Source of the DNA: Archangium sp.
Lineage (GTDB): Bacteria > Myxococcota > Myxococcia > Myxococcales > Myxococcaceae
Length of the DNA stretch: 39,880 bases
Assembly: GCA_031367385.1 (NCBI GenBank)
Contig: JANLPS010000161.1
Span: forward strand, 1 to 39,880
Direction of reading: 5' to 3'
The position numbers were made by a program, and so were the translations under genes. Position 1 is the first letter of the stretch, and each line of letters opens with the position of its first letter. Shown one piece after another: positions 1 through 39,880 of the stretch. Below the pieces are notes generated by a model. It saw only the letters and a program-made list of their open reading frames with translations, was not told the origin of the DNA and searched no databases.

Positions 1-11
1 GCTACACCCCA
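1..11 (-). tRNA. 5' fragment of a tRNA, probably tRNA-Gln (truncated by window edge)
   Basis: Minus strand reads TGGGGTGTAGC, i.e. a 7-nt acceptor arm starting with U1 followed by TAGC, 3 nt downstream of tRNA-Gly. A U1/GGGG start is typical of bacterial tRNA-Gln. The anticodon lies outside the window. Confidence 0.55.
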
Positions 12-14
12 ATG

Positions 15-87
15 AGCGGGCGGCGGGAGTCGAACCCGCGCGTGTCAGTTTGGAAGACTGATGCCTTTTCCGCTTGGCCACGCCCGC
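15..87 (-). tRNA. tRNA-Gly(TCC), CCA not encoded
   Basis: Cloverleaf with acceptor GCGGGCG/CGCCCGC plus U73, anticodon arm TCAGT-CTTCCAA-ACTGA and T-arm GCGGG-TTCGACT-CCCGC. It is followed by CAT, not CCA. Confidence 0.9.
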
Positions 88-95
88 ATGTGTTG

Positions 96-167
96 TACCG
101 CCGCAGGGACTCGAACCCTGACCTCTCCGTTTAAAAGACGGGTGCTCTGCCTTCGAGCTCCGACGGC
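96..167 (-). tRNA. tRNA-Lys(TTT), atypical (G8, G14), CCA not encoded
   Basis: Acceptor GCCGTCG/CGGCGGT plus A73, D-stem GCTC/GAGC, anticodon arm CCCGT-CTTTTAA-ACGGA and T-arm CAGGG-TTCGAGT-CCCTG. The conserved U8/A14 pair is replaced by G/G. Confidence 0.8.
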
Positions 168-242
168 AAGCCTCTGCGCACCGCAGCTCTCGTTTCTTCA
201 CCGTGTTCATGGTCGACCTCTGTTCAGCGTGGGACTTCGAGT

Positions 243-314
243 TGGCACGGAGGGAATCGAACCCTCAACCTCGCGCTGAAGAGGCGCTTGCTCTTCTTGT
301 TGGGCTACCGAGGC
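243..314 (-). pseudogene. Degenerate tRNA-Lys(CTT)-like pseudo-tRNA
   Basis: T-arm GAGGG-TTCGATT-CCCTC and anticodon arm (A)GCGC-CTCTTCA-GCGC(G) are present. The acceptor stem (GCCTCGG vs CCGTGCC) has mismatches and overlaps the T-stem, the D-loop lacks GG and position 37 is C. Confidence 0.65.
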
Positions 315-315
315 G

Positions 316-392
316 TGGCACGGCAGGAAGGAGTCGAACCTTCAGCGTCGGGTTTTGGAGGCCCGTGCCCTTTCCGATGGGGCTTCTGCCGT
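316..392 (-). tRNA. tRNA-Trp(CCA), CCA encoded, atypical (A8, C14)
   Basis: Acceptor ACGGCAG/CTGCCGT plus G73-CCA, D-stem GCCC/GGGC, anticodon loop CTCCAAA with a C31-A39 mismatch and T-arm GAAGG-TTCGACT-CCTTC. Confidence 0.88.
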
Positions 393-418
393 AGAAAATA
401 TTTGGGTTGAAATGCGGC

Positions 419-454
419 AAGAAAAGAGGCCGGGAGCTTTCGCCACCCGGCCTC
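419..454 (-). terminator. Intrinsic terminator / attenuator hairpin upstream of the tRNA array
   Basis: Minus strand GAGGCCGGG-TGGCGAAAGCT-CCCGGCCTC followed by TTTTCTT, a perfect 9-bp stem ending ~26 nt upstream of tRNA-Trp. Confidence 0.75.
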
Positions 455-481
455 CAAGAAGTCTCCACGTAGGAGAATCCT

Positions 482-517
482 CTAAGAGCTGGGGAGCTGG
501 CGACCGCATTGATTCAT
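482..517 (-). CDS. Putative attenuator leader peptide MNQCGRQLPSS (11 aa)
   Basis: ATG AAT CAA TGC GGT CGC CAG CTC CCC AGC TCT TAG. The stop lies 27 nt upstream of the terminator stem, and the 3' half of the ORF can pair with the terminator 5' arm and loop. The SD is weak. Confidence 0.45.
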   Translation of the reverse strand: MNQCGRQLPSS

Positions 518-1269
518 GGGGAAGTTGCTCAAAACGCAATCGGGAAACACGATGCCGAGTCCGGACCGAAAATCAGGGCGCGCGGCTTCCACCGTTTCTT
601 GATGCCACATCGCGCTGTATGCAATTGAAGCCATGGCGGGTGTCGCTCCGGGCAATGGAGACGCGGCCGCTTGGGATGTCTGACGAGGCTCGTGTCGAAC
701 TTCTCAAAAACGCAGAGCGACAACATGCTGAGCAGCCGCCACATGTTCAGGCTCGCGCCCATGTTGATGCCTTGCGACCAGCTTTGGAAACGCGGCGGGG
801 GCGGGGAGGGTCAGGCAGTCGAGAGACAGTGTCGGAAATCAACGCAAGCACGAGGTCCCTCAGCGAGCCTCACGGGCAGCAGCGACCGCCGTCAATGCCG
901 CATGCAGGTTCGACGGCAGCCCATACGTCCGGCCGAAGTCGAGGAGCTGATTCAAGCTGTGGCTAAACTCCCGCCCAATCTGCGCGGAATTGAGGGCGAT
1001 GAGTGCGAGGTTGGGTCCCGTGAAGTTCATCGCCTCCGAAAAATCACGAAGGGTCTCTTCCACTCGATTCGTCAGGAATTCCTCATTGGCGGAGCTGAGC
1101 CAGAAAACATCTGCTCAGAGCGAGGCCACTTCTGGCTCGTCTCGGACGTCGGGCCGCCAACAGCAGCTTCCGGACCATCCCCGTCACGCACAGCACGCCG
1201 TAGCCGGCGCTCGGCGTGAAACGGGTCAAAAGCCCGCGTCGCCACCGAACAGGCGTTAGAACGCAGGAG

Positions 1270-2352
1270 GTGCCGGAGCAGACCGCTGACGTTCAAGAAA
1301 TGCGAATTCGACTCGAGGGCCGTGTCGAGCGGCTCGAGCATGCACGCCACGAGCTCGAGGCACTTTCGTCATTGCTCGATGACCGGTGGCCTCGGCGCTT
1401 GCCATGGCAGGTCGAGCGTGTACGGCTGATCGCCGACCTCCCGGCCATCGACGAAGCCATGAGCGCCCTCCGAGCGCTGCCGCAAACCCACGCCCTGGCA
1501 CATTCAGTCGAGCAATCGCGTCGCACCCTCGAGCGCCTCGCGGGAGCCGCCTGGTCATCACTCGGCGACTCGCCCACGGGTCAATCACTCGACGCCTTGC
1601 TGCTCGGCCTGCTCGAACGCGCGCCCATCGACATCGGCTATTCGACTTCGGCCGCAGGGTGGCCGGTGGGGTTCACGATTCTCGCTGGCACCGCGGCGCT
1701 GGCCTTCAGTCAGACCTGGCCGGTCATCATCGGCTGCGGGCTCGCGGTGCTGGCGAGCCTGCTGGCCTGGTACTTCGCGCCCCGTCGAATCTGGGAGATG
1801 CGCTCGTCGAGCATCGTGATTCGCACGCCGAAGCTGCGCGAGCTGCCCTTCAGCGCGATCGAGCGCGTCGAGCAGCTCAACGGCACGGTCGTGGTGCACC
1901 ACACCGAAGAAGGCGTTCGCGTGCAGGAGTCACTCGAGTGCGACTCGCCAGCCGACCTGGCCGCGTTGCTCACCTTGCATCGCGCGCGCAAGGTGCCTCG
2001 AGCCGCCGACCGCCGTGAAGACGCGGTGGTCACCGCTGCGAGGTGGGGTGAGGTCGACGGAGCCATTCTGGCCTTCGCCCGAGGTGTGTTTTTCGTGAAT
2101 CAAAACAACTTATTGCGGGGCTTCGTCGTGCCCCCACGGCTGCTCTTACAAGAGCTCGCCTTGTTGACCGACGACGCGCTCGAGGCCCTCGGAGCGAGCC
2201 TCGACGCGGGCGAGTTCTGGCCCGCCGGGCAGTGCCGGGTCACCACCGGCCAAAGTTCAAACGAGCGAGTGCTCCACCTGGGCCAAGCCCGAGCCGTCAC
2301 CGCCCCGGTCACCGCCGAAGAGGCCGCACGGCTCGAGCGCTGGTTCGCGTAA
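1270..2352 (+). CDS. Hypothetical membrane protein (N-terminal helical region, two TM helices, PH-like C-terminal region)
   Basis: Long ORF with host-like codon usage and a hydrophobic hairpin (WPVGFTILAGTAALAF...LAVLASLLAWYF). Start is uncertain (1216, 1270 or 1300). Confidence 0.7.
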   Translation: MPEQTADVQEMRIRLEGRVERLEHARHELEALSSLLDDRWPRRLPWQVERVRLIADLPAIDEAMSALRALPQTHALAHSVEQSRRTLERLAGAAWSSLGDSPTGQSLDALLLGLLERAPIDIGYSTSAAGWPVGFTILAGTAALAFSQTWPVIIGCGLAVLASLLAWYFAPRRIWEMRSSSIVIRTPKLRELPFSAIERVEQLNGTVVVHHTEEGVRVQESLECDSPADLAALLTLHRARKVPRAADRREDAVVTAARWGEVDGAILAFARGVFFVNQNNLLRGFVVPPRLLLQELALLTDDALEALGASLDAGEFWPAGQCRVTTGQSSNERVLHLGQARAVTAPVTAEEAARLERWFA

Positions 2353-2365
2353 ATCCCCCAGCGGC

Positions 2366-5950
<3,585 letters not shown>

Positions 5951-6118
5951 GGGTTTTGGGCGCCCCTCAAAATCGCGCTGGAGCCGGAAAATCGGCCCAG
6001 AACGCGGGTCGAGATAGCACGCGGCGAATCAGGTGAGCAAGCATGACACTACGTTGCATGACCATATGTTGCCACCTGTCGCAACCGGTCGCATCGACTC
6101 GCGATATACCCCATCGCC

Positions 6119-6802
6119 ATGCGCGCGTTGATCTCTGCCAGCCTGGTCGTGGTTGCCGTCTCGAGCTGCCAGAGCTGCGAAAAGAAGGTGCCCCCACCAC
6201 CGCCTGTCGCCGCCGTCGAACCTCAGCGAACGTTCTTCGATTGGCTCACCACCAACGAAGACGAGCTCGCGCTGCAGATCTCCCAAAGCGACGCCGTCGG
6301 TGGGCTCAAGGTCTTGACCGAGAAGATTCACGAGTCGCACCCGTTGCTCGTCGTCGAGCTCGCGGTCGACCGCACCCCTGCTGGAGTTCACACCATCGTC
6401 ATCTCGGCCGACGGAGACCTGGCCAAGTTCGCCGGAGTGAAGCAGTTCGTCACAGGCGCGCCCGCGAGCCTGAAGCACTTCAAGGTCGTCGCGTTTCGGC
6501 AGCGCCGGCAGGGTGACGAGAAGATTCAGGTCGAAGATCAGGAATTCAGCACCGCCGATTTTTTCTACCGGGAGCTGCGCCGCAGCGAGGGCAAGCTCGA
6601 CATCGAGATTCTGGTCAAAGGCATGAACGCCGAGAACAACGCCAAGATGATCAAGGCCGCCACGCTGCTCCTCGACGGAGCCCTCGGCGAGTATGACTCG
6701 GCGACCAAGCTGGGAGAGGTCAACCTCACGACGATGCCGGCCGACCCGCCGCCGAACGTCAAACCGCTCGCGGCAATCGCGCAAGCCGTTGATTCGCTGT
6801 GA
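6119..6802 (+). CDS. Hypothetical lipoprotein
   Basis: Signal peptide with lipobox-like VSSC, a Pro-rich linker and a globular domain (FFDW...VISADG...AP...F.VVAFRQ...LDGALGEYD) resembling an uncharacterised bacterial family. Confidence 0.8.
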   Translation: MRALISASLVVVAVSSCQSCEKKVPPPPPVAAVEPQRTFFDWLTTNEDELALQISQSDAVGGLKVLTEKIHESHPLLVVELAVDRTPAGVHTIVISADGDLAKFAGVKQFVTGAPASLKHFKVVAFRQRRQGDEKIQVEDQEFSTADFFYRELRRSEGKLDIEILVKGMNAENNAKMIKAATLLLDGALGEYDSATKLGEVNLTTMPADPPPNVKPLAAIAQAVDSL

Positions 6803-6814
6803 GCGGGAGGCCGG

Positions 6815-6976
6815 TTACGCCGGCTTGGCGGTGACGACCGCGACGAGGCGGCCATCGATGATCTGCATCGTCGGCTTCGAGAACAACTTCGTCACCGGCA
6901 TCACCACGTGCAGCACTGGCAGCGCGTCGCGCTTTCGTTGCTGACTGTCGATTTTGGCAACTGTGTTGTCAGTCAT
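6815..6976 (-). CDS. Small protein, 53 aa (MTDNTVAKIDSQQRKRDALPVLHVVMPVTKLFSKPTMQIIDGRLVAVVTAKPA)
   Basis: GC3-rich codon usage, fills the gap between convergent and tandem genes, and lies directly behind a sigma54-type promoter. Confidence 0.65.
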   Translation of the reverse strand: MTDNTVAKIDSQQRKRDALPVLHVVMPVTKLFSKPTMQIIDGRLVAVVTAKPA

Positions 6977-7014
6977 TGGCGAAAGAGACCCGTGAGAGCG
7001 TGTCCCCGGCTCAG

Positions 7015-7031
7015 AGCAAAAGGCTGGCCAA
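7015..7031 (-). promoter_or_regulatory. Sigma54 (-24/-12) promoter for the 53-aa ORF
   Basis: Minus strand TTGGCCAGCCTTTTGCT has exact GG-N10-GC spacing and is close to the TGGCAC-N5-TTGCW consensus. It ends ~38 nt upstream of the ATG. Confidence 0.7.
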
Positions 7032-7147
7032 GGCCCTGAAGACTTAGAATGCGACGGGTTAGCCCCGAGAAACCCTCTCCGTGGCGACACGCGTGTGCCA
7101 TCTCGACCGCGCTCGTCTGCACCATGCGACACCCGCCTACATGAAAA

Positions 7148-8551
7148 CTACGGCATCTCCACAGCGAGGAGTGACCGATTGGCCCCGCCGCCAGGCACCG
7201 CGATCTTCAGCAGCAGCACCGAGCCGGGTCGCACCTCTTTGAGGGCCGTCATCAGCTCATCACGGCCTCGCACGGCCTTGTGGTTCACCTCGACGACGAC
7301 CATGCCGCGTTGAAAGCCAGCGCGCTCGGCAGGGCTGCCAGGCGCGACCTCGACCACCAACGCGCCGGTTCTGGGCAGCTCGGCGGCCTCGGAGGCTCGA
7401 GGGTCGATGTCTTGAAACGAGAGCCCGATGCGCTGCTTCGCGGGGGGCTCACCTGAGACCTCACCGCCCTTCATTTCGCCCAGACCCTCGAGGTCGGGGC
7501 GCAGGCCGATCTTCACTTTTGCCTCGATCGGCTTGCCGGAGCGAAACACGCTCAACGTCACCACGCCCTCGGGCCGCTTCAACGCGATGGCGCGGGTCAG
7601 GCCGTTGGCCGACGACACCTTCTCGCCGTCGATCGAGACGACCACGTCTTCGTCTTTGAGGCCGCCCTTCTGCGCGGGCGAGCCGTCGTTGACGTTGGTG
7701 ATCAGCGCTCCGTCGCTCACCGGCAGCGCGAGCGCTCGGGCCAGGGTCGGGTTCACGTCTTGAATCGCGACGCCCAACCAGCCGCGGGTGACGACTCCGT
7801 TCTTTTCGAGCTGCGGCAACAGCGCCTTGACCATCGACGACGGCACCGCGAACCCAATGCCAGTGGCCGAGCCGATGATCGCCGAGTTGATGCCGATGAC
7901 CTCGCCCTTCAAGTTGAACAGCGGCCCCCCCGAGTTGCCCGGGTTGATCGCGGCGTCGGTCTGCAGAAACTGGTCATAGCGGCTGGCGCCGATCTGCCGG
8001 TCGAGCGCTGAGATGATGCCCGCCGAGACGCTCGATGAGAGGCCGAAGGGGTTGCCGATGGCGACGACCCAGTCTCCGACGCGCATCGCCGACGAATCGC
8101 CGAGCTTGAGCGCCGGCAACGAGTCGACCTTGCCCTTGAGCTTGATCACCGCCACGTCGCTCAAGGGGTCGCGCCCGACGATGTCGGCGTCGAAGCTGCG
8201 GCCGTCATCGAGGCGAACCCGAATGGTGACCGCGCCTTCGACCACGTGGTTGTTGGTGAGCACCATGCCCTTGGGGTCGATGATGAAGCCCGACCCGCTG
8301 CCTGAGTTGAGGGGCTCGTCGCTGCCACCGCGCGAGCCACGGCGACGCAAGAACCGCTCACTGGCGCCCATTTGTTCTTCAGAGACGCGCTTCTGCACGT
8401 CGACGTTGACCACCGCGCTCTTGACCGACTCGACCAGGGGGGCCAGCGAGGGCAGGGTGCCTTCTTTGGGGGCGACCACCTGCGCGAACGACGAGACAGA
8501 GACGACGAGGCACAACACCGCAACGAAATTCTTCGAGTGGGGGAAGCTCAT
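7148..8551 (-). CDS. Do/HtrA family serine endopeptidase with two PDZ domains (DegP/DegQ-like)
   Basis: Signal peptide, GSGSGFII, TNNHV (His), SDVAV (Asp), TDAAINPGNSGGPL (Ser) and two PDZ domains (GWLGVAI; RIGLSF). Confidence 0.96.
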   Translation of the reverse strand: MSFPHSKNFVAVLCLVVSVSSFAQVVAPKEGTLPSLAPLVESVKSAVVNVDVQKRVSEEQMGASERFLRRRGSRGGSDEPLNSGSGSGFIIDPKGMVLTNNHVVEGAVTIRVRLDDGRSFDADIVGRDPLSDVAVIKLKGKVDSLPALKLGDSSAMRVGDWVVAIGNPFGLSSSVSAGIISALDRQIGASRYDQFLQTDAAINPGNSGGPLFNLKGEVIGINSAIIGSATGIGFAVPSSMVKALLPQLEKNGVVTRGWLGVAIQDVNPTLARALALPVSDGALITNVNDGSPAQKGGLKDEDVVVSIDGEKVSSANGLTRAIALKRPEGVVTLSVFRSGKPIEAKVKIGLRPDLEGLGEMKGGEVSGEPPAKQRIGLSFQDIDPRASEAAELPRTGALVVEVAPGSPAERAGFQRGMVVVEVNHKAVRGRDELMTALKEVRPGSVLLLKIAVPGGGANRSLLAVEMP

Positions 8552-8603
8552 GGGGGCCCTCAACGAACGATTGCACAAAAGATTTCAAAACTGCCGTTCA
8601 ACC

Positions 8604-9116
8604 TTAGGGCCAGGTGAGGGCCAGGGTCGCCCCCATTTGGCTGCTGGGTGCGCCCAGCTTGAGCTCGAGGCTGACCGGTTGGTCTTCGTTCGGCCCGACC
8701 GTCGACTCGAGCCGGTAGCGCCCGCCCGCGAACAACAGCCCGACGCCCACCGCCTGAATGCCAGCGTCTGCCAGGTACAGGAGTGCCGGGACCTGACCAA
8801 AAGTTTCACCGCGGTGGGTGTTCGCAGCGATGCCTGCCATCACCAAGGGCGAGATCACCGGCCCAGACGCCATCACCCCGAGCCAGCCCAAGACGCCGCC
8901 CGGCTGAACCTGGCCGCGGGGCATCGCCAGGTCGGAGAACGAGCCGAGGAGAAACGACCCATACCCTGCCGTAAACAGCAGTGCGCCAGCGACCTCGAGC
9001 GGCGGCAGCGGCCTTCGCACCAGGTGCAGGCTGCGCGACTGGGTGGGCACTTCGCGAACGAAAGACGGAGCTTGAGCCAACGGGAGGTGAGCCATCAGAG
9101 CGAGTGAAAGGAGCAT
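8604..9116 (-). CDS. Hypothetical exported/membrane protein
   Basis: Likely start MLLSLALMAHLPLAQA (signal-like), hydrophobic segments and a C-terminal GATLALTWP. Confidence 0.65.
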   Translation of the reverse strand: MLLSLALMAHLPLAQAPSFVREVPTQSRSLHLVRRPLPPLEVAGALLFTAGYGSFLLGSFSDLAMPRGQVQPGGVLGWLGVMASGPVISPLVMAGIAANTHRGETFGQVPALLYLADAGIQAVGVGLLFAGGRYRLESTVGPNEDQPVSLELKLGAPSSQMGATLALTWP

Positions 9117-9303
9117 GCCCGGCAGCAGTTCACCGGTCGGGCCCACGCCAACGCGCTGATGTCGCTGGGCCTCCCTCGCCACTCGTGTGCAAGCCCCTGC
9201 ACACCTGTTCGAAGAGACATGTACGGCGTGGTGGGAAAAAGCCGTCGGGCAGCTATGGTGCACGGCGTTTTGCGTTCTTAGGGCCGAAGGAGCTGGACTC
9301 ACC

Positions 9304-11916
9304 ATGCGTTGGCCGATTGGGTTGTTCGCACTCGTCGCATTGTCTGGCTGCCCTCGCATCGACACCGGTGAGGACGGCGGCACCGGCCCCATCAACGCAG
9401 GCCCGGCTGGCGGTTTGTTCATTCGGGCGGGCTACGCCATCGACATACCCCAGGGGGCGCTGGCGGCTGACGTGCAGATCACCGTCACCATCATCGACAC
9501 CGGCATCCCCGACGTGCCTGAGCGAAAACGCATCAGCTTGGGCTACCGCTTCAGCCCGACCTCGCTGACCTTCAAGAGCCCTGCGAAGATCTACCTGCCG
9601 TGGGTGCCCGACCGGGTGCCGATGGCCGTCGACCAGAACACCTTCGACATGCGCAGGCAGGCGGGCACCGATGCCTACCTCTCGCTGCCCGGGGCCAAAA
9701 CCAGCATGTTGGGGGGCGTCAGCTTCGTCGAGGCTCCCAGCGAGCGGCTGGGTCTGTTTTGGGACACGAGCCCCGCGCAGCCGAACGTCGATCGACTCGA
9801 GGTCACGCCCAACAACGGCAGCATCACCGTTGGCGAGACCGAGCAGCTGAGCGCGAAGGTCATCTCACCGACCGGCGAGAGCGTCGATGCCACCGTCGCA
9901 TGGAGCGTCGTGCCCCCGCGGGTGGGCCACGTCGACGCGAACGGCCTCTTCACTTCGACCGGCCCCGGCGTCGCGAGCGTCACCGCCACCGCTGGCACCA
10001 AGACCGCGACCGTCACAGTCAACGTGTTCGGCACCGCGGTGGGCCCGGTCACCTACATTCACGAGAACCCGTTTCCCACGGGCAATGACCTCTGGGGCGG
10101 AGGCCTCATACCCGGCGGCTTCGGCGAGGTCTTCGCGGGTGCGAACGGCACCGTGTTGGCCCATTCGGTGACCGGGCAATGGTCGCGGCTGTTCTCGACG
10201 CCCGGCGTGATCTTCAAGGGCATCGGCGGCACCACCGCTGACAACGCCGTGGCGATCGGCGCACAGGGCACCACCGGCGTACTGGTGCAATTTCATGGCA
10301 CCACCGCGGCCCCGAGCGTCAGTGTGTACCGCAGCGTCGAGCCCCGCCAACTGTGGTTCGACGGCACCCATGGCATGGCGGTCGGCGTGGGCAACGATGT
10401 GCTGATCTACCGCGAGGCCAAGGTGGTCGATGGCGGTACTCCGAGTGGCGCGCGCACCTGGCAGACCGAGTACAGCCCGTCGTTCGAGCCGCTGCTCGAC
10501 GTGATCGGCGATGGCGCGGGCCGGTTCGTCACCGTCGGGTCTCGAGGCTCGCTCTACGCGTGGGACCCCGTGCGCAAGCTGTGGGACTCGCTGTACCAAA
10601 CGCAGCTCGCGACCTTGTTGACTGCGGCGGTGATCGCGACTCCGAATGGCAGCGAGGCGTGGGCGGTCGGCGGCAAGAAGCTGTGGCATTTTCAGGGCGC
10701 TGGCTGGTCGGCTGAGAATTTCCCCGAGATTGAGGGGCTCGCCGAAGGCACCGCGATGGACCTGGTCGATCACCACCTGCTGATCGGTGCGCGGTTGACT
10801 CCGAGCAAGACGGTGCCCAGCCCGGGGCTGATCATCACCTATGCGTTGGCGGTGCCCAGCACTGACGACGGCGGGGTCGACGCCGGGTCGCCGGCCTCGC
10901 CGTGGTACACCTTCCCGACGCGCAACCAGCAGATTCCTCGAGGGGTTTTCGGGGGAGGCGTCGATTCGACCGTGGGCTACGTGGTGGGTGAGCTGGGCGC
11001 GGTGTACCGGTGGCACCATGACACCGCGTCGTTCACCGAGGTCTCATCGGGGTTCTACGGAGACGTTCGCGACGTCGCCGCGTTGCCCACCGACGTCATC
11101 GCCAGCGTGAACACCTGCATCGACTCAGCGTGCAGCAAAGTGCTCGGCCGGGTGATGCACCGCGCGCCCGACGGCGGGTTCGAAGAGCTCGGCAATCAAG
11201 GGTTCAGCGGGCCGCTCTACGCCGTGTACGCGAACTCGCCGACCGACGTGCTCGTCTCGGCCGAGACCACCAGCTGGCACTACGACGGCGCGGTGTGGGC
11301 GACGGTACCGGTGAGCCCGAACGGTCAATTCGGCCCGATTCTCGACTTCAAATACTGCGGCCCGACCCTCTGGGGCGCGGGCGTCGGAGGCAGCGTGTTT
11401 CAAGGCTCGAGCACCCAGCTGCGAGACGTCGGCACCGCCGCGCAGGCCGATCTGTACGCGGTCTGGTGCCCGGCCGAGAACGAAGTCTGGGTCGCTGGCG
11501 ACGGGGTGATGGCCTCGAAGATCAGCAGCGCTCCCTGGGTGCCTCGCACCTCATCATCAATCAACCAAGCCGCGTGGCGCGCCGTCTGGGGCCCTGGAGG
11601 CGGCGAGGGCTTCGCGATGGGGGTCGCCTCTTACGGCATCTACTGGAACACCGCGACGCTGAGCACGATCGAACCGCTGCCGATTCGACCCGATGTGATC
11701 AACATGATGTGGGGCTCGACCATCGACAACCTGTACGCGGTGGGGCTCACCACGCAGCCGGTCAAGTTCGGGTTCGCGCTTCGCTTCGACGGCGTGAATT
11801 GGCACCTGGTCGACTCGGGCAGCCAACGCAACGTGACCGCGATCGACGGCATCTCGCCGACCAACATCTGGCTGGGCACCGAAGGCGGCGGGCTCCTGCG
11901 CGCCGTACCGCCGTAA
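9304..11916 (+). CDS. Large surface lipoprotein: ZU5-like domain, Big_2 Ig-like domain, beta-propeller repeats
   Basis: AAGGAG SD and lipobox LSGC. ZU5-like segment IDIPQGAL...Y.FSP..LTFKSP..IYLP; Ig-like segment LEVTP...ITVGET.QLSA...WS...VD..GL.T..GPG.ASVTAT; repeated (W/Y)AVG..G...HYDG..W propeller blades. Confidence 0.88.
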   Translation: MRWPIGLFALVALSGCPRIDTGEDGGTGPINAGPAGGLFIRAGYAIDIPQGALAADVQITVTIIDTGIPDVPERKRISLGYRFSPTSLTFKSPAKIYLPWVPDRVPMAVDQNTFDMRRQAGTDAYLSLPGAKTSMLGGVSFVEAPSERLGLFWDTSPAQPNVDRLEVTPNNGSITVGETEQLSAKVISPTGESVDATVAWSVVPPRVGHVDANGLFTSTGPGVASVTATAGTKTATVTVNVFGTAVGPVTYIHENPFPTGNDLWGGGLIPGGFGEVFAGANGTVLAHSVTGQWSRLFSTPGVIFKGIGGTTADNAVAIGAQGTTGVLVQFHGTTAAPSVSVYRSVEPRQLWFDGTHGMAVGVGNDVLIYREAKVVDGGTPSGARTWQTEYSPSFEPLLDVIGDGAGRFVTVGSRGSLYAWDPVRKLWDSLYQTQLATLLTAAVIATPNGSEAWAVGGKKLWHFQGAGWSAENFPEIEGLAEGTAMDLVDHHLLIGARLTPSKTVPSPGLIITYALAVPSTDDGGVDAGSPASPWYTFPTRNQQIPRGVFGGGVDSTVGYVVGELGAVYRWHHDTASFTEVSSGFYGDVRDVAALPTDVIASVNTCIDSACSKVLGRVMHRAPDGGFEELGNQGFSGPLYAVYANSPTDVLVSAETTSWHYDGAVWATVPVSPNGQFGPILDFKYCGPTLWGAGVGGSVFQGSSTQLRDVGTAAQADLYAVWCPAENEVWVAGDGVMASKISSAPWVPRTSSSINQAAWRAVWGPGGGEGFAMGVASYGIYWNTATLSTIEPLPIRPDVINMMWGSTIDNLYAVGLTTQPVKFGFALRFDGVNWHLVDSGSQRNVTAIDGISPTNIWLGTEGGGLLRAVPP

Positions 11917-11920
11917 CGCC

Positions 11921-13285
11921 TCAAGACTCGGGCGGTTTCTCGCCATCTTCAGCCGCCAACTTCCGGTAAATCGTTCGCGCCGCGATGTTCAACATTCGCG
12001 CGGCCAGGTTCTTGTCACCCTTCGTGTGCCGCAGCGTCTCGTGAATGACCCGGCGCTCGATCTCCTCCATCGGAGTACCGATCGGAATCACGATTTGCGA
12101 CGCCGACCCCATCGGCCCCTTGCGCACGGCCTCGGGCAGGTCACCCGGCTCGACGACCTCTTGCCGGCACAGCACCACCGCGCGCTCGACCGCATGCTCG
12201 AGCTCACGAATGTTGCCTGGCCACGCGTAATTCTCGAGCACCGCGAGGGTCTCGTCTGAAAACCCGCGCACCGACTTGGCGTTCTTCGCCGCGTACCTGC
12301 GCAAGAAATGCTCGGCGAGCAACGAGATGTCTTCTCGGCGCGAGGCCAGCGCAGGTATTCGCACTTCGACGACGTTGAGCCGGTAGTACAGATCTTCTCG
12401 AAACCGGCCCTCTTGCACTTCGCGCTGCAAATCTTTGTTGGTCGCGGCGACGACGCGCACATCGACCTTGATGGTCTGGGTGCCGCCGAGCCGCTCGAGC
12501 TCGCTCTCTTGCAGTACGCGCAGCAACTTCACCTGCGCCGACGAGCTCATCTCGCCGACCTCGTCGAGAAACAACGTGCCGGTCGACGCGCGCTCGAAGC
12601 GGCCTTCTTTGCGCGCGACTGCTCCGGTGAAGGCGCCCTTCTCGACACCGAAAAGCTCTGCTTCGAGAATGCTCTCAGGCAACGCCGCGCAGTTGACCGC
12701 GATGAATGGGCCCTTCACCCTGGGCGACTGCTCGTGCACGAACCGCGCGGCCAGCTCTTTGCCGGTGCCCGACTCGCCCATCAACAGCACCGTCGCCGTC
12801 GAGGGCGCGGCCTGGCGAAGCACGTCCATGAACGCGCGAAAGGCCGGAGACTGCCCAACGATTGACTTCGGCCCCAGCGCCGCCAATTGCGCCTTCAAGT
12901 CGCGGTTCTCGGCGACGAGGGCTTGTTTCTCCATCGCCTTTTGCACCGCCTTCACCAGCGAGTGCCGCTTCAGGGGCTTGGTGATGAAGTCGTACGCGCC
13001 ATCGCGCATCGCGTTCACCGCGGTCTCGACGGTGGCGTACGCCGTCATCAGCACGACCTCGACATCGGGGCGCATCGCGCGGCAGGCCTTGAGCAGCTCC
13101 TGGCCGTCGACGCCGGGCATCATCAGGTCGGTGACGAGCACACCCACTTCGGGCTTTCGCAGCAGGGCCAGCGCCTCTTGCCCCGAGCTCGCGGGCAGCG
13201 TCGAGACCCCTTCTTTTTGAAAGATGCGGCAGACCGAGTCGAGGTTGGCGCGATCGTCATCGACGACCAGAACGGTTGAGCTCAT
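11921..13285 (-). CDS. Sigma54-dependent NtrC-family response regulator (REC-AAA+-HTH)
   Basis: REC domain (VLVVDDD...TDLMMPG...KP), Walker A GESGTGKE, GAFTGA, LFLDEVGE, WPGNIREL and a Fis-type HTH (AARMLNIAARTIYRKL). Confidence 0.96.
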   Translation of the reverse strand: MSSTVLVVDDDRANLDSVCRIFQKEGVSTLPASSGQEALALLRKPEVGVLVTDLMMPGVDGQELLKACRAMRPDVEVVLMTAYATVETAVNAMRDGAYDFITKPLKRHSLVKAVQKAMEKQALVAENRDLKAQLAALGPKSIVGQSPAFRAFMDVLRQAAPSTATVLLMGESGTGKELAARFVHEQSPRVKGPFIAVNCAALPESILEAELFGVEKGAFTGAVARKEGRFERASTGTLFLDEVGEMSSSAQVKLLRVLQESELERLGGTQTIKVDVRVVAATNKDLQREVQEGRFREDLYYRLNVVEVRIPALASRREDISLLAEHFLRRYAAKNAKSVRGFSDETLAVLENYAWPGNIRELEHAVERAVVLCRQEVVEPGDLPEAVRKGPMGSASQIVIPIGTPMEEIERRVIHETLRHTKGDKNLAARMLNIAARTIYRKLAAEDGEKPPES

Positions 13286-13289
13286 GTTT

Positions 13290-15158
13290 TTAGGGGCAGG
13301 TGGTGCCGGAAGAGGGCGCGCCATTGCAGCAGGTGTCGCCGTAGGCGGGCTGGGCTGAGAAACTGACTGTCGCCGGCAAGCACTGGCACGCCGCCCCCGA
13401 TTGTCTGGGGGTGATTTGCCAGCACCCCTCTCGATCGGCTCGTTTGCAATCACTGAAGAAATTGCAGCTCTTCAGGCACAAGCTGACGTTGTCGCCAGCA
13501 GTCGAGGTGACGTCACAGTAGCCGCCGGTGTCGCACACCTTGAGGTCATTTCGGCAGGGCCCGGTGCAGTAGCCATTCGAGTTGCCGGGCAGGTTGACGA
13601 GGCACACACCGCCGAGACACTGGCTACTGGTGGTGCAGTCGGCTCCATAGGCCAACGCCGTTTTGACCTTCGACTCACAGCGTTTGCTCGCCAAGTTGCA
13701 GCCGTAACCTGATGCGATGGTGCCGCATTCCGAGTCTTTGGTGCAGAGCGCGATGCAGAAATTGTTGTTGTTCGCGGCGTTCTTCGGCTCATCGGGGTCG
13801 ACGCACGCGAACCCCACCCGGCATTTGCCGCTCGAGCCCAAGCCATCACCCGTGCAGGGAATTCGGCACTCGGTACGGGAGCTCCCGGAGACCGCGAGGC
13901 AGATGCTGGTGCCGTGGCACCCCGCGTTGCTGCCGACCGTGCAGTTGATCGCATTCGCGCAGGCGCCGTTGGGCAACCCGGTGTTCGCTTCAGAATAGCA
14001 CAAGCCCCCCGCGCACTGGCCGTCGGTGCGGCAGGGCAGGCCGTCGTTGACGCCGCTGCACTTGGAGTCTCCGGTGCACTTCGAGTCGGCGCAATCGACT
14101 GCCTGGTCACAGGTGTTGTCGATGCCGTCGTTGCAGACTTCGGTACCCGCGCCGACGCAATCAGGGTCGGTGCAGTCGGTCAGGCCATCGCCGTCATTGT
14201 CGTTGAGGTCAGAACAGAGCACTTCTTTCTTCACCAAGGCCGCGCACTGGCACCCGGCGCCGCAGCTCTGGCCCGTGCAATCGGAGTCAGCGCAATCGGT
14301 GCCTCCCGCGCCGTTGTTGTCGATGCCGTCGTTGCAGAGGGTCTCGGTCTTTCGCCCGCCGGCGCACAGACACCCCGTGCCGCAGCTCTGGCTCGTGCAA
14401 TCGGAGTCAGCGCAGTCGGTGCCCCCGGTGCCATTGTTGTCGATGCCGTCATTGCACAGCGTCTCGGTCTTACGCCCGCCGGCGCACAGACACCCAGTGC
14501 CGCAGCTCTGGCTCGCGCAATCGGAGTCGGCGCAGTCGGTACCTCCACTGCCGTTGTTATCGACGCCGTCACTGCAGAGCGTCTCGGTCTTACGCCCACT
14601 GGCGCACAGACACCCAGTGCCGCAGCTCTGGCTCGCGCAGTCGGTGTCAGCACAGTCGGTCGAGAGGTCTGAATCATTGTCGGCGAGGTCACCGCAGTTG
14701 CTCTCGGTCTTCACTCCGCCCACGCAGGTGCAACCGGCGCCGCAGCCGCCGCACACGCCGGCGTCGATGACGACCACGACGCCCGAATCGCGAACTCCCG
14801 AATCGGCGACGGTGACGACTCCGGAGTCTCTCATGCCGCCGTCTTTGCTGCCGTCGAAGATCTGCTTCACGCCGCCAACGCACAAGCAGCTGAGGCCACA
14901 GCCCTGGCCCTCACACTGGGGGTCGGCGCAGTCGATCTTGCCGTTGTTGTTGTCATCGCGCGCGTTGTCGCAGATCTCGCCGAATACGCAGGCCGAGGTG
15001 TCGATGCACTTCGGGTCGAGACAGTCGATCTTGCCGTCGCCGTTGTCGTCGATGTGGTTGGTGCAGTTTTCAGTGTCGTTCATCGTGACCGGAGGCTTGA
15101 CCTCAGGGCAGCCCGCGAGCGCGAGCACGACCACTGCGACGAAAAGATGGCTGCGCAT
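13290..15158 (-). CDS. Cysteine-rich repeat surface lipoprotein
   Basis: Lipobox LAGC, multiple E.C.DG.DN.G.G..DCAD.DC repeats, a DSG/DAG linker typical of myxobacterial proteins and a Cys-rich C-terminal domain. Confidence 0.9.
   Translation of the reverse strand: MRSHLFVAVVVLALAGCPEVKPPVTMNDTENCTNHIDDNGDGKIDCLDPKCIDTSACVFGEICDNARDDNNNGKIDCADPQCEGQGCGLSCLCVGGVKQIFDGSKDGGMRDSGVVTVADSGVRDSGVVVVIDAGVCGGCGAGCTCVGGVKTESNCGDLADNDSDLSTDCADTDCASQSCGTGCLCASGRKTETLCSDGVDNNGSGGTDCADSDCASQSCGTGCLCAGGRKTETLCNDGIDNNGTGGTDCADSDCTSQSCGTGCLCAGGRKTETLCNDGIDNNGAGGTDCADSDCTGQSCGAGCQCAALVKKEVLCSDLNDNDGDGLTDCTDPDCVGAGTEVCNDGIDNTCDQAVDCADSKCTGDSKCSGVNDGLPCRTDGQCAGGLCYSEANTGLPNGACANAINCTVGSNAGCHGTSICLAVSGSSRTECRIPCTGDGLGSSGKCRVGFACVDPDEPKNAANNNNFCIALCTKDSECGTIASGYGCNLASKRCESKVKTALAYGADCTTSSQCLGGVCLVNLPGNSNGYCTGPCRNDLKVCDTGGYCDVTSTAGDNVSLCLKSCNFFSDCKRADREGCWQITPRQSGAACQCLPATVSFSAQPAYGDTCCNGAPSSGTTCP
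14150..14735 (-). repeat. In-frame 120-bp tandem repeat (~4-5 copies, 40-aa unit CLCAGGRKTETLCNDGIDNNGxGGTDCADSDCxSQSCGTG)
   Basis: GTCTCGGTCTT recurs at 14341, 14461 and 14581, and TCGG(A/T)GTC(A/G)GC recurs at 14281, 14401, 14521 and 14641, an exact 120-nt period. Ends are approximate. Confidence 0.92.
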
Positions 15159-15233
15159 CAAGAAACCCACTCGGCCACGAGAAGTCGTTCTTCGTACCAC
15201 AGACTGCCCCGAGATCGACCACGCCCTACCGCG

Positions 15234-16208
15234 TCATTCCTCCGCGGGCTCTGCTGGGGCGCCGCCCATCTTGGCCACGTCTTCTTTGTTGACCTTGAGC
15301 GGGTCGATTTTCTTGGTGGCTTGCAGCAGCTTGTCGATGGTCTCGTCGAAGTCGAACTCGCCGCCCTTCTTGAACCGTAAGAAATTCACCCGGGCCACGA
15401 CGTAGTTCTTCAAGTAGGCCGACTGCAGCCCCTTGGCCTTGAGCGCGTCGACGACCTGCACCACGGCGTCGTCCCACTCCAGCAGCAGCTGGGCGCGGTG
15501 CTCTCGAGTCGCCAACGCGTCTTCAATCGGCTCCTCCAAGAAGCCCTCGAGGCGCTTGACCACCGACGAATACGCACCCGCCGAGTAGCGCGGCCGTTTC
15601 TCGTAGACCGCGCCGAAGGTGATGAAGTGCGGCTCTTCGAAGTAGCCGATGAAGTCGCTCTCGTGCTTCTTGCCCTGCGCGCCGACCAGCCCGCGGTACA
15701 TGCGAATCACCTCGAGCGAGCGCTCTTTGAGGTTGTGGGCCTTCTCGGTGTTGAGCGCGAGAATCTGGTACGCCACGTCGGGCTCGGGCAGCACCAGCGC
15801 GACCACGCTCTTCATACCGAGCAGGGTCATCGCGCCCAGGCGGTGGTTGCCGTTGGGCGTCCAGTACTTGCCGTCTTGTCGCACCGCGATGATCGGGTCC
15901 AAGAACCGGCCGAGGCGCTCCATGGCGTTGGCGAGCTTCTTCACGTGCGCTTCTGAGCGATCGCGCTGATACGGCGTCGGCTCGACCTTTTCGATCGGCA
16001 GCGCGGCGATCACCACCGTGTAGCCACCGAGCGGTTCTTTGTAGGTGCCGATGACGGTGCCGCCGTCAGCCGTCACTTCAGCCGCCAGGGTGAGCCCATC
16101 GGAGCTGGTCTTCATCTCGGTCGCGCCGAGCCCTTTCGACTTCGCCTCGACCTTGGTGCGGCGCTTCGCCCGCGGCTTTTTGATCTGCTTTTTCGCGGCC
16201 ATTTTCAT
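15234..16208 (-). CDS. ParB/Sulfiredoxin-like N-terminal domain protein
   Basis: LPIEKVEPTPYQR...L..AM..LG.FLDPII.....Y....GNHRL.AM..LG...V.A.V...ALNTEK matches the ParB/Srx fold. It has a basic N-terminal tail and its start overlaps the tldE stop (ATGA). Alternative start 16202. Confidence 0.85.
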   Translation of the reverse strand: MKMAAKKQIKKPRAKRRTKVEAKSKGLGATEMKTSSDGLTLAAEVTADGGTVIGTYKEPLGGYTVVIAALPIEKVEPTPYQRDRSEAHVKKLANAMERLGRFLDPIIAVRQDGKYWTPNGNHRLGAMTLLGMKSVVALVLPEPDVAYQILALNTEKAHNLKERSLEVIRMYRGLVGAQGKKHESDFIGYFEEPHFITFGAVYEKRPRYSAGAYSSVVKRLEGFLEEPIEDALATREHRAQLLLEWDDAVVQVVDALKAKGLQSAYLKNYVVARVNFLRFKKGGEFDFDETIDKLLQATKKIDPLKVNKEDVAKMGGAPAEPAEE

Positions 16209-17554
16209 TCTCCAGAGACGGTGAGCTCTTTGAAACGAATCGTCGGAGCGCCAGTCGAGCCCAAGAAGCGCAAGTCAGACCCGACCGCATCGATGCCCTG
16301 CAGCATGTCGATGAGCTTGCCGGCGACCGTGACCTCTTGCACGGGGCGAGAGAGCTGACCGTTCTCGATCCACACTCCGTTGGCCCCGCGCGAGTACTCG
16401 CCGGTGACCAGGTTTGCGCCGCTGCCGAGCATCGCGGTCACGTAAAACCCATTGGGCACTTCGCGAATCATCTCTTCGGGGTCGCGCTTGCCGGCCTCGA
16501 GGTAGAGGTTGGTGGTGCCAATGCTGGGCATCGACTTGTAGCCACGCGACGCGTTGCCGGTGCTCCGGGCCTTGGCTTTTCGAGCGGTGAACGCGTCGTA
16601 CAAGAACGAGCGCAAGACGCCGTTTTGCACCACTGCATTGCGACGCCGGGGCACGCCTTCTCCGTCGAAAGGCGCGGTGCCGAGGCCCTTGGGCAACAGG
16701 CCGTCGTCGACGATGGTGACGGTGTCGGGAGCGATTTTTTCGCCGAGCTTCGAGGCCAGAAACGACGACTTCTTGAACACCAGGTCGCCGTTGGCGGCAC
16801 CGGCGATCGAGCTGATGAACCCGGCGGCCATAGTCGGGTCGAAGATCACCGGCACCTTCTGCGACTTGACCTTCTTCGCGCCCAGCAGCCGAATCGCGCG
16901 CCGCGCCCCTTCTCGGGCCACCGACTCGGGAGACGGCAGCTCATTCAAGAACCGCTTCACGTCGTACCAGTAGCTGGTTTGCAACTGCTCGCCCTCGGCG
17001 GCGACGGCCGCGGTGTACAGGTAGGCGCTGGTGGTTTGGTACCCGCCGGTCATGCCTGCTGACGAAGCGAGGTAGACCTCGGTGACGTTCTCTCCGGCCT
17101 CGACCGAGTCGACCGTCTTGATGCGCGGGTCATAGCTGCGGCAGACCTTCTCCATCTCCAGCGCGGCCTTGATCTTCCAATCGGGGGCGAGCTTGACGAT
17201 CGCCGAATCGGAGAGCGAGCCGACGTCGGGCAGCTTGCCGAAGTCTTTGCCTTCGGCGAACCCGTTGAGCGGGTTGGGAGCCGACGCCTGCGCCAACGCC
17301 ACCGCGCGGTCGACGAAGGCATCGACGTTCGAGGGCATGAAATCGGTCGTCCACGCGAAGCCGAGGCGTTTGTTGACGATCACCCGCACGCCGCAGCCCT
17401 TGCTCGTGGCCTCGGTCAGGCTCTCGATGTCTCCATCGCGCACCCGGCAGCTCGCTTCGCGGCCGACCTGAATGAACACTTCGGCTTCAGAGGCGCCGCT
17501 CTTCTTGGCGCGGGCCACCATCTTCTTCGCCAGCTGCTCGTAGTTGGTCGCCAT
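16205..17554 (-). CDS. tldE: TldE/PmbA family protein
   Basis: G.GVRVI...RLGFA, SFL..KLG..IA...VTIVDDG, FDGEG, YSRGANG.WIENG....V.EVTVAG and PTI..; no HExxxH. Coupled to tldD by TAATG. Confidence 0.93.
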   Translation of the reverse strand: MATNYEQLAKKMVARAKKSGASEAEVFIQVGREASCRVRDGDIESLTEATSKGCGVRVIVNKRLGFAWTTDFMPSNVDAFVDRAVALAQASAPNPLNGFAEGKDFGKLPDVGSLSDSAIVKLAPDWKIKAALEMEKVCRSYDPRIKTVDSVEAGENVTEVYLASSAGMTGGYQTTSAYLYTAAVAAEGEQLQTSYWYDVKRFLNELPSPESVAREGARRAIRLLGAKKVKSQKVPVIFDPTMAAGFISSIAGAANGDLVFKKSSFLASKLGEKIAPDTVTIVDDGLLPKGLGTAPFDGEGVPRRRNAVVQNGVLRSFLYDAFTARKAKARSTGNASRGYKSMPSIGTTNLYLEAGKRDPEEMIREVPNGFYVTAMLGSGANLVTGEYSRGANGVWIENGQLSRPVQEVTVAGKLIDMLQGIDAVGSDLRFLGSTGAPTIRFKELTVSGE

Positions 17555-18996
17555 TATCGCGCCGCTCCCACGCGGGTGCCGCCGACGGTCATTTTGTCGA
17601 TTCGAACGGTGGGCAAGCCGACGCCGACTGGCACGCTCTGCCCGTCTTTGCCGCAGGTGCCGAGGCCCGGGTCGGGCATCGGGTCGTTGCCCACGCGAGA
17701 GACGTTCTTCAATGCCTCGGGGCCCACGCCAATGAGGGTGACGCCCTTGAGTGGCCGGCCGAGCTTGCCCTTCTTGATCTCGTACGCCTCGCTCACCTCG
17801 AAGACGAAGTTGCCGTTGGTGATGTCGACCTGCCCACCGCCGAAGTTCGCGCAATAGATGCCGCCGTCGACCTCTCGAATGATGTCGTCGTGGGTGTCTT
17901 CACCGGGCGCCAGGTACGTGTTGGTCATGCGGGGCATCGGCAAGCAGGTGAAGTTCTCGCGCCGACCGCTGCCGGTGCTCTTGGTCTTCATCAACCCGGC
18001 GTTGAAGTCGTCATACATGTACCCCTTGAGCACACCTCGCTCGATCAGCACCTTGAACTGCCCGGGGTTGCCCTCGTCGTCGACGTTGAGCGAGCCCCGT
18101 GAGTTGGCGACGGTGCCGTCGTCGATGACGGTGACCAGGTCTGAGGCCACTTTCTGGCCCACCTTGCCGGCGAAGAGCGAGGTGCCCTTGCGAATGAAGT
18201 CGGCCTCGAGCCCATGGCCGACCGCTTCGTGCAGCAAGATGCCGCTCCAGCCTGGAGCGAGCACCACCGTCTGTTCGCCGGCTTGCGCATCGGCCGCGCC
18301 GAGGCCCGCACACGCCTGGCGAGCCGCTTCGGTGGCCACCAGCTCGGGGGTGAAGACATCGAAGTGGCTGAACGGCACGCGGCCGCCACCGCCGTAGAAG
18401 CCGCTGCGGCGCTCGGCGTTCTTGCCCTCGACCACGACGGAGACCGACATGCGCGAGAGATCTTGAACGTCTTCGGCGAGATGCCCGCGGGTGTTGGCGA
18501 CCAAGATGCGCTTGGTCGTGTCGGCGTAGGTGGCGCTGACCTGGCGCACGCGCTTACCGAAGGCCCGGGCAGCGCGGTTGGCGCGAACGACCAGGTCTCT
18601 CTTTTGTGAGAGGTCGACGGCGCTCAGGTGCTGCTTGAGGCTGTAAAACGTCGGCAGCGGGGTGCGCGAGACCTTGAACGACTGCTCGCTGCCACCGCCA
18701 TGGGCGATGAACGCCGCGGTTCGGGCTGCTCGAAAGAGCGCTTCATCGTCGAGGTCGTCTGAGTAGGCGTAGCCCACCTTCATGCCGCTGATGACCCGAA
18801 TGCCGACCCCCTGGGCCAGGCCGCTCTGGGCGCTCTTGACCTTGTCTTCTTCGAGCACGACGCCGGTCGATTCAGACCGCTCGGCGAAAACTTCAGCGAA
18901 ATCAGCGCCTCGCTCCATTGCAGCGCCCAGCAGTCGCTCAGCCAGGGTGATCGGGAGCAGCGTGGTGGGGGAGACTTTCGGTACTTTTGTGCCCAT
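17554..18996 (-). CDS. tldD: TldD metalloprotease
   Basis: GVGIRVI.G.KVGYAYSD, zinc motif HEAVGHGLEAD, DDEG, PMPRMTNTY, FGGGQVD and CGKDGQSVPVGVG.PT. Confidence 0.96.
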   Translation of the reverse strand: MGTKVPKVSPTTLLPITLAERLLGAAMERGADFAEVFAERSESTGVVLEEDKVKSAQSGLAQGVGIRVISGMKVGYAYSDDLDDEALFRAARTAAFIAHGGGSEQSFKVSRTPLPTFYSLKQHLSAVDLSQKRDLVVRANRAARAFGKRVRQVSATYADTTKRILVANTRGHLAEDVQDLSRMSVSVVVEGKNAERRSGFYGGGGRVPFSHFDVFTPELVATEAARQACAGLGAADAQAGEQTVVLAPGWSGILLHEAVGHGLEADFIRKGTSLFAGKVGQKVASDLVTVIDDGTVANSRGSLNVDDEGNPGQFKVLIERGVLKGYMYDDFNAGLMKTKSTGSGRRENFTCLPMPRMTNTYLAPGEDTHDDIIREVDGGIYCANFGGGQVDITNGNFVFEVSEAYEIKKGKLGRPLKGVTLIGVGPEALKNVSRVGNDPMPDPGLGTCGKDGQSVPVGVGLPTVRIDKMTVGGTRVGAAR

Positions 18997-19054
18997 ACGG
19001 CTTCGAACAGTAACAATCCTGGCGTCATCAACCTGCTAAAGTTTCGCCCACCGC

Positions 19055-21409
19055 ATGGCTTCTCGAAAATCCACCGTTGGTCAGAGCGACCCTGAAAAAG
19101 CCACTCCGACGATGGCGAAGGCGCCGAACCCGCTCGACGAAGACCCTGAAAAGGCCAACCCGACGGTCGCCAAGCCGAACCCGCTCCGCGCTGGCCGCAA
19201 GAGCCTGGTGCCGAGCGACGATGACGAAGAGACCAACCCCATCGCCCCTCCAGACGGTGAGGTCGACCCCGAGCGCGCGAACAAGACCGCGGCGCGGGCT
19301 CCGATGGGTCGGCGGCCGTCGCCCGCGAAGAAAGCCAGCAACCCCAGAAGCTCGGCGGTCGAGGTCTCGGAGTCGCTCGAAGGAGATGCCGAGTACCACA
19401 CCGGCCAGAACTACCGGGCGATGCACGACGCCGATGACGAGGCGCAGCTGGCTCCGGCTGACAGTCTCGATGGTGAAGGCCTCGAACCGATGGACCCCGA
19501 GATGGTGCCGCGCACCCGGCAACTGGCGCTCGAGGGTGACCCCGATGCCGAGCCGGAGGTCGACCATGCGCCCGAAGCCGATGACGAGAACTCGACTCGT
19601 GCGGGGCCTCCGGTTCAGCTTGAGATCGTCGCCGGGCCCGATGCGGGTCAGAAGCGCCGCTTCAAGGGCGTGCGCATGGTCATCGGCCGCACGCCGGGCG
19701 TCGATTTTCAGCTCTCAGATCAATCGGTTTCACGCCGTCACATCGAGCTTGTGCACGGTGATGCGGGCACGGTGATGCGCGACCTGGGCAGCGGCAACGG
19801 CACCAAGGTCAACGGCGAAAAAGTGGCTGAGAAGGTGCTCGAGCACGGCGATGAAATCGCGCTGGGCAAGACGCGCATTCGGTACATCGACGAGGTCGCG
19901 GCGTTCAAGAAGGCCCGCGAAGAGTCAGAGCAGAAAGAGGCCGCTGCGGCCGCCGCGGCCCAAGAAGAGGCCGCTGCCCCTGCCGAGGGCGCCGAAGAGC
20001 CCGGCGAGGCCGGTGCAGACGACGAAGACGAGGCCTCCCGGTCTTTGGCGGAGTCGGCTGAAGGCGCCGAGGCGGGTGAGGCACCCGCGGCCGAGGGTGA
20101 AGAAGAGCCCGCGGCGGCGCGAGATCGCTCGGCGGCTCCGGTGAAGACCGCGCGCGGGCGGGGAGAAGCGGTGCCAGATCGCAAAGCGCCATCTCCGATG
20201 CGCATGCTGATCATCGCTGGGGCCGTGTTGGTGGTGATGATCATCGCGGTGGGGCTGTTGACCCGAAAGCCGCCGCCGACGACCGAAGAGCTCTCGAAGG
20301 CCAAGGCCGAGACGAAGATGAACGAGGCCCGCACCGCGGCGCGTGAAAATCGGTTCGCCGATGCGATCTCGTTCGCTGACGAGGCAGAGCGGCTCAACCC
20401 GGGCATCGACAAATCGAAGATCGCTGCCAGCGCCCGAGAAGAGCTCGCGGTGCAAAAGGCGATTGACGATGCGCGCGGGTTTCTCGACAAGAAGCAGTTC
20501 GAAGACGTACGCAAGACGTTGGCGCAGGCGCCCAAAGGCTCGGGCCGGCTCGACGAGCAGCGCAACAAGGTCGAGGCCGACCTGGCGGCGGCTGAGCTTC
20601 AGTACAAGAAAGACCAAATCGACTCGTTCATCGCGTCGGGTGACATCGAGCCTGCGAAGGTGCTGCTGGGCACGTTGCCCGTCGAAGAGCAGGGCCCCTC
20701 GGCGCGAAAGATCGGCGACTTCGAGGCGCAGCTCGATCAGATCAAGAAAGACGAGGAGCACAGCGCGCGGCAGAACGCTGCGGCGGCGGCGATCAGCCGA
20801 AAATTGCACCGCGAAGAAGAGGTTTTGTTGGCGTTCGCGGCGGTCGAGCGAAAATTCGCCGGCGCCGAATGGGAGCGCGCTGCCTCGGAGTGCCCCCGGG
20901 TGATCGAGCTGCACCAGACCGACAAAGAAATCGTCTCGCGGGCCCAGCGCTTGATGTCGCTGATCCCCAATTTCGGTCGCAACTACGAAGAGGGCACGCG
21001 AAAGTTCAAGCAGGGGCAGCTGGCTCAGGCGGCGAAGCCGCTCCGCGCGGCGCATCAGATCTACCAGCAGATCAACCTGCGTCAGAACCCGTACGGCGCT
21101 GAGCTCGAGCAGAACCTGGCCCAGGCCTCGTTGATCGCGGGCCGCGAGGCGCTGCTGCGCAATGACCTGTCTTCGGCGGCGCAGAACTTTCGCGACGTGG
21201 TGCGGCTCGACCCGAGTGAAAAGAGGGGCAAGGAGGGGCTCGACGAGACCATCAGCAAGGCTGAAGAGCTGTTCAACGACGCGTACACCGTGCGCTCGCT
21301 CGACCCGCGTGACGCACAGCGCAAGCTCAAGGTCGTGATTGAAGTGACTCCGGTGGGGTCGACGACGCACGAGAAGGCGAAGAACGTGCTCGCGGCGATG
21401 CCCCAGTAA
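19055..21409 (+). CDS. FHA-domain membrane protein with acidic disordered N-terminus and C-terminal TPR-like helices
   Basis: FHA motifs IGR, SVSRRH and DLGSGNGT.VNG, a single TM (MLIIAGAVLVVMIIAVGLL) and TPR-like helical repeats. Confidence 0.9.
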   Translation: MASRKSTVGQSDPEKATPTMAKAPNPLDEDPEKANPTVAKPNPLRAGRKSLVPSDDDEETNPIAPPDGEVDPERANKTAARAPMGRRPSPAKKASNPRSSAVEVSESLEGDAEYHTGQNYRAMHDADDEAQLAPADSLDGEGLEPMDPEMVPRTRQLALEGDPDAEPEVDHAPEADDENSTRAGPPVQLEIVAGPDAGQKRRFKGVRMVIGRTPGVDFQLSDQSVSRRHIELVHGDAGTVMRDLGSGNGTKVNGEKVAEKVLEHGDEIALGKTRIRYIDEVAAFKKAREESEQKEAAAAAAAQEEAAAPAEGAEEPGEAGADDEDEASRSLAESAEGAEAGEAPAAEGEEEPAAARDRSAAPVKTARGRGEAVPDRKAPSPMRMLIIAGAVLVVMIIAVGLLTRKPPPTTEELSKAKAETKMNEARTAARENRFADAISFADEAERLNPGIDKSKIAASAREELAVQKAIDDARGFLDKKQFEDVRKTLAQAPKGSGRLDEQRNKVEADLAAAELQYKKDQIDSFIASGDIEPAKVLLGTLPVEEQGPSARKIGDFEAQLDQIKKDEEHSARQNAAAAAISRKLHREEEVLLAFAAVERKFAGAEWERAASECPRVIELHQTDKEIVSRAQRLMSLIPNFGRNYEEGTRKFKQGQLAQAAKPLRAAHQIYQQINLRQNPYGAELEQNLAQASLIAGREALLRNDLSSAAQNFRDVVRLDPSEKRGKEGLDETISKAEELFNDAYTVRSLDPRDAQRKLKVVIEVTPVGSTTHEKAKNVLAAMPQ

Positions 21410-21415
21410 CCGTTT

Positions 21416-22663
21416 TCAATCGCGCAGAAGCTGAAACCCCATGGCCCGATGGCCAGTCGCCCGTGCCGCGGTGACCCACAACATCATCAGCGGCTCGAGC
21501 AGGCGGGCGTTCTTCAGCGGCCCGGCGAACACCGGCTCGAAGCCGACGTCACGCACGAGCTGGGAGAGCACTTCGCGGCCAGCCAGATCATCACCGCAGA
21601 AGAAGTTGGCGGCAGGCCCGCTCGCGTACACCGGGGCCGCGAGGTTCTCGGCCCCCTGCGCGTTGAACGACTTGAACACCCTCGCGCCCGGCAGCTTCTT
21701 CGCGACCTCTTCTGCCCACGACGTCGAGTGACCCACGGTCAACGCGAAGCCGGGGCCCACGCTGTTGGTGCAATCGATGACCAGCTTGCCGGCAAAGGAG
21801 GCCGACGTTGAGAGGGCCTCGACCGCCTGGGCGGGCACCGCCAAGGCGATGACCTCGCCCGCCCCGATGGCCTCTGAAGCAGAGCTGATGCGCGCACCAG
21901 TCTGAGACGCGAGCGCACGAACTTCGGCGTCGTCAGCAGATCTCACGCCGACCGTCACGTGATGCCCGGCCCGCGCCCACGCGCGTACGAGGCCGCCGCC
22001 AATGTTGCCCGAGCCGATGACGGCGACCTTGCGCGGGGGGAGCGAGGTCGTGACCCCGGCTGGCCTGGCGCCATCGCTCTCGAGCCGCAGCGCGATGCGA
22101 CGGCCGAGCTTCTCGACCATGGCGAGGTGAACCCACAATGCGGCGGCGGGCTCGAGAAGGCGTGCGTTCGCGAGCGGCCCCACGTCGACTGCGTCAAAGC
22201 CGAGCCCTCGCGCGAGCCCATGCACGGTCTGTCGTGCCGCGGGGTCATCTCCACACAGGAACATGGTCGCCGCGCGCCCCCCCACCTTCGGGTTCGCCAT
22301 GACCTCGACGCCGACCGTGTTGAAGCACTTCACGACGCGCGCGCCAGGCGCTAGCCGCTGGAGCGTCTCAGCACCCGAATCGGTGTGGCCCACCGCCAGC
22401 ACCAGCCCAGGGAGGAGGGGGTTCGAAGCGTCGATGATGATCTTGCCGTCGAGCGAGCCAGCCGATTTCACGACGTCGGGCTGCGCTGCGAACGGCGTCG
22501 CGAGCACCAGCACCTCTGACGACGAGGCGGCCTGCGCAATCGAGACTGAGCCAGGGTGTTTGCCCGGCTCACGAACCCCGAGGGTGACCCCGTGGCCAGC
22601 CTTCGAGAACGCCGCGCCGAGGGTCGAGCCGACTTTGCCTGCCCCGATGATGCCGATGTGCAT
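21416..22663 (-). CDS. Tandem-duplicated NADPH-dependent F420 reductase-like (F420_oxidored family) oxidoreductase
   Basis: Two full modules, IGIIGAGKVG...GKIIIDASNP...VVKCFN...CGDD...GF..VD.GPL.NAR.LEP and VAVIGSGNIG...GKLVIDCTNS...VFKSFN...CGDD...GF..V..GPL.NAR.LEP. Confidence 0.9.
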   Translation of the reverse strand: MHIGIIGAGKVGSTLGAAFSKAGHGVTLGVREPGKHPGSVSIAQAASSSEVLVLATPFAAQPDVVKSAGSLDGKIIIDASNPLLPGLVLAVGHTDSGAETLQRLAPGARVVKCFNTVGVEVMANPKVGGRAATMFLCGDDPAARQTVHGLARGLGFDAVDVGPLANARLLEPAAALWVHLAMVEKLGRRIALRLESDGARPAGVTTSLPPRKVAVIGSGNIGGGLVRAWARAGHHVTVGVRSADDAEVRALASQTGARISSASEAIGAGEVIALAVPAQAVEALSTSASFAGKLVIDCTNSVGPGFALTVGHSTSWAEEVAKKLPGARVFKSFNAQGAENLAAPVYASGPAANFFCGDDLAGREVLSQLVRDVGFEPVFAGPLKNARLLEPLMMLWVTAARATGHRAMGFQLLRD

Positions 22664-22715
22664 GATGCCTCGTTTCAGAAAGTTGAACGGCTGCAGGGTG
22701 GGCGAGCCGAGTGCG

Positions 22716-23693
22716 TCAGGCCAGTTCATCGTGTGCAACGTTTGATTTCGTGCGGCGAGAGGTGCCAACCCGGGTCTTCGCCCCTGCGTGAAACCCCGGG
22801 GCCGCCTTGTGGGCCGCTGAAACGAAAAGCTGCCGCAGCCAGGTATGCTCGGGCGACGAGTCTTGCCGAGGGTGCCACAGCAGGCTCAACGCGTATGGCT
22901 TGAGTGGCAGCGGTGTTTCGGTCACCACCAGCCCCAGGGCCCCTTCGAGCCTGCGCGCCATGCGCTCTGAAATGGTCAGCACCGCGTCAGACTCAGAGAC
23001 GAGCTGGAGCGCTGAAAGAAAGTAGGGCACCGCGCGGGTGACTCGCCGTTGTTTGCCTCGGGCGGCCAGCAAGGTGTCGAGGTAGCCGCCGGGTTTGCCA
23101 CGCGGAGCGACCTGCAGGTGATCGAGCGAGAGAAACGTCTCGAGGTCAAGCCTGCCTTTCGAGGCCGGGTGCCCCTTGCGCAGCACGGTGACGAAGCGGT
23201 CGGTGAAGAGCACGCGGGTGCGGAGCTCTGGGGGCAGGTCGGCATAGATGCCGACGGCGAGGTCAATCGCGCCCTCTCGCAAGAGCGCTGCGTCGTCGGG
23301 CGCGGTCGGCAGAAATCGAAGGAGCACCCCGGGCGCCTGCTTGGCCGCCAGGGTGTCGAGCGCCGAGCCAAGCACGGTCACGACGTGGTCGGTCGCGTTG
23401 ATCTTGAACTCCTGCTCCAGCACGCGGGGGTCGAAGTGCGCCTGACGGCTGAGCACGGCCCGCGCCTTCGCGAGCGCGATGTGCACGTCGGCCTTGAGCG
23501 CGAGGGCCCGCTGGGTCGGCACCATGTCTCGCCCCGCCCGCACGAGCACTTCGTCTCCGAGCGTCACCCTGAGCCGGGCCAACGCATGGCTCATCGCCGG
23601 CGTGCTCAGGCCTACCCGCTTCGCCGCGCGAGAAACGCTTTGCTCCTGCAGAAGCGCGTCGAAGGTCTCAAGTAGATTCAGGTCGAGGTGCAT
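22716..23693 (-). CDS. LysR family transcriptional regulator (NodD/MexT-like subfamily)
   Basis: LDLNLL..FDALL.E.SVSRAA.R.GLS.PAMSHALARLR..LGD..LVR.GR.M.PT.RA; C-terminal LLWHPR...SP.H.WLR. Confidence 0.96.
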   Translation of the reverse strand: MHLDLNLLETFDALLQEQSVSRAAKRVGLSTPAMSHALARLRVTLGDEVLVRAGRDMVPTQRALALKADVHIALAKARAVLSRQAHFDPRVLEQEFKINATDHVVTVLGSALDTLAAKQAPGVLLRFLPTAPDDAALLREGAIDLAVGIYADLPPELRTRVLFTDRFVTVLRKGHPASKGRLDLETFLSLDHLQVAPRGKPGGYLDTLLAARGKQRRVTRAVPYFLSALQLVSESDAVLTISERMARRLEGALGLVVTETPLPLKPYALSLLWHPRQDSSPEHTWLRQLFVSAAHKAAPGFHAGAKTRVGTSRRTKSNVAHDELA

Positions 23694-23791
23694 CTGGTCA
23701 TTTCATCAGGTGCAGTGGGCTGGGCAATCAAGTTCGCCATGGGAGTGTCATTATTAAGCGCAGGCGTGGTTCGTGCCTTGGGTATTTCGTT

Positions 23792-23814
23792 TGATGCAAT
23801 GACTTGGTGCATCA
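23792..23814. promoter_or_regulatory. Inverted repeat TGATGCA-N9-TGCATCA, candidate regulator site
   Basis: Perfect 7-bp arms in the AT-richer divergent region between lysR and the DJ-1 operon. Confidence 0.45.
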
Positions 23815-23886
23815 CATTCATTCGACGCATGGCCTTGGCGTGCGCACTCTGGGCGGGTCACCAACCGCAACCCCTCGGAGAACGCC

Positions 23887-24657
23887 ATGAGCCTCAAAGA
23901 CCCCAACGTCACGCAAGCCAAGAAACCGAAGCGCATCGCCATCGTCATCGCAAACCCCGCGACCTCGACCACCGTCGGCTGGCCAGTCGGGTTCTGGTGG
24001 AGCGAGCTGACCCACCCGTACTTCGCCTTCACCGAGGCCGGGTATCAGGTCGAGATCTTCAGCCCAGAGGGAGGAAAGTGCGAAGGTGACGGCCTGAGCG
24101 ACCCGCGCGACCCGTCTGGGTACTCCGCGAGCGACCTCATCAGCATGGGCTTCGTATCGACCCCGAAGCTGGCAGCGCTGGTGAGCGACACCAAGCCTGT
24201 CGCCTCAATCGACCCTTCGAAGTTCGATGCCATCGTCGTTGCGGGCGGCCAGGCGCCGATGTTCACCTACGAGAAGGCCACCACGCTGCAGAAGAAGTTC
24301 GTCGAGTTCTACGAGCTGGGCAAGGTGGCGGCGGCGCTCTGTCACGGCGTCGCGCTGCTCAAGTTCGCCAAGCTGTCGAACGGCGAGCTGCTGGTGAAGG
24401 GCAAGACCGTCACCGGCTTTGCCAACGTCGAAGAAGACTTCGCCGACACGGCCGTGTGGAACATGGGCGCGTTGCCGAAAGACAAGCACCTGATGCCCTG
24501 GCGCATCGAAGACGAGCTCAAGAAGGTGGGGGCGAACTTCGTGCAGGCCGGGCTGTGGCGTGGCTTCGCGATTCGTGACGGCAATCTCATCACCGGGCAG
24601 CAGAACTACTCGGGCTCCGAGACCGCCGAGCTCGTCATTCAGACGCTGGGGCGGTGA
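23887..24657 (+). CDS. DJ-1/PfpI (type 1 glutamine amidotransferase-like, Hsp31-like) protein
   Basis: GFWWSELTHPY (Glu), FDAIVVAGG, ALCHG (nucleophile Cys-His) and DGNLITGQ; GGAG SD. Confidence 0.93.
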   Translation: MSLKDPNVTQAKKPKRIAIVIANPATSTTVGWPVGFWWSELTHPYFAFTEAGYQVEIFSPEGGKCEGDGLSDPRDPSGYSASDLISMGFVSTPKLAALVSDTKPVASIDPSKFDAIVVAGGQAPMFTYEKATTLQKKFVEFYELGKVAAALCHGVALLKFAKLSNGELLVKGKTVTGFANVEEDFADTAVWNMGALPKDKHLMPWRIEDELKKVGANFVQAGLWRGFAIRDGNLITGQQNYSGSETAELVIQTLGR

Positions 24658-25463
24658 TTGAAATGAGAGCCCATCTTGTTGCAACCCTGGCGCTCGCCGC
24701 CTGCGCCACTCCCTCGTCATCGCACCAGAGCACCGCGATGCCCGCGACCTTCATTCTCGTTCACGGCGCCTTCGCCGACGCCCATGCCTTCGATGCGGTC
24801 AAGCCCCTGCTCGAAGCCGCGGGCCATCGGGTGATCGCCGCTGACCTGCCGGGTCATGGCGCCGACGCCACGGCGCTGAAGGAGATTTCGCTCGAGAGGT
24901 ACGTCGACTCGGTGACACGGCTCGTCGAAGCCCAGCCAGCGCCAGTCGTTCTGGTTGGGCACAGCATGGCCGGCATGGTCGTCTCGCAGGTCGCTGAGCG
25001 GGCGCCGAACAAGGTGCAGCAGCTGGTCTTCGTCGCGGCCTATCTCCCGATGAACGGTCAGTCGCTCGAAGCGCTCGCGAAGGGTGACCCCACGAGCCTG
25101 GTTGGCCAGAACATGCAGTTCGCGCCCGACTTCTCGACTGTCACCATCAAGAGAGAGCGCCTGGCCGAAGCGCTTGCCGCCGATGTGGCGCCCGAGATCC
25201 AAGGCTTCATCGTCGCAGGCCACAAGCCTGAGCCGCTGGCGCCCTTTCAGGGCAAGGCGACGCTCACCGAAGCGCGGTTTGGTTCGGTGCCACGCAGCTA
25301 CCTCTTCACTGCGAACGATCGCGCCGTCACGCCTGCTTTGCAGCAGCAGATGGTCGCCGCTTGGCCGAATACGAAGACCAAGACCCTCGCGACCTCTCAC
25401 CTGCCGTTTCTCGCGCAGCCAGCGGCGTTCGTTACCGCCCTGCTCGAGTTGTCAGCCCGCTAG
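24654..25463 (+). CDS. Alpha/beta hydrolase (methylesterase/SABP2-like), probable lipoprotein
   Basis: Lipobox LAAC, LVHGA, DLPGHG, GHSMAG nucleophile elbow, DRAV and SHLPF. GTGA overlap with the upstream gene; alternative start 24663. Confidence 0.92.
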   Translation: MIEMRAHLVATLALAACATPSSSHQSTAMPATFILVHGAFADAHAFDAVKPLLEAAGHRVIAADLPGHGADATALKEISLERYVDSVTRLVEAQPAPVVLVGHSMAGMVVSQVAERAPNKVQQLVFVAAYLPMNGQSLEALAKGDPTSLVGQNMQFAPDFSTVTIKRERLAEALAADVAPEIQGFIVAGHKPEPLAPFQGKATLTEARFGSVPRSYLFTANDRAVTPALQQQMVAAWPNTKTKTLATSHLPFLAQPAAFVTALLELSAR

Positions 25464-25473
25464 GAGAGCCACC

Positions 25474-26049
25474 ATGTCGACCGAGCCAGTCACCGTCGTC
25501 GTCACCCGTCGCGTGAAGGCGGGCCTCGAAAAGGGCTACGAGCGCTGGCTCGATCGGCTTCTCGAAGACGTCAAGTCGCTGCCGGGCTATCTCGGCACCA
25601 CCGTGCAGCGGCCCCTCGGCACGGGCCGCGAGTACACCAGCGTCTTTCGTTTCGATTCAGTCGAGCACCTAAGAGCTTTCGAAGAGAGCGACCTGCGGCG
25701 TCGAGCGTTGGCGGAGGTCGGTGAGTACGTCGAGGCCGACGCAGTGTGGAACCGGCTCACCGGGCTGGAGTTCTGGTTCACGCCGCCAGCCGGCACCGTC
25801 GTGCCGCAACCGTCGCGGTTTCGAATGGCGCTGGTGATGATCGGCGTCGTCTATGGGCTCGTCTTCACCATCGGCTCGCTGGTGGCGATGGTGCTGTCGA
25901 CCGCGCCGATGCCGCTGCGGCTGTTGGTCACCATCACCATCGAGGTGTTTTTGATGACCTATGTCTTGATGCCGCGGCTGACGAAGGCGCTCGCGAAGTT
26001 CATCTACCCGCCGGCCAAGGGGCGCTCAGAAACATGCTCTTGCTCGTGA
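25474..26049 (+). CDS. Antibiotic-biosynthesis-monooxygenase-like domain protein with C-terminal TM helices
   Basis: AGGAG SD; VTVVVTRRVK.G.E..YE.W......PGYLG...FRFDS.E.L..FE.S..R, TGLEFWF, then two TM helices ending MTYVLMP.LT. Confidence 0.88.
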   Translation: MSTEPVTVVVTRRVKAGLEKGYERWLDRLLEDVKSLPGYLGTTVQRPLGTGREYTSVFRFDSVEHLRAFEESDLRRRALAEVGEYVEADAVWNRLTGLEFWFTPPAGTVVPQPSRFRMALVMIGVVYGLVFTIGSLVAMVLSTAPMPLRLLVTITIEVFLMTYVLMPRLTKALAKFIYPPAKGRSETCSCS

Positions 26050-26852
26050 TGGCGTCGATGTTGGGCCAGGTCAACGCCGAGGCACTCAAGGCCGCCCCGT
26101 GGAAAGCGGGCGTCTCTCTTGGGGCCGACGGTTCGCTCGCACTGGGGCGAGGCAACGTCGTGTTTCTCGACCTGGGTGGCACAGTGAGGGCGCAGTGGCA
26201 GACGCTCCACCCCGCCGATGGCTCGGGCATCTCGTGGGTCAAGCAGCGCGTCTTCGCGGTGACCAATGCGCGGTATTCAGAGACCGCGCGCGGAGCGTTC
26301 GTGAACCAGACCTTTGCCCACGCCCGGTGGACGGCGATGTGGCACCCGAGGGTGGGGTTTGACGTCTTTGCGCAGTACCAGACGAACCTGTTCTTGCGAA
26401 TGCAGGCCCGCGCCGTGGGTGGGCCCGGCGTGAGGGTGGAGGCGATTCGCTCGAAATACCTGGCGCTCTGGGCCGGCAGCGCGGTGATGTTCGAGTACGA
26501 CCAGCTCTCACCCCGCGAGGGGAGCACCGAGCGACTGGCGACCTTTGACGTGCGGTGGTCGAGCTACCTCACGGCTCGCCTGTCGTGCTTCGACGCGAAG
26601 CTGTTGGTGCAGAACACGACGTACGCTCAGCCGCGCTTCGACGCGTTCGCCGACGCGCGTTTTCTCAATGAGACAGAGGTGATGGCCAAGGTGGTCGACG
26701 CACTGATGCTCGGGGTGACGGTGAGCGTGCTGCACGACACCCAACCGCCCCAAGGCGTGGTGCCAACAGATCTCAGGGTCTTGACGGTTCTTCGCTTCTC
26801 GCTCGAGTTTGCGCCACCGCCCGTGGCCGAGCCTGCCGCAACCACCCAGTGA
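26034..26852 (+). CDS. DUF481-like outer-membrane beta-barrel protein
   Basis: Alternating amphipathic strands, GN motif, R.VGGPGVR, Y.QPR and HDT.PP.GV..TD. Confidence 0.75.
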   Translation: MLLLVMASMLGQVNAEALKAAPWKAGVSLGADGSLALGRGNVVFLDLGGTVRAQWQTLHPADGSGISWVKQRVFAVTNARYSETARGAFVNQTFAHARWTAMWHPRVGFDVFAQYQTNLFLRMQARAVGGPGVRVEAIRSKYLALWAGSAVMFEYDQLSPREGSTERLATFDVRWSSYLTARLSCFDAKLLVQNTTYAQPRFDAFADARFLNETEVMAKVVDALMLGVTVSVLHDTQPPQGVVPTDLRVLTVLRFSLEFAPPPVAEPAATTQ

Positions 26853-26958
26853 GGCCGCGGCCCCTGGGCGAATGACGCGCTTCGGTGTGCGCAAACCGCG
26901 CCTGCAACCTCGAGTAGCCACGACCACGCAGAGGCGGCCCTGCTACGCTTCGCGGTTG

Positions 26959-28278
26959 ATGACTCAAATGCTCCGTGAGCTCGGGCTCGACTTCGTCGCT
27001 GAAAGCAACTGGGCGCGCGCGCTCGCCATCTTCGCCGAGGCGGTGCGCCGCCAGCCCAACGACCACCGCTCGCGCATGCTGGCGGCCCGCTGCTACGCGA
27101 AGCTGGGTGAAACCGAGCGCGCGGTCACGACCTATCACGCCGCCGCCGAAGGCCTGTTGCGCCGCGGTTACTTGCTCTCGGCCATCGCCGCCTGCCAACA
27201 GGCCCTGCCCTTGGCGCGCAAAGAGAAGCGAATCGCCGAGACGCTGGCCCGCATTCACGCTCGGGCCGCCCGCGCCGCCGGTGGCAAGGCCCTGGTGCCT
27301 CCGCCGCTGCCGCCCGAGAGCCTCTACGACGGCAAAATCGAAGGCGACCTGATGACGATGACGGGCTCCGACCTCTCAGACCTCGCGATCAACGTGCTCG
27401 CCGCGCCCGATGTCTCGGGGGTCGCCGACACCAATCAGCGCCCGCCGTTGCCCCTGTTCGCCGAGCTCGAGCTGCCTGCCTTCATCGACCTGGTCGAGCT
27501 GATGGACTACCGCGAGCTGGCCGACGGCGAGGTCATCTGCCGCGAAGGCGAAGGCGGAGATCGCATCTTCGTGCTCGTCGCTGGCAAGGCCGAGGTCAGC
27601 CGCCGCGTCGACGAAGACTCCAAGCGCCTCGCCTTCTTGGGCGGAGGCTCGATCTTCGGTGAGATCTCGATGCTCACCGGCGCCGCACCCACCTCGACCG
27701 TCTCGGCCGTCGGTGAAGCCGAAGTGCTCGAGATCGAGCGAAAAGATCTCAACGAGCTCTCGCGCAAATACCCCTCGGTGCCGGCGGTGCTGGCCACCTT
27801 CGCCCAGAAGCGAATGGCGAAGAACCTGGTCTCGACCTCTCCCCTGTTCGCGCCGGTGCCCGAGGCTGACCGCTCGGCGCTGTTCTCGCGCTGCGTGTTT
27901 CGAGCGCTGCAGGCGGGCGAGAAGATCATTACCGAGGGTGAGCCGGTGCCAGGCCTCTTTCTGGTCTTGGCCGGTGAGCTGGTCGTGCAGAAAGACGACC
28001 CCGGCGGCGGCATGGTCTCGCTGGGCATTTTACGCGAGGGCGATATCGCGGGTGAAATCGCGATGTTGCGAGGGCTGCGCGCCACCGCCACCGTGGCCGC
28101 GACCCGCAAAACCGCCACCGCGTTTCTCGACCGCGCGACCTTCGAGGGCCTGATCAAGCAGTACCCCGGCATTCGCGAGTACCTCGAGGGGCTCTCCGAC
28201 CGCCGGCTCAAGCAAATCGGCGAGGCGATGCGGCCAGTCGAGGTGCTCGACGCTGATGAGCTGGTCGTCGAGGCGTGA
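26959..28278 (+). CDS. TPR plus two cyclic-nucleotide-binding domain protein (no HTH)
   Basis: N-terminal TPR-like helices and two cNMP domains (ICREGE.GD.IFVL..G...FGEISML...TSTV.A; I.EGE....LF.VL.G...GEIAML...ATATV). Confidence 0.9.
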   Translation: MTQMLRELGLDFVAESNWARALAIFAEAVRRQPNDHRSRMLAARCYAKLGETERAVTTYHAAAEGLLRRGYLLSAIAACQQALPLARKEKRIAETLARIHARAARAAGGKALVPPPLPPESLYDGKIEGDLMTMTGSDLSDLAINVLAAPDVSGVADTNQRPPLPLFAELELPAFIDLVELMDYRELADGEVICREGEGGDRIFVLVAGKAEVSRRVDEDSKRLAFLGGGSIFGEISMLTGAAPTSTVSAVGEAEVLEIERKDLNELSRKYPSVPAVLATFAQKRMAKNLVSTSPLFAPVPEADRSALFSRCVFRALQAGEKIITEGEPVPGLFLVLAGELVVQKDDPGGGMVSLGILREGDIAGEIAMLRGLRATATVAATRKTATAFLDRATFEGLIKQYPGIREYLEGLSDRRLKQIGEAMRPVEVLDADELVVEA

Positions 28279-28709
28279 AAGCGCGCCGGGTGTTGATGGT
28301 GGTGCTCCCGGTGTTGGCGGGGTTCGCGGTCGTGGCCCTGTGGCCCAAACCCAAGCGCTCACCCGAAGACGAGGTGCGCGCCTGGGTTGGCAAGCTCATC
28401 GCCGCCGCCGAGCGCCGTGACGTGTCGACGGTGAGTGGCGCGCTGGCCGACGCTTTCAAGGGGGGCGGCATGTCGCGGCAAGAGACGAAGCAGCTGCTCG
28501 CCGGCCTGTTGATGCGCTCCGGGCAAGACGTGACGGTGCTCAACCCTTCGCTCGACGTCACGATGGAGTCGCCCACCTCGGGCACCTTTCGCGGCACCTT
28601 CGTCTTCGCGAGAGGCAAGGGCGGCGGCGACCTCGGCCGCTATGACATCAAAGCGCGGTTCTCGAAGCCCGACGATCGCTGGCAGCTCGACTCAGCCGAG
28701 TGGAAGTAA
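28275..28709 (+). CDS. Membrane-anchored NTF2/SnoaL-like protein
   Basis: N-terminal TM helix, then helix-helix-beta sheet pattern ending W.L.SAEW; GTGA overlap with the upstream gene. Confidence 0.75.
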   Translation: MKARRVLMVVLPVLAGFAVVALWPKPKRSPEDEVRAWVGKLIAAAERRDVSTVSGALADAFKGGGMSRQETKQLLAGLLMRSGQDVTVLNPSLDVTMESPTSGTFRGTFVFARGKGGGDLGRYDIKARFSKPDDRWQLDSAEWK

Positions 28710-28710
28710 C

Positions 28711-30291
28711 CTACTGAATGAAGTTCTTGGCTTCTTCGAGCCAGACCTTGGCCAACGCGGTCTGATTCGCGGCCTTGAGACGCTTCTCGACGTCGTTCAA
28801 AATCGCATTCATCTGCTCGCGAGGCGCCTGCTGAGCCTTCATGCGAATCAAGCCGTACACCATCGTCTGGCACGCACCGGCGTAATCTTTCTTCGCGAAC
28901 GCGATCTCGCCCATCGCCAAATAGGCTTCGGCGATCTGCCCCGACCCGTCTGGGGGCGTGATGTCCAACAAGATTTCGCGGGCCTTGTCGTAGTCTTTCT
29001 TCGAGAGCAGCAGCGCGCCCTTGGCGTAATAGGCCTTGGTCAGGTTCAGGTTCTTCGCTTCGATGGCCTTGTCGTACGCGGTCATCGCAAGGTCGACCTT
29101 GCCGGTGTCTCGGAGCACGTCGCCCCGGGTGAGCCAATACCGGTCGTCGCGATCGAGAAAGGTGACCTCTTTGCCTTCGGCGGTTTGGTTCTTCACGCTC
29201 TTGAAGAAGGCTTCGTACTTGTCGAGCAGCGCCAACGCCGCGTCGCCCTGGCCCACGGCCAGCAGGTTCTTCGCGCCTTCGAAGTAGAACACCGGAGCCG
29301 AGGGCTCCTTCGTCACCACCTCGGAGAACGCCGCCGCCGCGCCCGGGTCTTTCTTCGCCGCCAGGGCGTTGGCCTTCGCAAAGCTCGCCCACACGTCTTT
29401 CGGGTTGAGCCCCAACGCCTGATTCGCGAGGGTGATCGCTTGATCTGATTGGGTCTCGAGGTTGGCGATGTGCGCCTGCACCGTCAGAGCCCGCGCGCGC
29501 AGCGGAGGCGAGAGCTCGGCGTCATGGGCCTGCACGTCTTTCACCATGTTCGCCGCATCACCGACGCGGTCTTTCTTCATCACGCGCGCAAGCGACACGC
29601 CGAGCTTGGCGCGAAAATATTCGGCGTTGGTGCCCAGCGACTTGTTGAAGGTGTCGATGGCCCCCGGCACGCCCTCTTCGAGAATCGCCTCGGCCCACGC
29701 AGAGCTGTACTGAGGGTCTTTCCACGCTTTGTCGATGGCGTTGGTCAGGCCTGTCTTGGCGAGCTGCAGGTTGCCCTGCGCCTTGTACGCCATGCCCTGT
29801 GCGTACGAGAGCTTCGCGCTGTTCGCGCCCTTCTTGCGTAGCTCTTCGACGAAGGTCTCGGCTTGTTTGGCCTGGCCGGTCGCCAACAGCTGCAACGCTT
29901 CGGCGCCGTAGCGCTCTTCGGTCTTGGCTTCGGCCTTCTTGCTGCGCTCGAGGTACTCTTTGGCCTTCGCGTCGGCGCCCGGCTCGGCGTGCAGCAGCCA
30001 CAGGTCAGTCTCGATCGACGCGGCCAGCGCCAAGGCGTCGCCGCTGCTCGAGTCTTTGGCCACTGCGTCTTCAGCCAGCTTGAGCCCCTTGCGAAGGTCA
30101 GCAGGGTTGCCGCGAATGGCCGCGACCCGCGCCTCCTTGATCAGCTCGCCCAGCTCACGCTTCGAGGTGCCCCGACGGTAAATAAGCACCACCGCGAGAG
30201 CGAGAATGACTCCGACCACGGCAATCTGAACGAGCGCGGAGGGCAGGCTTTCGCGCTTCTTCCAGTCGGTTTTCGGAGAATCTGCAGCCAT
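28711..30291 (-). CDS. Membrane-anchored tetratricopeptide repeat protein
   Basis: Single N-terminal TM followed by many TPR motifs (e.g. YWLTRGDVLRDTGKVDLAMTAYDKAIE; AYYAKGALLLSKKDYDKA). Confidence 0.9.
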   Translation of the reverse strand: MAADSPKTDWKKRESLPSALVQIAVVGVILALAVVLIYRRGTSKRELGELIKEARVAAIRGNPADLRKGLKLAEDAVAKDSSSGDALALAASIETDLWLLHAEPGADAKAKEYLERSKKAEAKTEERYGAEALQLLATGQAKQAETFVEELRKKGANSAKLSYAQGMAYKAQGNLQLAKTGLTNAIDKAWKDPQYSSAWAEAILEEGVPGAIDTFNKSLGTNAEYFRAKLGVSLARVMKKDRVGDAANMVKDVQAHDAELSPPLRARALTVQAHIANLETQSDQAITLANQALGLNPKDVWASFAKANALAAKKDPGAAAAFSEVVTKEPSAPVFYFEGAKNLLAVGQGDAALALLDKYEAFFKSVKNQTAEGKEVTFLDRDDRYWLTRGDVLRDTGKVDLAMTAYDKAIEAKNLNLTKAYYAKGALLLSKKDYDKAREILLDITPPDGSGQIAEAYLAMGEIAFAKKDYAGACQTMVYGLIRMKAQQAPREQMNAILNDVEKRLKAANQTALAKVWLEEAKNFIQ

Positions 30292-30336
30292 CTGAAGCCT
30301 CGAGACGAAGAAGAAAAACCCTTTGAAAAGCGCGGT

Positions 30337-30366
30337 CATATATCGATGCGCTTTCGACGGAGTCAA
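30337..30366 (-). promoter_or_regulatory. Possible sigma70-type promoter for the TPR gene
   Basis: TTGACT-N18-TATATG on the minus strand, ~45 nt upstream of the ATG at 30291. Confidence 0.35.
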
Positions 30367-30378
30367 CGGAAGTCAGCA

Positions 30379-31017
30379 TCAGTAAGGCTGATACGGCGCC
30401 CTCGGGCGTGAAACCCACTTCTGTACGCTGGGCCGTTGCCAGTTGGCCTCGGCGTAGGTCTTGAGCGCGGGCGGGAGCAGATCGCCGTTCACGTTGAGCC
30501 GCTGGAGCATGATCGACAGGTCGAGATCGGCCAGGCACCAGGCGTCGAAGAGGGTGGTGCCGTGAATCAGCGGGGTGACGGCGGCGATCAACCGCTGTTT
30601 GGCCTGTTGGCCCTTCACCGACAGCGGGGCCTCGGTGTGCGCGTAGAAGATGGTGTGGGTGGCGCGCTCTTCGCGAAGCGGCATCAGGTCGCTGCGAAGC
30701 CAGGCCATGATTTCGCGAGCGATGCCCCGCTGCTGCAAATTCTCGGGGAAGAGCCGCGGGTACTTGGGGAAAGGAAAGGTCTCGGCGAGGTATTCGGCGA
30801 TGGCCGACGATTCGGCGAGCTCGAATGACCCGTGGCGCAAAGCGGGCACCCGGCCGGTTCGCGCCGTGTACCCCGACTTCTGGTGCTCTTTGGTTTGGAG
30901 CGCGACCGGCGTGGCGGTGAACGGCAGCCCCTTCTCCTCGAGCGCGACGAAGGCGCTCATGGCGTACGGGCTTATCCAGAAGGCGTCGACGAACAGGGTC
31001 AGCGGCGCATCGGTCAT
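30379..31017 (-). CDS. yfcF: Glutathione S-transferase, YfcF-like
   Basis: SPYAMSAFVALEEKGLPF, RVPAL, ESSAIAEYL, AWLRSDLMPLREER.T, W.LADLDL..ML.RL and W.RPSV..W. Confidence 0.92.
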   Translation of the reverse strand: MTDAPLTLFVDAFWISPYAMSAFVALEEKGLPFTATPVALQTKEHQKSGYTARTGRVPALRHGSFELAESSAIAEYLAETFPFPKYPRLFPENLQQRGIAREIMAWLRSDLMPLREERATHTIFYAHTEAPLSVKGQQAKQRLIAAVTPLIHGTTLFDAWCLADLDLSIMLQRLNVNGDLLPPALKTYAEANWQRPSVQKWVSRPRAPYQPY

Positions 31018-31073
31018 GGCGGCTCGCGTAGCACGCCGCGTGGCGCGTTTTTCAAGTATGAAAGCCACAGCCC

Positions 31074-31688
31074 ATGCGCATCGCGTTGAGCCTGTCGACT
31101 CTGCTGCTGGCCATCGGGTGCGTGACAGCGCGGCCGCTCCCGGGGTTCGTGGTGTTGCCGCAGTCGGTCTCTGAGACTGACCCGTCGATTCACTGGTACG
31201 ACGTCAGTGGCTCGACCCGGCCCGAGCTGCGCGCCCGCCTCGACGAGCTGGGCCCGTTCGACATCGATGGCAAACGCCACGATGCCTACACTGAGTGGTT
31301 CGTCAGCTCGCACTTGTCATTCGTCGAGGTGCCCGAGGGCTGCAAGGTCGCTTCGGTGAGCACCAGCGTGCGGGTCACCGTCACGCTGCCCCGCTGGGAG
31401 GCCAATGACGAGAGCGACCCGGTGCTCGTGGGCCAATGGCGCGACTACCTCGACGCCTTGTGGGTTCATGAGAACGGCCACCGCGACACCGGGGCGAAGG
31501 CCGCGGCTGAGATCGAAGCGGTGTTGCCGACGTTGCCTGCGCGGCCGAGCTGCGCCGATGCCGAGAGCGTCGCGAAGCAGGCGGCCAATGAGGTGCTCGC
31601 GCGGCACCGAATGGCCGACCGCACGTACGATGAAGAGACGCACCACGGCGCGATGCAGGGCGCCTCGTTTCCCGCGTCGGTGTTCTGA
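31074..31688 (+). CDS. DUF922 family secreted Zn-dependent protease-like lipoprotein
   Basis: Lipobox-like AIGC, Y.VSG.T..EL...L...GP, A.T.W, LPRW, HENGH (HExxH) and YD..T.HG. Confidence 0.85.
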   Translation: MRIALSLSTLLLAIGCVTARPLPGFVVLPQSVSETDPSIHWYDVSGSTRPELRARLDELGPFDIDGKRHDAYTEWFVSSHLSFVEVPEGCKVASVSTSVRVTVTLPRWEANDESDPVLVGQWRDYLDALWVHENGHRDTGAKAAAEIEAVLPTLPARPSCADAESVAKQAANEVLARHRMADRTYDEETHHGAMQGASFPASVF

Positions 31689-31692
31689 GACT

Positions 31693-32148
31693 TTAGTCCC
31701 ACCCGTACCAGTGCTGGGTGTGTGAATCGTAGACGCACTTGGTCATGAACACGCCCTGGCAGATCAAGTGAAACCCGGTCGGCCGCAGCGAGTAGCTGTG
31801 ACAGCCTGAGGCCTTGAGCTCGTCATGGAGCACCTCGGCGCTCTCTGGGTAAGACTGATGGGCCAGCTTCCACTGCTCGAGCCCGGTGATGAGTGGCTGT
31901 GCCTTCGCTTTGACCCACTGGGGAACACCGAGGGTCACCCGCGCTGAGAGCACGAAGCTCAGTGCGAGCACCGGCAGCAGAAAGAGTGCGCGGCGTTGAC
32001 CGCGTCGGGCACCCACCACGAGCGCACCGATCATCGCGCTCAGCATCAGAGGGCTCAGCCACAGCTGCAGCCAGCCGATGGGTTCGAAGAACTGGCCCAG
32101 CACCGGGCCTGCGAAACAGACCGCGGTCAGCACCACCAGCGTGCGCAT
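31693..32148 (-). CDS. Hypothetical membrane protein
   Basis: Three hydrophobic segments followed by P.I..LE.WK..H..YP.S; lies in tandem behind the 32155-32625 gene. Confidence 0.7.
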   Translation of the reverse strand: MRTLVVLTAVCFAGPVLGQFFEPIGWLQLWLSPLMLSAMIGALVVGARRGQRRALFLLPVLALSFVLSARVTLGVPQWVKAKAQPLITGLEQWKLAHQSYPESAEVLHDELKASGCHSYSLRPTGFHLICQGVFMTKCVYDSHTQHWYGWD

Positions 32149-32154
32149 GCGGCG

Positions 32155-32625
32155 TTAAATACCGCTGATGATCTTCCAGTCGCGCTCACCGGCTCGGTGA
32201 AAGAACATCTGCTTGATGTCGGTCTCGGTCTGGGTCTTCTGCGTGTATTGCGGCGTACGAAAGGTCATCGAGTAGGTGTAGGTGACCTTCGCGTTCTCGG
32301 CAGTCTCGTCGTACTCGACCTTGCGCACGGTGATGTCGAGGCGCACATCGTCGAGCTTGCTGAAGCGCGCGGGCAGCTTGGTGCGCAGCGAGGCGTAGTC
32401 GAGATCATCGTCGGGCAGGGTGCTGCCACCGTCGTCGCGAAAGGTCTGATCAACCAGCTTGATGATCTCTTCGCTGTTTCGCGCTTCGACCGCGGTGCGG
32501 TACTTGGTCATCACGTCGAGAATGAGCCGGGTCTCGCCGGTGTCATCGATGTCGGTGCCGGGTATCTTTTTGGCGGTGCAGGCGCAGAGCGACAGGGCGA
32601 TGAGGGCAGTCAGGGGCAGGCGCAT
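32155..32625 (-). CDS. NTF2-like fold lipoprotein
   Basis: GGAG SD, lipobox LCAC, IPGT.I.DT...R.I..V...YR.A.E and C-terminal W.I.SG. Confidence 0.82.
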   Translation of the reverse strand: MRLPLTALIALSLCACTAKKIPGTDIDDTGETRLILDVMTKYRTAVEARNSEEIIKLVDQTFRDDGGSTLPDDDLDYASLRTKLPARFSKLDDVRLDITVRKVEYDETAENAKVTYTYSMTFRTPQYTQKTQTETDIKQMFFHRAGERDWKIISGI

Positions 32626-32690
32626 TGGGGGCTCCAACAAGACGTTTTGAATCGACATTCCACCGTCAGCGACGGCGGGTGGCTTCAGTT

Positions 32691-33227
32691 TCAGGCCGGT
32701 TTCGCGGCCGGGCGCATGACCTCGGTGAGAAACCGGTTCATCACCGGCACTTCGCCGTCGAGAATCTTGAGGCCCTCGCGTTGAATCAGGGGCTCACCGA
32801 TCAACGCCACCGGCTTCAAGAAAAACGGGAGCTTCAGTGAGATCTCCCCGTCCATCGTGCGCTCGCAGATGCCGCCGACGTCGCGCAGGCGCAGGGTGCC
32901 GACGTTGTGCAGCATCGAGCTGATGGTGTGCGAGGTCGGGGTGTTCTTGAAGGTCAGCTCGTGCCGGTTGCGGTCGTAGGTGCTCTCTTCGATGAACGCG
33001 AACAACTCGGGCGGCACTTTCTTGGGGCCAATCGACTCGATCACCGGCTTCGGGCGATAGCGAATCTTGCGTTTCACCTTGGTGCCGTCGTCTTGCTTTT
33101 CGAGCACTTTGGCCTCGAGCAGCACGCCGTGGTGCTTGAGCAAGAAGTCGGTGTAGCGGTCATCGAGCAACGCGGCTTCGACTTCAGCGAGCGTACCTTG
33201 GTATTTGTGACGGGCTTCGAAACGCAT
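32691..33227 (-). CDS. DUF2505-like (START/SRPBCC fold) protein
   Basis: MRFEARH start, then F.EES.YD, G.L.L...G..C.R...G.I.LK.P and G..E..I. Confidence 0.75.
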   Translation of the reverse strand: MRFEARHKYQGTLAEVEAALLDDRYTDFLLKHHGVLLEAKVLEKQDDGTKVKRKIRYRPKPVIESIGPKKVPPELFAFIEESTYDRNRHELTFKNTPTSHTISSMLHNVGTLRLRDVGGICERTMDGEISLKLPFFLKPVALIGEPLIQREGLKILDGEVPVMNRFLTEVMRPAAKPA

Positions 33228-33261
33228 GACGGCAGCGCTTAGCAGCAAATGTCGAGCGTCG

Positions 33262-35421
33262 TCACTTGAAGTCGCAGCGTTGTACCCAGTCGTCAGCGCG
33301 GGCTCCGAAGGCGGTGTTGAGGGCTTTCGCCTCGAGCGCCAGCGCACGAACGCGATCGCAGCGATCGGCGCGCCACGCCATTTCAATCGCCAGTCGCAGC
33401 GTCTCTCGCCGCAGGGTCTCGGCTTGTGGGGCGCCGAGGGCTTCGTCGAGGTACCGCAGCGCCTCGACCGGAGCGTCTGACTGCGCCAACCTGCGGCCCA
33501 GCAAATAGGTCAGCGTCGCGTCGTGCGGAGACGCATCGAGCGCATCGCGCAAGAGGTACGCGCCGAGGCCGGTGGTCTCTGCGCTCGCAGTCAAGAAGCG
33601 TCGCACGGCTTCGGCGCCCGGTGGAGGCAACGCCATCGCCGAGAGCCGAACGTTCGCAGCCCGGTCAACCGCTGGAGAAACGTGGGACGCGACGATTCGC
33701 TGCAGCAGCGCCTGCGCAGTCACCACGTCACCTCGAAGCAGCGCGAGATCAGCGAGCGCCAACGCCGCGTCAGCCCACGACGTCGGAGCGTCTTTGACCC
33801 GCTCTGCCAGCGCCTCGAGCCCGGCCTTGGCCTCATCGACTCGCCCGAGCCGACGCAGCATCTCGGCGCGCGCCAATTCATGCGCCGGTTCTTGCGGTTG
33901 AATCGAGTGACATCGCTCGTAGTCTTCGAGCGCACGCGCCGGGTCATCGCGTGCCGTGGAGGCGGCATCGGCGGTCAGCGTGGCCACTTCACGAGCACAC
34001 GGCCGTTCGAACACGCTGCCTTGCTTGAACCGCGCGAAGGCCTGATTCACCGCCGCGGGGTCGAGGGGCACGTGCTCGAGAAAGGCCTCATAGTCGGTGA
34101 CCAGGTCGGCCAACGGCCTGCCGTACACGCCGACGAAATCGCCGCGTCGGTAGAGCGCGAGCAGCTTGTCACCGCCATGCGTTTCACCGAGCCAGCGCAA
34201 GAACGAACCGGCCGAAGTGTAGGCGCGCGAGGCGGGCGCTGAATAGAAACCCGACGGCTCGAGCAGCACCCGAAGGTCGGGCAGCAGGTGTTGCTTCTTC
34301 ATCGCGGCGGCCCACTCGTGAAGCGTCAGATCATCGACCGGGTTGTCTCCTGCGACCGCGAGGCCTTCGATCAACCCGACGTACGGTGACAGGCCGAAGA
34401 TCGTGGCGGTGACGCCGAACGGAGCTGAGCCGAACGGCGCCGCCATCGCGTGCATCAGCTCGTGCTTGATCACCGGGTGTGGAAACGAGGTGTCGTTGAC
34501 GTGCACTTCGCGCCGCCACGGCTTCGAAAATTGAGTGTGCTCGGCGCCGACGAGCTGCTGTTTCTCAGCGGCACTCCGGTACAGCCACACGGTGACCTTG
34601 CCCGGCGGAGAACCCCCCAGGAATTTCGAGATCTGCGAGTGCCGAAACTCGAGGTCGCGGGCGAAGCGGTCGGGCTCGGTCATGCCGCGCGGGTGGTGAA
34701 AGACGAAGTGCTCGGTCTCTCGCAGGCCTCCCAGTCGCAGCGCGAGCTCGTCGTCGCTCATGCGAAACCCCAGCGCGGTGCCATTGAATTCGATGCCGAA
34801 AAAGACGAGCGCCGCGGGCGCCCAGAGGCGAGGGAGCCGTGCCGCCAGCCCGGCGAAGAGCAGCCCGAGCGCGACCGACCCCACCCGAAACCACAGCAAC
34901 GCCGGAGTGATGCGCAGCGTCTCGTCGTACAGCGGCCCGGGGAAGTAGCCGCCGAAGTGATTGAAGGCGAACACCTGCGGCCCGAAGAGAATCGGCCACA
35001 CCGTGCTCACCGCCGAGACGAGAATCAACCCGAGCGCGAGCAGCAGCCGCTTCCACCAGCGGGTGGAAATCGAGGCGATGAACGCTCCCGCGCTCGACGC
35101 GACGAAGGCCGAGATCACCGCCAACAGGGGGAAAAAACCAATCGCGGCGAAGGGGTTGCAAGGCGTGGCTCGAAGCGTGGCGAGCAGCAGCGCAGGCAGC
35201 ATGCTCAGCGTAAAGGTCGCGGTGTGACGCGCGACGACGAAGACCGGCTGTCGGTGCGGCGCATACGCCGTGAACACCGTGCCCACCACCCCGTACATGA
35301 TCGCGAGGGCCGCTGAAAACTCATAGCCGGGGAGCCCGACCAGAGGCAGAGTGACCAGGCCGCAGGCCGCGAGCGCGAAGATGATGTGAACGGCCCATTC
35401 GCGGTGGTCTTTAAGCCGCAC
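33262..35421 (-). CDS. Multi-pass membrane protein with gluzincin-type metallopeptidase domain and TPR C-terminus
   Basis: About 7 N-terminal TM helices, then ETEHF.FHH, HELMH (HExxH) with downstream EGLAVA, Y..AGSF..WL and TPR-like helices. Confidence 0.8.
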   Translation of the reverse strand: MRLKDHREWAVHIIFALAACGLVTLPLVGLPGYEFSAALAIMYGVVGTVFTAYAPHRQPVFVVARHTATFTLSMLPALLLATLRATPCNPFAAIGFFPLLAVISAFVASSAGAFIASISTRWWKRLLLALGLILVSAVSTVWPILFGPQVFAFNHFGGYFPGPLYDETLRITPALLWFRVGSVALGLLFAGLAARLPRLWAPAALVFFGIEFNGTALGFRMSDDELALRLGGLRETEHFVFHHPRGMTEPDRFARDLEFRHSQISKFLGGSPPGKVTVWLYRSAAEKQQLVGAEHTQFSKPWRREVHVNDTSFPHPVIKHELMHAMAAPFGSAPFGVTATIFGLSPYVGLIEGLAVAGDNPVDDLTLHEWAAAMKKQHLLPDLRVLLEPSGFYSAPASRAYTSAGSFLRWLGETHGGDKLLALYRRGDFVGVYGRPLADLVTDYEAFLEHVPLDPAAVNQAFARFKQGSVFERPCAREVATLTADAASTARDDPARALEDYERCHSIQPQEPAHELARAEMLRRLGRVDEAKAGLEALAERVKDAPTSWADAALALADLALLRGDVVTAQALLQRIVASHVSPAVDRAANVRLSAMALPPPGAEAVRRFLTASAETTGLGAYLLRDALDASPHDATLTYLLGRRLAQSDAPVEALRYLDEALGAPQAETLRRETLRLAIEMAWRADRCDRVRALALEAKALNTAFGARADDWVQRCDFK

Positions 35422-35472
35422 GGGTCGCGTATATCGCGCGACCTCAAAGCGGTGGGCATATAGTGAGGATTC

Positions 35473-35871
35473 ATGGCGGAAACGAAACCCGGACCCGAAG
35501 GGCGCGTGCAGAACCGGGCGCCCATCGAATTGAAGGTCGATTACAAGAAGCTCAATTCTTTCTTCGCCGACAACACCAAGAACATCAGCAAAGGCGGCAC
35601 CTTCATCAAGACCAAGAAACCGCTGCCGATTGGCACCCGGTTCTTGTTCAAGCTCTCAGTGCCTCAGCGAACCGACCCCTTCGAGCTCGTCGGAGAAGTC
35701 GTCTGGTCGACCATCGAAGGTGACGAGCCGGGCATGGGCATCAAGTTCGTGTACTCCGATGATCGGCAGCGCAGCGACTTCGAGGGCCTGGTCGAGGCGT
35801 TGATGTCGACCAGCCTGGGCGCAGATCTGGCCGGCAAGCTGCTCAACAAGTCGGCGCCTCCGAAAGCATGA
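35473..35871 (+). CDS. PilZ-domain protein (TIGR02266 myxobacterial family)
   Basis: RVQNR (RxxxR), NISKGG (D/NxSxxG), then FI.T..PLP.GT.F.F.L..P, GEV.W and PGMGI.F. Confidence 0.9.
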   Translation: MAETKPGPEGRVQNRAPIELKVDYKKLNSFFADNTKNISKGGTFIKTKKPLPIGTRFLFKLSVPQRTDPFELVGEVVWSTIEGDEPGMGIKFVYSDDRQRSDFEGLVEALMSTSLGADLAGKLLNKSAPPKA

Positions 35872-36419
35872 AGCGCCGGGCCGTGTTGGCCACTCTGGTG
35901 GTGGCCCTGCTCAGCTGCCGCGGAGCCGAGGGCAAACCTCCGCTCCGCCCGACGCCTCCGCCGGTCGCGAAGTCGCGAACCGCGGAGGTCACTGAAGAGA
36001 ACTACAACGCACCGCCGCTGCCTCGGGCCCGCATCACGGTGACCGATGCGTACGGTGGCAAGCACCCAGTCGAATGCGAAGTCGCGCACACCTCTGAGTC
36101 GCGCACGCGCGGGTTGATGTGGCGTACCGAATTGCCCGAAGGCAAGGGGATGATCTTTCTCTTCCCCGCTGAGGACACGCTGACGTTTTGGATGAAGAAC
36201 ACGCTGATACCGCTCGACATGATCTTCATCACCGCCGGCAAGAAGGTCGCTGGGTGTGTCGAACAGGCCGAGCCTCGAACGCTGAGCTCTCGTGGCGTTG
36301 GCCGGCCGTCGCAGTTCGTGCTCGAGGTGCCGTCGGGCTGGTGCGCGAAGGTCGGCGTCAAGCCGGGCTCGCCGGTGCTGTTCGAGGGCACTGACACCCT
36401 GAAAATCAGTGCCGAATAA
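35868..36419 (+). CDS. DUF192 domain lipoprotein
   Basis: Lipobox LLSC, EVA.T...R.RGLM.R..L....GM.F.F, FWMKNT.IPLDMIF and VLEV..G; ATGA overlap with the PilZ gene. Confidence 0.92.
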   Translation: MKRRAVLATLVVALLSCRGAEGKPPLRPTPPPVAKSRTAEVTEENYNAPPLPRARITVTDAYGGKHPVECEVAHTSESRTRGLMWRTELPEGKGMIFLFPAEDTLTFWMKNTLIPLDMIFITAGKKVAGCVEQAEPRTLSSRGVGRPSQFVLEVPSGWCAKVGVKPGSPVLFEGTDTLKISAE

Positions 36420-36420
36420 G

Positions 36421-36470
36421 AAAAGGGGACAGGCTGGTTTATGCATAAACCAGCCTGTCCCCTTTTTTTT
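36421..36470. terminator. 46-bp perfect palindrome acting as a probable bidirectional terminator
   Basis: AAAAGGGGACAGGCTGGTTTATG|CATAAACCAGCCTGTCCCCTTTT (36421-36466) followed by more Ts, between convergent genes. Confidence 0.8.
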
Positions 36471-36496
36471 CGGCAGCTGGTGCTGAGCCTCGCGCG

Positions 36497-36865
36497 CTAT
36501 CGAACGCGAATGTTCGCGTTGCCGAGGCCGACGCTCACTGACTGATTCGGGTCGCGCATCACGCCCGGAGGCACGCACTGCGCTCGATCTTTGAGTGAGA
36601 ACCCACCGACGCCCATGACGTGCACGCCGCCTGCATCGTGCGAAACGTCTTTCGCGACGACCAGGTTGTCTTTCATCAGCACGCAGCGATCTTCGTCGTA
36701 GTACCAACTCGCATAGCCTTGGTCGTACGACCGAATTTCAGCGGGCCCTCGGCCACCCATCGCCTCGGCGACTTCTTGCCCGTTCATACCCGGGTAAATG
36801 CCGCGGAAGCCGGTTGCACAACCCACTGCAGACACTGCCAAAACAGCCATCATGAGCATTCGCAT
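36497..36865 (-). CDS. Small lipoprotein (SmpA/OmlA-like motif)
   Basis: Lipobox-like AVGC and I.PGM..QEV...MG...P.......WYY. Confidence 0.75.
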   Translation of the reverse strand: MRMLMMAVLAVSAVGCATGFRGIYPGMNGQEVAEAMGGRGPAEIRSYDQGYASWYYDEDRCVLMKDNLVVAKDVSHDAGGVHVMGVGGFSLKDRAQCVPPGVMRDPNQSVSVGLGNANIRVR

Positions 36866-36896
36866 GGGGCGTCCGACGCGAGGCCCCCAGCCTTAT

Positions 36897-38150
36897 TCAC
36901 TGCTCGCTAGAACTTATTTTGGCGCCCGCCTCGGTGCGTGCTTCGGAGGCAGAACCGACCGGTGCAACCGCCTGAAATGTTTCGCGAGTTTTGACTTCTT
37001 GAACCGCCGCCTCGTGCGCCGCCAGCTCAGCTGAAGTCGCTACGGCGTGCGCCAATTTCGCTTCATCGGCCTGTGAAAGCGCCAGCGCATTGAGCTTTCG
37101 CGACACCGCGCTCATCTCGGCGGCCCGAATCGACGTGTGCGACGAGCGCATGCCGATCAACGCGACGCGGGCCCGCTCCAGCAGCGCCACCTGCGACTTG
37201 AGCTTGGCGACGATTCGCTCTCGTTTCAGCTTCATCTCATCGAGCCGCGAGATTTCTTCAGTCAGCGACTCGGCGGCCATTTCGAGCTGCCTCCGCGCGA
37301 CCGGGTCTTTGGCCTCTTTCGCGCTCTGCGTCAGCTCAGCGACCTCCTTCTGCAAATCAGAGTGCGCGTCTTCATGCAGCTGCGCCTCGACGCCTGACCA
37401 CTCCGCCGCCAGGTCGACCGCGTCACGGGTGAGCTTCGAGACGGTGCGAGCCAGCTCTTCACGCGCCGCTTCGCGAGGCAGCGCCGCCAACGACTGGCCG
37501 CACTGGCGATACAAGGTGAGCGCCTTGGTGGTCTGGGTCTGAAACTCACCCGAGAGCAGCGGGATGATCTCTTCACACCGCGCCTCGACCGGGTCTGACT
37601 TGAGCGCGATGTGCGAAGCCAACGTGCCCAGCCCCGCGAACAGCCCGACGACTGTGCCGGCCGTTGCGAACGCGAGGGGCAATGGCATCGACACATCTTG
37701 CAACCGGCTGAACAGCACATTCGCGATCTCAGTGCCCGCGAGCGCCAGCCCACCGGTCGCCAAAGCGGTCGCGATGTAATGAAACAAGGCCGGTCGATCT
37801 GCGCCGACGCTGCCCTCTTCACCTCGCTCGGCCAGCCGTGACTTGACGATCAACGCACCGGCCGCCGCGCCGGCCATCAGCACCGTCCACGCGGTTGACA
37901 TGCCGAACAACCAGGGCAGGGCGGGCAAGAACACCGACAGAATGGCGAGCATGAGCTTTTCGCTCCGCACGCCACGCACGCAGGCCAACGACGTCGCGGC
38001 GATGGCCAGAAAGCTCAGCGGCACCGGCATGTGCAAACGATTCGAGAGAAAAGCGACCAGGCCAGCTCCCGCCCCGGCGGCGAGCGCCCGGGTCACGTTG
38101 CGCTCGAACTCTTCTCGCTGGTGCAGCTGAATGACGGCGGTGTTCGACAT
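36897..38150 (-). CDS. Membrane protein (about 6 TM) with long cytoplasmic coiled-coil C-terminus
   Basis: GGAG SD, hydrophobic N-terminal half and heptad-rich C-terminal half (DPVARRQLE.A..SL.E....L......RERI.A.L). Confidence 0.82.
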   Translation of the reverse strand: MSNTAVIQLHQREEFERNVTRALAAGAGAGLVAFLSNRLHMPVPLSFLAIAATSLACVRGVRSEKLMLAILSVFLPALPWLFGMSTAWTVLMAGAAAGALIVKSRLAERGEEGSVGADRPALFHYIATALATGGLALAGTEIANVLFSRLQDVSMPLPLAFATAGTVVGLFAGLGTLASHIALKSDPVEARCEEIIPLLSGEFQTQTTKALTLYRQCGQSLAALPREAAREELARTVSKLTRDAVDLAAEWSGVEAQLHEDAHSDLQKEVAELTQSAKEAKDPVARRQLEMAAESLTEEISRLDEMKLKRERIVAKLKSQVALLERARVALIGMRSSHTSIRAAEMSAVSRKLNALALSQADEAKLAHAVATSAELAAHEAAVQEVKTRETFQAVAPVGSASEARTEAGAKISSSEQ

Positions 38151-38179
38151 GGGTTTCAAGGCTCCGAAAGAAGAGAGAG

Positions 38180-39625
38180 TTAGTACGTCGAACCGATCAA
38201 CCCGTAATTGACGCGCGCTTTTTTTCGAGCGTCTTTGCTGTAGGTGTTGATCTGCTCGTCGTCTCTGGCGCCCTGCATGCCGTCGAGCAGCGACTTCTGC
38301 TCTTTCAAGTCACCTTCGACAGCACCCTGGCCAGCCGACTGGGCCGCTTCTTCGAAGTAATCGGAGTTCTGGCGCATCAGCATCTCAGCCTTGCCCCGGT
38401 CGCCCCTCTTGAGCGCATCGACCGCGTTCTGGGTGTTGACGCCCGCCCTCGCGCGCGCAGCGAAGACCATCGCATCTTTGTCGCGGTTCGAGAGCACCAC
38501 CGACGGCTGGTCGCTCACCTGCGAGCGGAGCGCCGTCTGCGTCGTCACCGCGCGGCTGGCCAACACGTCGGTGTAATCGAGTGTGGTCTGGGTGATGTCG
38601 ATGGTCTGCCCGACGGTCGCTGCGTTGACGCGCAGCTGCATCACGACGCGCTCGACCTGGCCGGCCGCGAAGTCGGGCATCACGACCGAGACGATCTCAG
38701 CGCCCGCGCCGTCGCTCGAGCGCGAGGCGACCTTGTAGCCAAGCAGCTGCTCGAACTGCATGCCGGCGGGCACTTTGAAGGTGAGGGTGACTCCGCGAGC
38801 GACCTGGGTGGTCGCTGCGTTCAAGTCTTTCTGAAAGATGTTCGAGAGCTGCGCCGCGTCTTGAAGATACGCGTACGCGCCGCCGCCGATCTCAGCGAAG
38901 CCCGCCATCAGCTCTTCATTGAAGTCGGTGCCGACGCCGATGCTCGAGACCGAGATGCCGCTGCCGCGAATGCCTTGAACGACCCGGTTCAGCTCGCCGC
39001 TGTCGGTGATGCCCTCGGTCGGCTGCCCGTCGGAGATGAGGATCAACCGGTTCACGGTGAAGTCGCTCTTGCTCGCCAGCAACATCGCGCGGCCGGTGGT
39101 CAACCCCTCGGCGATGTTCGTGCCGCCGTCGTCCCAGATGCCGTCGATGTACTTGAGCAGCGTCGCCTTGTTCTGCGTCGTCGCCATCAACCCATCGAGC
39201 GACTTCACGTCACTGCCGTAGTGAATAATCGACAACCGGTCACTCGAGGTCAGCTGCGAGACCAGGTGCGCCGCGGCTTGCTTCGCCTGGGTCAGCTTGA
39301 AGCCCGACATCGACCCCGAACGGTCAATCACCAGCGCCAGGTTCACCGGCGCGCGCTGGGCCTGCGGCAGCGTCACGCCAGTCACGTCGGCCGTCACGAA
39401 GACATCGGAGGCACCCAGCCCGACGAACGGGTGCGAGACCCGGCTCGAGAGCGTCAGGCTCCCCGACGAGTTGACCGACGGCGGGGTGGCGACCACGGCA
39501 ACGGGTGCGACGGGGGTCGGTGCGGGTGTCGGGCCGCCTCCGAGATGGCCATGTGGGAGACCAGCCACGACCGCGACCAACGCCAAAACGCCTGCAATCG
39601 CGAGGAAAATGCCTGTTCGGTTCAC
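38180..39625 (-). CDS. von Willebrand factor A domain protein (YfbK-like), N-terminally anchored
   Basis: GAGGT SD with GTG start, TM anchor, P.NLALVIDRSGSM (MIDAS), GGTN, LISDG.PT.G and IGVG.DFNE.LM. Confidence 0.92.
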   Translation of the reverse strand: MNRTGIFLAIAGVLALVAVVAGLPHGHLGGGPTPAPTPVAPVAVVATPPSVNSSGSLTLSSRVSHPFVGLGASDVFVTADVTGVTLPQAQRAPVNLALVIDRSGSMSGFKLTQAKQAAAHLVSQLTSSDRLSIIHYGSDVKSLDGLMATTQNKATLLKYIDGIWDDGGTNIAEGLTTGRAMLLASKSDFTVNRLILISDGQPTEGITDSGELNRVVQGIRGSGISVSSIGVGTDFNEELMAGFAEIGGGAYAYLQDAAQLSNIFQKDLNAATTQVARGVTLTFKVPAGMQFEQLLGYKVASRSSDGAGAEIVSVVMPDFAAGQVERVVMQLRVNAATVGQTIDITQTTLDYTDVLASRAVTTQTALRSQVSDQPSVVLSNRDKDAMVFAARARAGVNTQNAVDALKRGDRGKAEMLMRQNSDYFEEAAQSAGQGAVEGDLKEQKSLLDGMQGARDDEQINTYSKDARKKARVNYGLIGSTY

Positions 39626-39746
39626 AAATCACCTCGAAAGAAATGGGAGCACGCATAGACGCGCGAGCAGCGTTGGCGATCTGTGCGAACGCTACGCCAA
39701 TTCAAATAGACACGCCTTCGGTGGGCGCGTTCCCGTGTGAGGCGAT

Positions 39747-39847
39747 GTAGGCGTGGTTCGTGGTTCGTGGTTCGACAGGCTCACCCAGAGGGGGGGTTCT
39801 GGGCGGGCGGGGGGGGGCCTCACACACAAGGTGAGCCGGTCGAAACC
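39747..39847. repeat. REP-like imperfect inverted repeat with a short (CGTGGTT)x3 tandem
   Basis: GGTTCGACAGGCTCACC (39769-39785) pairs with GGTGAGCCGGTCGAAACC (39830-39847) with 1 mismatch and 1 insertion. It is preceded by GTAG and three CGTGGTT units. Confidence 0.5.
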
Positions 39848-39880
39848 GCCGCCCACCCAACCAGCCCCGCTGAAGGCACC

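Follow-up and report, generated by a model that had tools for sequence, protein, structure and literature searches.

L-arrays are described, in the available part of PMC8421152, as long, co-oriented and non-periodic runs of supernumerary tRNA genes with redundant anticodons and a patchy distribution, linked to HNH genes and proposed to be silent in normal growth and induced by translation stress; for Archangium gephyra DSM 2261 the dataset of that study gives an array of 12 genes. The only L-array control that we found described is that of the trn operon of Anabaena sp. PCC 7120, which, according to the accessible sections of PMC10272220, is repressed in trans by TrcR, a ribbon-helix-helix protein, on repeats over a sigma-70 promoter. 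The control of other L-arrays is left open in the part of PMC8421152 that is available, and the words 'attenuat' and 'leader' are absent from its main text.

In whiB7/wblC, a variable uORF with a broad choice of amino acids (in M. smegmatis all but Cys) precedes a Rho-independent terminator with a competing antiterminator, and poor translation results in read-through (PMC10274678, available in part). The targets of WblC in S. coelicolor include six tRNA genes, which are reached in trans (PMC7157823, available in part). No paper on the direct attenuation of tRNA genes or arrays was found in a library that covers few subscription papers. The attenuators of trp, his and phe have a leader peptide with runs of one amino acid, together with alternative terminator and antiterminator hairpins.

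The locus described here brings together a known kind of array and a known kind of switch, a pairing that was not found in print. It lies in the window (the whole stretch of 39,880 nucleotides that was analysed), which is the entire contig C232 of the draft genome (7.97 Mb, 65% GC, 98% complete) of a sediment myxobacterium. The genome is placed in the Myxococcaceae on the leader that its family shares with GTDB records titled Myxococcaceae, Archangium and Hyalangium, and its tmRNA tag looks myxobacterial. The tRNA units at the edge of the window form the 5′ end of an array of about 20 supernumerary tRNA genes, and the leader before them is likely, in our judgement, a ribosome-sensing attenuator, with the array transcribed only when translation falters. 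Like L-arrays, the array is long, co-oriented, non-periodic and redundant in its anticodons, with a distribution that may be patchy, and its relatives have the HNH link, but in this genome HNH and rtcB genes are unlinked to it. Unlike the trans repressor TrcR of Anabaena, the predicted control is a uORF-terminator switch in cis behind a promoter-like motif of the ECF type. In contrast to the trp, his and phe leaders, the array leaders possess no run of a single amino acid and would gate a non-coding RNA. As with whiB7, the uORF ends just before a predicted terminator and the predicted antiterminator overlaps the end of the uORF. However, whiB7 gates a transcription factor and its regulon, whereas here the tRNA block itself would be gated, so that the input and the output of the sensor would be the same molecules. 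By this analogy the array leader would act like a whiB7 leader without being one, having tRNA-Trp and not whiB7/wblC downstream. The features are collected in Table 1.

Table 1. Features of the array and its leader in the window, listed in the direction of transcription.
Feature	Position	Strand	Remarks
Promoter-like motif GTCAG-N16-CGTC (ECF-sigma type)	660..684	minus	50 nt before uORF start
Shine-Dalgarno-like GGAG	646..649	minus	11 nt before ATG
Leader uORF, 50 codons	482..634	minus	stop 27 nt before GAGGCC of the hairpin
Predicted antiterminator	440..503	minus	last uORF codons and stop pair with terminator 5′ arm; small spacer hairpin closes
Predicted intrinsic terminator, GC-rich hairpin and UUUUCUU	419..455	minus	folding
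tRNA-Trp(CCA)	316..392	minus	ARAGORN, Rfam 50.7 bits; CCA encoded; array type, A at position 8
Likely pseudo-tRNA-Lys(CTT)	about 241..315	minus	ARAGORN, Rfam 29.5 bits
Unstructured 74-nt spacer between Lys-CTT and Lys-TTT	168..241	minus	fold z +1.39
tRNA-Lys(TTT)	about 95..167	minus	ARAGORN, Rfam 53.9 bits; CCA not encoded
tRNA-Gly(TCC)	about 14..87	minus	ARAGORN, Rfam 64.0 bits; CCA not encoded
tRNA-Gln(TTG) 5′ end, truncated by contig end	1..11	minus	synteny

A first-pass annotation, made from the sequence alone, had read five tRNA or tRNA-like units head-to-tail at the edge of the window. ARAGORN and Rfam (cut-off for tRNA 29 bits) find four whole units on the minus strand between 392 and 14, beyond which lies the start of the fifth, Gln-TTG; ARAGORN at a lowered threshold added only noise. 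The spacers read from the sequence (1, 74, 8 and 3 nt) agree with those given at first. The unit then called a probable Gln is identified as Gln-TTG by synteny with G153 and G217, in both of which Gln-TTG lies 2 nt after Gly-TCC and has a 5′ start identical to the window unit at 11-1. The description of Lys-CTT as a pseudo-tRNA also holds, the unit having two acceptor-stem mismatches and C37 (by eye) and reaching just 29.5 bits; its MFE fold is not a cloverleaf, and it is likely a pseudogene. The window Trp is 96-99% identical to the array Trp of relatives G153 and G222 against 64% to the housekeeping Trp of its own genome, and for Lys-CTT the figures are 79-81% against 66%. For Trp, Lys-CTT and Gly taken together, identity is 79-99% to the array copies of these relatives versus 64-70% to the host's own. 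With ARAGORN numbering, U8 is replaced by A or G in the array Trp, Lys-TTT, Asp and His, and the array Phe has G37; tRNAs altered at these positions may escape some modifications or nucleases.

The array was said to continue past the window edge, and it does, joining contig C4 across a gap of 420 nt. In each of the runs X1, X2 and X4, one record spans window base 1 and C4 base 2395 with exactly 420 nt between them; the assembly may itself derive from these runs, so the records establish the join rather than an independent occurrence. On C4 there are ten tRNA genes and a partial Pro-CGG at the contig end (order Pro, Ile, His, Asp, Phe, Ala, Arg, Met, Met, Val, Leu). Within the gap, what can be seen from short matches and one loose end agrees with Gln-TTG, Gln-CTG and Asn-GTT, ordered as in G153, and by its length alone the gap leaves space for two further units. 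The joined array thus has about 20 units over about 1.7 kb, co-oriented, closely spaced and non-periodic. In the His-Asp-Phe part of C4 (L060:1994-2167), records of X2, X4 and X5 diverge from the assembly inside the 3′ end of tRNA-His; X4 lacks cover at 2081-2160 of C4 and X5 also contains the assembled form, so the divergence probably reflects a variant strain in which part of the array is replaced or interrupted by an insertion. Beyond the array, C4 carries a peptidase-like ORF (named by eye).

The units had been proposed to be an accessory set, and this is borne out by housekeeping copies of Trp-CCA, Gly-TCC, Lys-TTT and Lys-CTT on contigs C33, C353 and C373, so that the window units are not the sole genomic copies; nor does the array end with them. 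The conditional expression proposed for the set now has a predicted switch in cis behind it; no RNA run was listed as containing the stretch, which has no bearing on expression. A comparison of scores had been suggested as a check, and in Rfam the housekeeping copy has the higher value for all four whole window units (housekeeping/array bits: Trp 55.8/50.7, Gly-TCC 77.4/64.0, Lys-TTT 75.3/53.9, Lys-CTT 73.9/29.5). Over the array, 13 of 14 whole units are above the Rfam cut-off, His being below it, and the median of these 13 is 53.9 bits versus 66.5 for housekeeping genes (34 of the 43 in the genome). Anticodons are duplicated elsewhere in the assembly for 4 of 4 whole window units and for 10 of 14 whole array units; for Asp-GTC, Ile-GAT, Ala-TGC and Val-TAC, the array copy is the only one in this draft assembly. 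The rRNA operons appear to be unassembled (1 of 5 signature words found), and the missing second copies of these four are probably due to unassembled repeats such as these operons. A tRNA-Sec is also present in the genome (C488, 6937-7031).

The missing CCA of Gly and Lys-TTT was read correctly at first pass; as a sign of atypical genes it fails, since CCA is not encoded in 38 of the 43 housekeeping tRNA genes, nor in 13 of the 14 array genes that are whole, making its absence the norm of the genome, which has two nucleotidyltransferase-family genes. The argument from rare codons is weak. That the array supplies tRNAs for A-ending codons rare in a GC-rich host agrees with the codon usage (AAA 23% of Lys, GGA 6% of Gly, GTA 2.5% and GCA 7% of their families) and with the five units whose anticodon starts with U. 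However, these are just 5 of 18 identified array units, most of the others reading common codons; housekeeping Lys-TTT, Gly-TCC and Gln-TTG exist, with AAA and GGA already read by them, and anticodons starting with C or G predominate in many related arrays. We regard rare-codon supply as barely credible, and return to the leader.

Upstream of Trp the leader runs from the promoter-like motif through GGAG, the uORF and a small hairpin to the terminator hairpin. The Shine-Dalgarno-like element is weaker than in most relatives, which have AAGGAG or GGAGG. The uORF uses 19 of the 20 amino acids (no Lys); its peptide gave no NCBIfam match and is at most 36% identical to that of any relative, with an N-terminus that can be aligned with the leaders of group B. 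The terminator hairpin (MFE -25.5 kcal/mol, z -4.75, equalled by none of 200 shuffles) is the genome's single copy of the strict pattern, and its U-run ends 26 nt before Trp. The antiterminator is predicted to be a single long stem that occupies the complete 5′ arm of the terminator (MFE -31.2 kcal/mol, z -2.09, equalled by 5 of 200 shuffles). A simple scan for promoters and terminators called neither the promoter motif nor the hairpin, no sigma-70 consensus promoter was seen in 1-1300, and in Rfam the leader had no match at cut-off (best 21.3 bits versus 41).

The last codons of the uORF and its stop are predicted to pair with the 5′ arm of the terminator before the 3′ arm is made, and the RNA that remains downstream of a ribosome footprint at the stop is predicted to fold into the terminator. 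If whiB7 is taken as a guide, a timely ribosome at the stop would cover the uORF tail, the terminator would form and transcription would end near 419. If a drug, a shortage of charged tRNA or tRNA cleavage slowed the ribosome, the tail would be free to form the antiterminator, and the polymerase would enter the array, the precursor of which would be cut into tRNAs with CCA added by host enzymes. With 50 codons and 19 amino acids, the leader would respond to a shortage of nearly any tRNA, and the tRNAs then made would end the stall, so that the loop closes as a negative feedback. It is by analogy that we infer translation of the uORF, termination, induction and a benefit of the switch.

The order of promoter-like motif, uORF, hairpin with U-run and tRNAs is seen across the family. 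The hairpin pattern is present in 30 of 208 family genomes, with 0 matches for reversed-pattern controls, and all 30 loci have an ATG uORF with its stop 24-40 nt before the hairpin and a tRNA T-arm no more than 330 nt past it; related genomes are not independent in these counts. As picking loci by the pattern is circular, arrays were selected again by an array-type Phe marker, found in 60 of 401 genomes of the phylum, and 32 new loci were fetched. Among the 25 marker-picked family loci (two scored by eye, their hairpin being missed by the search expression), 18 have the full cassette and 7 do not: two have promoter and uORF with a broken terminator, two only the promoter, and three are remnants. 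With nine or more tRNAs, the full cassette is present in 13 of 14 marker-picked loci. Outside the family, six marker matches were not arrays or were a single tRNA, and G245 has a 13-gene array. Within the family the marker occurs in 45 of 184 genomes (a few of them by chance) and in 0 of 21 in one genus, and one clade retains a fixed array locus.

A scan of GTDB gave at least 119 stretches with the hairpin pattern, 80 of which have long flanks. Among the matches listed, these 80 have a short ORF led by a Shine-Dalgarno element in 15 of 15 loci with arrays versus 5 of 65 without, all array loci are titled Myxococcaceae or Myxococcales, and the cultured carriers are Archangium gephyra, A. violaceum, A. 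lansingense and Hyalangium versicolor. In metagenome matches, tRNAs follow in 16 of 16 and a uORF can be read in 15 of 16. Some loci have other layouts. Leaders are doubled in the tandem arrays of G213 C16 (L071) and the divergent arrays of G164 C31 (L211), and L140 has two uORF-hairpin units in series ahead of one array. In G245 C112 (L223, another family), the array has a different leader, in which a TTGACA-type promoter, a short ORF, a boxA-like word and a hairpin followed by a long U-run can be seen by eye. The reduced arrays of G071 (L203) and G223 (L222) have the promoter immediately before Trp and no leader. At L199-L201 and L204, leaders of 21-23 codons rich in His, Phe and Arg stand before tRNA-His, Phe and Arg, and these might be narrowed sensors.

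The frame and the stop position of the uORF are conserved and its peptide sequence is not. Its lengths are 21-62 codons and change by whole codons only, dN/dS in three groups is 0.89, 1.09 and 0.54, GC3 exceeds GC1 and GC2 in 30 of 30 uORFs, and clustering of 64 peptides at 45% identity yields 11 clusters. If the short ORF were an ordinary gene for a small protein, followed by a terminator of its own, and the tRNAs were expressed without regulation by leaky read-through or from an unseen promoter, the coding-like GC3 would be accounted for. This would also agree with a promoter motif that is common to 20 of 32 housekeeping tRNA units, and with the mini-arrays of G071 and G223, where the promoter stands directly before Trp. 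However, dN/dS near 1, the spread of lengths and the number of peptide clusters are not what a functional protein would show, whereas the stop keeps a distance of 23-40 nt from the hairpin, and the short interval between U-run and Trp in the window is too little for a promoter past the terminator; we consider a small-protein gene very unlikely.

The attenuator reading calls for pairing between the uORF tail and the hairpin arm. In nascent leaders the probability of this pairing is above 0.5 in 45 of 49 and above the mean of shuffled tails in 48 of 49, with a median of 0.78 versus 0.29 for shuffled tails (40 shuffles each); for the window it is 0.77 versus 0.40, with about 7% of 40 shuffles as high. 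In 26 aligned group-B leaders, 87% of cells pair (long helix 90%) as against 37-53% when slid by 1-3 columns. Covariation is thin, with 4 pairs changed on both sides and 86 of 500 shuffles as high, in a test where the 5′ arm of the hairpin is fixed by the search pattern, and a duplex test on the window alone was not significant (P 0.55). For 28 of 30 loci, equilibrium folding of the full leader gives the terminator with a probability above 0.8 (0.97 for the window); as the terminator wins at equilibrium, the switch would have to be kinetic.

The U-tracts of most relatives are weak, and together with the failure of the simple scan to call the hairpin this agrees with a translated uORF under Rho-dependent polarity or pausing, in which case the hairpin would serve for pausing or processing rather than for intrinsic termination. 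A further hint of Nus or Rho comes from the spacers of related arrays, where 31 of 51 leader rows share a conserved motif 50-320 nt past the terminator (e.g., L024, L061, L140, L296), which we tentatively take to resemble the boxA antitermination element of rRNA operons. The motif had no match in the window, and in 5 genomes it could not be placed in the rRNA operons; the 74-nt spacer of the window is possibly a decayed copy of it (by eye). On the other side, UUUUCUU stands behind a strong hairpin in the window, the conserved tail-arm pairing is what an antiterminator requires, and simple polarity predicts the opposite sign, with less read-through when translation fails. Control by Rho or pausing is accordingly held to be improbable beside an attenuator.

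The breadth of amino acids in the leaders is above proteome expectation in 6 of 7 clusters of long leaders (combined Z 3.3) and near or below it in four clusters with shorter leaders. The nearest relative of the window uses all 20 amino acids, Archangium-type leaders use 15-18, and for the 19 of the window P is 0.06-0.12. A universal leader with all 20 amino acids was considered and rejected, as the Archangium-type and short leaders do not fit it.

The promoter-like motif was found in 48 of 49 array leaders (of 51 leader rows, two without downstream sequence were left out). With a matrix built without the window, the window motif ranks 27 among 70,938 scored genome sites. GTCAG-N16/17-CGT(C/A) also precedes 20 of 32 housekeeping tRNA units (e.g., C502 17960, C454 2006, C234 2644, C316 13665, C345 2419 and C23 5232) and 0.47% of random 300-nt windows, on which grounds its being an array-specific promoter was rejected. 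It is also seen before YqeY-like (C261) and ArfB-like (C321) ORFs (by eye). The motif may define a regulon of tRNA genes under an alternative sigma factor. In relatives, TTGAC is found upstream of many housekeeping tRNA genes, so GTCAG may be a second promoter, read by the alternative sigma factor. The promoter of ECF41 is TGTCACA-n16-CGTC and its one target is the neighbouring COE gene beside the ECF41 gene (PMC3426412, in the part available). Its -10 element and spacing are identical to those of the array motif and its -35 also starts with TGTCA; however, the -35 of the array motif is (T/C)GTCAG and stands before many tRNA genes, which does not agree with an ECF41 regulon. A candidate reader of the motif is a 219-aa ECF sigma factor encoded on C516 (7345-8004, minus strand; L234:3346-4005), which has the motif 57 nt upstream of its gene. 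Sigma factors of this type were found in 13 of 31 genomes searched, and a looser motif lies within 200 nt of 11 of the 13 orthologues, as autoregulation would give. Among the 34 window ORFs scanned there was no ECF gene of the sigma-70 family, and in G081 a similar-looking sigma ORF lies about 3.5 kb from the array (by eye). Nothing relevant on the motif in Myxococcus was found in the literature searched.

RNA-repair genes in the rest of the array had been proposed as something to look for. No rtcB, HNH or Ro60 gene was seen flanking the array; the rtcB genes of the genome are on C240 and C478, unlinked to it, and TROVE was not found in the 98%-complete genome. Two HNH genes lie away from the array on C525 (L235:3154-3693 and 978-1550), one of which is 62% identical to the HNH that follows the arrays of relatives. 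The window itself carries core genes such as smc. Between the leader and smc there is an unassigned 378-aa ORF (1216-2352, plus strand) with coding-like GC3, and 2366-39625 is ordinary, with SMC, an HtrA-type protease, a sigma-54 response regulator, a TldD/PmbA pair, and FHA, LysR, DJ-1, PilZ and VWA proteins. In 5 relatives, the roughly 1.5 kb next to the 3′ part of smc contain no tRNA, and the sequence that separates array and smc here has no match in them; since the distance in the window is 2 kb, more than the flank compared, a mobile location of the array is only hinted at.

In one of 17 viral matches, a 194-kb contig (L296), there is the same hairpin with a uORF whose tail pairs with it, followed by Trp, Thr, Tyr, Lys-CTT, Lys-TTT, Gly-TCC, Gln-TTG and Gln-CTG; it has 15 tRNAs in 1.5 kb and a sigma-70-like promoter (by eye). 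The other 16 viral matches have 0-1 tRNA. At the level of sequence, this contig links phage with the chromosomal arrays, and its layout could also mean that the array was left behind by a phage or other mobile element and is decaying, with a leader that once functioned and a tRNA set now irrelevant to the host. Several features would suit decay, namely the pseudo-Lys, a His under the Rfam cut-off and the lower array median, the HNH lost from the array, the boxA-like motif not found in the window, and the records of X2, X4 and X5 that leave C4 within His. In addition, a same-genus array ends at a transposase-like ORF (by eye) and many relatives have just 2-6 genes left. However, in the window the promoter motif, open frame, antiterminator and terminator are intact despite the low identity of the uORF to its relatives, and nearly all of the whole units remain above the cut-off. 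Moreover, the arrays of several relatives of cultured type are followed by HNH and AAA genes that are the same in each, which points to long vertical retention. A relic is on balance unlikely, if less so than the other alternatives.

In its wider form, the attenuator reading is that spare tRNAs are maintained in the Myxococcaceae under a switch in cis that corrects itself. A near-whole-code leader would measure decoding and release replacement tRNAs on its failure, for instance on antibiotic stalling or anticodon-nuclease attack. The cassette would be shared with large phages, and its promoter would depend on an ECF sigma factor that regulates its own gene and is used by most housekeeping tRNA genes as well. 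We put forward this wider form tentatively, its chance of being right in full being somewhat short of even. As the cassette is present in cultured species, the design of the switch can be tested, and the leader could serve as a compact general sensor of translation stress. If the reading is true, a second lineage would reach spare tRNAs on translation stress, by way of an attenuator that gates non-coding RNA directly.

Follow-up and report, generated by a model that had tools for sequence, protein, structure and literature searches.

Multivalent leader-peptide attenuators, such as those of thr, ilvGMEDA, trp and his, sense charging and control biosynthetic enzymes. T-boxes bind tRNA directly, without translation, and some have been reported before tRNA genes in Clostridia. 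In the whiB7/wblC system, a uORF overlaps the antiterminator, and full translation leads to termination while stalling leads to read-through (bioRxiv 10.1101/2023.06.02.543512). The M. smegmatis whiB7 uORF contains all amino acids but Cys, and its composition sets what is sensed (bioRxiv 10.1101/2023.06.02.543512). Six tRNA genes belong to the WblC regulon and are thus reached indirectly (PMC7157823). Long, mostly supernumerary and patchily distributed tRNA arrays are known as L-arrays, and myxobacterial arrays appear in the L-array supplement, for example a 12-gene array in A. gephyra (PMC8421152). In the Anabaena trn operon, the repressor TrcR acts at the level of initiation, and rtcB and rsgA are co-regulated (PMC10272220). 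Neither of these last two papers mentions attenuation or a leader, and PMC4758250 mentions no leader, attenuation or myxobacteria. Leader-peptide attenuation of tRNA genes was not found in the literature searched, the scope of which mostly excluded subscription journals and preprint supplements. How bacteria set individual tRNA levels is largely open (PMC8421152).

The window analyzed here, a 39,880-nucleotide stretch from an Archangium sp. assembly of 7.97 Mb and 65% GC, starts with four tRNA genes on the minus strand, in an array that continues past the contig end. The relevant features, in transcription order and with the evidence for each, are the following.

660 to 685, minus strand: predicted ECF-type promoter, CGTCAG-N17-CGTC (YGTCAG-N17-CGTC), with the -35 element at 685-680 and the -10 element at 663-660 (motif)
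644 to 649, minus strand: Shine-Dalgarno-like GGAGCG, its GGAG lying 11 nt upstream of the ATG at 634 (five sub-family relatives with similar spacing)
482 to 634, minus strand: putative leader ORF of 50 codons, with 19 of the 20 amino acids and no Lys (open frame, Shine-Dalgarno, relatives)
478 to 503, minus strand: predicted antiterminator 5' strand, made of the last ~7 codons, the stop and a few bases beyond (pairs with 457-440 in nascent-RNA folds)
456 to 482, minus strand: predicted apical spacer hairpin, present in both states and including the 476-462 stem (folds; window z = -2.6)
419 to 454, minus strand: predicted intrinsic terminator, a hairpin with a GAAA loop ahead of a U tract, whose 5' arm and loop double as the antiterminator 3' strand (folds)
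316 to 392, minus strand: tRNA-Trp(CCA), array gene 1 (ARAGORN, Rfam)
241 to 315, minus strand: tRNA-Lys(CTT), atypical, Rfam 29.5 bits (ARAGORN, Rfam)
95 to 167, minus strand: tRNA-Lys(TTT) (ARAGORN, Rfam)
14 to 87, minus strand: tRNA-Gly(TCC) (ARAGORN, Rfam)
1 to 11, minus strand: 5' end of tRNA-Pro(CGG), the rest beyond the contig end (compared with the Pro tRNA of L450 and L461)

Contig C4 opens with the remainder of tRNA-Pro(CGG), followed by 10 more tRNAs. We infer that the two contigs abut, and the split tRNA-Pro together with the tRNAs on C4 gives an array of ~15 genes. Like an L-array, it is long, patchy in its lineage and mostly redundant, 11 of its ~15 tRNAs being duplicated elsewhere in the assembly with the same anticodon. 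For Ile(GAT), Asp(GTC), Ala(TGC) and Val(TAC), the array copies (contig C4, L544) are the only ones in the assembly, though housekeeping counterparts may have failed to assemble. In the spacer that separates the two Lys tRNAs (240-168, minus strand), a GAGG and an ATG begin a reading frame extending across the tRNAs that follow, likely by chance. A 378-aa ORF without a Pfam match (1216-2352, plus strand) is divergent from the array, and next after it comes smc (2366-5950, minus strand).

The original prediction for this locus was a ribosome-coupled attenuator with an 11-codon leader at 517-482. The frame from ATG 517 to TAG 482 does exist; its length does not hold, ATG 517 being codon 40 of the 50-codon ORF, and an internal ATG there is found in none of the six sub-family relatives. 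Five of these six have an ORF of 53 to 56 codons homologous to the window leader, and the sixth has one of 26 codons with the same end point. As in described leader attenuators, then, a short ORF with a ribosome-binding site precedes the terminator (634-482, with GGAG). This ORF has no Pfam match.

We asked how widely this arrangement occurs in Myxococcaceae. When 41 genomes were searched at the DNA level, G001 proved to have the terminator with tRNA-Trp, and G016 and G024 to have arrays; the leader and array of G024, used as query against 208 family genomes, matched at 30 loci. A shared Shine-Dalgarno context was found in 82 of the 208 genomes, at 179 places; most of the 150 places listed, together with named loci, yielded 147 distinct ORFs. 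G148 contributes to the results only through the tallies over the 208 genomes. Retaining those of 20-65 codons left 140 (7 dropped), and requiring the promoter core left 138 (2 dropped). Units were thus found mainly through the Shine-Dalgarno context or DNA likeness, and not through stop position or composition. A terminator is present in 131 of the 140 leader units (9 were scored as lacking one), and a tRNA array follows, or the end of the locus is reached, in 135 of 138, with 3 lacking an array. The Trp-first sub-family to which the window belongs occurs in 18 of the 208 genomes; many of its small arrays have no terminator or leader, by loss. Outside the family, a 401-genome sample of the phylum contained no Trp-first terminator unit or array match by a DNA search that detects close relatives only, and a match labelled Enterovirga (L558) held no unit. 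Search patterns based on the terminator alone were too loose and returned mostly Streptomyces and Collinsella terminators without arrays. Inspection by eye of housekeeping tRNA heads (10 motif-bearing ones in G000 and 17 tRNA-Lys loci of relatives) revealed no leader with terminator, and an apparent Lys-rich leader on contig C373 was the end of an upstream gene.

Several variant units were also seen. The terminator is deleted, and the leader and spacer hairpin kept, in L004/L055, L346, L364, L368, L378, L342 and L397; terminator-less units include 22-codon Arg/Trp leaders ahead of Trp, Tyr or Arg tRNAs. In L545 (1201-1630) and L550 (2944-3400), composition-matched leaders run into the first tRNA without a terminator, and control there is possibly Rho-dependent or processing-based. 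L390 (G114; leader at 170, minus strand) has a leader-terminator unit followed by a protein gene and no tRNAs. The start of that gene presumably resembles HNH-type genes adjoining arrays, and a gene of similar kind comes after the Ala-Arg array of L009. L103 (Corallococcus), a natural mutant, has a frameshifted leader of 141 codons without the normal stop.

The position of the leader stop is kept almost without exception. Across 136 units with 23 ORF lengths from 26 to 62 codons, the first stop lies 25-48 nt ahead of the terminator arm in 134, compared with 0 of 136 in each of the other frames. Together with the terminator count, this bears out the expectation that homologous myxobacterial arrays share a uORF and terminator/antiterminator layout. 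The Shine-Dalgarno sequence and the conserved frame suggest that the leader is translated. The peptides themselves have diverged beyond recognition and range from 20 to 62 codons, the leader middle has no conserved sequence across the family, and dN/dS is 0.58 (38 disjoint pairs), which indicates that the peptide sequence is weakly constrained. By these comparisons, the sequence of the leader is less well preserved than its frame and composition. An expected-stops figure for the leader frame was dropped as circular, the pairs having been chosen by equal length.

The RNA elements of the original prediction were recovered on refolding: the small hairpin at 476-462, the intrinsic terminator at 454-419, the complementarity of UCGCCA (503-498) to UGGCGA (445-440) and the first tRNA (tRNA-Trp, 392-316) are all present, and the long alternative hairpin forms in RNA folded without the terminator 3' arm. 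The terminator hairpin is predicted at -25.5 kcal/mol and is followed by a U-rich tail, although a simple terminator scan listed nothing at the locus, this hairpin included. A weak suhB match in Rfam (413-501, E 0.45) was rejected as reflecting the terminator hairpin. Across the family, when RNA ending at the terminator loop is folded, 83% of 136 units have at least 9 of 11 arm bases paired with the ORF end, compared with 32% for shuffled ends and 28% for upstream windows; by a looser measure, at least 5 bases pair in 131 of 131 units, a count that is not discriminating because controls pair easily. Cognate ORF-end/arm duplexes outperform swapped ones (p = 0.0003, 18 groups), the window ranking third and its closest relative, G001, last of the 18. 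Moreover, the two strands covary: of the 14 units with G as the arm base preceding GGCC, 12 carry C at ORF position -5, compared with 12 of the 111 units with A in the arm, and the covariation involves at least six changes on the tree. The spacer hairpin has z < -1.65 in 114 of 131 units despite their unrelated sequences. By folds, controls, swaps and covariation alike, the antiterminator is predicted to overlap the ORF end and to exclude the terminator.

At equilibrium, folding favors the terminator, by 7.4 kcal/mol in the window and by a median of 10.6; the switch must therefore be kinetic, that is, co-transcriptional. In a ribosome-footprint model, the arm is freed at a cost of ~15 kcal/mol while the ribosome is at least ~9-10 codons upstream of the stop and of 4-8 when it is near the stop, and the cost falls by more than 3 kcal in 110 of 131 units. 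The antiterminator is lost in this model when no more than about 5-8 codons separate the ribosome from the stop, and the sensing window would be about codons 2-41. An 11-codon ORF would therefore have almost no sensing window, about 1-3 codons remaining before the switch point. As ATG 517, though in frame, also has no Shine-Dalgarno sequence upstream and is missing from the relatives, we consider it extremely unlikely that the ORF starting there is the functional leader.

The promoter of the unit appears to lie upstream of the leader. As the original prediction implied, no promoter was seen by sequence between 418 and 393, and the promoter-like motif is at 685-660, from which transcription would start near 652. 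Of the 140 family leaders with 20-65 codons, 138 are preceded by its TCAGG core. That the motif is a promoter is supported by two kinds of unit: three short leaders of the sub-family, all with terminators, have their ATG 8-9 nt past CGTC, where the start site is expected, and in six other units the motif stands 10-14 nt ahead of the first tRNA with no leader or terminator between. The motif adjoins the first tRNA only where leader and terminator are both deleted. A promoter scan of window positions 1-2500 found no sigma-70 site.

These observations bear on whether the ORF could simply encode a small protein and end in a constitutive terminator, with leak or another promoter accounting for transcription of the array. 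Such a gene would fit a dN/dS below 1, the terminator as the equilibrium fold and the RNA data for the M. xanthus AM003 unit (L516). For this unit, the stretch is present as Logan contigs in 18 RNA runs, though contigs cannot show ends, and three unstranded raw-read runs of one study cover upstream DNA, leader and array flatly in both directions, with no step at promoter or terminator, a pattern that weighs neither for nor against attenuation. We nonetheless regard this explanation as decidedly improbable, because the unrecognizably diverged peptides keep their stop position and arm pairing, no sigma-70 site is at hand and the motif moves next to the first tRNA only with the loss of leader and terminator.

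Read-through could also be set by a trans-acting factor, through an RNA-binding protein, Nus/boxA antitermination or T-box-like tRNA binding, with the ORF secondary. In line with this, terminator loops are conserved, and a word that we liken to boxA occurs by a strict pattern within 8 of 128 arrays; such words were seen in array spacers of L004, L031 and L002. Against it, Rfam returned tRNAs alone above threshold for window positions 1-5000, with no riboswitch match and, to E 5, no T-box (stem I specifier, T-box antiterminator bulge); the leader middle is not conserved; and the strict conservation of frame and stop would be left unexplained. We judge a trans-acting factor of this kind very unlikely.

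If the ribosome is the sensor, the composition of the leader could reflect what is sensed. We compared leader and array content in 128 complete arrays, the 10 units with truncated or no array having been dropped from the 138, grouped into 17 peptide clusters and with the first 12 and last 5 codons excluded. The fraction of leader residues with a tRNA in their own array is 0.461, compared with 0.346 under permutation (17 clusters, p < 1e-4), and 0.358 compared with 0.219 in the 11 small-array clusters (p < 1e-4). The match extends to synonymous codons (0.644 compared with 0.544, p = 0.001); for example, GAA makes up 13 of 31 Glu codons where the Glu(TTC) tRNA is present and 9 of 53 where there is Glu(CTC) only. 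An amino acid is present in the leader in 103 of 108 cluster cells with the tRNA, compared with 107 of 198 without. In independent pairs, placed on a tree built without the leader middle and with Ser excluded, 125 comparisons go up, 53 down and 66 are tied, or 70% compared with 49 ± 4% for mismatched amino acids; pairs of different amino acids reuse rows, so that the sign-test p is overstated. Six held-out small units of the window's sub-family, which lie outside the earlier counts but were picked after inspection and in three cases have no terminator, rank 1 of 720 permutations, and three later small leaders give p = 0.16. At cluster level, Thr, Met and Arg show no enrichment, and Ala and Val are flat in the pair test. 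Cluster 1 leaders are Ser-rich, and the counted array has no Ser tRNA.

Individual units illustrate the match. In L332, His-Phe-Arg tRNAs follow a leader of 20 codons, of which three are for His, two for Phe and three for Arg; in L545, a 32-codon leader has 10 Ser and the array ends in four Ser tRNAs. The long, Archangium-type arrays of cluster 2 have no Cys, Glu or Ile tRNAs, and the same residues are absent from their leaders. Long-array leaders are broad, with at least 19 amino acids in 17 of 28, compared with 5% of proteome windows, and a mean of 18.5 amino acids, compared with 16.6 in nucleotide shuffles. In the window leader itself, 65% of codons have a tRNA in their own array and 35% do not, its 19 amino acids are within reach of nucleotide shuffles (p = 0.14), and it has no Lys codon though the array has two Lys tRNAs. 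The tRNAs missing from this array are probably recent losses, to judge from longer sub-family arrays. Leader codons thus match the supply of the operon at the level of the family, and only weakly for the window copy alone.

The covariation of leader content with array tRNAs, a feature absent from the original prediction, suggests that tRNA supply is sensed at the level of codons, rather than generic stalling by antibiotics alone. The same attenuator could instead sense nothing but a general loss of coupling, through antibiotics or ribosome damage, the composition match being a historical by-product. The near-complete, Lys-free window leader would suit such a sensor, as would the broad leaders kept by arrays with recent tRNA loss (clusters 1, 7 and 15) and the response of the Anabaena array to many antibiotics (PMC8421152). 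We think this unlikely, since the match holds in tree-independent pairs, at the synonymous level and in held-out units of unrelated sequence.

Taken together, these results make it likely that a ribosome-coupled transcription attenuator that samples decoding gates the spare tRNA operon, in a feedback on tRNA supply. An ECF-type promoter would start the transcript, and a ribosome would translate the 50-codon leader. A ribosome that keeps up with RNA polymerase to the last ~5-8 codons would cover the antiterminator strand and let the terminator form, and transcription would then stop about 26 nt ahead of tRNA-Trp. If the ribosome stalls upstream, because the cognate charged tRNA is short (cleaved, uncharged or unmodified) or an antibiotic is present, the ORF end would pair with the terminator 5' arm first, and the array would be transcribed. 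Small arrays would respond to their own codons, while in long arrays a nearly full set of amino acids would make the leader a broad sensor. Newly made tRNAs would relieve the stall and close a feedback loop. The core of the original prediction, in which a ribosome at the stop masks the antiterminator and early stalling allows read-through, finds good support in the comparative evidence; the leader it named was misidentified.

By its sequence-testable features, the unit would work like a whiB7-type or multivalent leader attenuator. Like whiB7/wblC, it has a uORF overlapping the antiterminator and the same termination logic (bioRxiv 10.1101/2023.06.02.543512). Whereas whiB7/wblC gates a transcription factor, tRNA genes here lie directly downstream, with no WhiB7-type regulator and its positive feedback, and paralogous myxobacterial leaders match their own arrays. 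It shares with amino-acid operon attenuators a Shine-Dalgarno-led leader rich in cognate codons and an antiterminator and terminator that exclude each other, but its output is tRNA itself, with up to ~19 specificities and longer leaders (about 50 codons), and the units lead tRNA arrays in place of biosynthesis or synthetase genes. As in a T-box, tRNA status would control a terminator; unlike a T-box, control would be translation-based. The Anabaena trn operon is likewise a long, mostly supernumerary array, and rtcB and rsgA share the promoter motif here; control there is at initiation, by TrcR, whereas attenuation is predicted here (PMC10272220). The unit is thus outside the amino-acid operon, whiB7 and T-box families, and, within the literature searched, its tRNA target and feedback logic have no precedent.

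The promoter motif also occurs beyond the arrays. Of the 39 tRNA or tmRNA unit heads in G000, 15 have it no more than 300 nt away, where 0.5% would be expected and the reversed motif is near none of the 39; at least one of these 15 occurrences falls inside an upstream gene. In the form YGTCAG-N15-17-CGTM, it precedes genes for RtcB, ArgRS, an RF-1-domain protein and RsgA (L536-L543), as well as a metallophosphoesterase, Uma2, an MFS transporter and YqeY, eight genes chosen by eye from 47 motif-plus-ORF rows that are mostly chance-like. A hitherto undescribed translation-repair regulon under an ECF-type promoter is possible on this evidence, and the gene set resembles both the Anabaena TrcR regulon (PMC10272220) and the Streptomyces WblC regulon (PMC7157823). 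The motif recalls the ECF41 promoter, TGTCACA-n16-CGTC, in its -10 CGTC, a -35 element beginning TGTCA and similar spacing (PMC3426412). It differs in that the -35 element goes on with G (YGTCAG; family consensus YGTCAGG, not TGTCACA) and in that its targets are tRNA and translation-repair genes (PMC3426412). As for a cognate ECF sigma factor, none of 65 sigma region-4 matches has a YGTCAG-type motif upstream, and one has a TGTCAC-type motif.

More tentatively, and with somewhat less than even confidence, we suggest that a myxobacterium carries several codon-specific tRNA-supply loops, each tRNA block with its own leader rewritten as tRNAs are gained and lost. These loops would stand under the undescribed ECF translation-repair regulon (tRNAs, RtcB, ArgRS, a release-factor-like protein and RsgA) and would replace tRNAs cut by anticodon nucleases of prey, kin or phage. 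Units are present in the cultured strains M. xanthus AM003, A. gephyra SDU49, M. eversor, P. fallax and H. versicolor, which makes direct testing with codon-swap reporters possible. If the proposed attenuator is borne out, it would provide a simple cis mechanism that ties the transcription of tRNA genes to the decoding of their own codons, and would give a purpose to accessory tRNA arrays. The composition of a leader may then predict which tRNAs the cell expects to lose.
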